Source: Wujia sp.
GTDB lineage: Bacteria > Bacillota > Clostridia > Lachnospirales > Lachnospiraceae
DNA length: 64,000 bases
Direction of reading: 5' to 3'
Assembly (NCBI GenBank): GCA_051879955.1
Contig: JBJENA010000078.1
Span: forward strand, 1,618 to 65,617
Positions 1 through 64,000 of this stretch are shown here, in pieces. Within the stretch, counting starts at the first letter, position 1. Each line of letters starts with the position of its first letter. The notes under the pieces were generated by a model that did not search any database, had not been told where the DNA came from, and saw only the letters and a program-made list of their open reading frames with translations. Made by a program: the position numbers and the translations under genes.

Positions 1-238
1 CACGTCGAATATAACCACTTGCCTGCTGTAAGGCCTTGATGGTTTCTTCTACTTCTTCCTCTGATCCTAGCACACTAATATATGCTTTACAGAATTTCAA
101 ATCCTGTGTAACCTCGACATCTGTCACAGATGTCATAGGATTCACACGCGGATCTTTTACTTCCATACGGATAATACGGGAAAGCTCTCTTTGAACTTCA
201 CCGTTTACCCTCTGGGATTTATGACTCGTTTTTTTCAT
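1..238 (-). CDS. rbfA: Ribosome-binding factor A (5' part; runs off window)
   Basis: Not in the ORF track. Manual translation from ATG at 238 gives MKKTSHKSQRVNGEVQRELSRIIRMEVKDPRVNPMTSVTDVEVTQDLKFCKAYISVLG. Directly follows the infB stop. Confidence 0.95.
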   Translation of the reverse strand, partial: MKKTSHKSQRVNGEVQRELSRIIRMEVKDPRVNPMTSVTDVEVTQDLKFCKAYISVLGSEEEVEETIKALQQASGYIRR

Positions 239-2605
239 TTATCTTGGCACCTCTACCATAATATATGCTTCGATGATGTCTTCTACCTTCAAATCATTGA
301 AGCCATCCATAACAAGACCACATTCAAATCCTGTCTTAACTTCCTTCACATCATCTTTAAAACGCTTCAGGGACGCAAGCTCACCTTCAAAAATCTGCTC
401 ACCCTGTCTTGTAATACGAACCTTACAATTTCTCTGAATGGTTCCATCAAGGACATAAGATCCTGCAATGGTACCTACACCAGAGGCCTTGTATGTCTGA
501 CGTACCTCTGCATGACCAATCACTTTCTCTTCGAAGATTGGATCTAACATACCCTTCATCGCGCTCTCGATGTCCTCAATCGCATTGTAGATAACACGAT
601 AAAGACGGATATCTACCTTTTCACGCTCAGCCATATCCTTAGCCTGATTATCCGGACGAATATTAAATCCGATAATAATCGCATCACTGGCAGATGCAAG
701 AACTACGTCACTTTCGTTGATTGCACCAACACCTGAGTGGATACACTTAACAGCAACTTCTTCATTTGACAATTTTAACAGACTCTGCTTTACAGCCTCT
801 ACAGAACCCTGTACATCTGCCTTGATAATCAAATTGAGATCTTTCACATTGCCTTCCTGAATTCTGTTATACAAATCATCCAAAGACATACGCTGCTTTG
901 TATCTGCAATCAGTTTTTCCTTACCACGATTGATAAATGCTTCTGAAATCGCACGAGCTTCCTTCTCATTTTCAGTAGCGATAGCAATCTCACCGGAATT
1001 TGGAACGCCATTTAATCCCAAAACCTCTACAGGTGTAGATGGGGTCGCCTCCTTGACCTTACGTCCCTTGTCATCAAACATGGCACGTACTTTACCGTGT
1101 ACATCACCGATTGCAAGGCAATCTCCAACCTTCAAGGTTCCCTTCTGTACCAATACAGTTGCCACAGAACCACGACCCTTATCAAGCTGTGCTTCGATGA
1201 CGATACCTCTTGCCTTACGGTTCTTGTTTGCCTTAAGCTCGAGGATTTCTGCTGTCAGAATAATCATCTCTAACAGGTTATCAATACCTTCTTTAGAGTG
1301 TGCAGATACCGGACAAAAAATGGTAGAACCGCCCCAGTCTTCCGGAACCAATTCATATTCCATCAACTCCTGCTTTACTCTCTCGATATTTGCACTTTCC
1401 TTATCAATCTTGTTGATTGCAACAATAATCTCGATACCTGCTGCCTTTGCATGGTTGATAGCCTCTACAGTCTGAGGCATAACACCATCATCTGCTGCGA
1501 CAACCAAAATTGCAATATCTGTTGACTGTGCACCACGCATACGCATTGCTGTAAATGCCTCATGTCCCGGTGTGTCAAGAAATGTAATCTTCTGACCATT
1601 GATTTTAACAACAGAAGCACCGATGTGCTGTGTGATTCCACCAGCCTCACCTGCAGTTACATCGGAGTTTCGAATCGCATCAAGCAAAGAGGTTTTACCA
1701 TGGTCAACGTGACCCATAACACAGACAACCGGTGGTCTTGCGGTCATCTCATCTTCATTTTCCTCTTCCTCACGCAACAATTCTTCGATTACATCTACTT
1801 TTTCTTCTTCTTCCGCGATGTAATTGTATTCCAATGCAATCTCTGCTGCCTCATCAAAGCTCAAATCCGAATTAACATTGTAAAGCTTTCCTGCCATAAA
1901 CATCTTCTTAATCAACTGTGCAACAGGAACCTTAATCTTTGATGCAAGCTCGCCTACAGTTAATACCTCCGGGAACTTGATGGTCTTGATAACCGGTTCT
2001 ACCGGTTCCTGCTTCTTTGGTGTAGGCTGCTGATTATTACGATTGTTCTGGTTATTGTTACGATTGTTATTTCTTGTATTACGATTGTTGCTTACTGCAT
2101 TACGGAAATTTGTTCCACGGCTTTCGCTTTTCTGACCGTTACGATTCTTGTTCTTATTATTACCGGAATTATTCCCATTATTGCCCTGGTTATTTCCGTT
2201 ACCGTTTTTCTGATTGTTATTACGATTATTGTTTTGTCTATTATTGTTATTATTATTGTTGTTCTTATTATTCTGATTCTGCTTATTCTGGTTATTATTT
2301 CTGTTCTGATTATTTTCGTTTCCAGGGTTCTGAGCCTTCTTTTGCACAGGCTTTTTGTCCTGTTTCTTAGGCTCCTGCGCCTTTTTCTCAACCGGTTTCT
2401 TTTCCTCCGGCTTTTTCTCTACCGGCTTTTTCTCAGCCGGTTTCTGTGTCAAAGCAGAACGAACTGATTGCATCATGGCATCATCAATACTGCTCTGTGC
2501 CTTTAAACCCTCTTTTTGATTTTTTAATAAATCAATAATCTGACTACTTTTTACTTCTTTACCCAGTTCAGATGTTAACTGTTTCGCAAATTCGTGTACT
2601 CTCAT
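239..2605 (-). CDS. infB: Translation initiation factor IF-2
   Basis: [42 protein letters not shown] motifs; Asn-rich N-terminal linker. Confidence 0.99.
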
Positions 2606-2627
2606 GGGTTACACCTCCAATTCTAAA

Positions 2628-2933
2628 CTAATCCAACTTATCAGTAACCTGTTTTGCTAATCCTGCATCCGTAACTGCCAACACGGTACGTTGTTGCTTA
2701 CCAATCTGAGCTCCCAGTCTTTCACTATCAAATGCAATTTCGCAAGGAATGTGATAATAACTACATTTATTTAAAAATTTTTTCTTTGTGTTTTCTGACG
2801 CATCCTCCGCTACGATAACAAGAAAAGCACGCCCCTCCTGAATCGCTTTTTCTGTCAAAAAACCTCCACTTTCCACTTTTCCTGCCTTTGCAGCCAAGGA
2901 TAGCATAGAAAGTGCTCTGTTATTATTTGCCAA
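2628..2933 (-). CDS. ylxQ: L7Ae/L30e family RNA-binding protein (YlxQ)
   Basis: LSLAAKAGKVESG..VAEDASENTKKKF; canonical position between ylxR and infB; TTG start. Confidence 0.93.
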   Translation of the reverse strand: MANNNRALSMLSLAAKAGKVESGGFLTEKAIQEGRAFLVIVAEDASENTKKKFLNKCSYYHIPCEIAFDSERLGAQIGKQQRTVLAVTDAGLAKQVTDKLD

Positions 2934-3191
2934 TTATATCATCTCCTTAGCAAGCTCCTGATACACCGTATCCGGAATCTGACATTTCAAAGACCGTTCC
3001 AATGCTTTCGACTTTTCTGCTTTCTTTAAGCATTCCTCAGACATGCAGATATATGCACCTCTTCCATTTTTTCTTCCGGTCTTATCCAAACAGATTTGCG
3101 CTTCAGGTGTACGTATCACTCTGACAAGTTCCGTCTTTTGTTTCATTTCCCGACAGCCCACGCACTGTCTTTGTGGTATCTGTTTTGCCAA
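2934..3191 (-). CDS. ylxR: YlxR/RnpM family RNA-binding protein
   Basis: PQRQCVGC..GRGAYIC motif; position after nusA. Confidence 0.95.
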   Translation of the reverse strand: MAKQIPQRQCVGCREMKQKTELVRVIRTPEAQICLDKTGRKNGRGAYICMSEECLKKAEKSKALERSLKCQIPDTVYQELAKEMI

Positions 3192-3196
3192 TTTAA

Positions 3197-4360
3197 TTAC
3201 TCCTCATCCTCATAATCATCATAAGAATCGTAATCCTCATCATAATCATCAATCAGCATACCCAATTCCTTTGCCTGTGACTCACTCTTGATATCAATTT
3301 TATATCCGGTCAGCTTTGCAGCCAGACTCGCATTCTGACCTTCCTTGCCGATTGCAAGTGACAACTGGTCATCCGGTACTACTACATTGGCACACTTCTT
3401 CATCTTTCCATCTTGTTCTTCTGTGTATGCCTGTACCCAGATTACATCTGACGGACTCAAAGAATTCTTGATATATACTTCCGGATCTTCATCCCAGGCA
3501 ATAATATCAATCTTTTCTCCCTGTAAATCATCCACAATGGTATTTACACGTGCGCCTGCCATACCGACACAAGCTCCAACAGGGTCCACATTTGGATCCA
3601 GCGAACGAACTGCCAACTTTGAACGGGAACCCGCATCACGGGAAATACCCATGATTTCTACAACTCCATTCTGAATCTCCTCGATTTCATTTTCAAACAA
3701 ACGCTTTACAAGCTCCGGATGTGTTCTTGATACATGGATATTGATAGAATTGTTCTTTCTTTCCTTTCCATCCTTGCGCTTATTCTCACGCTTCTCCGGA
3801 CGTTTCACTTCCACTACATAAAGCTTGATATGGTCTCCCACACGATAACGTTCCGTCTTGACCTGCTCGCTTTCCTTCAAACGTGTTTCTGTTCTATCAT
3901 CCAGGCTTACGTAGATTGTATTGTCTACAAATCTTTGAACCACACCATTTACGATATCTCTTTCCTTGCATGCATATCTCTCATAAATGGCATCTCTTTC
4001 ACCTTCTTTGATATTTTGAATGATAATGCTTCTTGCTTTCTGAGCGGCCATACGACCAAAATCCATAGATTTGATTTCAAAAAGAACATATCCGCCTAAT
4101 TCATTTTTATCATCCATTGCCTTAGCCTGCGTCAAAGAAATCTCACAAGCCTCATTTTCAACTTCTTCTACAATCAGCTTTTTACGGAATACCTGAAGTT
4201 CTCCAGTCTCACGATCCATATGTGCTTCCACAATTGTATCCTTACCAAAGTCTTTCTCACAGGCTGCAACCAATGACTTTTCAATTGCTTCCATAACAAG
4301 TTCCTTGCTGACACTCTTTTCGCGCTCTAATTGATTTAAAGCATCAATAATCTCTGACAT
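3197..4360 (-). CDS. nusA: Transcription termination factor NusA
   Basis: FGRMAAQKA, VSRTHP, RDAGSRSK, GACVG, LSLAIGKEGQN motifs. Confidence 0.98.
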   Translation of the reverse strand: MSEIIDALNQLEREKSVSKELVMEAIEKSLVAACEKDFGKDTIVEAHMDRETGELQVFRKKLIVEEVENEACEISLTQAKAMDDKNELGGYVLFEIKSMDFGRMAAQKARSIIIQNIKEGERDAIYERYACKERDIVNGVVQRFVDNTIYVSLDDRTETRLKESEQVKTERYRVGDHIKLYVVEVKRPEKRENKRKDGKERKNNSINIHVSRTHPELVKRLFENEIEEIQNGVVEIMGISRDAGSRSKLAVRSLDPNVDPVGACVGMAGARVNTIVDDLQGEKIDIIAWDEDPEVYIKNSLSPSDVIWVQAYTEEQDGKMKKCANVVVPDDQLSLAIGKEGQNASLAAKLTGYKIDIKSESQAKELGMLIDDYDEDYDSYDDYEDEE

Positions 4361-4378
4361 TTTATTAACCTCCTCATC

Positions 4379-4843
4379 CTACTCAAATGCCAATCTTATC
4401 ATAGATATATCGTTTCTTGAAAACTCGGTTTCCGAATCTTCATTCTCCAACTGTAACTTCAAGGTGGTATCTGTAAAATCTAACAGATAAGCTTCAAACT
4501 CTTTCCGCCCGTCCACTGCACGATAAAGCTTTACTTCAACCTTTTTTCCAAGGTTGCGTTTAAAATCCTTATCTTTCTTTAAGGGTCTGGTTAATCCCGG
4601 AGAACTAACCTCTAAAATATATGCTTCTTTCAACTGATCTGCTTCATCAAGCTTTTCTTCCAAAGCCCTGCTGATTAAAACACAGTCATCAATGGTAATA
4701 CCACCCTCTTTGTCTGCATATACACGCAAATAATAATCTGCACCTTCTTTTACGTACTCGACATCTACCAACTCAAATTGATATTGTTCGATAATCGGCG
4801 TAACAAGCTGTGTGCAATGCGCTTCAATCTCGCTTTTCTTCAC
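4379..4843 (-). CDS. rimP: Ribosome maturation factor RimP
   Basis: GGITIDDC and YILEVSSPGLTRPL motifs. Start reassigned to GTG at 4843 (SD-like AAGGTGG upstream) because the ORF-track start at 4912 runs through the leader hairpin. Confidence 0.96.
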   Translation of the reverse strand: MKKSEIEAHCTQLVTPIIEQYQFELVDVEYVKEGADYYLRVYADKEGGITIDDCVLISRALEEKLDEADQLKEAYILEVSSPGLTRPLKKDKDFKRNLGKKVEVKLYRAVDGRKEFEAYLLDFTDTTLKLQLENEDSETEFSRNDISMIRLAFE

Positions 4844-4860
4844 TTCATCCACCTTTCTTT

Positions 4861-4895
4861 CAAAAACAAAGAGTGGGTTTTGTAAACCCACTCTT
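4861..4895 (-). terminator. Leader terminator/attenuator of the rimP-nusA-infB operon
   Basis: Perfect 12-bp stem AAGAGTGGGTTT-aca-AAACCCACTCTT followed by TGTTTTTG, lying between the promoter and the rimP RBS. Confidence 0.75.
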
Positions 4896-4921
4896 GCGTC
4901 ATCTGTATTCAAGTCTTATAT

Positions 4922-4949
4922 ATTATAACACTTCTTAACTATTTTGCAA
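4922..4949 (-). promoter_or_regulatory. SigA promoter of the rimP operon
   Basis: TTGCAA-N16-TATAAT with extended -10 TG. Confidence 0.75.
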
Positions 4950-4958
4950 GTACTTTTG

Positions 4959-7016
4959 CTATTTTTTCAGTACTAGTTTAATTTGAATTGCCAAAATCGC
5001 TTTGCCCTTTGATGTGATACCTGCTTTGGTTCCATTTTTTACCCATTTCATCCATCCGGTTTTCTCACTATACACACGATATGTAATATCGTATTTCTTT
5101 GCAAGATTACCTGTCAGTTTAATCTGAATTGCTTCCATCGGTTTCTTGGAAATACCACTTATCTTTCCATCTGTAACCCAGGCATTCCATCCCTTCTTTT
5201 GTGTATAGGTACGATATCTGACACCTCCGGATATTCGCTTATCCTTTATAGATATCTTTATACGTTCAAGAATCTTCTTATTATTTGTTTTTCCTGCTTT
5301 TGCACCATCATAAATAACATCGGTCTTTTCTGAACCTGACAAATATGCAGTATAAGAAATCACACGGGACAGATATGGCTGTTTTTTGTTGCTTGGTCCA
5401 ACGTTTCCTTTTTCAACCAGACGAATCTGAATGGCGACCATCGGTTTTCCGTAGGTAGCTGTACCGGCCGGTTCACCATTTTTTGCCCATCCGAGCCAAC
5501 CATGCCCTTCACAATTTGCTCTGTAATAAACATCATATTTCTTAGCCGCTGCACCGGTCAGCTTGATTTCTACTGCTTCCAAACGTTTTCCCGTTTTACC
5601 AATTGTTTTTCCATCCTTCGCCCAGGATTTCCATCCGGAACCCTGCACGAATCCGCGATACGTTACGCCTCCGCTTCCACAAAGGCCTCCCAATTCCACA
5701 CGTAACGCTTCTAACTGCTTACCTGCAGCTGTAGACCCGGCAACAATTCCATCTGCCTTCCTCTGCTGCCATCCGGTTTTTTTAACATATCCCCGATATG
5801 AAATATATGTATCCTTTAACTCTGCTTCGTCACCTTCATCTTCTATTGGCGGCAATACCCCTTGAACATAATTTTTCAGATTTTTTAGTTCTTTCGATGC
5901 GAAACTATATTCCAACCATGCATATCGAAATAACGCATATCCATCATATCCCATCTCATATGCAATCTTGCATTGGTTTGCCATATTGTCATTGCGCAAA
6001 GCCCAATCACAATCAATGGTTGATTTTTCACCTACTCTGTATAATGCAAGACCTACATAGATTGGTATATCCAGCTTATTTAGATTTCGCCATAATGTAC
6101 AGCGATTTGTATACATACTGGTTACACCGGCACTCGTGACATAATTATCTGTCCAGTATATCTGTGGCATAATATAATCTACATATCCCGGTTTGGACAT
6201 CCAGGTATCCACATCTGCCCCCTGTGCTCTTGCGTTGTCTATGTTTCCGGCCGGACTGATACCAAATACACACTTTGGATTCAATGCTTTAATTGCTTTA
6301 TATGCTGCAGAAACAAGCTTGTTAACATTTGTCTTTCGGTCTGCCAGACTGACCTGCGGACCCATTCCGCTCACATAGAAATAATCATCAAAATGAATGC
6401 CATCCACATCATAATTTCCTACAATCTCTTTTATCTGATTGACAATCAGCGTTCTTGCAGAACTCTTCGCCGGATCGAGTGCTAAACATGTTTGACCGGC
6501 ATTTTCATATTCCATAATGTAACTCTTATATTTTTCATAATACTTCGTTGCTTTGAACGCTGCGGTAGTATCATTGTTCAGGGAAATTCTATAAGGATTT
6601 ATCCAGGCTTCCAGTTTCATTCCCTTTTCATGCGCAATTTCAACCATAATCTTCATCGGGTCGTAACTAAGTGTCTTTCGTCCGGTTGAAATATAGACAG
6701 ACAATGGGAAATATGCAGATGGATACATGGCATCTCCCATAGCTCTTGCATGTACAATGACTGTATCCATCTGGTTATCCTTTACACGCTGAAACATATC
6801 TTCCACTTTATTCCGAAACCCGGTTTCACTCTTGTCTTTCAAGTAAGTCTGAATATCAAGATAAGATATCCAACAAGCCCGTTTGTCGTTCATGGCTGTC
6901 AAAGACATCGCAGCCTGTGCATTCTTATTTGATTGCACCACTACAGACATACACTGAAAAATCAATGCAAAAATAATGACACCTATGATTTTTGAATAAC
7001 GTTTCAAATGTTTCAT
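4959..7016 (-). CDS. Secreted GHL10 (DigH/YddW-like) glycoside hydrolase with C-terminal clostridial hydrophobic W (ChW) repeats
   Basis: Signal peptide; EAWINPYR, DGIHFDDYFY, FGISPAG, DYIMPQIYW motifs; about 6 repeats of the type GW..W..dG..aG...k.lEAi.ikL. Confidence 0.8.
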   Translation of the reverse strand: MKHLKRYSKIIGVIIFALIFQCMSVVVQSNKNAQAAMSLTAMNDKRACWISYLDIQTYLKDKSETGFRNKVEDMFQRVKDNQMDTVIVHARAMGDAMYPSAYFPLSVYISTGRKTLSYDPMKIMVEIAHEKGMKLEAWINPYRISLNNDTTAAFKATKYYEKYKSYIMEYENAGQTCLALDPAKSSARTLIVNQIKEIVGNYDVDGIHFDDYFYVSGMGPQVSLADRKTNVNKLVSAAYKAIKALNPKCVFGISPAGNIDNARAQGADVDTWMSKPGYVDYIMPQIYWTDNYVTSAGVTSMYTNRCTLWRNLNKLDIPIYVGLALYRVGEKSTIDCDWALRNDNMANQCKIAYEMGYDGYALFRYAWLEYSFASKELKNLKNYVQGVLPPIEDEGDEAELKDTYISYRGYVKKTGWQQRKADGIVAGSTAAGKQLEALRVELGGLCGSGGVTYRGFVQGSGWKSWAKDGKTIGKTGKRLEAVEIKLTGAAAKKYDVYYRANCEGHGWLGWAKNGEPAGTATYGKPMVAIQIRLVEKGNVGPSNKKQPYLSRVISYTAYLSGSEKTDVIYDGAKAGKTNNKKILERIKISIKDKRISGGVRYRTYTQKKGWNAWVTDGKISGISKKPMEAIQIKLTGNLAKKYDITYRVYSEKTGWMKWVKNGTKAGITSKGKAILAIQIKLVLKK

Positions 7017-7055
7017 CGCAATTCTCCCCTTACTGTTTATTGTTTGTTCATTATA

Positions 7056-8699
7056 CTATATTTTCTTCTTGCAGGAAAGTATTAGCAACAGAATTCCTGA
7101 TATTACCATACATACTACAACAAATCCGATTGCATATTTGTCCCCTGTAGAAATTGCATCCGTATCTACTTCTTTTGTTGTATGTGTGGAAGATGTCTTA
7201 GGAACCTCCTTTGATGGAACAACCAATGTATCTTTCTCGAAAGTCCTTTTTTCATGTGTTTTATTTTTTTCCATCTGTCTTTGTTCCTCCTGAACATATG
7301 GTTCTTCTGATTGTTCCTGTGTTGTCTGTTCTACTCGTGGACTTGGCGTCTCATCCGGAATCTCATAAACCTGAAATTCCTGTAACGCCGGTTCACTCGG
7401 CGTCGGCTGTGGTGTCCCGCCCGGTGTTTCACTCGGCGTCGGCTGTGGTGTCTCGCTCGGTGTTTCACTCGGCGTCGGCTGTGGTGTCTCGCTCGGTGTT
7501 TCACTCGGCGTCGGCTGTGGTGTCTCGCTCGGCGTTTCACTCGGTGTCGGTTGTGGGGTTATATAAGGATAAAAATGTCCTTCCGATTTCGTGTTTACAT
7601 TCTTGGCAATTACCTGTCCTTCATGGTTACCTCCACAAAGAGAGACATCTCCATTCGGTACCAGCAGATGTCCTGCAAGGAAATTTGCACGAACCGATTT
7701 CGCATCCGGGAAATTCCACAGAAGTCCCATTCCAAACGGATAATACTGTCCATTCTGAACATTTCCCTCTTTTCCTTCAACCAGTCTCATCAAATAATTG
7801 TTATTCAAAGCAATACCATCAATTTTAATTTTAGAGCTATCCAGCAAAAAATCAGATTCTCCATTGATGGATATGCTATAGGTTCCATGTAGTAACGCAT
7901 CTTCGCCTGCATGTATAATTTTTATCCCATCACATGTTTCGTAATCTTTGCCATCTATCGTAAAAGTATGGGATTTATCAAAATCAAGAACGATAGTATT
8001 TTCTTCCCAACTATATGCATTTTTTGTTCCCTGATTGCTAATCTGCTTTGATTGCTTTTCAATATTATCAAAAGCCTCATTCATATTAATATATGCTTCA
8101 TCCACCAATATCATTCGATTTACCAGCCAGTCTTTGTCTTTCATGTAGTTGTTTTCATAATAAAAATTGGTATCTATCCCTGAGGTATCATTCCATGCAC
8201 CGGCGTAATAATCTGTTAGATCAATCAGATTTTTCGCATAACTTGCAGCGGCTTTTACTTTTCCAATCGTATTTTTCAGATTCAAATCCTTTCCTACAAC
8301 TACCGGACCTATCGTGTCAGCAATCTCATCTCCGGTCAGATTTTCTTCTACAAAATAACTGTAATGGCCAAGTATATATTCCAGTGAATAATCTCCGGCA
8401 TATTTGATTTTGTTTTCTTCCTGCTTTTTTTCCTCATCAATATCCGGTATATCCGGCTGTTTTTTTTGAGGTTGTATTCCCTTTGTCCCATCTGTTTGTG
8501 TAGCATCCTGTGGACTTGCAATTTCTTCTTCAGAATTTTGACTATCGCTTTCTGTTGTCTCTATCTGTTCATAATTTGCATCGGAAGAAGTATTTGGATT
8601 TTCCAAAGCATAACTTCCTCCAGAATAAAACAAACTACAGGCAGATATGGTGATTCCAACCATAAAAACCTGTAGTTTTTTCCTTCCTTTTTTCTTCAT
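7056..8699 (-). CDS. Cell-surface protein with choice-of-anchor A (putative adhesin) domain, Pro/Thr/Ser stalk and sortase-like C-terminus
   Basis: Signal peptide (MKKKGRKK.., start at 8699 with AGGAG RBS); LLWNFPDA..GHLLVPNG..GGNHEGQVIA..EGHFYPY; C-terminal ISTGD + TM helix + KKK. Confidence 0.72.
   Translation of the reverse strand: MKKKGRKKLQVFMVGITISACSLFYSGGSYALENPNTSSDANYEQIETTESDSQNSEEEIASPQDATQTDGTKGIQPQKKQPDIPDIDEEKKQEENKIKYAGDYSLEYILGHYSYFVEENLTGDEIADTIGPVVVGKDLNLKNTIGKVKAAASYAKNLIDLTDYYAGAWNDTSGIDTNFYYENNYMKDKDWLVNRMILVDEAYINMNEAFDNIEKQSKQISNQGTKNAYSWEENTIVLDFDKSHTFTIDGKDYETCDGIKIIHAGEDALLHGTYSISINGESDFLLDSSKIKIDGIALNNNYLMRLVEGKEGNVQNGQYYPFGMGLLWNFPDAKSVRANFLAGHLLVPNGDVSLCGGNHEGQVIAKNVNTKSEGHFYPYITPQPTPSETPSETPQPTPSETPSETPQPTPSETPSETPQPTPSETPGGTPQPTPSEPALQEFQVYEIPDETPSPRVEQTTQEQSEEPYVQEEQRQMEKNKTHEKRTFEKDTLVVPSKEVPKTSSTHTTKEVDTDAISTGDKYAIGFVVVCMVISGILLLILSCKKKI
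7392..7559. repeat. 36-bp coding tandem repeat, about 4.7 copies (TPQPTPSETPSE)
   Basis: Unit ttcactcggcgtcggctgtggtgtctcgctcggtgt starting at 7392, 7428, 7464, 7500 and 7536 (partial). Confidence 0.95.
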
Positions 8700-8761
8700 A
8701 TATCTGCTCCTACATACATTCAACTTAATGTATGCAGGAAATGTAAGTATGATACCATTTT

Positions 8762-10615
8762 TTAGGAAGCCTGTTCAAACTGACTGTTGTAAAGCTCTGC
8801 GTAGAAACCGCCCTTCTCGAGCAATTCTTCATGGCTTCCGCTCTCTATGATATCTCCATCCTTCAATACCAATATCAAATCCGCATTTTTAATTGTGGAT
8901 AGACGATGTGCAATGACAAAGGATGTACGGTTTGTCATCAATTCATCCATCGCTTTTTGAATCTTCAACTCGGTTCTCGTATCCACGGAACTGGTTGCCT
9001 CATCCAATATTAACATCGGTTTATCTGCAATCATGGCTCTGGCAATGGTCAACTGCTGTTTTTGCCCCTGTGACAGATTGACCTGATCATTTAATACCGT
9101 ATCATATCCCTTTGGAAGACTTCGAACGAAACGGTGTAATCCAACTGCCTTACAAGCCTTCTCGACCTGTTCATCCGTCACTCCTTCCTTGCAATATACC
9201 AGATTTTCCCGAACAGTTCCTTCAAACAGCCAGGTATCCTGCAAAACCATACAAAACTGATTATGAACTTCCTCTCTGGACATATCCCGGATGGATACGC
9301 CATCAATTTTGATATCTCCGTCTACCAATTCATGGAAACGCATCAATACATTGACCATGGTAGTTTTACCTGCACCTGTTGGTCCGACAATTGCTATCTT
9401 CTGACCTGGTTTTGCAACCGCTGAAAAATCATGGATGACAATCTTGTCACTATCTTTATAGCCAAACTTTACATGTTCAAAGCTTACTTCCCCTTTTACG
9501 TTCTTCAACAAAGGCTTCTTTTCGCTTTCATCTTCCATCTCCTGTGCTTCTGTAAATTCAAACACACGCTCACCCGCTGCAGCAGCTGACTGCAAGGCCT
9601 GCGCTGCCTGTGCAATTTGATTTAATGGCTGGGTAAAGTAACGGATATACATCATAAATGCAACAATCACACCGAAGCTGGTTTTATCATTCATTACCAG
9701 AATTGCTCCAACAATACATACAGCTACATAACCAAGATTACCGATAAATCCCATCAATGGCATCATAAGTCCGGACAGACACTGTGCTTTAAACGCACTA
9801 TCACGAAGATTTTCATTCATAACCCTAAATTCCTGTCTTGCCTTTTCTTCTCCATTATATGCTTTTACAACTGTGTGTCCTGCATATATTTCTTCTACAT
9901 GTCCATTGATTTCTCCGAGATGCAATTGCTGTCTGGCAAAAAACTTCTGCGACTTAGCCATAATCACAGACATCAATCCAAATCCAAAAAATGTGGAAAG
10001 AATAGCTGCAAATGTCATCATCACATTCGTTTTTAACATCATAACCAGAGACCCAAGGAGCAAAGTCACTGCACTTACCATGTTACCGATACTTTGGTTA
10101 AAGGACTGTGCAATCATATCGACATCATTGGTCACTCTCGAAAGAATATCTCCCGTTGAATGGCGATTATAATACCACATCGGTAATTTGTTAATCTTTA
10201 TCGAAATATCACTACGTAACCTTCTGGATACCTGTTGTGTTACATATCCCAATATCAGCTGCTGCACCAATGCAAGCACAGAACTTAAGGTGTATATGAC
10301 CGCTAAAAATATGCCGATTTCGAAAATCTTATCCATATCGATTCCCATCATAACACCCTCTGTGATAACGTCTGTCATCTCAGAAAGCTTATCCGGTCCA
10401 ATCAAAGTGAATACCGTACTAACAATCGCACAGATAATAGCAATCACAATACAAATCCAATACTTCTTACAGTAATGCAACAATTTTTTCCATGTACCTC
10501 TAAAATTCTTGGCTTTTTCACCCGGCACGCCACCACCATGTCCCGGCCCGTGAGCTCCTTTCCGAGGTCTCTTGGCTTGTTCCATCTGTCCAACTTCATA
10601 ATTATCTTTTCCCAT
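8762..10615 (-). CDS. Heterodimeric ABC exporter subunit (TMD+NBD; consensus Walker B and H-switch)
   Basis: GPTGAGKTT, degenerate signature LSQGQKQ, LILDEATSSVD, IAHRLST. ATG at 10615 overlaps the partner stop (TAATG). Confidence 0.93.
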   Translation of the reverse strand: MGKDNYEVGQMEQAKRPRKGAHGPGHGGGVPGEKAKNFRGTWKKLLHYCKKYWICIVIAIICAIVSTVFTLIGPDKLSEMTDVITEGVMMGIDMDKIFEIGIFLAVIYTLSSVLALVQQLILGYVTQQVSRRLRSDISIKINKLPMWYYNRHSTGDILSRVTNDVDMIAQSFNQSIGNMVSAVTLLLGSLVMMLKTNVMMTFAAILSTFFGFGLMSVIMAKSQKFFARQQLHLGEINGHVEEIYAGHTVVKAYNGEEKARQEFRVMNENLRDSAFKAQCLSGLMMPLMGFIGNLGYVAVCIVGAILVMNDKTSFGVIVAFMMYIRYFTQPLNQIAQAAQALQSAAAAGERVFEFTEAQEMEDESEKKPLLKNVKGEVSFEHVKFGYKDSDKIVIHDFSAVAKPGQKIAIVGPTGAGKTTMVNVLMRFHELVDGDIKIDGVSIRDMSREEVHNQFCMVLQDTWLFEGTVRENLVYCKEGVTDEQVEKACKAVGLHRFVRSLPKGYDTVLNDQVNLSQGQKQQLTIARAMIADKPMLILDEATSSVDTRTELKIQKAMDELMTNRTSFVIAHRLSTIKNADLILVLKDGDIIESGSHEELLEKGGFYAELYNSQFEQAS

Positions 10616-12372
10616 TATGCAAGTTCCTCCTTTGACAACTGTGAATAAGCAATCTGCTGATAAACCTCGCACTCTTTCATGAGTTCCTCATGTTTACCCA
10701 TACCTGCTATCTTTCCATCATCTAACACGATAATACAGTCCGCATCACGAATGGTTCCTATTCTTTGTGCTACAATCACCTTTGTAGCACCCTTACACTC
10801 TTTTTCCAATGTCTGACGTAATACACGGTCTGTTTTATAATCCAATGCAGAGAAAGAATCATCAAAAATAAAGATTTCCGGTTTTCTGGCGATTGCTCTT
10901 GCAATTGACAATCTCTGTTTCTGTCCCCCTGAGAAATTGGTTCCACCCTGTGCGACATGACCATCCAGTCCGACACCATCCGAAAGGACAAATTCTTCCG
11001 CCTGTGCAACTTTGATTGCATGTTCGATATCTTCTTTTGTAGCTTCTGATTTTCCATTGTCACCATAAGCCAAATTAGATGTAATATTACCTGAGAACAA
11101 TATAGCCTTTTGACTCACATAACCAATCTTATTTCTAAGTTCTGTTTGTTTATATTCTTTGACGTTCACTCCGTCCACCAAGACCTCACCCTGTGTAACA
11201 TCATAAAATCTTGGAATCAAATTGATAACGGTACTCTTTCCACATCCGGTCGCTCCAATCAATGCAATTGTTTGACCTTTCTTGGCAGAAAAAGAAATAT
11301 GTTCAATCACATCTTCCTCTGCATCCGGATAACGGAAGGATACATCACGAAACTCGATTTCACCCTCCCGCATAACCGGGAAGGACTCACGTGAACCATC
11401 TTCTATCACTGTTTTTGTGTCAAGCACTTCCAAAATACGTTTTGCGGATACGCTGGCTCTTGGTAAAATGATAAAAATCATTACCAGCATCATAAAGGAC
11501 ATAACAACCTGCATGGCATAGGAAGAAAAAACTACCATATCTGAAAACAAACCAAACTTATCTGTCATGGCCGCCTGTTCAATTAAGATTGCTCCAATCC
11601 AATAAATCGCCAAAGCCAATCCGTTCATAACAAAATTTATAGAAGGGAACATACATGACATCACCTTTGATGTAAACCAATGTGTTTTTGTCAAAGTCTC
11701 ATTTACTTCTTCAAATTTCTGTTCATGGAAATCTTCTGCATTGTATGCACGTACTACATTGATACCGGTCAGATTTTCTCTTGTTACCTGATTCAAATCA
11801 TCCGTCATCTTCTGTAACTGTTTAAACTTTGGCATAGCAAGTGATACACAGATAATCACCACAATCAAAAGCAAGACAACTGCCAAAGCGGTTGAAAGGG
11901 TCCACTGCCAGCTCTTATCTACAATTTTCAAGATTGCCATTGTAGCCATAATCGGTGCTCGAAGCATCGCTGATAATCCCATTACTATCAACATCTGCAC
12001 CTGTGTTACATCATTGGTGGATCTTGTAATTAAGCTTGCAGTTGAAAAATGACTGATTTCCTCCATGGAAAAAGACTGCACCTTATCAAACAGCTGTTCG
12101 CGCAGATTCGCACTGAAATTTGAAGCAATCCTAGAAGCAAATACGGATACAAAAACTGTAACAAGTAAGCTGCCAAACGCACACAATAGCATCTTGCCCC
12201 CTGCTTTTAAGATATCTGTCATCACACTATCCTGCATCGTAATCAATCCCGTAATTTCGCGCATATAATCCGGCAGCTTTAGTTCCAGCCATACCTGCAT
12301 AATAACGAAAATGATACAGAAAAACACCATTCCCAATTCTTTTTTTGTCAAATTCTTAAATATTCTCAGCAT
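10615..12372 (-). CDS. Heterodimeric ABC exporter subunit (TMD+NBD; degenerate catalytic residues)
   Basis: GATGCGKST, FSGGQKQR, IFIFDDSFSALD (E->D), VAQR (H->Q), as in TmrAB/PatAB-type exporters. Confidence 0.93.
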   Translation of the reverse strand: MLRIFKNLTKKELGMVFFCIIFVIMQVWLELKLPDYMREITGLITMQDSVMTDILKAGGKMLLCAFGSLLVTVFVSVFASRIASNFSANLREQLFDKVQSFSMEEISHFSTASLITRSTNDVTQVQMLIVMGLSAMLRAPIMATMAILKIVDKSWQWTLSTALAVVLLLIVVIICVSLAMPKFKQLQKMTDDLNQVTRENLTGINVVRAYNAEDFHEQKFEEVNETLTKTHWFTSKVMSCMFPSINFVMNGLALAIYWIGAILIEQAAMTDKFGLFSDMVVFSSYAMQVVMSFMMLVMIFIILPRASVSAKRILEVLDTKTVIEDGSRESFPVMREGEIEFRDVSFRYPDAEEDVIEHISFSAKKGQTIALIGATGCGKSTVINLIPRFYDVTQGEVLVDGVNVKEYKQTELRNKIGYVSQKAILFSGNITSNLAYGDNGKSEATKEDIEHAIKVAQAEEFVLSDGVGLDGHVAQGGTNFSGGQKQRLSIARAIARKPEIFIFDDSFSALDYKTDRVLRQTLEKECKGATKVIVAQRIGTIRDADCIIVLDDGKIAGMGKHEELMKECEVYQQIAYSQLSKEELA

Positions 12373-12391
12373 ACATTTACTCCAATTTCTT

Positions 12392-13045
12392 CTACTTCTC
12401 TAAAAATGTCAGGATATCCTCAGGTTGCTTTGCAAAATTTGTTGCACCATGCTCTTCCAAAAACAAACGATCCCGAAATCCCCATTCTACTGCAATACAA
12501 TCCAAATCTGCATTTTTCGCTGTTTGTAAATCTACATCCGAATCTCCAATATAGATGGTTTCTTCCGGCTTTACGCCCAACGAACGCATCACAAATTTTA
12601 CAGAATCTGCAGATGGTTTTTTCTTGAAATCAGGCCGGTCACCCACAGCCATGTCAAACAAACCCTCAAAAAAATCCTGTACAAGGTCCTGTACTGCAAA
12701 ATCTATCTTATTGCTGACTACTGCGGTTTTGTAACCAAGTTTTTTCAACTGTCGCAATAAATCAACAATGCCATTATATGGTTTTGTTGTGTCCATACTG
12801 TGTTTTTTGTAAAAAATTTGAAATTCATTCAGCACCTTTTCAAACAAATCGCCAGAAGTTCCTTCTACCACAGCTCGTTCCATCAGCTTTCGAATTCCAT
12901 TACCTACAAAGGCTCTTACTTCTTCTAAGCTTCTTTCCGGCATATCATATCGTTTCAATGCGTGATTCGTCGCAGTCTTCAAATCCTCCAAGGTATCCAA
13001 TATCGTTCCATCCATGTCAAAAACAACCAGCTTGTACTTTTTCAT
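12392..13045 (-). CDS. HAD-family hydrolase (phosphoglycolate phosphatase-like)
   Basis: FDMDGT, VVSNK, KKP, YIGDSDVD motifs. Confidence 0.92.
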   Translation of the reverse strand: MKKYKLVVFDMDGTILDTLEDLKTATNHALKRYDMPERSLEEVRAFVGNGIRKLMERAVVEGTSGDLFEKVLNEFQIFYKKHSMDTTKPYNGIVDLLRQLKKLGYKTAVVSNKIDFAVQDLVQDFFEGLFDMAVGDRPDFKKKPSADSVKFVMRSLGVKPEETIYIGDSDVDLQTAKNADLDCIAVEWGFRDRLFLEEHGATNFAKQPEDILTFLEK

Positions 13046-13086
13046 TTATATCATCTCTTTCTATCTATTTGCATGAACAACCTCAT

Positions 13087-13114
13087 ATTGTAATCACTTT
13101 TTACAATTTGTCAA
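13087..13114 (-). promoter_or_regulatory. SigA promoter of the HAD-ABC operon with overlapping palindromic operator
   Basis: TTGACA-N16-TACAAT; inverted repeat ATTGTAA-N7-TTACAAT at 13087-13107. Confidence 0.7.
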
Positions 13115-13116
13115 TG

Positions 13117-13151
13117 CAAAGAAAAACCCTCGCATATTCTGCGAAGGTTTT
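13117..13151 (-). terminator. Intrinsic terminator after the MCP gene
   Basis: AAAACCTTCGCA-gaata-TGCGAGGGTTTT followed by TCTTT. Confidence 0.75.
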
Positions 13152-13156
13152 ATCCA

Positions 13157-15151
13157 TTACTCTTTCAATGCAAAGGAATCTGCCGTATCCCTTAGCTTTA
13201 CTGCACAATTATTGAGCTCTCCGGCAATTGTAATGCTTTCTTGCGCATTTACAGCATTTTCTTTTACCACCGATGTGATCTCTTCCATATTGGAATTAAT
13301 ATTTTGAATCGCTCTTTGCTGGTTCTCAACATTTAAAACAATATTTTCAATACTTTGTTTTGCATTCTCAGAGTCTGTCATTCCCTGTTCAATGGTTTGA
13401 TAGGTTGATATTGCCAATTCCTTTCCCTGATTAACAGCAGCTCTTGATTCTCCTATCAAGCGATTAATACTTTCACTGGCTTTCGAGCTGGAATCTGCCA
13501 GTGCACTGATCTCGCTGGCAACAACCGCAAAGCCTTTGCCTGCTTCACCTGCTCTTGCTGCTTCAATCGATGCATTCAAGGATAACAAATTAGTCTGTGC
13601 TGCAATTTCATTGATTTCGCCGACAAAATCAGCAATCTTTGAATAGCAGGCCTCAATACTGTCAATGGCTTTCACCAATTCCTTCATCTCTACAGTTCCC
13701 TGAGCAAGATGCGTATTTGTCAATTCTGCAGCATCCTTGATTTCTCCGGCACGTTCCGTAATCTGTTTCGCATGATCGGTCAGTTCTTCCATATCCCCGG
13801 CAATCTCTGTAACAGATCTTTTCTGCGTCTGCGCATGTTCTGCAACTGTTTGTGTTACCTGTTCCAATGTACCAACATAGTCCATCAAAGCACAGGACTG
13901 TTCTTTAATCTGTGCAAAAGAAACATTCAGACTATCCACAATACGTTCCAATGACTCTTTAATTTGCACATAGCTTCCTTTGAATTCACCGGATACAGAT
14001 ACGGTCAAATCTTTGTCAGAAATCGCGGTAACCACATTCTCTATTTCACCGATATATGTATCAAGGCTTCCTATCGTTTCATTCAGGGATGTGGTTAGCT
14101 TATCAATTTCCAATGAATTTGCATCTTCATCAAATTGAATATCCAAATCACCCTCTGCAATTCTTGTCACCTTATCGCTGATAGATTCCAGTGGCATAAA
14201 CAAAACATTCAGCTTTTGTTCGCAAACTTTTCTTGCAACTGGTTTTGTAATCAAATAAATCAGACAATTAATAATGATGATGATACCCAGGAGTAACAAC
14301 AATGTAGACATCCTGCTAACTGCAATGACTTTCCATCCTGTGGCTTGCGAGGTGCTTGAAATACCAAACTTCAATCCTCCCTTGTAATCCAAAAACACCT
14401 TGGTTTTCATATCCTTGCGTGTTATCTTCTCGTATCTTCCTTTATTTGCATCCTTCAATGTCGATTCTTTCTCTGCACTCAATGCAAACTTTTTATCCGG
14501 ATGGGTTAATATCACACCATCACTTGTTGTGAGAAATACATAGGAACTGCCCTTATAGCTTCGTTCCATCATAGACACAAGATCATCCATATACATATCC
14601 ATACCGACAACACCCATCATCTTTCCATCCTTGAAGGTTGCCTTTGCAAGCGTGATGCAGATTCCACCTGATTGCATATCTACATACGGATCTGAAACAT
14701 ATACTTCATCCGGATTTTCCTGCGCTTTTATATACCATTCGCGTTCTGTAACAACAAAATCTTCCGGTGGTATCCAGCCGCCACTCATCACAGTGATATT
14801 CTCATCATAGCAGCTATAAACTGCTGAGATTTGTTCATCCATGGTTACCATGGAATCCACATATGCTAATACATTTTCGTAATCCTCAACCTTTCCACTG
14901 GATATACCGGCAGCAATCGCCTCCAAAGCACTCATCTTACTCTGCATTGCCTTGTCAACTTCTTTTGTATACTCTTTCAGATTTCCCTGTCCGTTACTTG
15001 TTACATATAAAAGCGTCATGATACCCGCAATCAAAACACTTTCTATACATACAATCATGATAACTTTGCCAAGTAATGTCTTAACACTGTTCTCTACTGT
15101 CTGCCCCAGTGTCTTACCTGACATATCAAATGTTTCATTTGTACCTGCCAT
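13157..15151 (-). CDS. Methyl-accepting chemotaxis protein (TM-dCache-TM-HAMP-MA)
   Basis: REWYIKA..SDPYVD (Cache); [33 protein letters not shown] signalling hairpin. Confidence 0.96.
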
Positions 15152-15227
15152 ACATTTCCTCCTCTTGCTGCCAATAGAAATAGAACTAGTAATATTTTAT
15201 CACAATATAGCCAAAAAAGTCCATACA

Positions 15228-15272
15228 CAAAAAAGACATCATCACTTATATCTCTATAAGCAATGATGTCTT
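15228..15272 (-). terminator. Intrinsic terminator after tsf
   Basis: AAGACATCATTGCTTATA-gaga-TATAAGTGATGATGTCTT followed by TTTT. Confidence 0.8.
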
Positions 15273-15296
15273 ATCATCTGTTCTAAGAAAAGCTTC

Positions 15297-16382
15297 TTAG
15301 TTTCCTGCCATCTGAGCTGCAACCTCTGCTGCGAAATCTTCGTTCTTCTTCTCCATTCCTTCACCAACTTCGAAACGAACGAACTTAGCAACTGTAAGAT
15401 TCTTGTTTACTGACTCAAGGTACTTCGCAACAGTCTGCTTTCCATCCTCAGCCTTAACATAAGTCTGATCAAGAAGACTGATTTCCTTAACCTGCTTAGA
15501 AATACGTCCCTCAACAAGACCTGAGAAAATCTTATTTTCGACGATTGTTGCCTTATCAGCCATAGCCAACCCAGCAAGCTGAACCTTAGCTTCATTTGAA
15601 AGGAAGTTTGGCAAGTAATTCATATTATTCTTCTTCTCTTCATAAATTGCAACATCCTCTGCGCTCCATACACCGGCAACAGCCTTCTCCAAAAGACCAC
15701 TTAAAATTGGCTTTGGAAGTGAGAAAGGATCATTCAATGCGCTGTCGATTGTGATTTCCTTTAATTTAGCCAAAGACTCTGCTGAGATATCTGCTCTGCT
15801 AATATATTCCGGATTCATAGCTGCAATCTGCATTGCTACGTTCTTAAGTGCTTCCTTAGCTGCATCGTCATTTGCGCCATTTCCTGCAACAAGAACACCA
15901 ATTCTACCATTTCCATGCAAATAATCAATAACTACATCACCGGAAACCTTCTGAAATCTACGGAAAGACAACTTCTCTCCGATAGTAGCAGTCTTAGAAA
16001 TAAGCTCATCCTTAAGACCATTCTCGCCAAGAAGTGCTTCTACTTCCTCGCCATCCTTACCACCTGTCAAAGATGATGCAAGTGCCTGATCTGCAATTGA
16101 CTGTACAAATGTCTGGAATACTTCGTTCTTAGCAACGAAATCTGTCTCAGAGTTAACCTCTACAACAACACCTGTTGTATCGTTAACGGCTGAACGACAA
16201 ATACCTTCTGCAGCGATTCTGCTTGCCTTCTTTTCAGCCTTAACAGCACCACTCTTACGAAGAGCTTCTACTGCTGCATCCATATCTCCATCACACTCAG
16301 CAAGTGCCTTCTTACAATCCATCATTCCAGCACCTGTAAGTTCTCTTAACTCTTTTACCATACTAGCTGTAATAGCTGCCAT
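15297..16382 (-). CDS. tsf: Elongation factor Ts (long form, 361 aa)
   Basis: VKELRELTGAGMMDCKKAL, EVNSETDFVAKN, AMQIAAMNP motifs; start at ATG 16382 with GGAGG RBS. Confidence 0.98.
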   Translation of the reverse strand: MAAITASMVKELRELTGAGMMDCKKALAECDGDMDAAVEALRKSGAVKAEKKASRIAAEGICRSAVNDTTGVVVEVNSETDFVAKNEVFQTFVQSIADQALASSLTGGKDGEEVEALLGENGLKDELISKTATIGEKLSFRRFQKVSGDVVIDYLHGNGRIGVLVAGNGANDDAAKEALKNVAMQIAAMNPEYISRADISAESLAKLKEITIDSALNDPFSLPKPILSGLLEKAVAGVWSAEDVAIYEEKKNNMNYLPNFLSNEAKVQLAGLAMADKATIVENKIFSGLVEGRISKQVKEISLLDQTYVKAEDGKQTVAKYLESVNKNLTVAKFVRFEVGEGMEKKNEDFAAEVAAQMAGN

Positions 16383-16415
16383 TTTTTCGTCCTCCAAAAA
16401 TATATGATTTATGAA

Positions 16416-17156
16416 TTACTCTTCTGTTGCATCAGCCTCTGCAGACTCAGCTTCCTCAGCTGTCATAACATCTGCACCCTGATTTGCCTCGATAACAGCG
16501 TCAGCCATCTTAGAAACGATAAGCTTAACTGCACGAATTGCATCATCGTTACCAGGAATTACATAATCCAACTCTTCCGGATCACAGTTTGTATCAGCGA
16601 TACCTACAAGCTGAATACCAAGTGCATGAGCTTCCTGTACACAGTTTCTCTCCTTGCGTGGATCTACGATAAAGATCATATCAGGAATATCATTCATATC
16701 CTTGATACCGCCAAGGTTCTTCTGAAGCTTCTCCATCTCCTTCTTGATTTCGATAACTTCCTTCTTTGGCAATACATCAAATGTACCGTCTTTTTCCATT
16801 TCCTCATATTTCTCAAGCTTTGCAATTCTAGTCTTGATTGTCTTAAAGTTTGTAAGCATACCACCTAACCATCTCTGGTTTACATAGTACATACCACATC
16901 TCTCAGCCTCAGACTTGATAGAATCCTGTGCCTGCTTCTTTGTACCTACAAAAAGCACCTTACCACCGTTTGCTACACATTCCTTAACTGCATTGTAAGC
17001 TTCATCTACCTTACCTACAGACTTCTGTAAGTCGATGATGTAGATTCCGTTACGCTCAGTATAAATGTACTCAGCCATCTTAGGGTTCCATCTTCTTGTC
17101 TGATGTCCAAAGTGAACACCTGCCTCAAGTAACTGCTTCATTGAAATAACGCTCAT
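16416..17156 (-). CDS. rpsB: 30S ribosomal protein S2
   Basis: [38 protein letters not shown] motifs. Confidence 0.99.
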
Positions 17157-17283
17157 AATTTACCTCCTAAATAAAATGGTTTTTTTCTTCTGTGAGCTTC
17201 TTACAGCTGTGTGTCATACTGTCTAACAAAAACCCCGAGCAAGGGCACCCTTTTGTCGATTCACTCACATGTTTTTTCACACG
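17157..17283 (-). promoter_or_regulatory. Probable S2 autoregulatory leader of rpsB-tsf
   Basis: About 125-nt 5' UTR between a clear promoter and rpsB; S2 leaders are known at this position. Structure not verified. Confidence 0.4.
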
Positions 17284-17289
17284 AAGTCG

Positions 17290-17318
17290 ATTATAGCATA
17301 AAAAAAAAGTGCTTACAA
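17290..17318 (-). promoter_or_regulatory. SigA promoter of rpsB-tsf
   Basis: TTGTAA-N17-TATAAT with extended -10 TG. Confidence 0.8.
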
Positions 17319-17329
17319 GCACTTTTTTT
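17300..17329. terminator. Bidirectional-type terminator ending the flagellar operon; overlaps the rpsB -35
   Basis: AAAAAAAGTGCTT-ac-AAGCACTTTTTTT palindrome immediately after the last fla/che gene. Confidence 0.65.
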
Positions 17330-17337
17330 ATTATATT

Positions 17338-17880
17338 TTACTGTTTTGTTGTCAGGATTTTTGCAACTTCCTCATCACTCATTCCACTCTTAACATGGAA
17401 CGTTCCTGTTTCCAGACTCTTATCGTAGCCCTTCTGCACCAAAAATTCATTGAACTTTGTTGCACTCTTAATCACACCTGCATCCTCAAGTAAAGCAGAA
17501 ATGGTCTCTGAACTCATACCACCACTCACTGTGATCGTAACTTTTTCATTTGAATCTGAAGCAGATTCTGTATCCTTTGGCTCTTCGGTTGTTACTTCTG
17601 TGGTTTCCTCAGTGGTTTCTTCCGTGGTCTTTTCTGTTGTTTCCTTGGAATCATCACTCACCGAAGCATCGACCTTGCTGATCAAATCAGCTTCTGTATC
17701 AATTTCCTGTGTCGATGAAGCGATTGCTTCTTTTTTTACCATGCCTAAGCTTTCCGCTTTTTTTATAACCTGCTCATCACTCATTTTGTATCCACCAGAT
17801 GTCATATAAGCAACTAACATAATGATTGTTGCAAAGATTACACCGGCACCTACACCTCTGTAAAAATATTTTTTCTTCAT
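17338..17880 (-). CDS. Membrane-anchored protein with YceG/MltG-like N-terminal subdomain (no catalytic domain)
   Basis: N-terminal TM, TTEE linker, ITVSGGMSSETISALLEDAGVI..F..GMSDEEVAKIL. Confidence 0.65.
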   Translation of the reverse strand: MKKKYFYRGVGAGVIFATIIMLVAYMTSGGYKMSDEQVIKKAESLGMVKKEAIASSTQEIDTEADLISKVDASVSDDSKETTEKTTEETTEETTEVTTEEPKDTESASDSNEKVTITVSGGMSSETISALLEDAGVIKSATKFNEFLVQKGYDKSLETGTFHVKSGMSDEEVAKILTTKQ

Positions 17881-17883
17881 ATC

Positions 17884-18567
17884 TTACGCTTCTCCCTGAT
17901 ATAAATCTACAACCAGCTTTACTTCACCAACACCTAATCCAAGATGTTTTGCAATTTCCAAGATGCTTAAACCTGAATTGTGCATTTCTAAAATCATGTC
18001 TTTGTTATCAACATTTGCAAGCTCTGCTTCAAGATCTTCCGATACAGGAGTTTCTTCCATCTCCTTGATGGCTTCCTCCATTGCTTCCTCCTCTGTCTGC
18101 AGATGCTGCACATCTTCCTCAACCGGTTCCTGATTTAAAACCACCTGAGCGGTTCCATGCTGAACCATTGTTTCTACTTCTTTTTTGTAATCATCCACCA
18201 TATTCGCAGTTGTCATGATATCTTTTTGCTTTTCGGATAACATATCATACAAGAATACAACTTCCTTATGATTACGGTCAATTTCTTCGTTCACTGTTAC
18301 CGCATAATCTCCAAGTGCCAACGTTTTCTGGTTCACAATTTCTGACAATCTTGTTTCAATATCTGTCAGCTTTCCATCTACCTGCTCATCCATATAGCTT
18401 TGCAAGAGCTTGTCAACCTTTTCCTTTTGCTCTTGTGTTAACTCCTTCGGAATCTGCACCATGGAAGTTTCCAACTCTTTCTCCTCTTCCATCTTCTCCG
18501 TAAGCATAAAACTTACCACAATGAAAACTACACCAATAATCATTAATACAATCACTGTTCCTGACAT
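17884..18567 (-). CDS. DUF6115-type / SwrB-like membrane protein
   Basis: N-terminal TM, coiled coil, C-terminal GLSILEIAKHLGLGVGEVKLVVDLY; lies downstream of the sigma-28 gene. Confidence 0.6.
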   Translation of the reverse strand: MSGTVIVLMIIGVVFIVVSFMLTEKMEEEKELETSMVQIPKELTQEQKEKVDKLLQSYMDEQVDGKLTDIETRLSEIVNQKTLALGDYAVTVNEEIDRNHKEVVFLYDMLSEKQKDIMTTANMVDDYKKEVETMVQHGTAQVVLNQEPVEEDVQHLQTEEEAMEEAIKEMEETPVSEDLEAELANVDNKDMILEMHNSGLSILEIAKHLGLGVGEVKLVVDLYQGEA

Positions 18568-18584
18568 ATTTTTTACCTCATCCT

Positions 18585-18890
18585 TTATAATTTTATATCA
18601 ATATTGATTCGTTGAACGCCTTCATCCTTTTCTTTCGTACCGGAATTTGGCTTTTTCTTCTTATTTGAATACAGGTTTTGATATTTGTTTCTGCCTTCCT
18701 CTTTTGCATCCGGATTATGCTCATAATACGCTGCCTCATCCTTATGCACAACCGTTTCTCGTACTTCCTGTTCTTCTTTCTGCATCTCCTTGGATGCATT
18801 TTGGCTCTGAAGCACTCCCTGTGCATCATTATGCTGTTGTACAGATGCAATTGGTGTTGCAGTTTGCGCTGCTATAATCGGTGAAATCAT
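18585..18890 (-). CDS. Hypothetical protein of the flagellar locus
   Basis: Co-oriented ORF with GAGGAGG RBS; ends in INIDIKL. Confidence 0.75.
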   Translation of the reverse strand: MISPIIAAQTATPIASVQQHNDAQGVLQSQNASKEMQKEEQEVRETVVHKDEAAYYEHNPDAKEEGRNKYQNLYSNKKKKPNSGTKEKDEGVQRINIDIKL

Positions 18891-18931
18891 ACATACATCC
18901 TCCTCGCATAATCCACATTATTTTCATAATA

Positions 18932-20542
18932 TCAATAACTTACAGGTTTTACAACACCATCTGTAATCTTGTACAAACTATGAGTTTCCTTATCCTTTAC
19001 TGCATAGGATTGACTGGAAATAAACATAATCACACCCCGATAGGCTGTTCCGAAAACCTTAACGCTTCCTTTTTTTCCTTCACTAAGAATCCTTCTTATT
19101 TCCATCAAACGCTCATTTTTACCACCAAACTCTTCAGATAATTCTTCCAATCGTTCCGTGTATATTTTGATTTGTTTGACATTCTCAGGTTTCAGTTTAT
19201 TTCCACGTTTTAATTTTTGTTTATATACATTCAGGTAAGAAGAATTCTCCTCAATCTGACTCTTAAGGTCCGAAACTTCTGTAACCAGATGTTTCATTTC
19301 TTCATACAACTCCGGTTTTACACCGACTTTGAGAATTGTCTGCGTTTCCATCTTATTTCCAATGCTGTTCGCCTCTACATAAGACTCGCACAAGATTTCT
19401 CCACCAACAATGAATCCCTTTTTACCACTGATAATAATTTTGCCACCGGATTTTACTTCACTGTGTAAAATCGAACCGGCATTAATATCTCCCTGCGCAC
19501 ACACATTGGCACTTTCAAAGAAATGCGCACAGATATCTCCACCTGCAACCAGCTTTCCTTTTCCCATACCTTGCACGCCACGTTTTATTACAATATTGCC
19601 ACCGGCAATCAAGGTTCCACCTTCTACGACACCACCGACTTCAATATCACCCTTGGCTTTCACACAAAAACCGGTTCTCACTGTTCCCGGTATCATGACA
19701 TTTCCCTCATATTCAATATCTCCCGTAGATGCGTCCACATCTGCAGCAACATTGTAGGTATCTGACACAAATACTGTTCCGTCTGCCAATGTAACATTTC
19801 CATCAATTTCACTCACCAATGTCAATCCATCCTCGGATACACTGATATTTCTTCCATGCTTTAAAACCTTTTTCTTAGGACGGTTTTGATTCATGGTATG
19901 ACCAAGCACATCCATCCCCGGACTTCCGTCCTCGTGCGGAATTAATCGTGCAAGAATATCACCCTTTTTACACGTTGAAAATAAATTCAAGGCATGAAAA
20001 TCAACACTACCATCCTCTAACACTTTCGGATTTGCCAATGGTTTTGTATCAAAACAATATTCAATTTTTGCATCCTTTGCACGAACCGGAGCGGTTCCCC
20101 GTGCTATCACAAAATTCACACAATACTGTCTGTTTTTCAAAAAAAGCTGTATCATGCGCTCATCAATACCATGTACAATTTTTTCTCTGGCAAGCTCTGC
20201 ACGAATCTCACGTTCGGACATGATATGTCCACCTGAAGATGGTGGATAAAACCGAATCGTTGCTTTCATACGATCCCGACTAACTGTAATCGTTGCACTT
20301 TCATTATAACTTGAAATCGGTACATCACTTACCTTGATCTGTAATGGTTTATCCTGCATCAAATCCAATGCTTTTTTTAATGCATCGACACGATAATCCG
20401 AACAACCTTTCTTGTCCATAAAATCCATGATTTCATTTATTTCCAGGCGTTTACCACCATCCATCGGCGGGAACACATTGAGATAAGTTCCATCTTCTCG
20501 TATTCTTAGCCGAAAAAATGAGTTTTTATATCTCATAGACAC
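18932..20542 (-). CDS. fapA: FapA/DUF342 flagellar assembly protein
   Basis: EDGSVDFHALN, DVDASTGDIEYEGNV, beta-helix-like Gly repeats; position after fliA. Confidence 0.85.
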   Translation of the reverse strand: MSMRYKNSFFRLRIREDGTYLNVFPPMDGGKRLEINEIMDFMDKKGCSDYRVDALKKALDLMQDKPLQIKVSDVPISSYNESATITVSRDRMKATIRFYPPSSGGHIMSEREIRAELAREKIVHGIDERMIQLFLKNRQYCVNFVIARGTAPVRAKDAKIEYCFDTKPLANPKVLEDGSVDFHALNLFSTCKKGDILARLIPHEDGSPGMDVLGHTMNQNRPKKKVLKHGRNISVSEDGLTLVSEIDGNVTLADGTVFVSDTYNVAADVDASTGDIEYEGNVMIPGTVRTGFCVKAKGDIEVGGVVEGGTLIAGGNIVIKRGVQGMGKGKLVAGGDICAHFFESANVCAQGDINAGSILHSEVKSGGKIIISGKKGFIVGGEILCESYVEANSIGNKMETQTILKVGVKPELYEEMKHLVTEVSDLKSQIEENSSYLNVYKQKLKRGNKLKPENVKQIKIYTERLEELSEEFGGKNERLMEIRRILSEGKKGSVKVFGTAYRGVIMFISSQSYAVKDKETHSLYKITDGVVKPVSY

Positions 20543-20549
20543 ACCTCTT

Positions 20550-21332
20550 CTAGCCCATCAGTAAAGCCATGTTGTCGCCTAAATATCCTCTCATCTTCAC
20601 AAGTGCTTTTGAATGAAGCTGAGATACTCTGGATTCCGATACCTCCATTACTTTACTAATTTCTTTTAGGGTCAAATCTTCATAATAATATAATAACACT
20701 ACTTTCTTTTCTTTTTCTGTAAGCGCAGATAATGCCAATGTCAATTGCTTTTTTAATTCCTCTTTCACGACCTGGCTTTCCGGATTAAATGAAGCCCCTC
20801 CATATCCTAATCCTGAACTACGTACATCATTGCCCTGCTCCATAAAATCATCCAAAGAAGAAATATTGGATACATTTGTCTGGGCAAGCCACACTGCATA
20901 TTCTTCTTCTGTAATTCCTAATTCCACAGACATCTGTGCATCCGTATAATGCGGACCCACCATCGCCTCAAGCTTCTTCGCTGCTTCTGTAATCGCCTTT
21001 TGTTTCTGACGTACCGATCTTGGTATCCAATCCATTTTGCGAATCTGATCTAATATGGCACCACGTATACGTAAGCTTGCATATGTTTCAAACTTTATAC
21101 CCTTACCATAATCAAACTTATCAATTGCATCTATCAATCCAAAGATTCCATAACTCACTAAGTCATCATACTCCACATTGGATCCCAAATATACTGCTAA
21201 TCTACCGGCAACTACTTTTACAAGCGGTACATATTCAATTATGAGCGACTCACGGACAGAACTCGATTTTGTGTTGTTATATTCTATCCATAAACGTTCC
21301 TTCTTATCAATAATTGCCATCGAGAGCAACAC
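20550..21332 (-). CDS. fliA: RNA polymerase sigma-28 (FliA/SigD/WhiG family)
   Basis: DDLVSYGIFGLIDAIDKFD, KFETYASLRIRGAILDQIRKMDWIPRS, ESRVSQLH; true start may be 21320. Confidence 0.96.
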   Translation of the reverse strand: MLLSMAIIDKKERLWIEYNNTKSSSVRESLIIEYVPLVKVVAGRLAVYLGSNVEYDDLVSYGIFGLIDAIDKFDYGKGIKFETYASLRIRGAILDQIRKMDWIPRSVRQKQKAITEAAKKLEAMVGPHYTDAQMSVELGITEEEYAVWLAQTNVSNISSLDDFMEQGNDVRSSGLGYGGASFNPESQVVKEELKKQLTLALSALTEKEKKVVLLYYYEDLTLKEISKVMEVSESRVSQLHSKALVKMRGYLGDNMALLMG

Positions 21333-21338
21333 CCCTTA

Positions 21339-21614
21339 TTATGTATTCTCCTCTGTATTTTCTGTCGTTTCCTGTTCCTCGCCTTCCTGCGACTTAGGCA
21401 AATCCAGTGTTGTAACGACCTCCATATTGCGAATTTTGTCGATAAAATACAATGCGATAGTCGATAAAACATAAAATACAATAATGACTATCAAAAGAAT
21501 AATCAGTGATTTTAGCATATCCCGTTTGTACTTCATATTTAACAACCACGTAATGAGTGCTGCCAAAAGAACAACAAACGCTCTTGCGTTTTTACATTTT
21601 TCTTTATAATCCAA
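21339..21614 (-). CDS. Small two-TM hypothetical protein
   Basis: TTG start with GGAG RBS, two hydrophobic helices, acidic tail; between cheD and fliA. Confidence 0.75.
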   Translation of the reverse strand: MDYKEKCKNARAFVVLLAALITWLLNMKYKRDMLKSLIILLIVIIVFYVLSTIALYFIDKIRNMEVVTTLDLPKSQEGEEQETTENTEENT

Positions 21615-21629
21615 TTCTTATGTCTCCAT

Positions 21630-22115
21630 TCATATCACACGAGAGATATTCCCCGCCATTGTGACAGTCAACTCCTGCGTCTGTGGGTCAAATAATATGG
21701 TACGACCATAGTTTTCTCCCACATCTTCAGCGATAATCGGAATTTGCAATTCGTCCAACTTCTGTCTTACCGCAATAATATTCTTTTCTCCGACGTTTCC
21801 TACCACAGAATCAGAAGAAAACTTGAACATTTTTGCACCACCGGCAATTTTTGCCTTTAGTTTTTTTCGTTGCAAACCTGCTTTTTCCAACGCTTCGACC
21901 AATACTTCAATACCGGTATCTGCAAATTTTAATAAGTTTTGATTCTGTCGGATTTTTGTACTGTCTGGCAGCATAATATGAACCATTCCTGCAACCGGTT
22001 TCGTCGGATCATATAACACAACCCCTACACAGGAACCGAGTCCAATCGTCGTAATCTTATCCGGGATTGAACACAGCTTCATATCTGCTATGCTTACACG
22101 GATAATCATACTCAC
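21630..22115 (-). CDS. cheD: Chemoreceptor glutamine deamidase CheD
   Basis: GLGSCVG, MVHIMLP, KFAD, AKIAGGAKMF motifs. Confidence 0.96.
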   Translation of the reverse strand: MSMIIRVSIADMKLCSIPDKITTIGLGSCVGVVLYDPTKPVAGMVHIMLPDSTKIRQNQNLLKFADTGIEVLVEALEKAGLQRKKLKAKIAGGAKMFKFSSDSVVGNVGEKNIIAVRQKLDELQIPIIAEDVGENYGRTILFDPQTQELTVTMAGNISRVI

Positions 22116-22720
22116 TCAGCACCTCCAATTCCCAGCTGTTGTAATAGCTGATCAAAGGAATGCATTTCCGCAACCAGCATGATAACCCCATGAATCTCTT
22201 TTCCATCAACCACAAAACCGGAATCAATATGTAAGGCTTTATCACTGACCGCACCAAATTTTATGCAAGGAATGCTCAAAATCGCTCCAGCCATATCAAC
22301 CACTGCCTGTGGTTGTGAATATCTTAATTCCATATTGCTGAGATTACCAAGAGATGCCACATAGGAACCTATCAAAATGTTCGCAACTTCACAAATTGCT
22401 GACATCCCCATTTCGTTTTTCCAATCAGTCGGCTGGTTCAATACTGCAGTAGCCAAATGCTGTGCCTCCTCAATTCCTATGACAAACAAAAGCATAGCAT
22501 CCAGGGAACCCTGCAGCTGTGTCATAACACCTAACACCGTAGACTCCGCTCCTCCAAGTGAATTCTCCAATTCGTCAAAGTCATGAAGAGAAACGGTTGG
22601 AGCTGTCATAGTCAGCTTAGAGGACAACATGACAGACAACGACGTTGCTGCATTGCCAGCACCAATATTTCCTAATTCTGTTAACGCATTCGCAACCTGT
22701 TCAGGTAATCTATCAGTCAT
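22112..22720 (-). CDS. cheC: CheY-P phosphatase CheC
   Basis: ELGNIGAGNAATSLS, EVANIL, VDMAGAIL motifs. Confidence 0.94.
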   Translation of the reverse strand: MTDRLPEQVANALTELGNIGAGNAATSLSVMLSSKLTMTAPTVSLHDFDELENSLGGAESTVLGVMTQLQGSLDAMLLFVIGIEEAQHLATAVLNQPTDWKNEMGMSAICEVANILIGSYVASLGNLSNMELRYSQPQAVVDMAGAILSIPCIKFGAVSDKALHIDSGFVVDGKEIHGVIMLVAEMHSFDQLLQQLGIGGAE

Positions 22721-22755
22721 AATGTTCTCCCCTTTCCATATCTGTTACGGTTTCA

Positions 22756-23211
22756 TTAAACCTCTGTATCGATATCACAAATCAATCCTGCAATATTTAA
22801 CAGGGAAATCAATGTATCATTGTATTTTCCAATACCAATTAAATAGGAACGAGCCTCCGATTCTGCAGCAACCTGCTCGATTTGTTCTTCCTCAAGTGTT
22901 ACAACCTCACGTACCTCGTCTACCAAAATACCAATCTTGGCATTTCCTTCCACTTTCAAAATCAAAATTCTGGAAGCATTTGTGTTCTCTTTATCCGGCA
23001 ATTCAAACTTGCGGCGCATGCTCATAACCGGAACTACCTCTCCACGCAGGTTAATAATCCCCAAAAAATATGGCTGTGCATGCGGAACACGTGTAATCGG
23101 CTGAACTCTTACAATATTGTCGATATAAGAAATATCAAGCCCATATTGCTCACTGTCAAATTTCAAAATGATATATTGTTTTGAATTGTTACTTGCTACA
23201 TTTGCATCCAT
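22756..23211 (-). CDS. cheW: Chemotaxis coupling protein CheW
   Basis: ITRVPHAQPYFLGIINLRGEVVPV, GILVDEV motifs. Confidence 0.97.
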   Translation of the reverse strand: MDANVASNNSKQYIILKFDSEQYGLDISYIDNIVRVQPITRVPHAQPYFLGIINLRGEVVPVMSMRRKFELPDKENTNASRILILKVEGNAKIGILVDEVREVVTLEEEQIEQVAAESEARSYLIGIGKYNDTLISLLNIAGLICDIDTEV

Positions 23212-23226
23212 ATATCTGCACCTCCA

Positions 23227-25320
23227 TTACACCAATGTATTCGAATCAATAATAAGCGCAACCTCACCATTACCCAAAATGGTCGCACCACTAATCAGCT
23301 TCGGCGCACGAATATATTTTCCAAGTGGCTTGATAACGATTTCCTGCTGTCCAAGAAGCTTATCAATCACAAGACCTGCCTGCTTATCACCCTTCTTGAC
23401 AATAACAGCAATCTCGCCCATATCATCCATATCTTCTTCGTCCTTTTCCAGCGGTTCGATATCAAGAACTTCATTCAAGCGAACCAGTGGAATTACGCTT
23501 CCACGTAAGTTAATTACTTCCTTAGTATGTACGTATTTAATGTCTTCCGGCATAATTTCTTCTACTGTCACAATAGAATTCAACGGAAGCGCATACTTCT
23601 CACCAGACACCTCTACCATCAATGCCTGGATAATTGCCAAGGTAAGTGGTAATCTGACAATAAAGGTTGTTCCCTCACCCAAACGGCTCACAACCTCTAC
23701 ATCTCCACCAAGACCTTCAATCTTGTTTTTAACAACGTCCAAGCCAACACCACGTCCGGATACATCTGAAATTTTTTCTGCTGTAGAAAATGCCGGTAAG
23801 AACAAAAGATCTACTGCCTCTTTGTCAGACATGTACTCAGCCTGTTCCTCTGTAATCTGACCTTTTTCCAATGCCTTACGCTTAATCTTCTCTACATCAA
23901 CACCCGCACCATCATCAGACACCTCGATGGTAACATTGTTACCATCCTGATATGCATCCAAGCGAATCGTACCAACCTTTGGCTTTCCGATTTTTAAACG
24001 ATCAATCGTTGACTCTAATCCATGATCTGCTGCATTTCGAAGCATATGCATAAGTGGATCACCGATTTCATCGATAACCGTACGGTCAAGTTCTGTATCC
24101 TCACCTGTCATAATCAGTTCCATCTCTTTGTTCAATTTCTTGGACAAGTCACGAATCATACGTGGGAATCTGTTTACAACGCTTTCAATTGGAACCATTC
24201 GAACCTTCATGACACTTTCATGTAAGTTCGTAGTAATCCGCTCCAAATATTCAATCTGCTCATGGAATGACTGATTCTGCGAAGGCAATGTTCCTGTCAC
24301 TGATGCAAGTCCATTCTTTGCAATAATCAACTCTGAAACCTGATTCATTAAGTCGTCGAGCTTTTCAATATCTACACGGACAGAACGATTGACAACCGGC
24401 TTATTGGTCTTTGCAGGAGCAGCTTTCTTTTCTTCCTTCTTTGCAGCTGTACTTGTTTTTTCTTCCTGCTTTGTTACTTCTTTCTTTTCTTCTTCATGTA
24501 CTTCTGTTGTCTCTACCTGCGTTGGTATCTCAAATTCCTCAATCACCGCTTCCTGAATTTCAGATACATTTTCAATCGCTTTCTTTATCTCCTCTAAAGA
24601 CTTATCTGAGATAATGAACATAGAGAAATCAAAATCAAACTTTTCGTCTTCAATATCCTGCACACTAGGAACCGACTTGATAATCTCTCCCTTACCTTCC
24701 AGTCCTTTGAAAACAAGGAATGCTCTGGCTGCTTTTAACAGACAGGTTTCCTGAACATATACAGTAGTCGCAAATACATGTTTTCCCTGCGCCTTTGCTT
24801 CTGCCATTGCATTCTTTTCAAAATCTGCAATCGGAATAGACAAATACTTTTTGCGGGCATCTCCTTCTTCCGTAGCTGCCACTTCACTCTTTACAGGTGC
24901 TTTTTCCTCTTCCTTAACCTCTCCTGTTGATGCCAATCCGTTCGTGAGAACCGCATTCAACTGTTCAATCAGCTCATCATTATCCTCAGTACCTTCATCC
25001 GAAGACTCAATAATACATGTCAAATATCCTTCAATCGCATCCAAACACTTAAATACGATATCAACCAAATCCGCATTGACATTCATCTTGCCATTTCGAA
25101 TTTCCGAGAATACATTCTCCATATCATGTGTCAAACGCTGCATACGCTTAAAGCCCATGGTACCTGCCATACCTTTCAACGAATGCGCTGCACGGAAAAT
25201 TTCATTCACTGTATCTACATTTTCCGGCTCAGACTCCATAATCAAAACCTGATCATTCAATGTCTGCAAGTGTTCCTTTGTTTCATCAATAAAAATCTCA
25301 AGATATTGACTTAAATCCAT
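23227..25320 (-). CDS. cheA: Chemotaxis histidine kinase CheA
   Basis: IFRAAHSLKGM (HPt), HMLRNAADHG, SGRGVGLDVV, C-terminal CheW-like domain. Confidence 0.99.
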   Translation of the reverse strand: MDLSQYLEIFIDETKEHLQTLNDQVLIMESEPENVDTVNEIFRAAHSLKGMAGTMGFKRMQRLTHDMENVFSEIRNGKMNVNADLVDIVFKCLDAIEGYLTCIIESSDEGTEDNDELIEQLNAVLTNGLASTGEVKEEEKAPVKSEVAATEEGDARKKYLSIPIADFEKNAMAEAKAQGKHVFATTVYVQETCLLKAARAFLVFKGLEGKGEIIKSVPSVQDIEDEKFDFDFSMFIISDKSLEEIKKAIENVSEIQEAVIEEFEIPTQVETTEVHEEEKKEVTKQEEKTSTAAKKEEKKAAPAKTNKPVVNRSVRVDIEKLDDLMNQVSELIIAKNGLASVTGTLPSQNQSFHEQIEYLERITTNLHESVMKVRMVPIESVVNRFPRMIRDLSKKLNKEMELIMTGEDTELDRTVIDEIGDPLMHMLRNAADHGLESTIDRLKIGKPKVGTIRLDAYQDGNNVTIEVSDDGAGVDVEKIKRKALEKGQITEEQAEYMSDKEAVDLLFLPAFSTAEKISDVSGRGVGLDVVKNKIEGLGGDVEVVSRLGEGTTFIVRLPLTLAIIQALMVEVSGEKYALPLNSIVTVEEIMPEDIKYVHTKEVINLRGSVIPLVRLNEVLDIEPLEKDEEDMDDMGEIAVIVKKGDKQAGLVIDKLLGQQEIVIKPLGKYIRAPKLISGATILGNGEVALIIDSNTLV

Positions 25321-26376
25321 CTATAACACCCCTACTTTCTTAATAATCTCGTTTGCAATATCATCCAAGTCACAAACCTTATCACATACACCTGCTTCGT
25401 ATACCGCACGCGGCATTCCATATACGGTACTGCTGTTCTCATCCTGTGCAACAACGTAAATCGGTTTGCTCTTTTCAAGTTCAAGAATTCCTTTTGTGCC
25501 GTCTGCACCCATGCCTGTTAAAACTACACATACAATTTCATCATACGGCAATCCGGACAAGCTCTTTAACATAATGTTTCCACAGGGTTTCAAGCCTCCA
25601 ATCGGTGGAGTATCCTGATACTTCAACACCACCTTGCTTTTCTCCTGATTCGCAATCAGATGCTTACCTCCCCTTGCGAGATATGCAACACCTGCTCTCA
25701 CTTTTTCGCCTTCCTCTGCCTCTTTCACAGTTAAAGCACACTGTTCATTCAGCCGCAATGCCAAAGAATTTGTAAAACCTTCCGGCATATGTTGGACAAT
25801 AAGAATCGGTGCAGCCAGCTGTTTCGGCAATTTTGGAAGAAGTGACTGCAACGCCCTGGGACCACCTGTAGAACATACAATTGCAACCAAACGGTGAACA
25901 CCAGTGCCATCCGGTAGCAATTTGTGCTTTTTAGCCAGCATCGATGTCTGAGCTTTCGATAATTTATGACTTTTCGATTTCTCTATGACATCGGAGGCCA
26001 TCTGCAGTGCTTTCTTTACTTTTCCGGCATAACTCTCTCTCTGCTTTGAAAGATATTGTGGTTTTTTGATGAATTCAATGGCGCCTAAATCAAGTGCATT
26101 TAAAACAGATTGCTCATCCTGTCTGGAACTAAATACAATGAACGCAGGATTCCAAGCTTCTTCCTTCGCCCTTTGCAACAATTCCAGTCCATTCATGTAT
26201 GGCATATCTATGTCTGTCATGACAATATCCACGTCATCATGTCTTTCCAGAATCTGGCATGCCTGCACACCGTTTGTCACGGTATATGCAACCATATATC
26301 CATCAATTTCTTTTATTATATCAGACATAACTCTTCTCATGAGTGCAGAGTCATCAACTAGTAATATTTTTTTCAT
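25321..26376 (-). CDS. cheB: Chemotaxis methylesterase CheB
   Basis: Receiver domain (VDDS, DIDMP) plus STGGP, VQHMP, LTGMGADG. Confidence 0.97.
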   Translation of the reverse strand: MKKILLVDDSALMRRVMSDIIKEIDGYMVAYTVTNGVQACQILERHDDVDIVMTDIDMPYMNGLELLQRAKEEAWNPAFIVFSSRQDEQSVLNALDLGAIEFIKKPQYLSKQRESYAGKVKKALQMASDVIEKSKSHKLSKAQTSMLAKKHKLLPDGTGVHRLVAIVCSTGGPRALQSLLPKLPKQLAAPILIVQHMPEGFTNSLALRLNEQCALTVKEAEEGEKVRAGVAYLARGGKHLIANQEKSKVVLKYQDTPPIGGLKPCGNIMLKSLSGLPYDEIVCVVLTGMGADGTKGILELEKSKPIYVVAQDENSSTVYGMPRAVYEAGVCDKVCDLDDIANEIIKKVGVL

Positions 26377-27090
26377 CTACAACCTTTTTTCCTTCGCTCT
26401 TGCCATTCTTTCGCTTTCAAAAATAAAACGAATAATCTTGTCTCGTTCTTCCTGTGTGATTTTTAAGAATTCCATACGTTGTTCATACATCGCACGTCCC
26501 TGAATACCAATACTTGATAAAATGCGCGCATATAATTGAAAACGAAGAACCTCGTCCAGAATCGAAACTGTAAATTTCAATTTCACAACTTCATTTCGTT
26601 CTAAATCCTGTTTTTCAACCAAACGGGCTCCACCACCACTGATATCTAAAATACGTCCCGGCTGCCAGGTTGGCAACTCATCCTCCGGAATCGAAAGATC
26701 CTCCGGAATCCCTGTTTCATATTCATAATCAGATACGACTCGAATTTTGCAGTCAATTCTGCAATCATATCGATAAAATTGTCTTCTTTGTACCTTTTGA
26801 AGCTCACCAAGCATCAAAACATCCAGGAAAAACAAATTTCCACTTTTGTAACGAGAGACAACCACAACATTACACTGCAAAAGTCCCCGTTCCGTGTAAA
26901 AGCATGCCGTATACTTATTATCTACTTCCAGCGGAACAATTCGACCTTCATAAATCGGCATAGCAATCTGCAACTTTCCGCCAGGCAAAATATCGAAGAT
27001 TTTGCTTACATAAACTCTCTTATTTTGGTCATTTCTAATTACTTGTTCCAAGCTAACTAATTCAATTTTATTTCCTATTGCTATTCCCAT
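26377..27090 (-). CDS. PilZ-domain flagellar brake/clutch protein (YcgR/MotI-like)
   Basis: QRRQFYR (RxxxR) and DISGGG (DxSxxG) c-di-GMP-binding motifs. Confidence 0.9.
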   Translation of the reverse strand: MGIAIGNKIELVSLEQVIRNDQNKRVYVSKIFDILPGGKLQIAMPIYEGRIVPLEVDNKYTACFYTERGLLQCNVVVVSRYKSGNLFFLDVLMLGELQKVQRRQFYRYDCRIDCKIRVVSDYEYETGIPEDLSIPEDELPTWQPGRILDISGGGARLVEKQDLERNEVVKLKFTVSILDEVLRFQLYARILSSIGIQGRAMYEQRMEFLKITQEERDKIIRFIFESERMARAKEKRL

Positions 27091-27103
27091 CGTACCATCC
27101 TCG

Positions 27104-27985
27104 TTATTTTATGCGTTTCTTTGAACGGAAAAAATCAATAAAAACACGGGCTATTCCATCTTTTTTCTTATATTCCTGTTCCGTTTCTTCCATCAAACTA
27201 CCTGCTAGCCGGAAAACTCCTTTCGCAGCAAGCGTATTGGGATATGCATGTATCAAAGGTTTTTGTTCAATTACCGCCATTGACACATTTTTATCTGCAT
27301 GGATAGCTCCCAAGAATTGTAACTTGGTATTCAAAAATTTTGAAGAAACGGTATTTATTTTGTGAAAGATTTCTTTTCCTTCTGTTTCGTTTTCTACTCG
27401 GTTTGCAACCACATGAATCGTTTTATAGAGTGGATTGAAATTTTCTTTTCTTCTTAATACTTTCAACAGGGAATATGAATCGGTAATAGAAGTCGGTTCC
27501 GGCGTTACAACCAAAATAACCTCCGGACTCATCATTACAAATTCCATAACTGAATCGGTTATTCCAGCCCCAGTATCAATGATAACAACGTCATACATCT
27601 GATCAAGCTTGACCAATTCTGATATCAAGCGCTTAATACTGACTGTGTCTAAAGTGGCAAGCTCCGACACACCGGACCCACCGGAAATAAAACCGATTCC
27701 CTCGGGTCCTTTTGTGATAATCTCTGCCATTGATTTTTGATTATGTATCAAATCCAACAAATTATATTGTGGTCGGATTCCCAACATAACCTCGACATTT
27801 GCCAATCCGAAATCAGCATCAAAAATCACTACTCTCTTTCCTTTTTTTGCCATCTCTAATGCAAGATTTACGGAAAGAGTTGTCTTTCCCACTCCCCCTT
27901 TACCACTTGTAACCGCAATCACTCGCGCATTGGTCTGTTCCTGGTTGGCCTGAACCATTTCGCGTAATTTTGACGCCTGATCCAT
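27104..27985 (-). CDS. flhG: MinD-like ATPase FlhG
   Basis: MDQASKLR, SGKGGVGKT, DADFGLAN, TPEPTSITDSY motifs. Confidence 0.94.
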   Translation of the reverse strand: MDQASKLREMVQANQEQTNARVIAVTSGKGGVGKTTLSVNLALEMAKKGKRVVIFDADFGLANVEVMLGIRPQYNLLDLIHNQKSMAEIITKGPEGIGFISGGSGVSELATLDTVSIKRLISELVKLDQMYDVVIIDTGAGITDSVMEFVMMSPEVILVVTPEPTSITDSYSLLKVLRRKENFNPLYKTIHVVANRVENETEGKEIFHKINTVSSKFLNTKLQFLGAIHADKNVSMAVIEQKPLIHAYPNTLAAKGVFRLAGSLMEETEQEYKKKDGIARVFIDFFRSKKRIK

Positions 27986-29256
27986 TATTTGCCACCTCCC
28001 AACAGCTTCTTCGCAATAATCTGTGGGTCCAATACGCCAATGTCATCCGGGACATTTTGTCCCCAGGTTACATATGACAAAGATTTTTGTGTATCCAGTT
28101 TCAAATTCAAGATACTACCCAATCCATTGGTTTCATCCAATTTTGTAAATATCAAACTGTAATCAAAAAGCTCTCCATATGTATTGGCAATCGACAACAA
28201 ATCCGTATACTTTACTGTCGCACTCATCACCAAAAATACTTCACGTTCATATTCTTTTACAGAATCAATAATCGCTTTTAAATCTTCTTTTTGTTCTGTA
28301 CTCTTATGACTTCTTCCTGCTGTATCAACAAGAATCAAATCATAATCCTTGAACTTTTCAACACTGTTTGCCATTTCCTGAGGCGTATACACAACCTCCA
28401 TCGGGCAAGACAAAATATTGGAATATGTCTTGAGCTGTTCTATTGCAGCAATACGATATGTATCCACTGAAAACATGGCACATTTTATTTTCTGATTCAA
28501 AATGCACATGGATGCAAGCTTTGCCATGGTTGTTGTCTTTCCGACACCTGTATTTCCAACAAAAAACACAATTTTAGGTTTCTTTTCTCCTGCCTTCAAA
28601 GTATGAATCTCGCCAAGTTTCAAAACTATTTTCTGATAAACGTTCGCCAATATATTATCAATCGGTTGCTTGTCATCCTTTAAAGTGAGTTCTTCAATAA
28701 TTTCTTTTGCATGTTCTTCACTTACTTCACTGTCCATCAATTGTTTAATAATTAAATCAACAACCTTACCGCCTGTTTTTTCCGGTTCTTTTTCAGTATC
28801 CTTGTTTGATACTTTCATTGCCTCTCCGCTTTGAATTGCCGAATCAGCCACCTCTTTTATCGAGTGTTCATTTTTGCCACTTGTCTGCATCTGCTGCTCC
28901 AATAATCTGGCGATGCTATTTATTTTCTCTTCTATCGCATTTTGCGCTTCTTCACTGTAGCTATCTTTGTTATCCCCAAATGCTTTTCCGAACAACACAT
29001 TCTCCGGTTCTTTTTCAGCAGCCACTTCTTCGTTCTTTGGATTTGAAGCTGTTTCTGATTTTGGTCGAACAAAAGTCTCATTTATATTATCGTCAATCGC
29101 TGCTGTCAACTCTACCTTTGATTTACGAAATAAACGCATAACTCCAGACGGTTTAATCGTTTTCACGTTCATAACGATTGCATCCGGACCCAAATCTTCC
29201 TTCGCCAACAAAATCGCTTCTTTTTCAGTTGATGCTTTGTACTTCTTAATTATCAT
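27985..29256 (-). CDS. flhF: SRP-family GTPase FlhF
   Basis: TGVGKTTT, DTYRIAA, DTAGRS, TKLDET, GQNVPDDI motifs. Confidence 0.96.
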   Translation of the reverse strand: MIIKKYKASTEKEAILLAKEDLGPDAIVMNVKTIKPSGVMRLFRKSKVELTAAIDDNINETFVRPKSETASNPKNEEVAAEKEPENVLFGKAFGDNKDSYSEEAQNAIEEKINSIARLLEQQMQTSGKNEHSIKEVADSAIQSGEAMKVSNKDTEKEPEKTGGKVVDLIIKQLMDSEVSEEHAKEIIEELTLKDDKQPIDNILANVYQKIVLKLGEIHTLKAGEKKPKIVFFVGNTGVGKTTTMAKLASMCILNQKIKCAMFSVDTYRIAAIEQLKTYSNILSCPMEVVYTPQEMANSVEKFKDYDLILVDTAGRSHKSTEQKEDLKAIIDSVKEYEREVFLVMSATVKYTDLLSIANTYGELFDYSLIFTKLDETNGLGSILNLKLDTQKSLSYVTWGQNVPDDIGVLDPQIIAKKLLGGGK

Positions 29257-31297
29257 CGATTGTAATCACTCCTACCGATTTTAACTCTACATTGGAATCA
29301 ATCTCATTGTATGAAATAACGATGAGATCACGCAAATACTCTGAAGTTAATTTCTTAAAATACATACGTACAATCGGAGATGTTACAACAATCGGAGCAT
29401 CTCCCTTGCTTTCTAACTTCTGTACTTCTGTCTCTGTCGCCTTCAATATCTGTTTCGTTACTGCCGGATCCAAAGAGATAAAGGCTCCCTGCTCGGTCTG
29501 TTTTACGGAACCCATAATCATCTGCTCAATTCTCGGGTCCAAGGTTACCACTGTACCATTTTCCTCATCTCCAAAATATTTATTGGAAATCGCACGTTTC
29601 AGACTCTGACGTACATACTCTGTCAAAATATCTGTATCACGGCTCGTTGCCGCATAATCCGCTAATGTTTCAAAAATAGTTACCAAATCACGAATGGAGA
29701 TACCTTCATTCAAAAGATTCTGCAATACCTTTTGGATATCACCAACTCCGAGCAATTTCGGTACCAATTCATCCACAAGCGTTTTATTGTTTTCTTTAAT
29801 ATTATCAATCAAGTTCTGAACATCCTGACGAGTAAGCAATTCATCAAGATGCTGTTTTACAACCTCTGTCAAATGCGTTGCAATAATCGATGGCGGATCA
29901 ACAACCGTATAACCAAGTGATTCCGCGCGTTCGCGTTGTGATTCAGTAATCCACATCGCTTCCAGATGGAACGCTGGTTCCAGTGTAGGAATACCTACAA
30001 TTTCATCCTCCACATAGCCGGGATTCATGGCCATATAATGGTCAAACAGGATTTCTCCTTCACTAACCTGAATCCCTTTAATTTTAATAATGTATTGATT
30101 TGGATTCAACTGAATGTTATCTCTCAAACGAATAATCGGTACCACTGCGCCCAATTCCAAGGCAATCTGTCTACGAATCATAACGACACGATCCAACAAA
30201 TCTCCACCCTGATTGACATCAGCTAAAGGTATTATACCATAACCAAACTCCAATTCAATAGGGTCTACCTGTAACAATGCATTCACATTTTCGTGTCTGC
30301 GAACCTCGTCCGCCTGTACCTCTTCTTCCTCAACTTCTTCTTTAATAGCCGCCGTTTCTTCTTTTCCTCGTAATGACATAGACATTACAATAAACAAGAT
30401 ACCATATGTGGCACAAAACAGGAAATTAAGAGGTGTCAATGCACCAAGGAATATCATGGTCATACCAACCATCAACAATACCTTTGGAATGCTAAATAAC
30501 TGCCCTACCAGAATATCACCAATATTTTCTTCTTTTGATGCTTTCGTAACCAGAATACCGGTTGAAAGTGAGATCAACATAGATGGAATCTGGGATACCA
30601 AACCATCACCGATTGTCAAAATCGTATACTTATTCAGAGCCTCTCCCATCGGCATACCCTGCATGGTTACACCCATCACAATACCGCCCACGATGTTAAT
30701 AATCGTAATAATCAAACCGGCAGTCGCATCTCCCTTTACGTACTTTGTAGCACCATCCATGGCGCCAAAGAATGCCGATTCTTCCTGTATTTTTTCTCTT
30801 CGTCGAATCGCTTCCTTATCATCTATGGCGCCTGAGTTCAAATCTGCATCAATCGCCATCTGCTTTCCCGGCATGGCATCCAACGTAAATCTGGCAGTTA
30901 CTTCTGATACTCTTTCAGAACCTTTATTGATTACCATCATCTGCACGATAATCAACACAATAAATACAATCGCACCGATAACGAGATTTCCACCACCAAC
31001 AAAGGAACCAAACACTTCTACGACCTTACCCGGATTACCCGTTGAAAGAATCAAACGGGTAGAAGAAACGTTCAACGAAATACGAAATACAGTTGTAAAC
31101 AAAAGCAAAGTCGGAAAACCTGACATATTCAGGGTTTCACTTGTAAACAAACAATTAAATACAATAATCAACGCCATTGAAATGTTGAATAAAATCAACC
31201 AGTCCAACATGGTGGCAGGAATCGGAATAATCATGAATATAATTGCAGCAAGTAAATACACTCCCAAAAATATGTCATTTTTCTTCACGATTCTCAC
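29246..31297 (-). CDS. flhA: Flagellar export gate FlhA
   Basis: RVSEVTARFTLDAMPGKQMAIDADL, FFGAMDGA motifs; likely GTG start at 31288. Confidence 0.99.
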   Translation of the reverse strand: MRIVKKNDIFLGVYLLAAIIFMIIPIPATMLDWLILFNISMALIIVFNCLFTSETLNMSGFPTLLLFTTVFRISLNVSSTRLILSTGNPGKVVEVFGSFVGGGNLVIGAIVFIVLIIVQMMVINKGSERVSEVTARFTLDAMPGKQMAIDADLNSGAIDDKEAIRRREKIQEESAFFGAMDGATKYVKGDATAGLIITIINIVGGIVMGVTMQGMPMGEALNKYTILTIGDGLVSQIPSMLISLSTGILVTKASKEENIGDILVGQLFSIPKVLLMVGMTMIFLGALTPLNFLFCATYGILFIVMSMSLRGKEETAAIKEEVEEEEVQADEVRRHENVNALLQVDPIELEFGYGIIPLADVNQGGDLLDRVVMIRRQIALELGAVVPIIRLRDNIQLNPNQYIIKIKGIQVSEGEILFDHYMAMNPGYVEDEIVGIPTLEPAFHLEAMWITESQRERAESLGYTVVDPPSIIATHLTEVVKQHLDELLTRQDVQNLIDNIKENNKTLVDELVPKLLGVGDIQKVLQNLLNEGISIRDLVTIFETLADYAATSRDTDILTEYVRQSLKRAISNKYFGDEENGTVVTLDPRIEQMIMGSVKQTEQGAFISLDPAVTKQILKATETEVQKLESKGDAPIVVTSPIVRMYFKKLTSEYLRDLIVISYNEIDSNVELKSVGVITIDDN

Positions 31298-31318
31298 CTC
31301 CTTACAATTCGTTGTTTA

Positions 31319-32452
31319 CTAACTAACCTTGTTCTTTAATTTATATACATATGCCAAAACTTCCGCAACCGCCTGATACAGTTCCGGCGGTATCGCATCT
31401 CCCACTTCGACATTTGCATATAGCATACGTGCCAATGGTTTATCTTCCACTATCTCTACATCATTTTCTTTTGCCAAATCACGGATTTTAAAAGCCAGAT
31501 AATCCGCGCCCTTTGCTACAACTATAGGTGCTGCATTCACCATATTATCGTATTTTAACGCCACTGCAAAATGCGTCGGATTGGTGATAACGACATCTGC
31601 TTCCGGAACACTTTGCATCATTCGTCTTCTGGCAGCCTGTTGCATACGCTGGCGTTGTTGTGATTTGACCTTCGGATCTCCTTCCTGATTTTTATATTCA
31701 TCTTTGACTTCCTGTTTGGACATACGAAGATCCTTTTTATGTTTCCAACGCTGAAACACCAAATCCCCGAGTGAAATAGCCAAATATACAAGGGAAATTT
31801 TTATTCCAAGTTCCATAATCAAATCAAATAAAATACCAAGACAATCCTCAATACGCAAATCGTAAGCTGTGACAAATATTCCGGCATTATCCTTAATTAC
31901 CGAAAAAGCAACTGCTGAAAAAATTACAATTTTGACTAGAGAAATGAGTAATTCAAACATGGACTGCTTCGAAAACATTCGTTTAAATCCACTTATCGGA
32001 TTTATCTTATTGAGTTTCGGTTGCAGTGGTTTAGAAGTAACCATCCATTTTATCTGAACCTTTTGTGATACAAACGCAACCACAAATGCCACGATTGCAA
32101 ATGGTGCAATTGTAATTGCAATGTATGTAATTACACTCAACATAATTTGCCATAGCCGTACATCATTTAGTTCCTCAGAAAGTATATCTCCAATTCTTGA
32201 CCAATAATATGAAAAGACTTCTAGTAACCGATTACTCACAAAAGAAATCCATATACGAAGACACAGAAAAAGAGCCAGAAGCATAGCTGCAGATGAGATT
32301 TCTTTACTTTTTGCCACCTGACCTTCTTTTCGAGAATCTTCAATTTTTTTTGCTGTGGGTTCTTCTGTTTTTTCTCCACCTTCATCATTTGCAAAGAATT
32401 GCAAATCATAATGAAGCGCAAGCGTCATATCATCAAATCTACGATTCAGCAA
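31319..32452 (-). CDS. flhB: Flagellar export specificity switch FlhB
   Basis: EKTEEPT, EGDP and NPTH autocleavage motif; TTG at 32452 has a GGAGG RBS (ORF-track start is 32467). Confidence 0.97.
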   Translation of the reverse strand: MLNRRFDDMTLALHYDLQFFANDEGGEKTEEPTAKKIEDSRKEGQVAKSKEISSAAMLLALFLCLRIWISFVSNRLLEVFSYYWSRIGDILSEELNDVRLWQIMLSVITYIAITIAPFAIVAFVVAFVSQKVQIKWMVTSKPLQPKLNKINPISGFKRMFSKQSMFELLISLVKIVIFSAVAFSVIKDNAGIFVTAYDLRIEDCLGILFDLIMELGIKISLVYLAISLGDLVFQRWKHKKDLRMSKQEVKDEYKNQEGDPKVKSQQRQRMQQAARRRMMQSVPEADVVITNPTHFAVALKYDNMVNAAPIVVAKGADYLAFKIRDLAKENDVEIVEDKPLARMLYANVEVGDAIPPELYQAVAEVLAYVYKLKNKVS

Positions 32453-32453
32453 A

Positions 32454-33224
32454 TCATAAGCCTCCAAGCACTATGTTAATCATCTCTCGCATCTTTTCCA
32501 TAAGGAAATTTGCAATATTGGGAACATAAAGAATGCAAAGAGATAAAAGGGTCAACCCCACAAATACCTTCAACTGCATACCGATTGCAAACATATTCAT
32601 CTGTGGTGAACTCTTCGCTAACACGCCAAGAATCACATTCAGGATCGTTGCTCCTAAAAAAATTGGCATCGCAATTCGAAATCCAATCGCAAAAAATTCA
32701 GTCAAAAAACTTAATATTGACGAATATATGATAGCAGGATTCAATTGTACATGACCAACCGGTATCAGTTCAAAAGACTGTGCAGCCGCTGATAAAATAT
32801 AATAATGTAAATTCGTTATCATAATCACCAGGCAGACAATCTTATTATAAAGTTCTCCACTGATGGTCACCATACCTACACTTGGATCAAAAGTGGTTGC
32901 CATCGAAAAGCCGATTTCCCGATCGATAAACTCTCCAGCCACTGCGAGAGCCTTCAAAGTCAAACCGGAAACAAATCCTAACAGCAATCCCACCACTACT
33001 TCATTTAAAACAAGAACTGAGTAAGAAAGCACGGAATCATATACCGGTAAATCTACTTTAACCACTTGAAACAAAGTCAATGCAATAAAAAAAGATATTA
33101 GAATTCTCATCTTTGCATTTATCGCATTGTCACCAAAAATCGGTGCGATTGCAAGGAAGCTACCTGTACGTGCAAATACCAATAAAAAAGCTTCCAGCGT
33201 AAGCGTTGCGACTGTAAAGCTCAT
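32454..33224 (-). CDS. fliR: Flagellar export protein FliR
   Basis: Polytopic membrane protein with PQMNMFAIG; position between fliQ and flhB. Confidence 0.95.
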   Translation of the reverse strand: MSFTVATLTLEAFLLVFARTGSFLAIAPIFGDNAINAKMRILISFFIALTLFQVVKVDLPVYDSVLSYSVLVLNEVVVGLLLGFVSGLTLKALAVAGEFIDREIGFSMATTFDPSVGMVTISGELYNKIVCLVIMITNLHYYILSAAAQSFELIPVGHVQLNPAIIYSSILSFLTEFFAIGFRIAMPIFLGATILNVILGVLAKSSPQMNMFAIGMQLKVFVGLTLLSLCILYVPNIANFLMEKMREMINIVLGGL

Positions 33225-33230
33225 ACCTGA

Positions 33231-33500
33231 CTACCTCACAAAATCTCCAAAACGACCATAAATATCTTGAATAAAATTCAAAATATTAGTCAAAATCCAA
33301 TCTCCGCAAATTATAATTGTCAAAAAAACGCAAATCATTTTTGGTACGAAAGTCAAAGTCTGTTCCTGAATCGATGTTACCGTCTGAAAAATACTGATAA
33401 TCAATCCAATAACCAATGAAACAATCAACATCGGAGCACTGCACTTTATAATCAGCCATACCGCTTCCACAGTAATAGATATAACGTCTCCTGTACTCAT
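33231..33500 (-). CDS. fliQ: Flagellar export protein FliQ
   Basis: FQTVTSIQEQTLTFVPK motif. Confidence 0.98.
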   Translation of the reverse strand: MSTGDVISITVEAVWLIIKCSAPMLIVSLVIGLIISIFQTVTSIQEQTLTFVPKMICVFLTIIICGDWILTNILNFIQDIYGRFGDFVR

Positions 33501-33536
33501 ACCAAATCACCTCAAAATTCTCAGCTTACCAAATCG

Positions 33537-34370
33537 TTACAAATTAAACGAATTGACAAGCTGTCCAACAATCAAATTCCAGCCATCCGCCAGAATAAAC
33601 AACAAAATCTTAAAAGGCATAGCAATCATCGTCGGCGGAAGCATCATCATACCCATTGACATCAACACAGACGAGACTACCATATCTATCACAATAAACG
33701 GAATATAAATCAAGAAGCCTATAATAAACGCTGCACGAAGCTCGCTGATAATAAACGCCGGAATAATAACCGTCAATTTTAACTCATCCGCACTCTCAAC
33801 CGTATCCATTTTTGCAATATCCATAAAAAGTCGCAAATCTTCCTGTCGCGTTTGTTTTAACATAAATTCACGCAACGGTTTCACTCCTCGTTCTAAAGCC
33901 TCCTGCTGTGTGATTTCTTCTGCCACCAACGGGTCATACGCCTCCGTCTTTATCTGTGCCACAACAGGGCTCATAATAAAAAGGGTTAAAAACAACGAGA
34001 GCCCTATCAATACATTATTAGGTGGAGAGCTTTGCGTACCAATTGCAGTTCGGACAAAATGCAATACAATCACAATTCTCGTAAACGAGGTCACCATAAC
34101 TAAGATTGATGGAGCTATTGAAATTACCGTTATGATTAAAAGAATCTGCAAGGTTCCGGCCAAAGACGTCTCATCTTGATTGGAATTAAAAGTCAAACCA
34201 ACTGAAACGCCTTCATCTTCAGGCGAGATATTATCTCCCTGATTTTCTTCCACATCCGTATCAGGTGTTACACCCGTTGCATAGGAAGAAGTCGAGCTTG
34301 CAAACACGACAACAAAGAAAAGAGGAATAAGCAACAATAATATATATTTACGCATTCTTCTCAGTTTCAT
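33537..34370 (-). CDS. fliP: Flagellar export protein FliP
   Basis: TSFTRIVIVL, PAFIISEL, MGMMMLPP motifs. Confidence 0.98.
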   Translation of the reverse strand: MKLRRMRKYILLLLIPLFFVVVFASSTSSYATGVTPDTDVEENQGDNISPEDEGVSVGLTFNSNQDETSLAGTLQILLIITVISIAPSILVMVTSFTRIVIVLHFVRTAIGTQSSPPNNVLIGLSLFLTLFIMSPVVAQIKTEAYDPLVAEEITQQEALERGVKPLREFMLKQTRQEDLRLFMDIAKMDTVESADELKLTVIIPAFIISELRAAFIIGFLIYIPFIVIDMVVSSVLMSMGMMMLPPTMIAMPFKILLFILADGWNLIVGQLVNSFNL

Positions 34371-34378
34371 TATTAAAC

Positions 34379-34783
34379 CTACTTTTCGCTATTATCATTT
34401 GAATTTTTAGATTTCAAACCATCTAACACATTCTGAAAACTCTTTTTTTGCTGTACACCATCATCGATTTTTTTTGGCAATGTCTCAGAGAATTGAAGCT
34501 CTTCGGGATCCAATTCACACAAAACATGCACCTCTTCTTTTCCGATACCAAGCGCCAAATAATGCTCACCCACCTTAGCGATTGTGAGCATTTTATTTCC
34601 ATCTATTCGACGAGTTTCCAAAAATTGTATATTGGTTGTCGACAAGGTATGATTCTGTATTTTTGCAATATACCTTGTCGAATAATATGCTAATACTAAT
34701 ATCAATATCGTAATCAATATCAGCTTGGCAATACTCCACGCGGCAGAAAAACCTGTGGATAAGAGTATTGATCCTATCATCAT
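34379..34783 (-). CDS. fliO: Flagellar biogenesis protein FliO/FliZ
   Basis: Single TM plus beta-rich domain; position between cheY and fliP. Confidence 0.85.
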   Translation of the reverse strand: MMIGSILLSTGFSAAWSIAKLILITILILVLAYYSTRYIAKIQNHTLSTTNIQFLETRRIDGNKMLTIAKVGEHYLALGIGKEEVHVLCELDPEELQFSETLPKKIDDGVQQKKSFQNVLDGLKSKNSNDNSEK

Positions 34784-34786
34784 GTG

Positions 34787-35149
34787 TTACTCAACTGCCT
34801 TCTTTACTGCTTCAATTACACGATCCGGCTGAAACGGCTTAACAATGAAATCACGTGCTCCTGACTGAATGGATTCAATAACCATTGCCTGCTGTCCCAT
34901 AGCTGAGCACATAACAACACTTGCATTTGGATCATTCTCCTTAATCTTCTTCAATGCCTGAATTCCATCCATCTCTGGCATAGTAATGTCCATAAGAACC
35001 AAATCCGGCTTTGTCTCCATGTACTTTTCTACAGCTTTCGCACCATTTTCTGCTTCACCAGCGATATTGTAGCCATTCTTAACTAAAATATCCTTAATCA
35101 TCATTCTCATAAATGCCGCGTCATCACAAATCAAAATACTTTTTGCCAT
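34787..35149 (-). CDS. cheY: Chemotaxis response regulator CheY
   Basis: DDAAFMRMMIKDIL, DITMPEMDG, SAMGQQ, FIVKPF (Bacillus-type CheY). Confidence 0.97.
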   Translation of the reverse strand: MAKSILICDDAAFMRMMIKDILVKNGYNIAGEAENGAKAVEKYMETKPDLVLMDITMPEMDGIQALKKIKENDPNASVVMCSAMGQQAMVIESIQSGARDFIVKPFQPDRVIEAVKKAVE

Positions 35150-35166
35150 ATCATTACTCCTTCAAT

Positions 35167-36333
35167 TTATACTTTTTCTTTGATAATTTCCGTAATACGT
35201 ATACCGAAGCTTTCTTCGATTACAACAACCTCACCTTTTGCTACCAGTTTTTGATTGACCATAACATCAATCGGTTCACCTGCCAGCTTATCGAGCTCTA
35301 TAATGGTTCCGGGGGCAAATTCCAAAATCTCTTTTATCGATTTTCTCGTTCGACCCAACACTACAGAAACCTCGAGTGGAACATCCATAATCAAATCAAT
35401 ATTCTCCTGTTGCATTACAGGATTGATCATCGGACTAAATGCCTGAAATTGAACATTTTGAACATTCACGTCAGGTTGCATACCCATCATTGGTTGTCCC
35501 TGCATCGGCATTCCCATCATCGGTTGTCCCTGCATTGGCATTCCCATCATCGGCTGTCCCATCGCCTGATTCATAGCTGGCTGCGGGGCCGGTGTTGGCG
35601 TTGGCGGTGGAGTTACAGGTTGCGGTGTCGGTTGTGGTGTAACCGGCTCTTCTTTTTGACCTCCGCCACTAAATTTACTATAAAGCTCTTTTGCAAACTC
35701 AATTGGATAAAGTTGCATGATTGTACTGTCAACCAGGTCTCCGATTTTCATACGGAAGGTAACCCTTGCAAAATCTTTATCCAAAAAGCCGCTTGTTTTC
35801 GAAGTATCGATACTTCCAGCCATATCTACGAGTTCCGCATCTGGTGGACTAATATCAATCTTGCAATTTAACATTGAAGACAAAGATGTGGCTGAGCTTC
35901 CCATCATCTGATTCATAGCTTCGCATATTGCTGAAAAATGCAAATCCGTAAGCTCCGGTGCCGGATTTAATCCATCTCCACCCATCATCAAATCAGTGAT
36001 AACCTTCACATCATCTTCTTTTAATATCAAAACATTGTTTCCATCAATTCCTTCTTTGTAAAGAATATTGATAAAGACACATGGTTTTGCATACTCTGCT
36101 GTCAATTTATCCCAATTTGTAATTTCTACAACAGGGGTTGTAATTACAACCTTTTGGTTCACCAAGGAATAAAGCGTTGTTGCTGCTGTACCCATACAGA
36201 TGTTAGATATTTCACCTAACGCATCTGTCTCTTCCGGTGTCATGCTTGTAGCGCCTGTGGACGAGGAAGAAGTATCAGTGTTCATTCCACCTAATAACGC
36301 GTTAATCTCTTCCTGAGATAGCATTCCGTCCAT
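35167..36333 (-). CDS. fliY: Flagellar switch phosphatase FliY (CheC-like + FliN/SpoA domains)
   Basis: LSQEEINALL, EISN and EAMNQMMG phosphatase motifs, C-terminal AKGEVVVIEESFGIRITEI. Confidence 0.96.
   Translation of the reverse strand: MDGMLSQEEINALLGGMNTDTSSSSTGATSMTPEETDALGEISNICMGTAATTLYSLVNQKVVITTPVVEITNWDKLTAEYAKPCVFINILYKEGIDGNNVLILKEDDVKVITDLMMGGDGLNPAPELTDLHFSAICEAMNQMMGSSATSLSSMLNCKIDISPPDAELVDMAGSIDTSKTSGFLDKDFARVTFRMKIGDLVDSTIMQLYPIEFAKELYSKFSGGGQKEEPVTPQPTPQPVTPPPTPTPAPQPAMNQAMGQPMMGMPMQGQPMMGMPMQGQPMMGMQPDVNVQNVQFQAFSPMINPVMQQENIDLIMDVPLEVSVVLGRTRKSIKEILEFAPGTIIELDKLAGEPIDVMVNQKLVAKGEVVVIEESFGIRITEIIKEKV
35479..35560. repeat. 30-bp coding tandem repeat, about 2.7 copies (GQPMMGMPMQ), in the FliY linker
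   Basis: cccatcatcggttgtccctgcat(c/t)ggcatt units visible on the + strand. Confidence 0.85.
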
Positions 36334-36338
36334 ATTCT

Positions 36339-37319
36339 TTATTCCTCCTCTCTGATAATTTCTGTTACTTTCACTGCGTAATTATCACTAAATGATCCCG
36401 GCAGTGCTTTGAATTTTACTATATTTCCAACATATATATCAAGCTCATCTTCAACTTCCCGATTTAACTTAATGATATCTCCCACTTGAAGATTAGCAAA
36501 ATCCCATACTGTAAGTGAACTCTTTCCAAGCTCTGCAGATACCGGAATTGCTGCACGATTGATGGCTGTCTCAATCGCCTCTGCATAGCTGACTTCATCC
36601 TTTGCCTGCATAGTAGAAAACCAATATTTGGTATTCAGCTTATCCATAACATCTTCCAAAGTAATATACGGAAGACAGATGTTCATCAATCCCTCTACTC
36701 CACCAATGTTAATATTGACTGTCACAATTGCAATCATCTCCGTTGGTGAAATAATCTGCGCAAACTGGGAATTCGTCTCGATTCGTTCCAAATATGGTTG
36801 AATCTCAACTACATTTTCCCATGGTTCCCGTAACAAGTCAATCAAAATGGTAAATATCTTACTCAAAATTGATAATTCTATCTCCGAGAAATCCCGAAGT
36901 TTATCTAACGGTTCCCCCACGCCACCAAGCAGCCGGTCTATTATGGTATATCCAATATTCGATGCCATTTCCACAATGATATTTCCCGCTAAAGGGGACA
37001 TATTTACTACCCCAAGCAACACGGGATTGGACAAAGCATTTGAAAACTCAGAGTATGTAACTGCCTCTGAATTCATAACCTCCACCTGAACATTTTTTCG
37101 AAGGTAGGCTGGTAGATTACTGCTCAACAGACGTCCATAGTGTTCAAATATGATTTCAAGTGTACGAAGATGTTCCTTTGAAAACTTGGCTGGTCTTGAG
37201 AAATCATACTCCTTGACCTTGACGCTTTGGCTGTCTTCAAAATCATCTGCATCAATCTCTCCGGTAGACAGCTGCTTCAAAAGGGCATCTATTTCGTTTT
37301 GTGAGAGTACGTCTGCCAC
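36339..37319 (-). CDS. fliM: Flagellar motor switch protein FliM
   Basis: LSQNEIDALL, YDFSRPAKFSKEHLRTL, IDRLLGG motifs. Confidence 0.98.
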   Translation of the reverse strand: MADVLSQNEIDALLKQLSTGEIDADDFEDSQSVKVKEYDFSRPAKFSKEHLRTLEIIFEHYGRLLSSNLPAYLRKNVQVEVMNSEAVTYSEFSNALSNPVLLGVVNMSPLAGNIIVEMASNIGYTIIDRLLGGVGEPLDKLRDFSEIELSILSKIFTILIDLLREPWENVVEIQPYLERIETNSQFAQIISPTEMIAIVTVNINIGGVEGLMNICLPYITLEDVMDKLNTKYWFSTMQAKDEVSYAEAIETAINRAAIPVSAELGKSSLTVWDFANLQVGDIIKLNREVEDELDIYVGNIVKFKALPGSFSDNYAVKVTEIIREEE

Positions 37320-37342
37320 GTTTTCCCACCTCCTGGATTATT

Positions 37343-37864
37343 TTACTGTGCTACCCAATTATAAAAGCTAACAGAATAAATGCACTCTGCATTGAAGGTT
37401 TCTTTTAAAGCACTTAACAATCGTTCTTTAATCTCACTTGTAACCTTCTCACCATCTGTAACCTGAGAATATGTATAGCTTGCAATAATATCTCTCGTCA
37501 TATCATAAATAAGAGATGTAGATGCCTGAATATCCTTCGAAACCTTTGCATAATCACTCTTTGTTTTGTCCATGCTGATAGTCAAACCATACTGAACAAC
37601 ATGCAAATCATTGGTTCCATCATTTTTCAGGTTAACAGGATTGCTCTGCTCCAACTGATAATTATCTAAATTACTTACATCGAACGCAACATCATCCTGT
37701 GTTCTAGAGGCGATCTCAATATCCAAAACCTCTGAAATATTTGTAATCAGCTTATTTGTTTTGCTTGTAGATGGCATAAAAACAAATACTAATAAAATAT
37801 TAAACACCAAATTAATGATACATATTGCCAATATAACAACTGTAATCAGATTCTTCTTCATCAA
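37343..37864 (-). CDS. fliL: Flagellar basal body-associated FliL
   Basis: Single N-terminal TM, VNL motif, C-terminal ..SFYNWVAQ; position between motB and fliM. Confidence 0.85.
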   Translation of the reverse strand: MMKKNLITVVILAICIINLVFNILLVFVFMPSTSKTNKLITNISEVLDIEIASRTQDDVAFDVSNLDNYQLEQSNPVNLKNDGTNDLHVVQYGLTISMDKTKSDYAKVSKDIQASTSLIYDMTRDIIASYTYSQVTDGEKVTSEIKERLLSALKETFNAECIYSVSFYNWVAQ

Positions 37865-37872
37865 AATACTCC

Positions 37873-38718
37873 TTATTTCGAATTCTGTTTATTGTAAATT
37901 TTTATTACCACTCGACGGTTTCTGGCTCTACCCTCTGCTGTTTCATTTGATGCAATCGGCTGGCTTTCTCCATATCCGGCAATTTTCATATTCTTGTCAA
38001 TAAAATGCTCTTGCGAAATGATGTATTCATATACGCATCTTGCTCTCTCTGCAGATAATTCCCTGTTATTCGCATATTGTGAGCTTGAAATAGGGATATT
38101 ATCTGTATGGCCTTCAATTTCAATCGTATTATACTTGTACTTCACAAGAATCTTTGCTATTTTTTGTAAAAACAGCTTTGAATCTGATCTTACATCCGCT
38201 GCAGCTGAATCAAACAAAATCGAGCCATTCAAATCCAATTCTACGTATTGTTCATTAAAATCAATCACTATCTGGTCATCAATCGCAAAGTTCTCAGCAC
38301 TCTCAACCACTTCTTCATACATTTCCTGAGACTGCTGTTCTCCTCTTCGTTCATATTCAGCCTGAAGCTGTGCATCTGATAAATGCTCCGCATCCGTCGG
38401 AGATGCACTTACAGATTCATCGCCCGTATTGCCATCAATATTTTGTCCTGAACTTGTCAGCATGGAATTCGTATTATCCAGCTGTGTCACACCACCGGAC
38501 ATCATATCTCCGGAAATCATAGAGACGGATCCCTGACTCATAACACTAAAGGAGATATTGTCAAAAGATGCTGCGATCTTCTGAATCTTGCCTTCGTCCA
38601 TAGAAGAACTGGCAAACAGCAATACGAAGAAACACAAAAGCAAATTCATCAAGTCACTAAATGTGGCCATCCATGCCGGTGAACCCTCATCTGCCGGTTG
38701 TTCCTTTTTCTTGGCCAT
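37873..38718 (-). CDS. motB: Stator subunit MotB (MotS/PomB-like TM) with OmpA-like peptidoglycan-binding domain
   Basis: WMATFSDLMNLLLCFFVLL, EGHTDN, NRELSAERA, GRARNRRV motifs. Confidence 0.96.
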   Translation of the reverse strand: MAKKKEQPADEGSPAWMATFSDLMNLLLCFFVLLFASSSMDEGKIQKIAASFDNISFSVMSQGSVSMISGDMMSGGVTQLDNTNSMLTSSGQNIDGNTGDESVSASPTDAEHLSDAQLQAEYERRGEQQSQEMYEEVVESAENFAIDDQIVIDFNEQYVELDLNGSILFDSAAADVRSDSKLFLQKIAKILVKYKYNTIEIEGHTDNIPISSSQYANNRELSAERARCVYEYIISQEHFIDKNMKIAGYGESQPIASNETAEGRARNRRVVIKIYNKQNSK

Positions 38719-39506
38719 TACTGTCCACCACCTTCCTCACCAAATCCTTTACGCTCCTTCGGAGCCAGGAAGGCTTTCAGTTTTTCTTCGATTACTCGTG
38801 GATTTTCACCTGCCTGAATCGAAAGAATTCCCTCTATCATAACCTCTTTTAACTTAATTTCCATATCATTTTGTTTCTGTAGCTTAGATGCAACCGGTGT
38901 ACACAGCCAGTTTGCAAGTACAGAACCATACAAAGTTGTAATAAGTGCGATTGACATGTTTGGTCCGATTGAATCCGGATCAGACAAATCCTTCAACATG
39001 TTAATCAAACCAAGCAAGGTACCAATCATACCCCAGGCAGGACCTGCAGCACCCATCGCCTTCCAGAATCCGATATTCATCTGATGACGCGCATCGACAT
39101 TTATCAGCTCGGCTTCCAAAATACTACGTACCAATTCCGGATCCGTACCATCGACAATCAGCATGACTCCTTTTTTCATAAATTCGTCTTCCAATGAATT
39201 TGCTGATTCCTCCAATGCGAGCAAGCCCTCTCTTCTGGCCAGGTTGGAAAGTTCAATGATAGATTTAATGGTTTCCGTCTCATCAGACTTTGGAGTCTTG
39301 AAAATCAAAGTCATTGATTTTAAACCTGCTAAAAAGTCCTTTAACGGATTTGCCGCAAGCATAGCACCCAAGGTACCACCAAATACAATCGCAACAGACG
39401 CCGGATCTATGAAGTTTTGAATCGCGCCCATGCCCTTTCCATTTACCATACCGAAAATCATAAGGCCAAAAGCAACTATCAGACCAATTATTGACGCTAA
39501 ATCCAC
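38718..39506 (-). CDS. motA: Stator subunit MotA (MotP/PomA-like)
   Basis: ARREGLLALE, PAWGMIGTLLGLI, ALITTLYG motifs. Confidence 0.96.
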   Translation of the reverse strand: MDLASIIGLIVAFGLMIFGMVNGKGMGAIQNFIDPASVAIVFGGTLGAMLAANPLKDFLAGLKSMTLIFKTPKSDETETIKSIIELSNLARREGLLALEESANSLEDEFMKKGVMLIVDGTDPELVRSILEAELINVDARHQMNIGFWKAMGAAGPAWGMIGTLLGLINMLKDLSDPDSIGPNMSIALITTLYGSVLANWLCTPVASKLQKQNDMEIKLKEVMIEGILSIQAGENPRVIEEKLKAFLAPKERKGFGEEGGGQ

Positions 39507-39530
39507 TTTATCTTCCTCTGTTCACACTTA

Positions 39531-39716
39531 CTAAACTGTATGTATCTTTCTTTTATATTCAATCACCAATTTCATAATATCGTCTGCTGTCTCGGCAACG
39601 ACAAACTTTTTTCCACTGGTTAGCGTAATGACGGTATCCGGTGTTTCCTCAATCTGTTCGATAAGCTCTGCGTTTAAAATCACTTTAGAACCTTTTAATC
39701 TCGTCACTTCAATCAT
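39531..39716 (-). CDS. flbD: FlbD/SwrD family flagellar protein
   Basis: MIEVTRLKG..LNAELIEQIEETPDTVITLTSG. Confidence 0.93.
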   Translation of the reverse strand: MIEVTRLKGSKVILNAELIEQIEETPDTVITLTSGKKFVVAETADDIMKLVIEYKRKIHTV

Positions 39717-39745
39717 TTTCGAACCTCGCTTACCAGATTACATAT

Positions 39746-39797
39746 TTATCGACATTACAATTAGGTTGATTATAGCATAATATCTATTTTATGTCTA
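39746..39797 (-). promoter_or_regulatory. Tandem SigA and putative sigma-28 promoters for flbD-motAB
   Basis: TAGACA-N17-TATAAT with extended TG (39797-39769); TAAT-N15-GTCGATAA (39772-39746). Confidence 0.6.
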
Positions 39798-39807
39798 CAA
39801 AAGACTA

Positions 39808-39856
39808 CAAAAAATAAGATGGGAGAATCTTTCATTTTTCATAAAAGAATCTCCCA
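39808..39856 (-). terminator. Probable terminator after flgE
   Basis: TGGGAGA-T-TCTTT..AAAGA-T-TCTCCCA stem followed by TCTTATTTTTT. Confidence 0.6.
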
Positions 39857-39878
39857 ACTCTTACTTTATATTATTCCA

Positions 39879-41318
39879 TTATCTCTTCAGGTTTACAAGC
39901 TCCTCAAGCATGGAATCTGATGTTGTAATAATTCTCGAATTCGCCTGGAATCCTCTCTGTGTGGTAATCATCTCTGTAAACTCTGCGGAAAGGTCTACGT
40001 TTGACATTTCCAATACACCCTGTGAAATCTTTCCTCCATCTTCATCAATGGATGTTCCAATTCCATCAAAGTATCCGGAGTTCTGCGTAGTTGCATAAAC
40101 ACTGTTACCCAGGGATTCAAGTGCCATTGGATTCGCAAATGTCGCAACAGAAATCTGTCCTAACAGCTTAGTCTCACCATTTGTATATACGCCATACAAT
40201 TTACCGGTTTCATCAATACTTACATCATTGAGTTTACCCATGGAACGTCCACCACCTGTGGAATCAGTCGCACCACGCACCATCTTTGCTGTTGACTGTC
40301 CACTGGATTCATAACGAGTCAGATTTGAAAAATCGATATTAATTCCATCAACCTGCTGTCCGTTAATCACTGATTGGAAGACATCTCCTTTGACTGTCTG
40401 ATCATTCGATGTAATCTTCAAAGTCGCATTCTTTGCACCGTCAGCACCGGCATATACAAACGAACCGGAATCGGCATCAAACTTAAGCTGCAATTTGTTT
40501 GTTTGCTTTATGGTAATATTTCCTGCTGCATCTTTTTCTTCATAAGTCATCGTAGCACTGTAACCACCCGTGCCATTTTCAGCATTATATGGGCCTAAAA
40601 TTTCCACATTATTCGCATCTTTAATTGATTGCAACTCCAGGTTGTACACGGACTTATCATCATAGGCAGGATCCTGTGTCAATTTATATTTTACTGTGTA
40701 GTTATACCCCAACGAATCATAGATGGATACAGAAATAACACCACCATCTACAGATGTCAGATCCGGGTCTGTCATGTCAATATTTCCAGTCATATAGGCT
40801 TGTGTTGTCATCTCCGGAGAAGATACCTTATGCTCTTCTGATTCCGGATACAATGCGGATACGGTATCCTTTCGAATCTGAGTCGGATTATCAGGATCAA
40901 CCTGCCAACCCATAACCTGGTATCCCTGTCCATTTACCAGACAGCCGGAACCATCTACACCAAAGGAACCAACCTTTGTAAAATAATTTGTTCCACCACG
41001 ACCTACTACGAAGAATGCAGAACCAGAAAGCATCATATCGTATGTATTGTTTGTTGTCTGTGCAGAACCACTCTGTGTAATCGATGTCTGAATCGATGCA
41101 GTTTTTGCACCAAGACCAATCTGAGATGCATTCGTACCACCTGTATTGTTCGTTGCACCGGTTGCATTGGATGTGGTCTGATACAACACATCACTAAAAA
41201 GCACCTGCGCTGATTTAAATCCTGTTGTATTCACGTTTGCGATATTATTACCGATAACGTCCATTTTTGTCTGGTGTGTTTTCAATCCGGCAACACCGGA
41301 ATAAAGTGATCTCATCAT
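39879..41318 (-). CDS. flgE: Flagellar hook protein FlgE
   Basis: MMRSLYSGVAGLKTHQTKMDVIGNNIANVNTTGFK; LEMSNVDLSAEFTEMITTQRGFQANSR. Confidence 0.96.
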   Translation of the reverse strand: MMRSLYSGVAGLKTHQTKMDVIGNNIANVNTTGFKSAQVLFSDVLYQTTSNATGATNNTGGTNASQIGLGAKTASIQTSITQSGSAQTTNNTYDMMLSGSAFFVVGRGGTNYFTKVGSFGVDGSGCLVNGQGYQVMGWQVDPDNPTQIRKDTVSALYPESEEHKVSSPEMTTQAYMTGNIDMTDPDLTSVDGGVISVSIYDSLGYNYTVKYKLTQDPAYDDKSVYNLELQSIKDANNVEILGPYNAENGTGGYSATMTYEEKDAAGNITIKQTNKLQLKFDADSGSFVYAGADGAKNATLKITSNDQTVKGDVFQSVINGQQVDGINIDFSNLTRYESSGQSTAKMVRGATDSTGGGRSMGKLNDVSIDETGKLYGVYTNGETKLLGQISVATFANPMALESLGNSVYATTQNSGYFDGIGTSIDEDGGKISQGVLEMSNVDLSAEFTEMITTQRGFQANSRIITTSDSMLEELVNLKR

Positions 41319-41342
41319 AATTTTTGACCTCCATTTTCTAGA

Positions 41343-41394
41343 TTGTTCTCTTCTGTCATTCCGAGAACAAAAGCCTCCTGTACGGTCCGGCTTT
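41343..41394 (-). ncRNA. Candidate structured cis-regulatory RNA between the TIGR02530 gene and flgE
   Basis: AAAGCC-GGA-CC-GTACA-GG-A-GGCTTT then TTGTTCTC-GGAATGACAGAA-GAGAACAA; no U-tract after the second stem; ends about 10 nt before the flgE SD. Confidence 0.55.
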
Positions 41395-41788
41395 ATACTA
41401 TCACTGCGCCATCAATATTTGTAAATACAGCATCCTCTTCTCCCTGCTGCATAGCGGTAACTACCGTATTGTTTTTAACATTCACTATAAATGCAAGATT
41501 GTCCATCATAACCAGAGATTCCTGAATCTTCTTTGTTCTCGCTCTGTCTATACCTGAATTTAATCTTTCAAGCTGCGTATCGGACAATTCAATATTTCTG
41601 GTTTGTAACCGCTGATTGGCATGTTTGGAGAATTTAACGCCTTGAGACTGTTTCTCTGTCTGTTCTAAAACTTTGGCAAAACTGTTCTCTTCTTCCGTAT
41701 CGGATACCGGTTGAATCGGGTTTGCCTGTTTTAAATAGAGGTTTGCAGCCTGCGTCATGGATAAAAATCCGGCTTCATAAGCCTTCAT
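41393..41788 (-). CDS. TIGR02530-family flagellar operon protein
   Basis: SFAKVL, VKFSKHANQRLQTRNI, IVNVKNNTVVTAM, VFTNIDGAVI; between flgD and flgE; start at 41788 has a GGAGAGG RBS. Confidence 0.9.
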   Translation of the reverse strand: MKAYEAGFLSMTQAANLYLKQANPIQPVSDTEEENSFAKVLEQTEKQSQGVKFSKHANQRLQTRNIELSDTQLERLNSGIDRARTKKIQESLVMMDNLAFIVNVKNNTVVTAMQQGEEDAVFTNIDGAVIV

Positions 41789-41818
41789 GGCCATCCTCTC
41801 CTTCCCAATCATGTCTTC

Positions 41819-42343
41819 CTACGTTTCCTTTGGTGCTTCTGTATTCTTATCTGCTTCGCCCTTATTTACCGCATCCTGATCGATGGTTCCATCTTCTTTC
41901 AGATGTTCTTGCAGATACAGATAGTAATCATAATCTACTACAGAATCCAAATCCTCAGCCGGATAGTAGGTATCGTTGATGGATAAATATACATCTCCAT
42001 CCTTTACCGTCGCATACTCTACCAAACCACTAATCATGCTACTTGCTCCGGAAGCATCTGTTGTATTCATGATTACATACTGACCAACGAGATTCAAACT
42101 GTTTCCACGTTCCAATGTCTCACTGATATTCATCTGTGCTTCCAATGATGAATATTGTGCCAACTGTGACATATACTGTGTACTATCACTCGGATTAAGC
42201 GGATCCTGATATTGCATCTGTGTTACAAGCAACTGTAAAAAGGCTTCTTTATCCAAATCACCACTTTGTGACTTTCCCTTTGAAGATGCCTGATAGCTGT
42301 TTGATGTGTTCGCGATTCCGCTTACTACTGATTCAACCGCCAT
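41819..42343 (-). CDS. flgD: Flagellar hook capping protein FlgD
   Basis: LDKEAFLQLLVTQMQYQDPLNP, QLAQYSSLE motifs. Confidence 0.96.
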   Translation of the reverse strand: MAVESVVSGIANTSNSYQASSKGKSQSGDLDKEAFLQLLVTQMQYQDPLNPSDSTQYMSQLAQYSSLEAQMNISETLERGNSLNLVGQYVIMNTTDASGASSMISGLVEYATVKDGDVYLSINDTYYPAEDLDSVVDYDYYLYLQEHLKEDGTIDQDAVNKGEADKNTEAPKET

Positions 42344-42364
42344 AATCGTCCTCCTTTCTCCTGT

Positions 42365-43813
42365 TTATGCTCTGTAACTAACCTGGTTTCCGTTTGCTCT
42401 CATAAGCTCCACTTCCACCTGTTCTTCCTCACTTATTTCATCGTCAGAAATCGCATTTAAGTTAATACCACCTTGCAAATTCCTTTGTTTCTCCTGCTGT
42501 GCAAATTCGTCATTTTGACCTTCCGGATTTGCAAAAAACTCTTCTGCGCCAACCATAACTTCAATCGCATCCACCTTTAAGCTTCGATCCTCAAAGGTTT
42601 CCTTCAACAGCGAAAGGCCTGTTTCAATCGCATGCTTTGCTGCCTCATTTTCTGCTATAATTCGTGCTTGCATGACACCTTCATGTTCCGTTACATGAAT
42701 CTGTACCTTTCCAAGTTCCTGTGGATACAATTGCAATGTCAAAGATGTAACATCCTTAGACATCTGTACCTTGACTTGTTCCACAACCTGTTGAACAATA
42801 TCCAATGGCTGATAGTCTGCCATTCCAAGTTCTTCCTGCACATTGGATACATCCATCACCTGCCCGACAGCCTGTTCCAATTGAAACATCATGTCTGTAT
42901 GCTGGCCTTGATTTGAAAAATGCTGTCCACTGCGACTAAATGTCCCATCCTCTGTTTTTATCTGAACGAAACCTTCAGATTCTTTCTGTGTACGCTGTAC
43001 ATTTTGCGTGTCATCAACTTTTGTTTCTTCCCGTTTCACATTTGTGCTTTCATCTGCTAAAGCAACTGCTTCTTCCGATTGCTGAATCTTGGATTCTACA
43101 TTTTCAAGCTGAATTTCTGTTGCACCATCATCCATCACAGCTTCTGTCTGTACAAAATCCACATCCTGCAAATCGGATTGATCCAGGCTGCCACCCTGAA
43201 GTACTTCTTCGAACTGATTCATAATCTCTGTGATTTGTGCATTCAATTGCTCATTTGTAAGCAAATCCAGCTGAGAGACATCTTTTACTTCCATCACAAG
43301 CTGCTGCAACACATCCGGATTGAGCAAATCCTGCACTGTCACACCTTGTTCCTGCAAAAAACTTTCAATCTGTTGCATATCAACACCGAGCAAATTCATA
43401 ATTGCATCGAGTACGGCAGTTTCCTGATTACCGATTTCTTCTGTATCATTCTTATCCTTTGTTTGTGCTGTTGAAATCTTTTTTTCATCACCGGAAACAG
43501 CACCATCAACAGATTCTTTGTTGTCACCTTCTTTGTTATCAGGTTCTTTTTTCTGCTTTGTCTGGTAATTTTTATTTACCTGCTGTGAATCAGTCTCATT
43601 TGTGGTTTTACCCTGCACATCCATCATCTCAGAATCCGTTTCAACCATTGTCTTTGACGGACGATCGTTTGTGATCTGAGATTGCTGTGCGATATTCATC
43701 AGACTCGAAAATGCATCTGCTGCTTTTTCATCTTTTGCTTTTGATTTTGAAGAAGCTGTTGTAACATCCACATTTCCAATTCCTCGGGTTTGGATACCTA
43801 TCAACATCCGCAT
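42365..43813 (-). CDS. fliK: Flagellar hook-length control protein FliK
   Basis: Low-complexity N-terminus; C-terminal LQLYPQELGKVQI T3S4 motif. Confidence 0.9.
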   Translation of the reverse strand: MRMLIGIQTRGIGNVDVTTASSKSKAKDEKAADAFSSLMNIAQQSQITNDRPSKTMVETDSEMMDVQGKTTNETDSQQVNKNYQTKQKKEPDNKEGDNKESVDGAVSGDEKKISTAQTKDKNDTEEIGNQETAVLDAIMNLLGVDMQQIESFLQEQGVTVQDLLNPDVLQQLVMEVKDVSQLDLLTNEQLNAQITEIMNQFEEVLQGGSLDQSDLQDVDFVQTEAVMDDGATEIQLENVESKIQQSEEAVALADESTNVKREETKVDDTQNVQRTQKESEGFVQIKTEDGTFSRSGQHFSNQGQHTDMMFQLEQAVGQVMDVSNVQEELGMADYQPLDIVQQVVEQVKVQMSKDVTSLTLQLYPQELGKVQIHVTEHEGVMQARIIAENEAAKHAIETGLSLLKETFEDRSLKVDAIEVMVGAEEFFANPEGQNDEFAQQEKQRNLQGGINLNAISDDEISEEEQVEVELMRANGNQVSYRA

Positions 43814-43829
43814 ACCTCCTTTTTTTTAA

Positions 43830-44555
43830 TTAAGGCATTAATTTCTTGGTAACTGCGGCCGCAAAACCCGGTTCCATCTCTGCCAGGATTTTCCCCTTTG
43901 ACTCTGCATTCATCTGATTCAAAATCAAAGCCACTGTATCCAAATCATTTCCCATGCTTGTAATGATATCTGCAGCATTTTTGGCATCCATCGCTTCATA
44001 GGACTTCGCCATTTCCTTGATTTTGTTATCCACCTGTTCTCCGGCTAAAATATCCCGGTAGATGGCCTCTGCTTTTTCCGCATCCAATTCATTATACCAT
44101 TCTTTATATGTATCGGTATCCGGAGCGGTTTCTCCATAGACTATTTCGTCATAAAATTTATTTTTTTGCTCTTCAAACTTCGTTTTTTCTTCTTCCAACG
44201 CAGAAAGTCGATTATTTTCTTCCTGCAGTTCCTCGTTTTTGTCTTTCAATGCAACAATTTCCGCATCCCGGTTTCCTATTGTCTCATCCATCACTTTAAT
44301 CTGCGCCAATGCATCTGCCAGATTATCATACGGATAGTCATCCTCAAGCGCAATTTCTTCGTCTGACGCGTCCGGCAATATCGTCTTTATCACAGGAACA
44401 TCCTTAAATACCGGTCGCAAAACCTTGCTGCCAAAGCCTCCCACATCACACTTAATCAACAAACACATCACAGACAACCATGTTGTAAGGATTAAAATCG
44501 CAATTAAAAAACCGATTCCTTTATTTCCGCCTTTTTTTTCTTTATCCTTTGCCAT
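43830..44555 (-). CDS. MotE/YlxF-like protein (TM, coiled coil, MgtE_N-like helices)
   Basis: YEAMDAKNAADII..ILNQMNAESKGKILAEMEP; position between fliJ and fliK. Confidence 0.75.
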   Translation of the reverse strand: MAKDKEKKGGNKGIGFLIAILILTTWLSVMCLLIKCDVGGFGSKVLRPVFKDVPVIKTILPDASDEEIALEDDYPYDNLADALAQIKVMDETIGNRDAEIVALKDKNEELQEENNRLSALEEEKTKFEEQKNKFYDEIVYGETAPDTDTYKEWYNELDAEKAEAIYRDILAGEQVDNKIKEMAKSYEAMDAKNAADIITSMGNDLDTVALILNQMNAESKGKILAEMEPGFAAAVTKKLMP

Positions 44556-44558
44556 AAC

Positions 44559-45011
44559 CTATCCCTCTTTTTCTGTATTCAAGAACATATAACCTGCCAC
44601 TTCATCCGTTTCCCTCTTTTCTGTCTCATTGAGTTCCACTAAGAATTGAGCAAATTTTTTCTCTTTTAATTTCTCATGCATTTTTCGTTCCTGCATCTCT
44701 TTTGCCATTTTTTGTCTTGCAAGCTCTACTTGTTTACTACAATTACGAATCACATCTTCCTGCTGCTGTATATGCAAATCCATAATATCCATTGCATTCG
44801 CATTCTCTTCAATCACAAGAAAATCCAATTTTCCCTGTATACTATCCTGGTAAGCATGATAATACTCCTGTCTGCGCAACACAAGGGCCTGCAACACCGC
44901 TTCTTCCTTCTGCAAGTTTGCAACCGCCTGTGCATATTCCTGCTTTGCAGTTTCTTCCATCTTCATTTTGATATCCAGGATATTTTGCATTCGATATGTA
45001 AACTTTGCCAT
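44559..45011 (-). CDS. fliJ: Flagellar export protein FliJ
   Basis: MAKFTYRMQNILDIK, coiled coil, EKRETDE; follows fliI. Confidence 0.93.
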   Translation of the reverse strand: MAKFTYRMQNILDIKMKMEETAKQEYAQAVANLQKEEAVLQALVLRRQEYYHAYQDSIQGKLDFLVIEENANAMDIMDLHIQQQEDVIRNCSKQVELARQKMAKEMQERKMHEKLKEKKFAQFLVELNETEKRETDEVAGYMFLNTEKEG

Positions 45012-45044
45012 ATCTTTCCCTTTCCGATTATACAGATTCTATGA

Positions 45045-46355
45045 TTATTCAAACAATCCCTGTAATTGTTGCAATTCATCCTCCAGTAGGAACTTGCTGT
45101 CTACTTCCTGCATCAAAAAATCGTTTACCCGGTCAATCTTTGTAATCGCATAATCGATATCTTTATTTGAACCTGATTTGTATGCTCCGATATTGATCAA
45201 ATCCTCAGCGTCTGCATATGTTGCCAGAACATTTTTCAACTTTCCTGCTGCTGTTTTGTGTTCCTTGCTTGCAATCGCACTCATACAACGCGAAATACTA
45301 GCCATCACATCAATAGCCGGATAATGATTCTTATGTGCAAGTGAACGAGACAGCACAATATGACCATCCAGAATACCTCGCGCAGTATCCGTTATCGGTT
45401 CATTAAAATCATCACCATCTACCAAGACTGTATATAATCCGGTGATAGAGCCTTCCTGCGTATTTCCGGCGCGCTCCAACAGTTTTGGAAGCTCCGCATA
45501 TACAGAAGGCGGATACCCTCTGGTAACAGGTGGTTCTCCAATTGCAAGTCCAATCTCTCTTTGCGCCATCGAAAAACGGGTCAGTGAATCCATCATCAAC
45601 AACACGTCTTTTCCCTGATCACGAAAATACTCGGCAATTGCCGTTGCTGTCTTTGCAGCTTTATTTCGTATCAAAGCCGGTTTATCCGAGGTGGCGATTA
45701 CGAGTACAGAACGTTTCAATCCTTCTTCCCCCAAATCTCGGGCTATAAACTCTCCAACCTCTCTGCCACGCTCTCCAATCAAGGCTATCACATTGATATC
45801 TGCCTGTGTATTTCTTGCAAACATACCAAGCAAGGTACTTTTACCTACTCCACTACCTGCAAAAATTCCAATTCTCTGTCCTTTTCCCAATGTAAGCAAT
45901 CCATCAACAGCCTTTACACCAAGTGGCAAAATCTCTGAAATCAGTTTTCTTTTCAACGGGTCCGGTGATGCAGCATCAATCGGATAAGCATCGGTTCCCT
46001 CCAGTGTACTGCCATCCATAGGTCGTCCGATTCCGTCTAAAACCTTACCCAAAAGATGTTCCCCAACCGGAACCCGAAGTACATCGTTCGTATTTCGAAC
46101 CGTTGCACCCAGTCCAATTCCATCTACACTGTCAAATGGCATAAGCAACACCTTATTATCTCGAAAGCCTGTTACCTCTGCCATCACTCGGGTATTACCA
46201 TCCTTCGAGATAATCTCGCACAAATCATTCAGCTTTGCAGGAGGACCAACACTTTCAATTGTCAATCCAACCACCTTGCTTACCTTTCCGTAATGGATGC
46301 TGTAATCCCGCTCCAATAGCACTTTGTACTTGTCGATATCAAACATTTTACGCAT
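45045..46355 (-). CDS. fliI: Flagellar export ATPase FliI
   Basis: [39 protein letters not shown] motifs. Confidence 0.98.
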
Positions 46356-46405
46356 TTATATATCCTTCACACAAGAAGGCTACATATCTTTCCATATGTA
46401 GCCTT

Positions 46406-47224
46406 CTAATTCTCATTTCCTTCTGACAGCAGTTTGATTGCCGTAATCAAATTTCGAACCTGGACATCCATCGATAAATCAACTATTCCGGTATCGGATT
46501 CAATCTGACATTGTCCACTCGAAAGCTTTGCATCTGCGAATATTTCGATTTTGATACCCGGATTTGCCGCTTTATCCAAACGATCCTGATTATCCGCAAT
46601 ATAAGCATACTTGTCCTCTGAAACACGGATTACAAACTTCCTGGAAGCCTCATCTTCACTGAGCACGCGATTAATCATATGCAACAAAACCGGTTGATAA
46701 TCTTTTACCAAAATCCCTGTCATCTTTTCTATCAAATCACAGGCAAGCTCCACAATTTCATACTGTGTCTGCTGTATGCTTTCCGACATTTCCAGTTCGA
46801 GAGCTTCGATTTTTTGTTCCTGTTCCCGGTTCAATTGTTCCAGGTACACATCCGCTCTGCGCATGGCTTCCATATTCCCTTCTTCCAGGCCTTTTGCGTA
46901 TGCTTCTTCGTAAGCCTGTGTGCGGATTTGTTCTGCCATCTCCTTCGCCTGTTCAATAATCGAATTTGCACGCTCTCTCGCATCATCCTGTATCAGCTTT
47001 GCTTTTTCCATCGCGTCCCCAAGCAACTCTTCGTTTTCCGGTGGCACGACTTCCTCTACGGTAGCTGCAAGCCCCTGCGCAAATCCATCCTCATCCTTCT
47101 TCGGAACCGGACGTATGATTTTATTTTTAGGTGGTTCAATCACACGTTTATTCGCATCAATCACAAACGGCTCCGCCTGTATGGTGTTTACACCCGGAAA
47201 ACCGGATTTAAATAGATTAGACAA
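46406..47224 (-). CDS. fliH: Flagellar export protein FliH
   Basis: AYEEAYAKGLEEG repeats, GQCQIESDTGIVD; probable TTG start at 47224 overlapping the fliG end. Confidence 0.88.
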   Translation of the reverse strand: MSNLFKSGFPGVNTIQAEPFVIDANKRVIEPPKNKIIRPVPKKDEDGFAQGLAATVEEVVPPENEELLGDAMEKAKLIQDDARERANSIIEQAKEMAEQIRTQAYEEAYAKGLEEGNMEAMRRADVYLEQLNREQEQKIEALELEMSESIQQTQYEIVELACDLIEKMTGILVKDYQPVLLHMINRVLSEDEASRKFVIRVSEDKYAYIADNQDRLDKAANPGIKIEIFADAKLSSGQCQIESDTGIVDLSMDVQVRNLITAIKLLSEGNEN

Positions 47225-48239
47225 CGATCTCGTCACCTCCACCACGAGAAATTACAATTTCTCCTGAATCCTCGAGCTTTCGAATGATATTTACAATCTT
47301 CTGCTGTGCATCCTCAACGTCCTTCAAACGAACCGGACCCATAAATTCCATATCCTCCTTGATCATACTTGCCAATCGAGATGACAAGTTGTCAAAGATA
47401 ATCTTTTGTACATCTTCGTTTGCATTCTTAAGCGCAATCGCAAGCTCATTGTTTTCAACCTCTCGCAAAACAGTCTGAATGGCACGATTATCCAACAACA
47501 AAATATCTTCGAACACAAACATCTTTCTACGAATCTCATCTGCCAATTCCGGCTCTTCGATTTCGAGATTTTCCATAATATGTTTCTCAGTACTTCTGTC
47601 AACGGTATTCAAAATATTAACGATGGAATCTACACCACCAACAATTGTGTAATCCTGATTTACCAAAGAAGCCAGTTTCTTTTCCAAAACCTTTTCCACT
47701 TCCTTTATGACGTCCGGACTGGTTCGATCCATCATCGCAATTCTTCTCGCTACATCCGCCTGTTTTTCCGGTGCCAAAGCGCTCACAACCGCTGCAGCCT
47801 GTGCAGATGGAAGGTAGGCAAGAATCAAAGCAATGGTCTGTGGATGCTCATCCTGAATAAAGTTCAACAGCTGGCTGGCATCTGCTTTTCTTGCGAATTC
47901 GAAAGGACGCACCTGCAAAGAAGCTGTCAATCTACCGATGACATCACGCGCACGATCTTCGCCCAAAGCCTTGTCCAGCAATTCCTTCGCGTAAGCAATA
48001 CCACCTTCTGCGATGTACTGCTGTGCCAGACATACTTCATAGAATTCATCCAAAACCTGGTCTTTCAAATCGGAAGGAACACTTTTGGTGTTTGCAATCT
48101 CCAATGTCAAAGATTCAATTTCATCATCTTTCAGATGCTGGAACACCTTTGCAGAACGCTCTGGTCCCAAAGCAATCAGCAAAATTGCCGCTTTTTGAAT
48201 TCCAGTCACCTCTACAGGTGTATTTACTCCAACTGCCAT
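47217..48239 (-). CDS. fliG: Flagellar motor switch protein FliG
   Basis: QKAAILL, EHPQTIALIL, MFVFEDI, GPVRLKDVEDAQ motifs. Confidence 0.99.
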   Translation of the reverse strand: MAVGVNTPVEVTGIQKAAILLIALGPERSAKVFQHLKDDEIESLTLEIANTKSVPSDLKDQVLDEFYEVCLAQQYIAEGGIAYAKELLDKALGEDRARDVIGRLTASLQVRPFEFARKADASQLLNFIQDEHPQTIALILAYLPSAQAAAVVSALAPEKQADVARRIAMMDRTSPDVIKEVEKVLEKKLASLVNQDYTIVGGVDSIVNILNTVDRSTEKHIMENLEIEEPELADEIRRKMFVFEDILLLDNRAIQTVLREVENNELAIALKNANEDVQKIIFDNLSSRLASMIKEDMEFMGPVRLKDVEDAQQKIVNIIRKLEDSGEIVISRGGGDEIVV

Positions 48240-48243
48240 CTTA

Positions 48244-49845
48244 TCACTCCCAATCGTCGTTTAACCAGTTACGCAACAAAGCTGCAACCGCTTCCGGATT
48301 CTCGTCCACAAACTTCTCAATCTGTTGTTTCGCTGCCGACTTATCACTAAATTCAATATCATCCAAGGTCTGATTCTCCTTCGTAGTGGCAAGCAAGGCC
48401 TCAACCGAAAGCTCCGGTTCTACCTCTACCACTTCTTCCGGTTTCATGCTCTTGAATACTACGAACAATAACAATCCACCAATAATCACCGCAAGTACAA
48501 TAGACAGAATACTCTGAACCGGAATCTGCTTTTCCTCTGCCGGATAAAAGACCGGAACAATGCGTTCTACCACATAGATATTCGACGCTTTCATACCGGT
48601 AGCACTTGACAGCATGTTTACCATTTCCTCCGGATTGATATTCTCCGTTGGGTTGGAATTTGCAGCCTGATATTCTGCAAAGGTTGTGCCCTCAAGCAAT
48701 CCCTGTTCCTGCATGGTGGTTTCATTGTAGTTTTCATATCGTGTCAGATACAAAGCCATGCTCGAATTCTTCATATCAACATCACCAACCGGTGTTGTTG
48801 TAACCGTACGTGTGTAACTTGTCTCATAGGTGTCCTTAAGCAGGCTCAGTGAAGATTCTCCAGTCGCATTATCCAACAAATTGTAATCTGTAATTTCCTC
48901 TCCATTCGCATCTGTACCTACAACACCGCCCGTTCCGTCGGTGTTCTCAGCAAGATAATAATAGTGCGTAGACTTTGGACCCGTGTCGTCTTCATCGTTG
49001 GAATAATACTCCATGTTCTCAATTTCCTGTTTCGATATGTTGACATCCAGATTCGAAGAAACGGACACTTCATCATATACACCGGAATTCACCATCAAAT
49101 TCCAGATTTTATTGTTATAATATTCTTCTACCTGTTGCTCTACTGCAATCACCGTATTTACAACAGAAGAACTGCTCGAGCCGGAAAACAGAAGTTTTCC
49201 TTTGTTGTCTACGATTGTAATACGATCGGTATCCGAATTACCCACACAGCTTTTTGCGTATTCAGCAATCGCTGTTGTACTTTCTTCACTGTAATTTCCG
49301 CCAATTGTCAGCATGATACTGACACTTGCTTCCTCGTCCTTTGCATAAATCGTACTGGTCTTATCCGGCAGATTTATCGTAACACTTGCTTTATTTACAC
49401 CTTCAAACAACGCAATATCTGTTTCCATGCAGGACTGCAGATACAGCTTTGCCTTCAATTTTTTCTCTGAATCTGTAGTATTAAAGCTATTATCAAACAA
49501 ACTATTGACATCAAAGCCTTCTGTCCGAACGCTGATTCCATTTTCACCAAGCAACAATCTCGCTTTTGAAACCTGGTTTTCGTCTACTTCAATCTTCGTA
49601 GCTGCGTCATTTACCCTATATGTAATCGTATTCTCATCCAACAAACTGGCTGCCTTTGCACAGGCTGCTGTATCTTCAAATGTAGACAAAGTCACATAGG
49701 TAGTCCGGTTCAAAATCACAACCAAAGCAATAATTGCAATCAATACCGCTGCTAACACCGAGAAAAACAAGGTTTTCTGTCTTCTAGTATACTTTTTCCA
49801 AAATTCAACTATCCGTTGCGGAAGCTGATTCAACCATTCTCTCAT
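48244..49845 (-). CDS. fliF: Flagellar MS-ring protein FliF
   Basis: Two TMs, ASVSIML, C-terminal ENPEAVAALLRNWL; position between fliE and fliG. Confidence 0.92.
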   Translation of the reverse strand: MREWLNQLPQRIVEFWKKYTRRQKTLFFSVLAAVLIAIIALVVILNRTTYVTLSTFEDTAACAKAASLLDENTITYRVNDAATKIEVDENQVSKARLLLGENGISVRTEGFDVNSLFDNSFNTTDSEKKLKAKLYLQSCMETDIALFEGVNKASVTINLPDKTSTIYAKDEEASVSIMLTIGGNYSEESTTAIAEYAKSCVGNSDTDRITIVDNKGKLLFSGSSSSSVVNTVIAVEQQVEEYYNNKIWNLMVNSGVYDEVSVSSNLDVNISKQEIENMEYYSNDEDDTGPKSTHYYYLAENTDGTGGVVGTDANGEEITDYNLLDNATGESSLSLLKDTYETSYTRTVTTTPVGDVDMKNSSMALYLTRYENYNETTMQEQGLLEGTTFAEYQAANSNPTENINPEEMVNMLSSATGMKASNIYVVERIVPVFYPAEEKQIPVQSILSIVLAVIIGGLLLFVVFKSMKPEEVVEVEPELSVEALLATTKENQTLDDIEFSDKSAAKQQIEKFVDENPEAVAALLRNWLNDDWE

Positions 49846-49880
49846 ATCATTTCCTACTTCATTCGTTCTGTACGCCTAAT

Positions 49881-50228
49881 TTATAATTGCATACTCATCA
49901 ACTCTTTATATGCAGACACAACTGCATTTGTAATCTTTACTGTATATTGCAAAGAAATATTTGCCTTTTGCTGTGCCAAAGCGACATCATGAATACTATC
50001 TGAATATCCAAGGGCATAGCTCATCTCCGCAGACTCGGCTGACTTTTGCAAAGAGTCTGCTTCTTTGTACATATTTACAGCCGCATTTAAAAATGTATCA
50101 AATGCTGTTTCTCCTGTTTGCTGCGCTCTTGCCTGCGCCTTTTGCGCACTTCCAAGACTGTTCATGGACGAAATTCCATTCAATGTCGTCCACTCGTCAC
50201 TATACAGATTTACCGGTGTTACAGACAT
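49881..50228 (-). CDS. fliE: Hook-basal body protein FliE
   Basis: IHDVALAQQKANISLQ..AYKELMSMQL. Confidence 0.94.
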   Translation of the reverse strand: MSVTPVNLYSDEWTTLNGISSMNSLGSAQKAQARAQQTGETAFDTFLNAAVNMYKEADSLQKSAESAEMSYALGYSDSIHDVALAQQKANISLQYTVKITNAVVSAYKELMSMQL

Positions 50229-50239
50229 ACGCTACTCTC

Positions 50240-50680
50240 CTAACTGCTAAATAATTCCAATCCCTTTGATGCAATCCCCTTCGCTGCATTAAATGCAGTC
50301 ACACTTGCTTCGTACGAGCGGCTGGCATCAATCAGGTTTGTCATCTCTGTCACTGTATCTACATTTGGATATTCCACATATCCATCCTCGTTTGCATCCG
50401 GGTTGTCCGGCTCATACACAAGTCTCAAATCCGACGGATCTTCTACAATTTTTGTCACTTTCACACCGTTTGGCTGATAGTGGCTCAAATACCCACTCAA
50501 TATGTGGTCAAAGCTTGTTGTATCTTTCTCCTGAAATACAACATTCTTTCTTCTGTATGCCTCTCCATTTTCTGTTCGTGTCGTATTTGCATTTGCAATA
50601 TTTTCTGCAATGATATCCATACGCATTTGCTGCGCGGTCATTCCGGTTGCAGAAACATTCATAGCTGAAAAAACACCCAT
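50240..50680 (-). CDS. flgC: Basal body rod protein FlgC
   Basis: SATGMTAQQMRMDIIAENIANANTTRT, GYVEYPNVD; start at 50680 with GGAGG RBS. Confidence 0.97.
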   Translation of the reverse strand: MGVFSAMNVSATGMTAQQMRMDIIAENIANANTTRTENGEAYRRKNVVFQEKDTTSFDHILSGYLSHYQPNGVKVTKIVEDPSDLRLVYEPDNPDANEDGYVEYPNVDTVTEMTNLIDASRSYEASVTAFNAAKGIASKGLELFSS

Positions 50681-50704
50681 ATAATACCTCCTAATCACTT
50701 GTCA

Positions 50705-51103
50705 TTATGAACCTGAATTGAGCACGGACTTATATCTGCCAAATTCCTGGTTCATCAAATCCACCAATGCCTGATAACGAATCTGATTTTCCGCCAAATT
50801 CGCTTCTTCTGTATTTATATCGACATTATTTCCATCTAATCGATAGGATAAAGAAGCATTATCTGTATAAATCTGTGGGTCGAGCGTCTCAAGGTCTTTG
50901 TTTGCATTTTTTACTGCTTTACTCAGACTCTTTTCTCCGCCTAACTCTGCCTGTAAGACAGATTCAAAATCAATATCTTTTCGTTTGTAATGTGGAGTAT
51001 CCACATTTGCAATATTGTTCGCTAATAATTCATTTCTAAGATTTGCAGCATCTGCGGCCTTATCCAGAATATTCACATAATCATATATCCCTGACGTAAT
51101 CAT
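50705..51103 (-). CDS. flgB: Basal body rod protein FlgB
   Basis: NNIANVDTPHYKRKDIDF, RLDGNNVD; start at 51103 with AGGAGG RBS. Confidence 0.97.
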   Translation of the reverse strand: MITSGIYDYVNILDKAADAANLRNELLANNIANVDTPHYKRKDIDFESVLQAELGGEKSLSKAVKNANKDLETLDPQIYTDNASLSYRLDGNNVDINTEEANLAENQIRYQALVDLMNQEFGRYKSVLNSGS

Positions 51104-51124
51104 GTAGATTCCTCCTATCCTTTT

Positions 51125-51171
51125 CAAAACAATAAAATAGCTACTATATGAGTACCCATATAGTAGCTATT
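51125..51171 (-). terminator. 15-bp perfect inverted repeat (topA terminator and/or flgB operator)
   Basis: AATAGCTACTATATG-ggtact-CATATAGTAGCTATT (51136-51171) followed by TTATTGTTTT. Confidence 0.65.
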
Positions 51172-51197
51172 CTATCATATATTGCGACATGCTACAA
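51169..51197 (-). promoter_or_regulatory. SigA promoter of the flgB operon
   Basis: TTGTAG-N17-TAGAAT with extended -10 TG. Confidence 0.6.
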
Positions 51198-51205
51198 CAA
51201 AAAAC

Positions 51206-53248
51206 TTAATTTCCGTTCTCGCAGGAATATCCACAATCCTGTGAAGAACACAAAAGTCTGTTTCCCTTTTCGACCATATAACTTCCGCATTTCGGACAAG
51301 CCGTTTTCGATGGCTTAGACCAAGACATAAATTCACAGTCCGGATATGCAATACATCCATAGTATTTTCTGCCTTTTTTCGTCTTTCGGAGTACCAAATC
51401 CTGCCCACAGTTCGGACATGCTACCCCAATCTTCTCGTAATGTGGTTTTGTGTTCTTGCACTCCGGAAATCCCGGACAAGCCAAAAATTTACCGTGCGGA
51501 CCATATTTGATTACCATCATCCTGCCACATACTTCACAAGGAACATCCGTCACTTCATCTGCAATTTTTACAGATTCCAATGTTTTTTCCGCTTCTTTTA
51601 AGGAATTCTCCAGGTCCGGATAGAAGTTACGAATCACTACCTTCCACTCGAGCTGTCCTTCCTCAATGCTATCGAGCAGCGACTCTATATTGGCTGTAAA
51701 TTCTGTGTCTACGATTGCAGGAAATGCATCCGACATCATTTTATTTACGGCTTCACCAAGCTCTGTCACATACAAATTCTTGTTTTCTTTTACCACATAT
51801 CTTCGCGCGATAATGGTGGAAATGGTAGACGCATACGTGGAAGGACGGCCAATTCCAAGCTCCTCCATCGTCTTTACCAAAAACGCCTCGGTAAAATGAG
51901 CCGGTGGCTGTGTAAAATGCTGTTTTTCTTCCTGTTGCTCACAAACAAGGCAGGCGCCTGCCTTCAACCCTGTAAGCCGGCTTTTTTCTTCCTTCTCGTC
52001 ATCTAATGAATATACACACATAAATCCGTCAAATACAACCTTCGAACTGCTTGCACGGAATTTATGCTTTGCTGCTTCTACTGTAACCGTCTTGGTTTCA
52101 TACACTGCAGGCTTCATACGGCTTGCAAGGAAACGGTTGTAAATCAATTGATACAATCGGAACTGGTCTCTGGACAGCTGATCCTTGAGCTTTGCAGGTG
52201 TCAACTCCACATTTGTAGGGCGAATAGCCTCATGCGCATCCTGTATTTTCTTTCCGGATACACTCTGGCTGACATCCCCGACATAGGAATCCCCATATTG
52301 GGTTGCTATGAACGCTTTTGCTGCCTGATCTGCCTCTTCCGAAATTCTCGTTGAATCTGTACGCAGATATGTGATCAAACCAACACTTCCCATACCTTTT
52401 ACTTCGACACCTTCATACAGTTGCTGTGCAATACGCATCGTCTTGCTGGTCGCAAAATTCAGCTTCTTTCCGGCTTCCTGTTGCATCGTACTTGTAGTAA
52501 ATGGAAGTGGCTGTTTTTTGGTCTTTTCTGTATTCTTGATATCCGAAACCGAAAAACTCTGATTTGCAATATCCTTCTTGATTTGGTCAAGTTCTTCCTT
52601 CTTGAGTTTATCCTTACTGTAATGGAAGCAAACCGGCTTTAGTCCATTGTCTTGTGACAACATCACATCCAGGCTCCAATATTCTTCCGGAATAAATGCA
52701 TTAATCTCTTCTTCCCGATCACAAATCAAACGCAAAGCCACAGATTGCACACGACCGGCACTCAAACCTCTTTTGATTTTCTCCCATAATAATGGGCTAA
52801 TCGAATATCCAACCAACCGGTCAAGGACACGACGTGCCTGCTGTGCATTTACTAAATCCATATCGATATCTCTTGCGTTTTTGATTGATGCCTTCACTGC
52901 ATTTTTTGTGATTTCGTTAAACGTAATTCGTTTGTAATTTTTATTTTCCAGCTTCAAAGCAACAACCAAGTGATAGGAAATTGCTTCTCCCTCACGGTCA
53001 GGGTCCGTTGCAAGATATACTTTATCTGCCTTTTTCACAGCTTTACGAAGCTGCGCCAACAATTCTCCTTTTCCGCGAATCGTAATGTAATGTGGTTCAT
53101 AATCATTTGCAATGTCGATTCCCATCTGACTTTTGGGCATATCTCTTACATGTCCGTTTGAAGCAATCACTTCATAATTGCTTCCCAAAAATTTTTTAAT
53201 CGTTTTTGCTTTTGCAGGAGACTCTACAATTACAAGATTCTTCGCCAT
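51206..53248 (-). CDS. topA: DNA topoisomerase I
   Basis: LVIVESPAKAKTI, ATDPDREGE, GLITYLRTDS, C-terminal Zn ribbons. Confidence 0.99.
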   Translation of the reverse strand: MAKNLVIVESPAKAKTIKKFLGSNYEVIASNGHVRDMPKSQMGIDIANDYEPHYITIRGKGELLAQLRKAVKKADKVYLATDPDREGEAISYHLVVALKLENKNYKRITFNEITKNAVKASIKNARDIDMDLVNAQQARRVLDRLVGYSISPLLWEKIKRGLSAGRVQSVALRLICDREEEINAFIPEEYWSLDVMLSQDNGLKPVCFHYSKDKLKKEELDQIKKDIANQSFSVSDIKNTEKTKKQPLPFTTSTMQQEAGKKLNFATSKTMRIAQQLYEGVEVKGMGSVGLITYLRTDSTRISEEADQAAKAFIATQYGDSYVGDVSQSVSGKKIQDAHEAIRPTNVELTPAKLKDQLSRDQFRLYQLIYNRFLASRMKPAVYETKTVTVEAAKHKFRASSSKVVFDGFMCVYSLDDEKEEKSRLTGLKAGACLVCEQQEEKQHFTQPPAHFTEAFLVKTMEELGIGRPSTYASTISTIIARRYVVKENKNLYVTELGEAVNKMMSDAFPAIVDTEFTANIESLLDSIEEGQLEWKVVIRNFYPDLENSLKEAEKTLESVKIADEVTDVPCEVCGRMMVIKYGPHGKFLACPGFPECKNTKPHYEKIGVACPNCGQDLVLRKTKKGRKYYGCIAYPDCEFMSWSKPSKTACPKCGSYMVEKGNRLLCSSQDCGYSCENGN

Positions 53249-53311
53249 TTGCTAATCCTCCACCCTCTATAGAACCTAAAGAACCTGAAAAATCAGGAAT
53301 TCATCTATTTT

Positions 53312-54436
53312 CTAAATATTCTTTATATAATATCCACGCATAGTTTGTTTGACAAGTCCCTTTGTTTCAAGACCATATAACACACTAATCGTTTTTGAAA
53401 CCCCCAATTTGGAAGCTTTCACAAGCTCATCCACAAACACCGGGTCTAAGTCAAGGCAACTATACACTAATTTTTCCTCAGGTGCAAGATTATTTTTTTT
53501 ATCTTCCTCTTCTTTGGTATTCTTACTTGGTTCGAAATCCATTTTTTCTTCTCCCCAAAGGTCTAGCAAAATGTCCTCCGGCTTTGTGACACACAAAGCT
53601 CCCATTTTGATCAAATCATTGTTTCCTTCACTCAATGCATCCATGATACGACCCGGAAATGCATACACCTGTTTTCCCTGTTCCAAAGCCAAATCCGCAG
53701 TAATCAGGGAGCCGCTTTTCTTCTTTGCACAGGTTACCAATACACCATCCGAAAGTCCACTGATAATCCGGTTTCGCGCAGGAAATTGAAATGGATTTGG
53801 CGCAACATCCAGCCCATACTCTGACAAAACAAGTCCCTCTTCCTTGATACGCTCATACAACGAGATGTGTTCCTTTGGATATGTCACATTGATTCCACAG
53901 CCAAGCACTGCCACCGTATAACCCTTGCCCTCCAGACATCCAATGTGCGCTTCACTGTCGATGCCGCGCGCGAGTCCGCTGATAATATGAATCCCATTTT
54001 TTGCGAGTTCTCTCGCAAACACTCTGGTCGTCTCCCGATGATAGGTATCCGCATTTCTCGCTCCCACAATCGCAAGATTCTGGTTATAAAAATCTAAGCT
54101 TTTATCCAACTTTCCCACAGCATACAGAAGACGCGGACTATCGTATATATGACGAAGTTTATCCGGATATGCGTTCTTTTCTTCATACAACAGCGTAACC
54201 CGGTGTTTGTCCAATCGTTCCATCTGCGACTCCAAGAACCCAACATTCCTTCTTTCTAACAGTCGGTTTGCAGCCTCTTCATATCCGACCTGTTGTGAAA
54301 TCGCTAGCAAAGTTGCCGCATCCATTTCATACAGTGCTTCCACACTCCCAAAACGAGCGAGGAGATATTGACGCAATTTTAAAGAAATGGCAGGATTTCC
54401 ATCAAACCAAAGGTGCATCATATCCTGATTTCGCAT
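53312..54436 (-). CDS. dprA: DNA-processing protein DprA
   Basis: AIVGAR, ISGLARGIDSEAH, FPARNRIISGLS, SGSLITA motifs. Confidence 0.97.
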   Translation of the reverse strand: MRNQDMMHLWFDGNPAISLKLRQYLLARFGSVEALYEMDAATLLAISQQVGYEEAANRLLERRNVGFLESQMERLDKHRVTLLYEEKNAYPDKLRHIYDSPRLLYAVGKLDKSLDFYNQNLAIVGARNADTYHRETTRVFARELAKNGIHIISGLARGIDSEAHIGCLEGKGYTVAVLGCGINVTYPKEHISLYERIKEEGLVLSEYGLDVAPNPFQFPARNRIISGLSDGVLVTCAKKKSGSLITADLALEQGKQVYAFPGRIMDALSEGNNDLIKMGALCVTKPEDILLDLWGEEKMDFEPSKNTKEEEDKKNNLAPEEKLVYSCLDLDPVFVDELVKASKLGVSKTISVLYGLETKGLVKQTMRGYYIKNI

Positions 54437-55968
54437 ACTCCCACCTCCCTGGTGAACAATTCTTCATTCCGATAGAAAAATGCCTCCTGCAAATGCGGAA
54501 GTAACACCATCTCGCTGTCTTCTAAATCGGCAATCGTTCTGGCAAGTCTCAACACTCGATGAAGTCCTCTCATTGACAGGTGATTCGTCATGAAACGTTC
54601 CTCCAACAGTTGCTGTGCCTCATAATCAAGCCGGATATATGTTTCAATCTGCTTTCCATCTAACTGGGAATTAAAGCTTATTTTGTCATTTACAAACCGC
54701 TGTTGCTGTATCCTTCTGGCTTTTTCAACCCTTTTTCGAATCTGCTTTGATGTCTCCTGTTTTCTTTCTTCAAACAATTCGTTGTGCCCCACTGCCCGTA
54801 CTTCCATGCGTATATCGATACGGTCCAAAAGCGGACCACTGACTTTATTTTGATAGTTTTGTATTTGTTTTGGGGTACATTGACACCGACTGCTAGGATA
54901 ATTTCCACATGGACAGGGATTCATAGCAGCAACCATCATAAAATCTGCCGGAAATTCATAGGAAGCATGTAATCTGGAAATACAGATTTTTCTTTCTTCC
55001 AAAGGTTCCCGCAACACTTCAAGCACATGCTTTTGAAATTCCGGCAATTCATCCAGAAACAACACTCCCATATGCGCAAAGCTCACCTCTCCCGGTCCCG
55101 GAATCCTGCCACCTCCCACAAGTGCCTGTTCTGAAATCGTATGATGCGGGGAACGAAATGGTCGATGATAAATCAGGCTCCCTTCCTGATTCAGCTTTCC
55201 TCCCACACTATAGATTTTGGTTACTTCCAGCTGTTCTTCAAATGTCATCCTGGGCAAAATACCCGGCAAGCGTTTGACCAGCATTGATTTTCCTGCACCC
55301 GCCGGACCGCAAAGCAATACATTGTGAAATCCTGCTGCCGCAATCTCCATGCCACGTTTTATACTTTCCTGTCCCTTCACCTCAGAAAAATCAAGTGACG
55401 TACACTCACATTCCTCTTCGCAAAATAGATTTGTTGTTTTTTCCGGTTCAATCTTCCTGATTCCTTGTAAATACTCCACACATTCCAAAAGACTATCCAC
55501 TCCGATAATCTCTATGTGCCTTACCAGTGCAGCTTCCTTTGTATTGTTCTTTGGAACGATACAGATTTTGCAGCCTTCTATCGCAGCCTGATTCACCATA
55601 GGCAACACACCTCGAATTGGGCGAACACTTCCGTCTAAGCTCAACTCTCCCAAAATCATGACATGATTCATGTCATATTCCGAAACAATTCCCATTGCTA
55701 GCAACACAGCTACCGCAATCGATAAATCAAAACCGGAACCATCTTTTTTTAAATCTGCCGGGGATAAATTGACCGTGATTCGCTTTGCGGGCAAGTGATA
55801 CCCAGAATTTTTAAGCGCGGTCTGAACTCTCTGTGCAGCCTCCTTCACAGAAGAAGAAAGATATCCAACCATGGTGAACATCGGCAGACCATCATGTACG
55901 TCTGCCTCCACCATGATTGTTCGTCCATCTACACCCGCAACTGCACAACTTTTTACTTTACTATACAT
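54418..55968 (-). CDS. comM: ComM/YifB Mg-chelatase-like AAA+ ATPase
   Basis: ITVNLSPADLKKDGSGFDL, PFRSPHH, LFLDELPEF, AMNPCPCG; start at 55968 (MYSKV) with GGGAG RBS. Confidence 0.96.
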   Translation of the reverse strand: MYSKVKSCAVAGVDGRTIMVEADVHDGLPMFTMVGYLSSSVKEAAQRVQTALKNSGYHLPAKRITVNLSPADLKKDGSGFDLSIAVAVLLAMGIVSEYDMNHVMILGELSLDGSVRPIRGVLPMVNQAAIEGCKICIVPKNNTKEAALVRHIEIIGVDSLLECVEYLQGIRKIEPEKTTNLFCEEECECTSLDFSEVKGQESIKRGMEIAAAGFHNVLLCGPAGAGKSMLVKRLPGILPRMTFEEQLEVTKIYSVGGKLNQEGSLIYHRPFRSPHHTISEQALVGGGRIPGPGEVSFAHMGVLFLDELPEFQKHVLEVLREPLEERKICISRLHASYEFPADFMMVAAMNPCPCGNYPSSRCQCTPKQIQNYQNKVSGPLLDRIDIRMEVRAVGHNELFEERKQETSKQIRKRVEKARRIQQQRFVNDKISFNSQLDGKQIETYIRLDYEAQQLLEERFMTNHLSMRGLHRVLRLARTIADLEDSEMVLLPHLQEAFFYRNEELFTREVGVCEIRI

Positions 55969-56005
55969 TTTTCTCCCTTCCACTCCAAGGGAACTGGTCG
56001 TTCCT

Positions 56006-56035
56006 ATCATAACGGAAAAGAATGGAGATTGTCAA
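56006..56035 (-). promoter_or_regulatory. SigA promoter of comM-dprA-topA
   Basis: TTGACA-N18-TATGAT. Confidence 0.65.
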
Positions 56036-56041
56036 CTGATT

Positions 56042-56605
56042 CTATTTCTTTTGAACACTGTATCCAAATTTACCAACATACTCGCCCAACGTAAAATACT
56101 GTCCATGCGAATACGCAACCAAATTGGCCTGATTTAAATCAAACTTACCGGTTTCGTCCATATATGCCTCATCTGCACGTACTGCCGTTACTTCTGCTAG
56201 AAACATATCATGACTTCCAAGCTCTAACACCTGTGTCACCTTGCATTCGATATTCACAGGACTTTCCTTGATGGAAGGAACCGATACCGTGGCACTGTCT
56301 TCTTTTGTCAAATGCATCTTCTCGAACTTGTCCTCATCCCTGCCTGATCGGACACCACAGTAATCCATGGCAAAACACAAATCCTTTGAAATCAGATTGA
56401 TTACAAATTCTCCGTTTTTTGTAAGCAACTCATGTGAATATCTTGATTTTCTGACAGAGATAGAGACCATCGGCGGATCCGAATTCACTGTACCTGTCCA
56501 CGCAATTGTCAACACATTATCGTTACCCTTTCCATCACCAACTGTCACCATCACAGCCGGTACCGGATATAACATATTTCCCGGTTTCCATACCTGCTTT
56601 CCCAT
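56042..56605 (-). CDS. Flavin reductase-like (flavoredoxin) protein
   Basis: LYPVPAVMV, GEFVIN, CGVRSGRD, ESPVNIECKV, GSHDMF motifs. Confidence 0.92.
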   Translation of the reverse strand: MGKQVWKPGNMLYPVPAVMVTVGDGKGNDNVLTIAWTGTVNSDPPMVSISVRKSRYSHELLTKNGEFVINLISKDLCFAMDYCGVRSGRDEDKFEKMHLTKEDSATVSVPSIKESPVNIECKVTQVLELGSHDMFLAEVTAVRADEAYMDETGKFDLNQANLVAYSHGQYFTLGEYVGKFGYSVQKK

Positions 56606-56625
56606 CTTTTCTTCCTTTCACATAC

Positions 56626-57300
56626 TCACTCTAACAAACTGCGAATTTCCTGCATCTTATAATCCATCGCCGTAATGGTATCTGCACATTTTTTCAATTC
56701 CTGTGCGATGATTTCCGGATGCTTGAGATTGTCCTTTTTATACTTCAGTTTATGGTCCAGACTTGCCCAAAAATCCATGGCAATCGTTCGAAATTGAACT
56801 TCCACCTTCATATACTTCTTTTCACTCGATAAAAAGATTGGAACCTCCACAATCAAATGCAGACTGCGGTATCCATTGGCCTTTGGATTTCTTATGTAAT
56901 CCTTGACACATACCACATTGATATCATCCTGTTGTGTCAACAGACGTGAAACGGTATAGATATCTTCCGGGAAGGAACAAATCACCCGAATTCCGGCGAT
57001 ATCTGTCAGGTTTGCCTCGATATTTTCAATCGTAATATCCAAACCCTTTTTCTTCATCTTTTCCACAATGCTGATTGGTTTTTTCAGACGACACCGTATC
57101 GATTCAAATGGATTTCGATTGTATTGCGATGCAAATTCTGTATTCAAAACCTTAAGCTTTGTCTCAATTTCCATCAAAGCACACTCGTAGTGCATCATAA
57201 GCTCAATAAACGGTTGCATGTTTTGCAACACTTTTTCGGGATTATCCGAGTTCATCAAAACTTCCACACTCATATCCGTACTTAAACTCATAGCCAACAC
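56626..57300 (-). CDS. Small alarmone synthetase (RelP/RelQ-like GTP pyrophosphokinase)
   Basis: RLKKPISI, DIAGIRVIC, KDYIRNPKANGYRSLH, EVQFRTIAMDFWASLDHKLKYK motifs. Confidence 0.94.
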   Translation of the reverse strand: MLAMSLSTDMSVEVLMNSDNPEKVLQNMQPFIELMMHYECALMEIETKLKVLNTEFASQYNRNPFESIRCRLKKPISIVEKMKKKGLDITIENIEANLTDIAGIRVICSFPEDIYTVSRLLTQQDDINVVCVKDYIRNPKANGYRSLHLIVEVPIFLSSEKKYMKVEVQFRTIAMDFWASLDHKLKYKKDNLKHPEIIAQELKKCADTITAMDYKMQEIRSLLE

Positions 57301-57308
57301 CCCTTGTA

Positions 57309-58301
57309 CTACAATCCTTTATGCTCTCGCATTTTTTTAATATTTGTTAAAAATAATTCCTTCAACTTACTGTCATAATTGCTTCCAATTTTCTTTAGCG
57401 ATTCATTTGGCACAAATCCACCCGCCATGGCAGCATGTCCACCACCTGCTCCGATATTCAATAACGTTTTGTATATCAAAATACCTGCATCTGTATCGGA
57501 ACGCTCGCTTCGAACCGAATATTTGATACCCTCCTGGTTCACACTGTAAACGATGGCTACATCAACGACATCCAAAGAAAGAATAAAATCGGAGATAATC
57601 GCAACCAATGACTGCGGACATTCAAACGGAATATTGGTAAATCCAACATCTCCAACCACCTCAATATTCTCAATCGCTGCTCCATAGGCTTTCAAATCTG
57701 CAAATTCAACAGCCGAACTGTACATGCTATTTAATTTCTCCCAATTTGCATACCGGTAAAGAAAACTCAACATATCGATATCGAGTTGTGTCGTTCCACG
57801 AATCAAATCTGCAGTATCCATCTTGATTCCGTATGCCAATGCTGTCGCAACATCCGAATCCATCTCGATACCTGCCTCCTGAAAATAGGACGCAACAATA
57901 CTAGAGCATGCTCCCGTCATACGAATATCCTGATACTTGTAATCATCTGTCTTAATAAAAATCGGATGATGATCCACACAAGCCACCTCATTGCCCGGCA
58001 AATCTGTCGTATTTGCGTTTGGTTTTTGGCAATCCACATTCACGATATAATCCTTTGTTTTCATGTCAGCAATTTCGTCATAGCTGTAGAGTTTGATGCC
58101 AAAGGTTTCCATCATTTTTCTTGTATTGAACCGGTCAATACTTCCTACATAACAAATCGTTGAAGCAATATCAAAATGCTCCAAATATTTCTGTAAGCCA
58201 AACGCACTGGCAATTGCATCCGGGTCCGGAAAATTATGGGTCTGTAAGAACACCCGGCGTCCCTGAAGTAAATCAATTAATTCCTGTTGTTTTGCAGCCA
58301 A
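57309..58301 (-). CDS. DHH/DHHA1 family phosphoesterase
   Basis: HNFPDPDAIAS, VDC, VDHH, GIKMDT, GGGHAAMAGG motifs; TTG start with AGGAGG RBS. Confidence 0.92.
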   Translation of the reverse strand: MAAKQQELIDLLQGRRVFLQTHNFPDPDAIASAFGLQKYLEHFDIASTICYVGSIDRFNTRKMMETFGIKLYSYDEIADMKTKDYIVNVDCQKPNANTTDLPGNEVACVDHHPIFIKTDDYKYQDIRMTGACSSIVASYFQEAGIEMDSDVATALAYGIKMDTADLIRGTTQLDIDMLSFLYRYANWEKLNSMYSSAVEFADLKAYGAAIENIEVVGDVGFTNIPFECPQSLVAIISDFILSLDVVDVAIVYSVNQEGIKYSVRSERSDTDAGILIYKTLLNIGAGGGHAAMAGGFVPNESLKKIGSNYDSKLKELFLTNIKKMREHKGL

Positions 58302-58332
58302 TTTTATCCTCCTGTATCAAACATGTGCTATA

Positions 58333-58473
58333 CTAGCAATTACAGCACAAAAGAATATACGCCATAATCAATAAAATCGTGATAAATAAAAACTCAAAAA
58401 AACCACTGATAAAGCACGACAATATCATGCCAATTGCAATAAATAAAAAGGCAAAGCCCAACAAGCCCCTCAT
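58333..58473 (-). CDS. Unannotated 46-aa two-TM microprotein with Cys-rich C-terminus
   Basis: MRGLLGFAFLFIAIGMILSCFISGFFEFLFITILLIMAYILLCCNC*; GAGGT RBS; fills an otherwise empty gap; below the ORF-track size cut-off. Confidence 0.75.
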   Translation of the reverse strand: MRGLLGFAFLFIAIGMILSCFISGFFEFLFITILLIMAYILLCCNC

Positions 58474-58538
58474 ACATACCTCTTACAATGACTCTTTAAT
58501 TCATTGTATGTGCATGGCAGACTGACAAGACTCACTTT

Positions 58539-58943
58539 TTAGATATCTTCCTCCTTGGACAAACTCTCAATCGCTTCCTGCACCTCAGAATCATCCTCAT
58601 CCTTCTTGTTCAATAATGCTCCGACCTTATCCACAAGATCCGGTATCATATCTAACACCTTGCTGACCGTATCTCCCTGCTTTACAGGTATCATCTTTGC
58701 GTGTCCATTTTGGATTACCAACACTGCGGTTGGTGACATCTTTCCACCCATTCCACCACCTGCACTGTTGGATGCATTCTTCGCAAATGCTCCTGCTCCT
58801 ACACCAAAGTTCACATCAACCAAAGGAAGAATAATTGTATCTCCTACCTTTGTTGGTTCTCCTACCACTGTCTTTGTAGTTAGCAAAGAATCCATCCCCT
58901 TAAACAGGGAACCTACTGTCTGATTAAAATCACTTGCCATCAT
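58539..58943 (-). CDS. YtfJ/GerW family protein
   Basis: TKTVVGEP..IILPLVDVNFGVGAG..GGGMGGKMSPTAVLVI. Confidence 0.9.
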   Translation of the reverse strand: MMASDFNQTVGSLFKGMDSLLTTKTVVGEPTKVGDTIILPLVDVNFGVGAGAFAKNASNSAGGGMGGKMSPTAVLVIQNGHAKMIPVKQGDTVSKVLDMIPDLVDKVGALLNKKDEDDSEVQEAIESLSKEEDI

Positions 58944-58965
58944 TCATACCTCCTAAACTCTATGT

Positions 58966-60003
58966 TTATCCTTTCATAACTCTTTTTGCCGCTTTCAAAG
59001 TGCGCCAGATATTCACATTTAATACAATCCGAGCCAGATAGCCTATTGTGAAAGCTCCGCGCAGTTTTATGTCTAATTCCAAAACCTTCTGATAAAAATC
59101 CGGTTCCAGACTCAAATTTTTTTGATACACGATTGGAACCAAACTCATATAGCCGGTTATCTGACCTGTCTTACAGGGATCTCCAAATCCATAATGTATG
59201 CGTCCACTGATTTTTCTTGGCAACAAGTGTTTGAACACACCCGGAATATAACGTTTTAGATATGCCCTTGTTTTGACTGTACATTTCAGATTCCAAAACT
59301 TTTGAAGCCGTCGCAGTTTTTTCTGCATAACATTCGTTTTTTCCTCAAGCTTCTCCATCACTTTGTCCGGAGTATGGGATTCTAAGAAATCATAGATTGC
59401 TTTTAGTTTATCCCAAATGCGCAAAATTACTATACGTATAGAATCTCGTTTTTTTGTTTTCTTCTTTTTTGAAGAAGCTTCCTCTTTTTCATCCTCCTCG
59501 AAACAATCAAAGGGCTGTAACCTTTCTACGATATCGTCCGTTTCTTCTACGTGTTCGACTTTCTCAACCGCTTCGGTTTCTTCTGCGCTTTCGGCTTCCT
59601 CAACCTCTTCGGTTTTTTCTACTACTTCTTCGGTTTCTTCTTCGACAATCTCTCGAGGGGATTCGTGTGTATTTTCCCGGATTTCTTCCTGCCCGTTTTC
59701 CCGGATGTCATCCATTTCTGTTTCTTCTGACACTTTACTCTTTTTCCTTCCAAACCGTATTCCGAAAATCCGAATCGTCTGTTCGAGCTTCTGCGTCATC
59801 TGGTCAAAGCACAGGCGAAATGACACACATAAAAAGCGAACCTTCACATCTGCATGTACACTCTTACCTCCCTGGTAGGAAACTGCTGCCCGATATCGAA
59901 TCGGTGAACATAAAACCAACACGATAAGTATTAGAGCAAATCCCAATATTCCCAGAAGAATCCATAATATGATTTTCAATATCATCCACAAAACATGAAG
60001 CAT
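58966..60003 (-). CDS. DUF2953-type membrane protein with acidic linker
   Basis: N-terminal TM; C-terminal YGFGDPCKTG..LEPDF; usual partner of ytfJ. Confidence 0.75.
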   Translation of the reverse strand: MLHVLWMILKIILWILLGILGFALILIVLVLCSPIRYRAAVSYQGGKSVHADVKVRFLCVSFRLCFDQMTQKLEQTIRIFGIRFGRKKSKVSEETEMDDIRENGQEEIRENTHESPREIVEEETEEVVEKTEEVEEAESAEETEAVEKVEHVEETDDIVERLQPFDCFEEDEKEEASSKKKKTKKRDSIRIVILRIWDKLKAIYDFLESHTPDKVMEKLEEKTNVMQKKLRRLQKFWNLKCTVKTRAYLKRYIPGVFKHLLPRKISGRIHYGFGDPCKTGQITGYMSLVPIVYQKNLSLEPDFYQKVLELDIKLRGAFTIGYLARIVLNVNIWRTLKAAKRVMKG

Positions 60004-60011
60004 TGTATCTC

Positions 60012-60353
60012 CTACTTTCCTGTTTTTTGCAGGAAAAATTGATTTGCATCCAGATTTTCACCCATGCAATCATACATATCCTGTACGATTTCCAACACCA
60101 ATTGTGCGGCATCTTCTTTTCGCTTTGCCATACCGACAACCACGATTTCATCCCAAAACTGCCGATAAAACTTTTGTTGCAGCTGGCTATATGCATAGAT
60201 TTCAAACAAACCTGACTCTACGATGGTGCCCGAAAAAGGCAACACAATCAGATACAATTGACGAACCTTTTTTTCATGCAAAAGCTTCTTTGTCAGTTGC
60301 TCACACTTTTTTCGGTTTATATCATATGTGTATACACCATCTACTATCTTCAC
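60012..60353 (-). CDS. Hypothetical protein
   Basis: Co-oriented, tightly packed ORF within the operon. Confidence 0.7.
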   Translation of the reverse strand: MKIVDGVYTYDINRKKCEQLTKKLLHEKKVRQLYLIVLPFSGTIVESGLFEIYAYSQLQQKFYRQFWDEIVVVGMAKRKEDAAQLVLEIVQDMYDCMGENLDANQFFLQKTGK

Positions 60354-60355
60354 AG

Positions 60356-61759
60356 CTACTCCTCAATGATCTCACAAATCAATTTATTACAAGCAATTAA
60401 TTCACTGTCATCCTTACAATTCTGAATGACATAGTCAAAATAATCTTTGATTTCCTGTTGTGTATTCATGAATATAGGCATGGCCGCAAGCAATTTGCTC
60501 ATCATACCACGCGAAACCTTTTTCTGACGTGATGAAAGCTCGTCCTTTATCTGTGCTGACAAGGTAGTTTGCAACTGTGTGATATATTCATGATCTGCAA
60601 CACCTGTTCCTTCCTGCGTCTGTTGTAAATCTACAAACAAACTGGTAGAAAGCAACATCGATGCCTTTTCCAAACGGTCCCAATCTTCTTCTAACTGTGC
60701 ATTTGCTATCACATCTCGGCCATCTAACCGGATATCATCCATCATGGTTTCCAATATCATTATACCTTCATAAATACGCTCCTGCACACCCTCGATAGTG
60801 AAAAACTCATCCATAATACTTTCCGGAAGTTCTTCTGTGGAACTTACCGGTACACAAGCCTGAAAGATTTTGCATGCAGCCACATATCCCGGAACTGCTT
60901 CACAATTTCTCTCATGACTACCATCTTTCGTCAATAAAATTGTGTAGATATCATTTATGGTTTCCTGAAGAAGCATAAATGCGGATGCCTCATTGTTGAT
61001 GATATCTGCTGCCTGTTGTAAACGATTCGTCAAATCTTCAAACTGTTCCTGATTTAAAGCAGCATAATCAGCTTCCTCCAAATCATGATAAACCTGATAT
61101 AAAAATGGATATTCTGACTCAAATCCCTCCGGCTTTTTAAGCAATATGGTACTGCGAAGCATGTCTGCAAATTCATCGACAGAACATATCTCTCCACCCT
61201 CATAAATCTTTAATGTATTTGCCAAAATATCCAAAAACTTATTTTTGGTCATACGTACCGGAAGCTGACCCATCAAAAGCTGCAGCTTACTGTTCACCAC
61301 AACCGTATCATCCTCTGAAAAAACATATCGAAACATCTTTTCAGACAAATCCGAAGCATCAACCGGTGTAAGCACGCCTGTCACCTGGGCCTCCACGCGG
61401 TTTAAAACATATTCATACAACTCATATCCATCGGTAAATGCAGTCAGGATATGCATCTTATATTCCACCTTATTACGCAGCTTGTCAATCACATCCAAGG
61501 ATTCCTGTGATACCGCTTCCTGCTTGCAAAGATGCTTTTCGAGCAGTTGCGTCAATGTCTTGTAAAATCTACATACATCCATATCTGCATCCTGCTGTTC
61601 TTCGCAAACTTCTTTCATGGTGTAATAGTTCATACAACCTTTTACTGTCGCATAGCAATTGTATTGCTGCTTCAGCAAGGAAATATATTCCGGAATATCT
61701 TTACCCGGTTCTTTTTTTCTTTGAATATCTGTTACCAGCTTCTTACATGTAGCTATCAT
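60356..61759 (-). CDS. Hypothetical acidic, probably helical protein (467 aa)
   Basis: Long ORF with GGGAG RBS; no family recognised. Confidence 0.85.
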   Translation of the reverse strand: MIATCKKLVTDIQRKKEPGKDIPEYISLLKQQYNCYATVKGCMNYYTMKEVCEEQQDADMDVCRFYKTLTQLLEKHLCKQEAVSQESLDVIDKLRNKVEYKMHILTAFTDGYELYEYVLNRVEAQVTGVLTPVDASDLSEKMFRYVFSEDDTVVVNSKLQLLMGQLPVRMTKNKFLDILANTLKIYEGGEICSVDEFADMLRSTILLKKPEGFESEYPFLYQVYHDLEEADYAALNQEQFEDLTNRLQQAADIINNEASAFMLLQETINDIYTILLTKDGSHERNCEAVPGYVAACKIFQACVPVSSTEELPESIMDEFFTIEGVQERIYEGIMILETMMDDIRLDGRDVIANAQLEEDWDRLEKASMLLSTSLFVDLQQTQEGTGVADHEYITQLQTTLSAQIKDELSSRQKKVSRGMMSKLLAAMPIFMNTQQEIKDYFDYVIQNCKDDSELIACNKLICEIIEE

Positions 61760-61806
61760 CGTTTTCTCCCTTTCCGTCTTCTGTCATATAGCTGTTTTCT
61801 TCCGTA

Positions 61807-62730
61807 TTATTTTACGTGCTCATGTGTAAAGAGATGCTCATTACAGTATTCATACGCACCATTACACTTTGAACAATACCGAAATTCCAGGGTGGAATCA
61901 TCAAGCTCCGTACGACCACAAACCGCACATTTATGTTTTGGCTTACCCACTTCGCCTTTTTGAACATTTTTTCTTCTCTGCGCTTCGTCATTTACCTGCT
62001 GGGAAAGCATTTGCATCCGACGTTCATACTCTTTCTGACGTTTCTTCTGCGCTGATTTACTATTACTTCCCCTCATACCTACTCCTCGTCCCATGATGAG
62101 GTAAAAAATGAAGAAATTCAGCAAATATGCAACAATGGAACCACGATTCAACAAAGACCCGGCATTGACAAATTCGTATGCCATCATCAACATATCAAGC
62201 ACCGCAATCCAGAATGCCCGGATTGGCAATACAAACATAAACAGAACAGTCGAATCTGAATACATCAATGCAAATCCAAGGAAGATACCGTAATCAAAAT
62301 AATACATTGCAAGGATACCCGGATTGGCAAGCCCAAAGAGCATAAATTCCGCACTGGAAAGTGTTGCAAAATAAAACAGACTGATTCCAAGCATGATAAT
62401 CGTATTCCATGCCCAGCAACCAAACACATAGATATTGAACATAAAGGTGCCCATCGCCTGTTCAATATATCGACCAAACAAAATCAAGCAAAAAATCATT
62501 AATATGCCGATAAAACTGATTTCTCCGGGTGGCGAAAAAATCCAGGTAAACAATCTCCAATATTGATGATTTACCAATATTTCGTATGGCGAAAAAATCA
62601 GATTTGACGCAAAATCCGGCATAAACGCCCATAAGAAATATCCAATTGCCATTACCACTGCCATCTTAACCGGCAGATTCTTCACAGAATATTTTCCGTA
62701 CTTTCGTTCCAACTTTGCAAAAAAGCTCAC
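61807..62730 (-). CDS. Rhomboid/Derlin-like membrane protein with C-terminal Cys/His Zn finger
   Basis: QYWRLFTW (WR motif), about 6 TMs, HKCAVCGRTE..YCSKC..YCNEHLFTHEH. Confidence 0.75.
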   Translation of the reverse strand: MSFFAKLERKYGKYSVKNLPVKMAVVMAIGYFLWAFMPDFASNLIFSPYEILVNHQYWRLFTWIFSPPGEISFIGILMIFCLILFGRYIEQAMGTFMFNIYVFGCWAWNTIIMLGISLFYFATLSSAEFMLFGLANPGILAMYYFDYGIFLGFALMYSDSTVLFMFVLPIRAFWIAVLDMLMMAYEFVNAGSLLNRGSIVAYLLNFFIFYLIMGRGVGMRGSNSKSAQKKRQKEYERRMQMLSQQVNDEAQRRKNVQKGEVGKPKHKCAVCGRTELDDSTLEFRYCSKCNGAYEYCNEHLFTHEHVK

Positions 62731-62788
62731 AATCCTAACCTCTTTTTCTTTATTTTACATCGTATTTTTCATGACATAATCATTGTTT

Positions 62789-62817
62789 ATTATAGCCCAT
62801 TCCCATTGAAAACACAA
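62789..62817 (-). promoter_or_regulatory. SigA promoter of the rhomboid-like operon
   Basis: TTGTGT-N17-TATAAT. Confidence 0.55.
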
Positions 62818-62819
62818 CC

Positions 62820-62866
62820 AAAAAAAGAATGTGTCGCCTTCCATTTTTCTATGGATTGCGACACAT
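62820..62866 (-). terminator. Intrinsic terminator after the LysM gene
   Basis: ATGTGTCGC..TCCAT..ATGGA..GCGACACAT followed by TCTTTTTTT. Confidence 0.8.
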
Positions 62867-62869
62867 AAA

Positions 62870-63202
62870 TTACTTTGGGGGAATGCGTATAATGGTTCCA
62901 TACGGAACGGAAATGTCATACAATTCTTTGTTATATTCCATAATCTTATGGATATCACTCTCAAGATGCGATACAAGCGTTCCAAGTGTTTCTCCGGTTT
63001 TTACTGTATAATACCTTCGCTCCTCTTCTTCGTAGAGCTGAGTCGGAACACAAATCTCATCCCCTTCCTGCAAGTTATATACATTCACATATGGATTTTC
63101 CTTCAAAATATCAATGAGTCTGATCCCATATAGTTTTGCTATTTTATACAACGTATCTCCCTGTACTACCTTATGCTTCATTCCTCTACATTCCTGTTCC
63201 AT
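62870..63202 (-). CDS. Double-LysM protein (spore coat/SafA-like N-terminus)
   Basis: HKVVQGDTLYKIA..ENP..NLQEGDEICVP; YYTVKTGETL..GTIIRIP. Confidence 0.88.
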   Translation of the reverse strand: MEQECRGMKHKVVQGDTLYKIAKLYGIRLIDILKENPYVNVYNLQEGDEICVPTQLYEEEERRYYTVKTGETLGTLVSHLESDIHKIMEYNKELYDISVPYGTIIRIPPK

Positions 63203-63229
63203 AACAACCTCAAAAATCTCTTTATATCT

Positions 63230-63256
63230 ATTGTATGCAACTTTCTTTTTTTTGTG
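63230..63256 (-). promoter_or_regulatory. SigK-like (mother-cell sporulation) promoter of the LysM gene
   Basis: AC-N16-CATACAAT matches the SigK consensus AC-N16-CATAnnnT. Confidence 0.55.
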
Positions 63257-63298
63257 TTGAAAACATGTATTCTTTCCTATATAATGTGTTTTGTCGAA
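63257..63298 (+). promoter_or_regulatory. SigA promoter of the activase gene with a Spo0A box at the start site
   Basis: TTGAAA-N17-TATAAT (63257-63285); TGTCGAA at 63292-63298. Confidence 0.65.
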
Positions 63299-63334
63299 TT
63301 TTGATAAAAGATGAGTAAAGAGGTAAACATCAAG

Positions 63335-64000
63335 ATGAAAAGATTAGGAATTGACATTGGTTCTACAACCGTTAAGGTTGCTGTAATCAACGAAAAACAT
63401 GAAATTTTATTTTCAGAGTACAAAAGACATTTTGCAAACATAAAAGAAACCTTAAAAGAATTGGTTGATCTTGCAATTGAAACCATCGGCGATACGGAGG
63501 TAGCTCCTACTATCACCGGATCCGGTGGTTTGGCCTTGGCACAGGTTATCCATATTCCATTTGAACAGGAGGTAGTCTGTGTATCAGAGGCCTTGACAGA
63601 CTATGCCCCACAGACAGATGTTGCCATCGAACTTGGTGGTGAAGATGCCAAAATCATTTACTTTACCAATGGTGTGGAACAGCGTATGAACGGAGTGTGT
63701 GCAGGTGGAACCGGATCCTTTATTGATCAGATGGCTTCCCTTCTTCAAACAGATGCTTCCGGACTGAACAGCTACGCAAAGGACTACGATACCATCTATC
63801 CGATTGCAGCACGTTGCGGTGTATTTGCAAAAACGGATATCCAGCCATTGATCAACGAAGGCGCTTCCAAACCAAATCTTGCTGCATCCATCTTCCAGGC
63901 GGTTGTGAATCAGACGATCAGTGGACTTGCATGCGGTAAGCCTATCAAGGGAAATGTTGCATTTCTTGGTGGTCCTCTTCACTTTTTGGATCAATTACGG
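63335..64000 (+). CDS. 2-hydroxyacyl-CoA dehydratase activase-related (BadF/BadG/BcrA/BcrD ATPase) protein, 5' part
   Basis: Not in the ORF track (no stop in window). Translation MKRLGIDIGSTTVK..TGSGG..IELGGEDAK..RMNGVCAGGTGSFIDQMA..IAARCGVFAKTDIQPLINEG; GAGGT RBS. Confidence 0.93.
   Translation, partial: MKRLGIDIGSTTVKVAVINEKHEILFSEYKRHFANIKETLKELVDLAIETIGDTEVAPTITGSGGLALAQVIHIPFEQEVVCVSEALTDYAPQTDVAIELGGEDAKIIYFTNGVEQRMNGVCAGGTGSFIDQMASLLQTDASGLNSYAKDYDTIYPIAARCGVFAKTDIQPLINEGASKPNLAASIFQAVVNQTISGLACGKPIKGNVAFLGGPLHFLDQLR

Follow-up and report, generated by a model that had tools for sequence, protein, structure and literature searches.

A conserved two-hairpin RNA element at flagellar hook operons co-occurs with the TIGR02530 gene and likely forms with it a switch timing hook and rod production

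Introduction

Coupling of gene expression to assembly through a regulator that is removed by type III export is known from the FlgM checkpoint and from translational repression by YopD, LcrH and LcrQ in Yersinia. At the RNA level, the partner switch of CsrA, FliW and flagellin relies on CsrA reading a loop GGA near the Shine-Dalgarno (SD) sequence of the flagellin mRNA; a CsrA site presents a conserved GGA in the loop of a hairpin, in most cases close to the SD. The RelE-fold nuclease RegB of phage T4 is a sequence-specific mRNA regulator that cuts GGAG in SD sequences. Box C/D and SECIS RNAs combine an N·N pair with tandem G·A/A·G pairs, and FxxxΦ is the consensus of the gate-recognition motif.

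Zhang et al. (2012; PMC3482391) predicted that Firmicute flagellar operons encode a BECR-fold RNase related to colicins E5 and D, and raised the question whether flagella deliver this enzyme or whether it acts in the processing of flagellar RNA. Candidate cis-regulatory RNAs located at flagellar genes include Termite-flg (RF01729) and flg-Rhizobiales (RF01736) (PMC2864571). Fremin and Bhatt (2021; PMC8040213) listed HMP2_4503, HMP2_11826 and HMP2_12528, of 38–77 nt, near flgE or flgG/flgF in Roseburia, Oribacterium and Selenomonas.

Here we describe a two-hairpin RNA element between the TIGR02530 gene and the hook gene flgE of Wujia sp. The TIGR02530 protein, with its weakly predicted RelE/BECR-like fold and its flagellar-operon setting, is, we infer, very likely the RNase of Zhang et al. 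(2012). The available part of that paper gives no target RNA, regulon or export motif, whereas the present analysis supplies a candidate substrate and its co-occurrence with the gene. RegB is a phage enzyme with a short linear target in the SD; in contrast, TIGR02530 is a host protein whose candidate site is a two-hairpin structure outside the SD, and the structural similarity of the two reaches a Z score of only 3.3. FlgM acts on a sigma factor and on late genes, and both FlgM and YopD/LcrH/LcrQ are unrelated to TIGR02530 and operate without a covarying structured RNA. The CsrA-FliW-flagellin switch is likewise an RNA-level control of a flagellar structural gene that is tied to assembly, but the two-hairpin element marks hook and rod genes, has no conserved loop GGA and tracks TIGR02530 rather than csrA.

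A search of Rfam 15 with positions 41343–41394 gave no match at E ≤ 10 among 4227 families, in line with a first-pass annotation made from the sequence alone, which could name no RNA family for the element. Termite-flg and flg-Rhizobiales, as presented in the available part of PMC2864571, differ from it in sequence and structure, and neither model matches it; in five element-bearing genomes the RF01729 model had no match over 40 bits (0/5), with weak matches (about 17 bits) elsewhere. The HMP2 candidates are confined to single genera, have 1–2 covarying bases and show no link to TIGR02530 in their table rows (PMC8040213). Compared by those rows, one or more of them may be a genus-level piece of the element family; HMP2_4503 may instead be a hairpin between flgE and flbD. 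A literature search, thin on subscription journals, found no description of the element, and the available parts of PMC5737381, PMC1950547, PMC5317091, PMC13460014 and bioRxiv 10.64898/2026.10.19.760177 do not contain it. Neither the element nor TIGR02530 is part of a known system in this role; their proposed logic resembles that of known export checkpoints.

Results

Architecture of the TIGR02530-flgE junction

The window (the whole stretch of 64,000 nt that was analyzed) carries the junction with the following features:

41343–41394, minus strand: two-hairpin RNA element, between the TIGR02530 gene and flgE
41370–41394, minus strand: hairpin P1, with an outer stem, a GGA/purine 3x1 internal loop, a C-G-closed inner stem and a variable cap
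41343–41369, minus strand: hairpin P2, with a 7–8 bp stem, free in sequence but fully covarying, and the top N-GA-N-Y-GA-Y-N-GA-N (41362–41351)
41328–41332, minus strand: SD sequence of flgE, GGAGG, outside both stems
39879–41318, minus strand: flgE, flagellar hook protein of 479 aa, downstream of the element
41393–41788, minus strand: TIGR02530/PF12611 gene, 131 aa from the likely start, 139 aa from the first ATG at 41812
41819–42343, minus strand: flgD, hook cap, upstream neighbor, with FxxxΦ at residue 35 for comparison

The TIGR02530 profile matches the window gene with 107.7 bits, above its cut-off. The 74-nt gap reported in the first-pass annotation is exact, with the TIGR02530 stop codon TAA at 41395–41393 and the flgE start at 41318 on the minus strand. 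Its first hairpin also folds as described (41394–41370: 6 bp, GGA/A internal loop, 2 bp, GUACA loop); this hairpin, P1, overlaps the TIGR02530 stop codon and is the most widely retained part of the element. For the second hairpin, the stem down to 41343/41344 and the loop at 41362–41351 (GGAA-UGAC-AGAA) stand, but 8 bp cannot be formed beside a 6-bp hairpin 1: only four U lie between the hairpins, so the two stems share U41370 and 6 + 7 or 5 + 8 bp result. The two hairpins constitute the predicted minimum-energy fold (−16 kcal/mol, z = −3.1; 3 of 200 shuffles were as good), and searching for the two motifs as one pattern gave a single match in the window and none in 100 shuffles. Conservation and covariation in homologs confirm that the element is far beyond chance.

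No terminator-like site overlaps the element and no conserved U-run follows P2, and GGAGG (41332–41328) starts 10 nt past hairpin 2; the earlier reading that this is not a terminator is thus upheld. The same annotation had called most other junctions of the cluster much shorter. This is correct for the fliK-like gene and flgD (21 nt) and for flgD and TIGR02530 (6 nt to the first ATG or 30 nt to the likely start), but not for flgE and flbD, which are 162 nt apart. The latter gap (39717–39878, minus strand) contains a long AU-rich hairpin at about 39806–39870 followed by U-rich bases; it folds with −40.1 kcal/mol (z = −4.6; 0 of 200 shuffles as good) and may be a terminator or a stabilizing stem at the flgE 3′ end that could bound a processed flgE message. 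A weak sigma-70-like site (9/12) at 41397–41425 on the minus strand ends just ahead of P1; with three such sites found vs. 2.3 expected, it is at chance level. The source assembly is 79.7% complete and lacks flgF/flgG, csrA and DUF6033.

Covariation and consensus structure of the element

Covariation was evaluated on 97 junctions aligned with MAFFT. They were selected from a de-duplicated set of 140; long or short-loop variants were excluded. Results showed strong covariation in both stems, as the hypothesis of the first-pass annotation requires: 96.6% of 1261 cells were paired and 12 of the 13 pairs had changes on both sides. None of 500 shuffles paired as highly, and pairing fell to 36–51% when the partners were slid. 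On the same alignment, RNAalifold recovered both outer stems unaided. In the consensus, P1 consists of a stem, a GGA opposite one purine, a C-G-closed inner stem and a variable cap, and P2 of 6–8 bp free in sequence capped by N-GA-N-Y-GA-Y-N-GA-N. In an alignment of 99 matches fitted to the model, the second inner pair of P1 switches from C-G to U-A in 20 of 98 cases. This covariation fixes the register of P1 and thereby rules out the k-turn alternative (G·A/A·G and a 1-nt bulge).

The loop of P2 was examined in 218 unique elements. As the pattern used to collect them requires GA, GA counts are biased, and the set includes kin that do not count as independent. Loop positions 1 and 12 covary (MI 0.50 vs. 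up to about 0.08 in shuffles), with the pairs G·A (53), U·U (33), U·G (33), C·A (24), C-G (22) and C·C (19), while G·G and C·U are absent. As the two positions covary as non-Watson-Crick pairs, a closed stack of N·N, G·A and A·G topped by six bases is indicated, i.e., a non-canonical pair together with tandem GA pairs probably closes the “12-nt loop”, which would end in a six-base cap and resemble a k-loop. The GA pattern noticed in the first-pass annotation is therefore part of the consensus, but its three equivalent single-stranded units are doubtful. With the k-loop, box C/D and SECIS cores P2 would share a stem topped by N·N, tandem G·A/A·G and a terminal loop; it differs by a third invariant GA in the cap, and bacterial L7Ae homologs do not bind k-loops. 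A k-loop is defined by tandem G·A/A·G on a stem, a flanking non-canonical pair and a terminal loop (PMC3884654). Shortened P2 loops of 8–11 nt, with one or two GA or none and an intact P1, occur at L041, L047, L051, L058, L206, L207, L211 and L220, and these lineages offer natural variants for dissecting the P2 loop.

Position of the element relative to genes

Among 251 flgE junctions, 200 had the full pattern. In these, P1 starts at a median of 3 nt past the upstream stop codon and within 5 nt of it in 119 of 200, whereas the distance from the end of the loop to the start codon, with a median of 37 nt, ranges from 16 to 376 nt. Since this distance is so variable, SD occlusion is not the conserved mechanism, and with the SD outside both stems the element is not an SD-occluding stem, in agreement with the first-pass annotation, which had argued against a plain one. 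A conserved alternative stem, terminator or SD pairing was sought among homologous junctions and none was found. RNA assemblies from four runs of four studies span the junction of an A. thermocellus-like locus; being contigs, they carry no transcript ends or levels.

Co-occurrence of the element with TIGR02530

TIGR02530 is present in 33 of 41 relatives, including the source genome, and in 163 of 251 genomes of a phylum-wide draw. It is absent from all 14 control genomes of model organisms, four of which, including Bacillus subtilis and Escherichia coli, have flgD. For the search of these sets we used R1, a covariance model of the element, which scores the window element at 56.3 bits. All 18 held-out test loci were found (25.7–57.1 bits, with two at 17–21), and the decoys, 80 of 120 viral-contig loci that match a loose DNA pattern (TIGR02530 in 0/120), reached at most 14.7 bits.

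Whole-genome searches covered 80 of the 93 held-out TIGR02530-positive genomes and 80 of 88 TIGR02530-negative ones. R1 matched 78 of the 80 positives; on inspection, the junctions of the two missed genomes showed a variant P1 beside an intact P2. A strong match was seen in none of the 25 negatives that have flgD (0/25), and an unfiltered search of these 25 loci gave at most 9.4 bits. In 24 of them flgE directly follows flgD. They span 14 families, three of which (f33, f48 and f99) also contain TIGR02530-positive members with the element. In the 40 relatives the element is found in 32/32 TIGR02530-positive and 0/8 negative genomes, part of the positives having trained R1. The element is thus tied to the TIGR02530 gene (78/80 vs. 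0/25), in agreement with the co-occurrence that the first-pass annotation raised for testing, though these counts overstate the number of events because kin are not independent.

Two genomes (G273, G066) have strong element matches without a TIGR02530 match, both at flgF-flgG; these are fragmented assemblies without flgD, in which flgE is absent or cut at a contig end. Two matches of 22 bits in TIGR02530-negative genomes (G076, G242) were dismissed as non-flagellar and incomplete, and an additional match of 23 bits in the genus (G008) as lying inside a coding region.

TIGR02530 was found neither in viral contigs, where two weak matches proved to be T4-like head genes, nor on plasmids. A TIGR02530 homolog of phage G is named in the available part of bioRxiv 10.1101/2024.12.16.628780; our viral searches did not recover it. 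One record deposited as an unverified bacteriophage (L061; MT835480.1, 34633–40926) has the order flgD-TIGR02530-element-flgE and looks like bacterial chromosome.

Additional copies and taxonomic range

The first-pass annotation treated the element as a feature of flgE, which did not hold: it recurs before flgG, a flagellin gene and DUF6033-like genes. We fetched 40 regions around element matches untied to TIGR02530, which comprised 7 flgE junctions and 33 extra copies. Of the latter, 29 precede flgG (14 confirmed by NCBIfam, the rest by N-termini); one of the remaining four stands before a flagellin gene, two after flgF with a glycosyltransferase or LCP gene next (L334, L348), and one before a small ORF near an IS200 transposase. 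The flgG copies sit in a separate operon without TIGR02530. As such copies stand far from TIGR02530, in a separate operon, a trans-acting reader is implied.

Four copies are present in G138 and three in G072. In both genomes flgF and flgG are split and each has its own diverged copy (L334, L359 and L352 in G138; L348 and L355 in G072), and the fourth copy of G138 precedes the flagellin gene. In L361:776–1252 (G246:C80) an orphan element is followed after ~300 nt by an IS200/IS605 transposase, which adjoins a short ORF whose start resembles that of the DUF6033-array genes.

Eight further copies in the window's genus precede ORFs of unknown function, five of them with weak DUF6033 matches, and 4 of the 5 genomes concerned have 8–17 DUF6033-like paralogs. 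Tandem arrays of DUF6033-like ORFs, several preceded by the element, are seen at L462 (G004:C6:34500–40500), L458, L459, L461 and L463; their ORFs have flexible-looking N-termini and FxxxΦ-like motifs, and the arrays are candidates for flagellum-secreted proteins of gut Lachnospiraceae. All named targets of the element are export substrates or have FxxxΦ near residue 27–30, as found in 5 of 8 downstream ORFs checked.

Outside genome collections, R1 matched 65 of 80 metagenome loci with TIGR02530 at E ≤ 1. A structural descriptor detected P1 in 69 of 71 complete metagenome junctions and P1 with the 12-nt loop in 38 of 71 (shuffles 0.08 and 0.000). P1 alone is a loose criterion, as it matched 8 of 25 negative regions, in contrast to 0/25 for P1 plus P2. 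The full P1 and P2 were present in 141 of 175 Bacillota junctions vs. 38 of 71 metagenome junctions, and many loci have a reduced GA loop or none. With names of metagenome loci taken from identical or clustered proteins, the range includes Chloroflexota (L428, 40.7 bits), Calditrichota (L431, 42.2 bits), Armatimonadota (L381, 21.7 bits) and Thermoleophilia (L399, P1 only). The TIGR02530 protein at L378 is identical to that of Acetivibrio thermocellus. In a scan of genome contigs, the best 80 matches were mostly from Lachnospiraceae. The element is therefore a conserved cis-acting structured RNA across Firmicutes, as had been suspected, and beyond.

Predicted fold and motifs of the TIGR02530 protein

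The AlphaFold2 model of TIGR02530 has a core pLDDT of 88, and its first 40 residues are at 55–59. The top 15 VIA-align matches are all RelE/HigB/ParE/YafQ-type toxins or Cami1, which we take to be RelE-related (Z 4.5–5.6, below the trust level of 8; rmsd 2.9–5.4), and T4 RegB (Z 3.3) and colicin-type and CdiA RNases follow as weaker matches. Foldseek gave no match at E ≤ 0.001 in the PDB and viral sets, a search of PDB sequences with the family profile found no relative, and the ESM Atlas returned only clusters of the same family (0.79–0.80). DUF4258 matched 21 of 45 members weakly. The model comprises two helices, a 3-strand meander and a separate C-terminal strand. The BECR RNase fold has N-terminal helices followed by a 4-stranded meander, with a conserved N-terminal histidine and an S/T in a late strand (PMC3482391). 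At the sequence level, both BECR-type residues are present in TIGR02530, as H64 is invariant and T119 (strand 116–122) and T131 are invariant too. Taken together, a RelE/BECR-like RNase fold is weakly predicted. Two motifs of the protein map as follows:

41621–41629, minus strand: S-x-H motif (S62–H64, 139-aa numbering), invariant
41666–41680, minus strand: FxxxΦ motif FAKVL, residues 37–41 of the 131-aa protein, after the low-confidence N-terminus

S62, H64, K94, T119, T131 and D134 are invariant in both alignments; the S-x-H motif together with R68, R72, K94, T119, T131 and D134 makes up candidate active-site or RNA-contact residues.

FxxxΦ stands ahead of the core in 237 of 239 homologs (18% in shuffles), at a median residue of 36 and between 25 and 45 in 229, a position narrowed by the length filter used in choosing start codons. 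The motif thereby lies as in early export substrates, at least ~24 residues after a flexible N-terminus and in a FlgD-like place, and appears to resemble the gate-recognition motif of exported rod and hook subunits. In Salmonella FlgD the latter comprises residues 36–40 (PMC8983047). FxxxΦ of TIGR02530 starts a helix modeled at pLDDT 75–80, which may simply pack on the core.

Discussion

The element is present jointly with TIGR02530 and missing where the hook operon has lost that gene, for which reason the two likely constitute a joint switch that times hook and rod production to flagellar export. On present sequence evidence, the element is best read as a putative protein-binding or processing site, and it is likely to be the substrate of the flagellar-operon BECR RNase. 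Direct binding by the TIGR02530 protein is probable. Cleavage rather than binding alone falls slightly short of an even chance, as does, to the same degree, export of the protein as an early substrate; as the direction of control we infer repression.

Our preferred reading, to which we give a probability of about 0.4, is an exported RNA-binding or RNA-cutting checkpoint that would act on flgE and flgG messages. The TIGR02530 protein would bind or cut mRNA at the element and thus hold back flgE and flgG as long as the gate is shut; a working export gate would then export the protein itself, and flgE and flgG would be released. This would correspond to the FlgM logic at the RNA level, suited to a long operon whose rod and hook genes promoters cannot time. 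The checkpoint is supported by the flgG copies in trans, the RelE-like predicted fold, FxxxΦ at residue ~36 and the joint presence and loss of the element with TIGR02530. A broader form of it seems doubtful to us: a domesticated toxin-fold RNase, as an RNA-level FlgM, would recognize a tag on messages for the hook, the distal rod, some flagellin and lineage-specific secreted proteins, cut or silence them until the gate opens, and then be secreted.

The copies after flgF with a non-flagellar gene next (L334, L348) misfit a pure 5′ leader, and an element hugging the upstream stop could act on the upstream message. Processing would account better than a plain leader for the copies that follow flgF without flgG and for the position next to the upstream stop, neither of which is fully explained. 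This touches on a somewhat unlikely alternative, constitutive processing for stoichiometry, in which a cytoplasmic TIGR02530 would cut the polycistronic mRNA at the element and hairpin-protected fragments would stabilize hook and distal-rod messages over low-copy neighbors. The RNase-like predicted fold, two adjacent hairpins that could protect both new ends, the free SD spacing (16–376 nt from loop to start) and the retention of copies after flgF and before flgG where this pair is split (G138, G072) are all consistent with it; yet it leaves unexplained both the conserved low-confidence N-terminus with FxxxΦ at residue ~36 and the copies before DUF6033-like genes. The gate-motif-like sequence and the fact that named targets are all export substrates or resemble them would also suit an mRNA-delivery adaptor: TIGR02530 would bind without cutting and dock at FlhB via FxxxΦ, bringing messages for export substrates to the gate for coupled translation and secretion. 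The position independence of the element would agree with such a role, but the invariant S-x-H, R, K and T are more reminiscent of an active site than of a surface that only binds, and we regard the adaptor as improbable.

It is more doubtful still that another protein is the ligand (CsrA, the L7Ae homologs YbxF/YlxQ or a housekeeping RNase), with TIGR02530 merely a linked neighbor. The GG(A) of P1, the k-loop-like tandem GA of P2 and the presence of csrA in 48 of 53 element-positive genomes tested speak for it. However, of 25 flagellated genomes that lack the element 14 have csrA, and of 53 drafts that carry it 5 lack csrA, so that the distribution of the element does not follow csrA, and YbxF binds k-turns, not k-loops (PMC3884654). 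CsrA, which the first-pass annotation named as a possible ligand because of the GGA motifs, is unlikely in particular: the loop GGA is not conserved, with G at the first loop position in only 58 of 218 elements, and the same 14 of 25 genomes, TIGR02530-negative, have csrA and no element. The GGA of P1 lies in an internal loop, and the median distance from loop to start codon is 37 nt. A device independent of protein, i.e., a ligand-sensing riboswitch, an RNase barrier or a pause/antitermination element, is very unlikely. The purines that are invariant in both loops might make a tertiary contact, and the position inside operons is transcribed, but homologous junctions have no conserved alternative stem, terminator or SD pairing, and joint loss with one protein gene would need another explanation.

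Rod and hook subunits have no export chaperones (PMC8983047), and in the source genome the rod and hook genes form one long operon; how the synthesis of these subunits is timed and scaled is the wider question. With TIGR02530 in 163 of 251 genomes and absent from model organisms, a widespread layer of flagellar control may have been overlooked. Zhang et al. (2012) asked whether their RNase is exported or processes RNA, and a 55-nt RNA with a 130-aa protein brings this question within reach of testing. If TIGR02530 cuts, the two would form a compact pair of a site-specific RNase and its tag, and the element tag may flag new flagellum-secreted proteins. If the reading as an RNA-level FlgM is true, rod-hook assembly would be under a post-transcriptional checkpoint shared by several phyla, whose tag would mark flagellum-secreted proteins, among them those of the DUF6033-like arrays in gut Lachnospiraceae.
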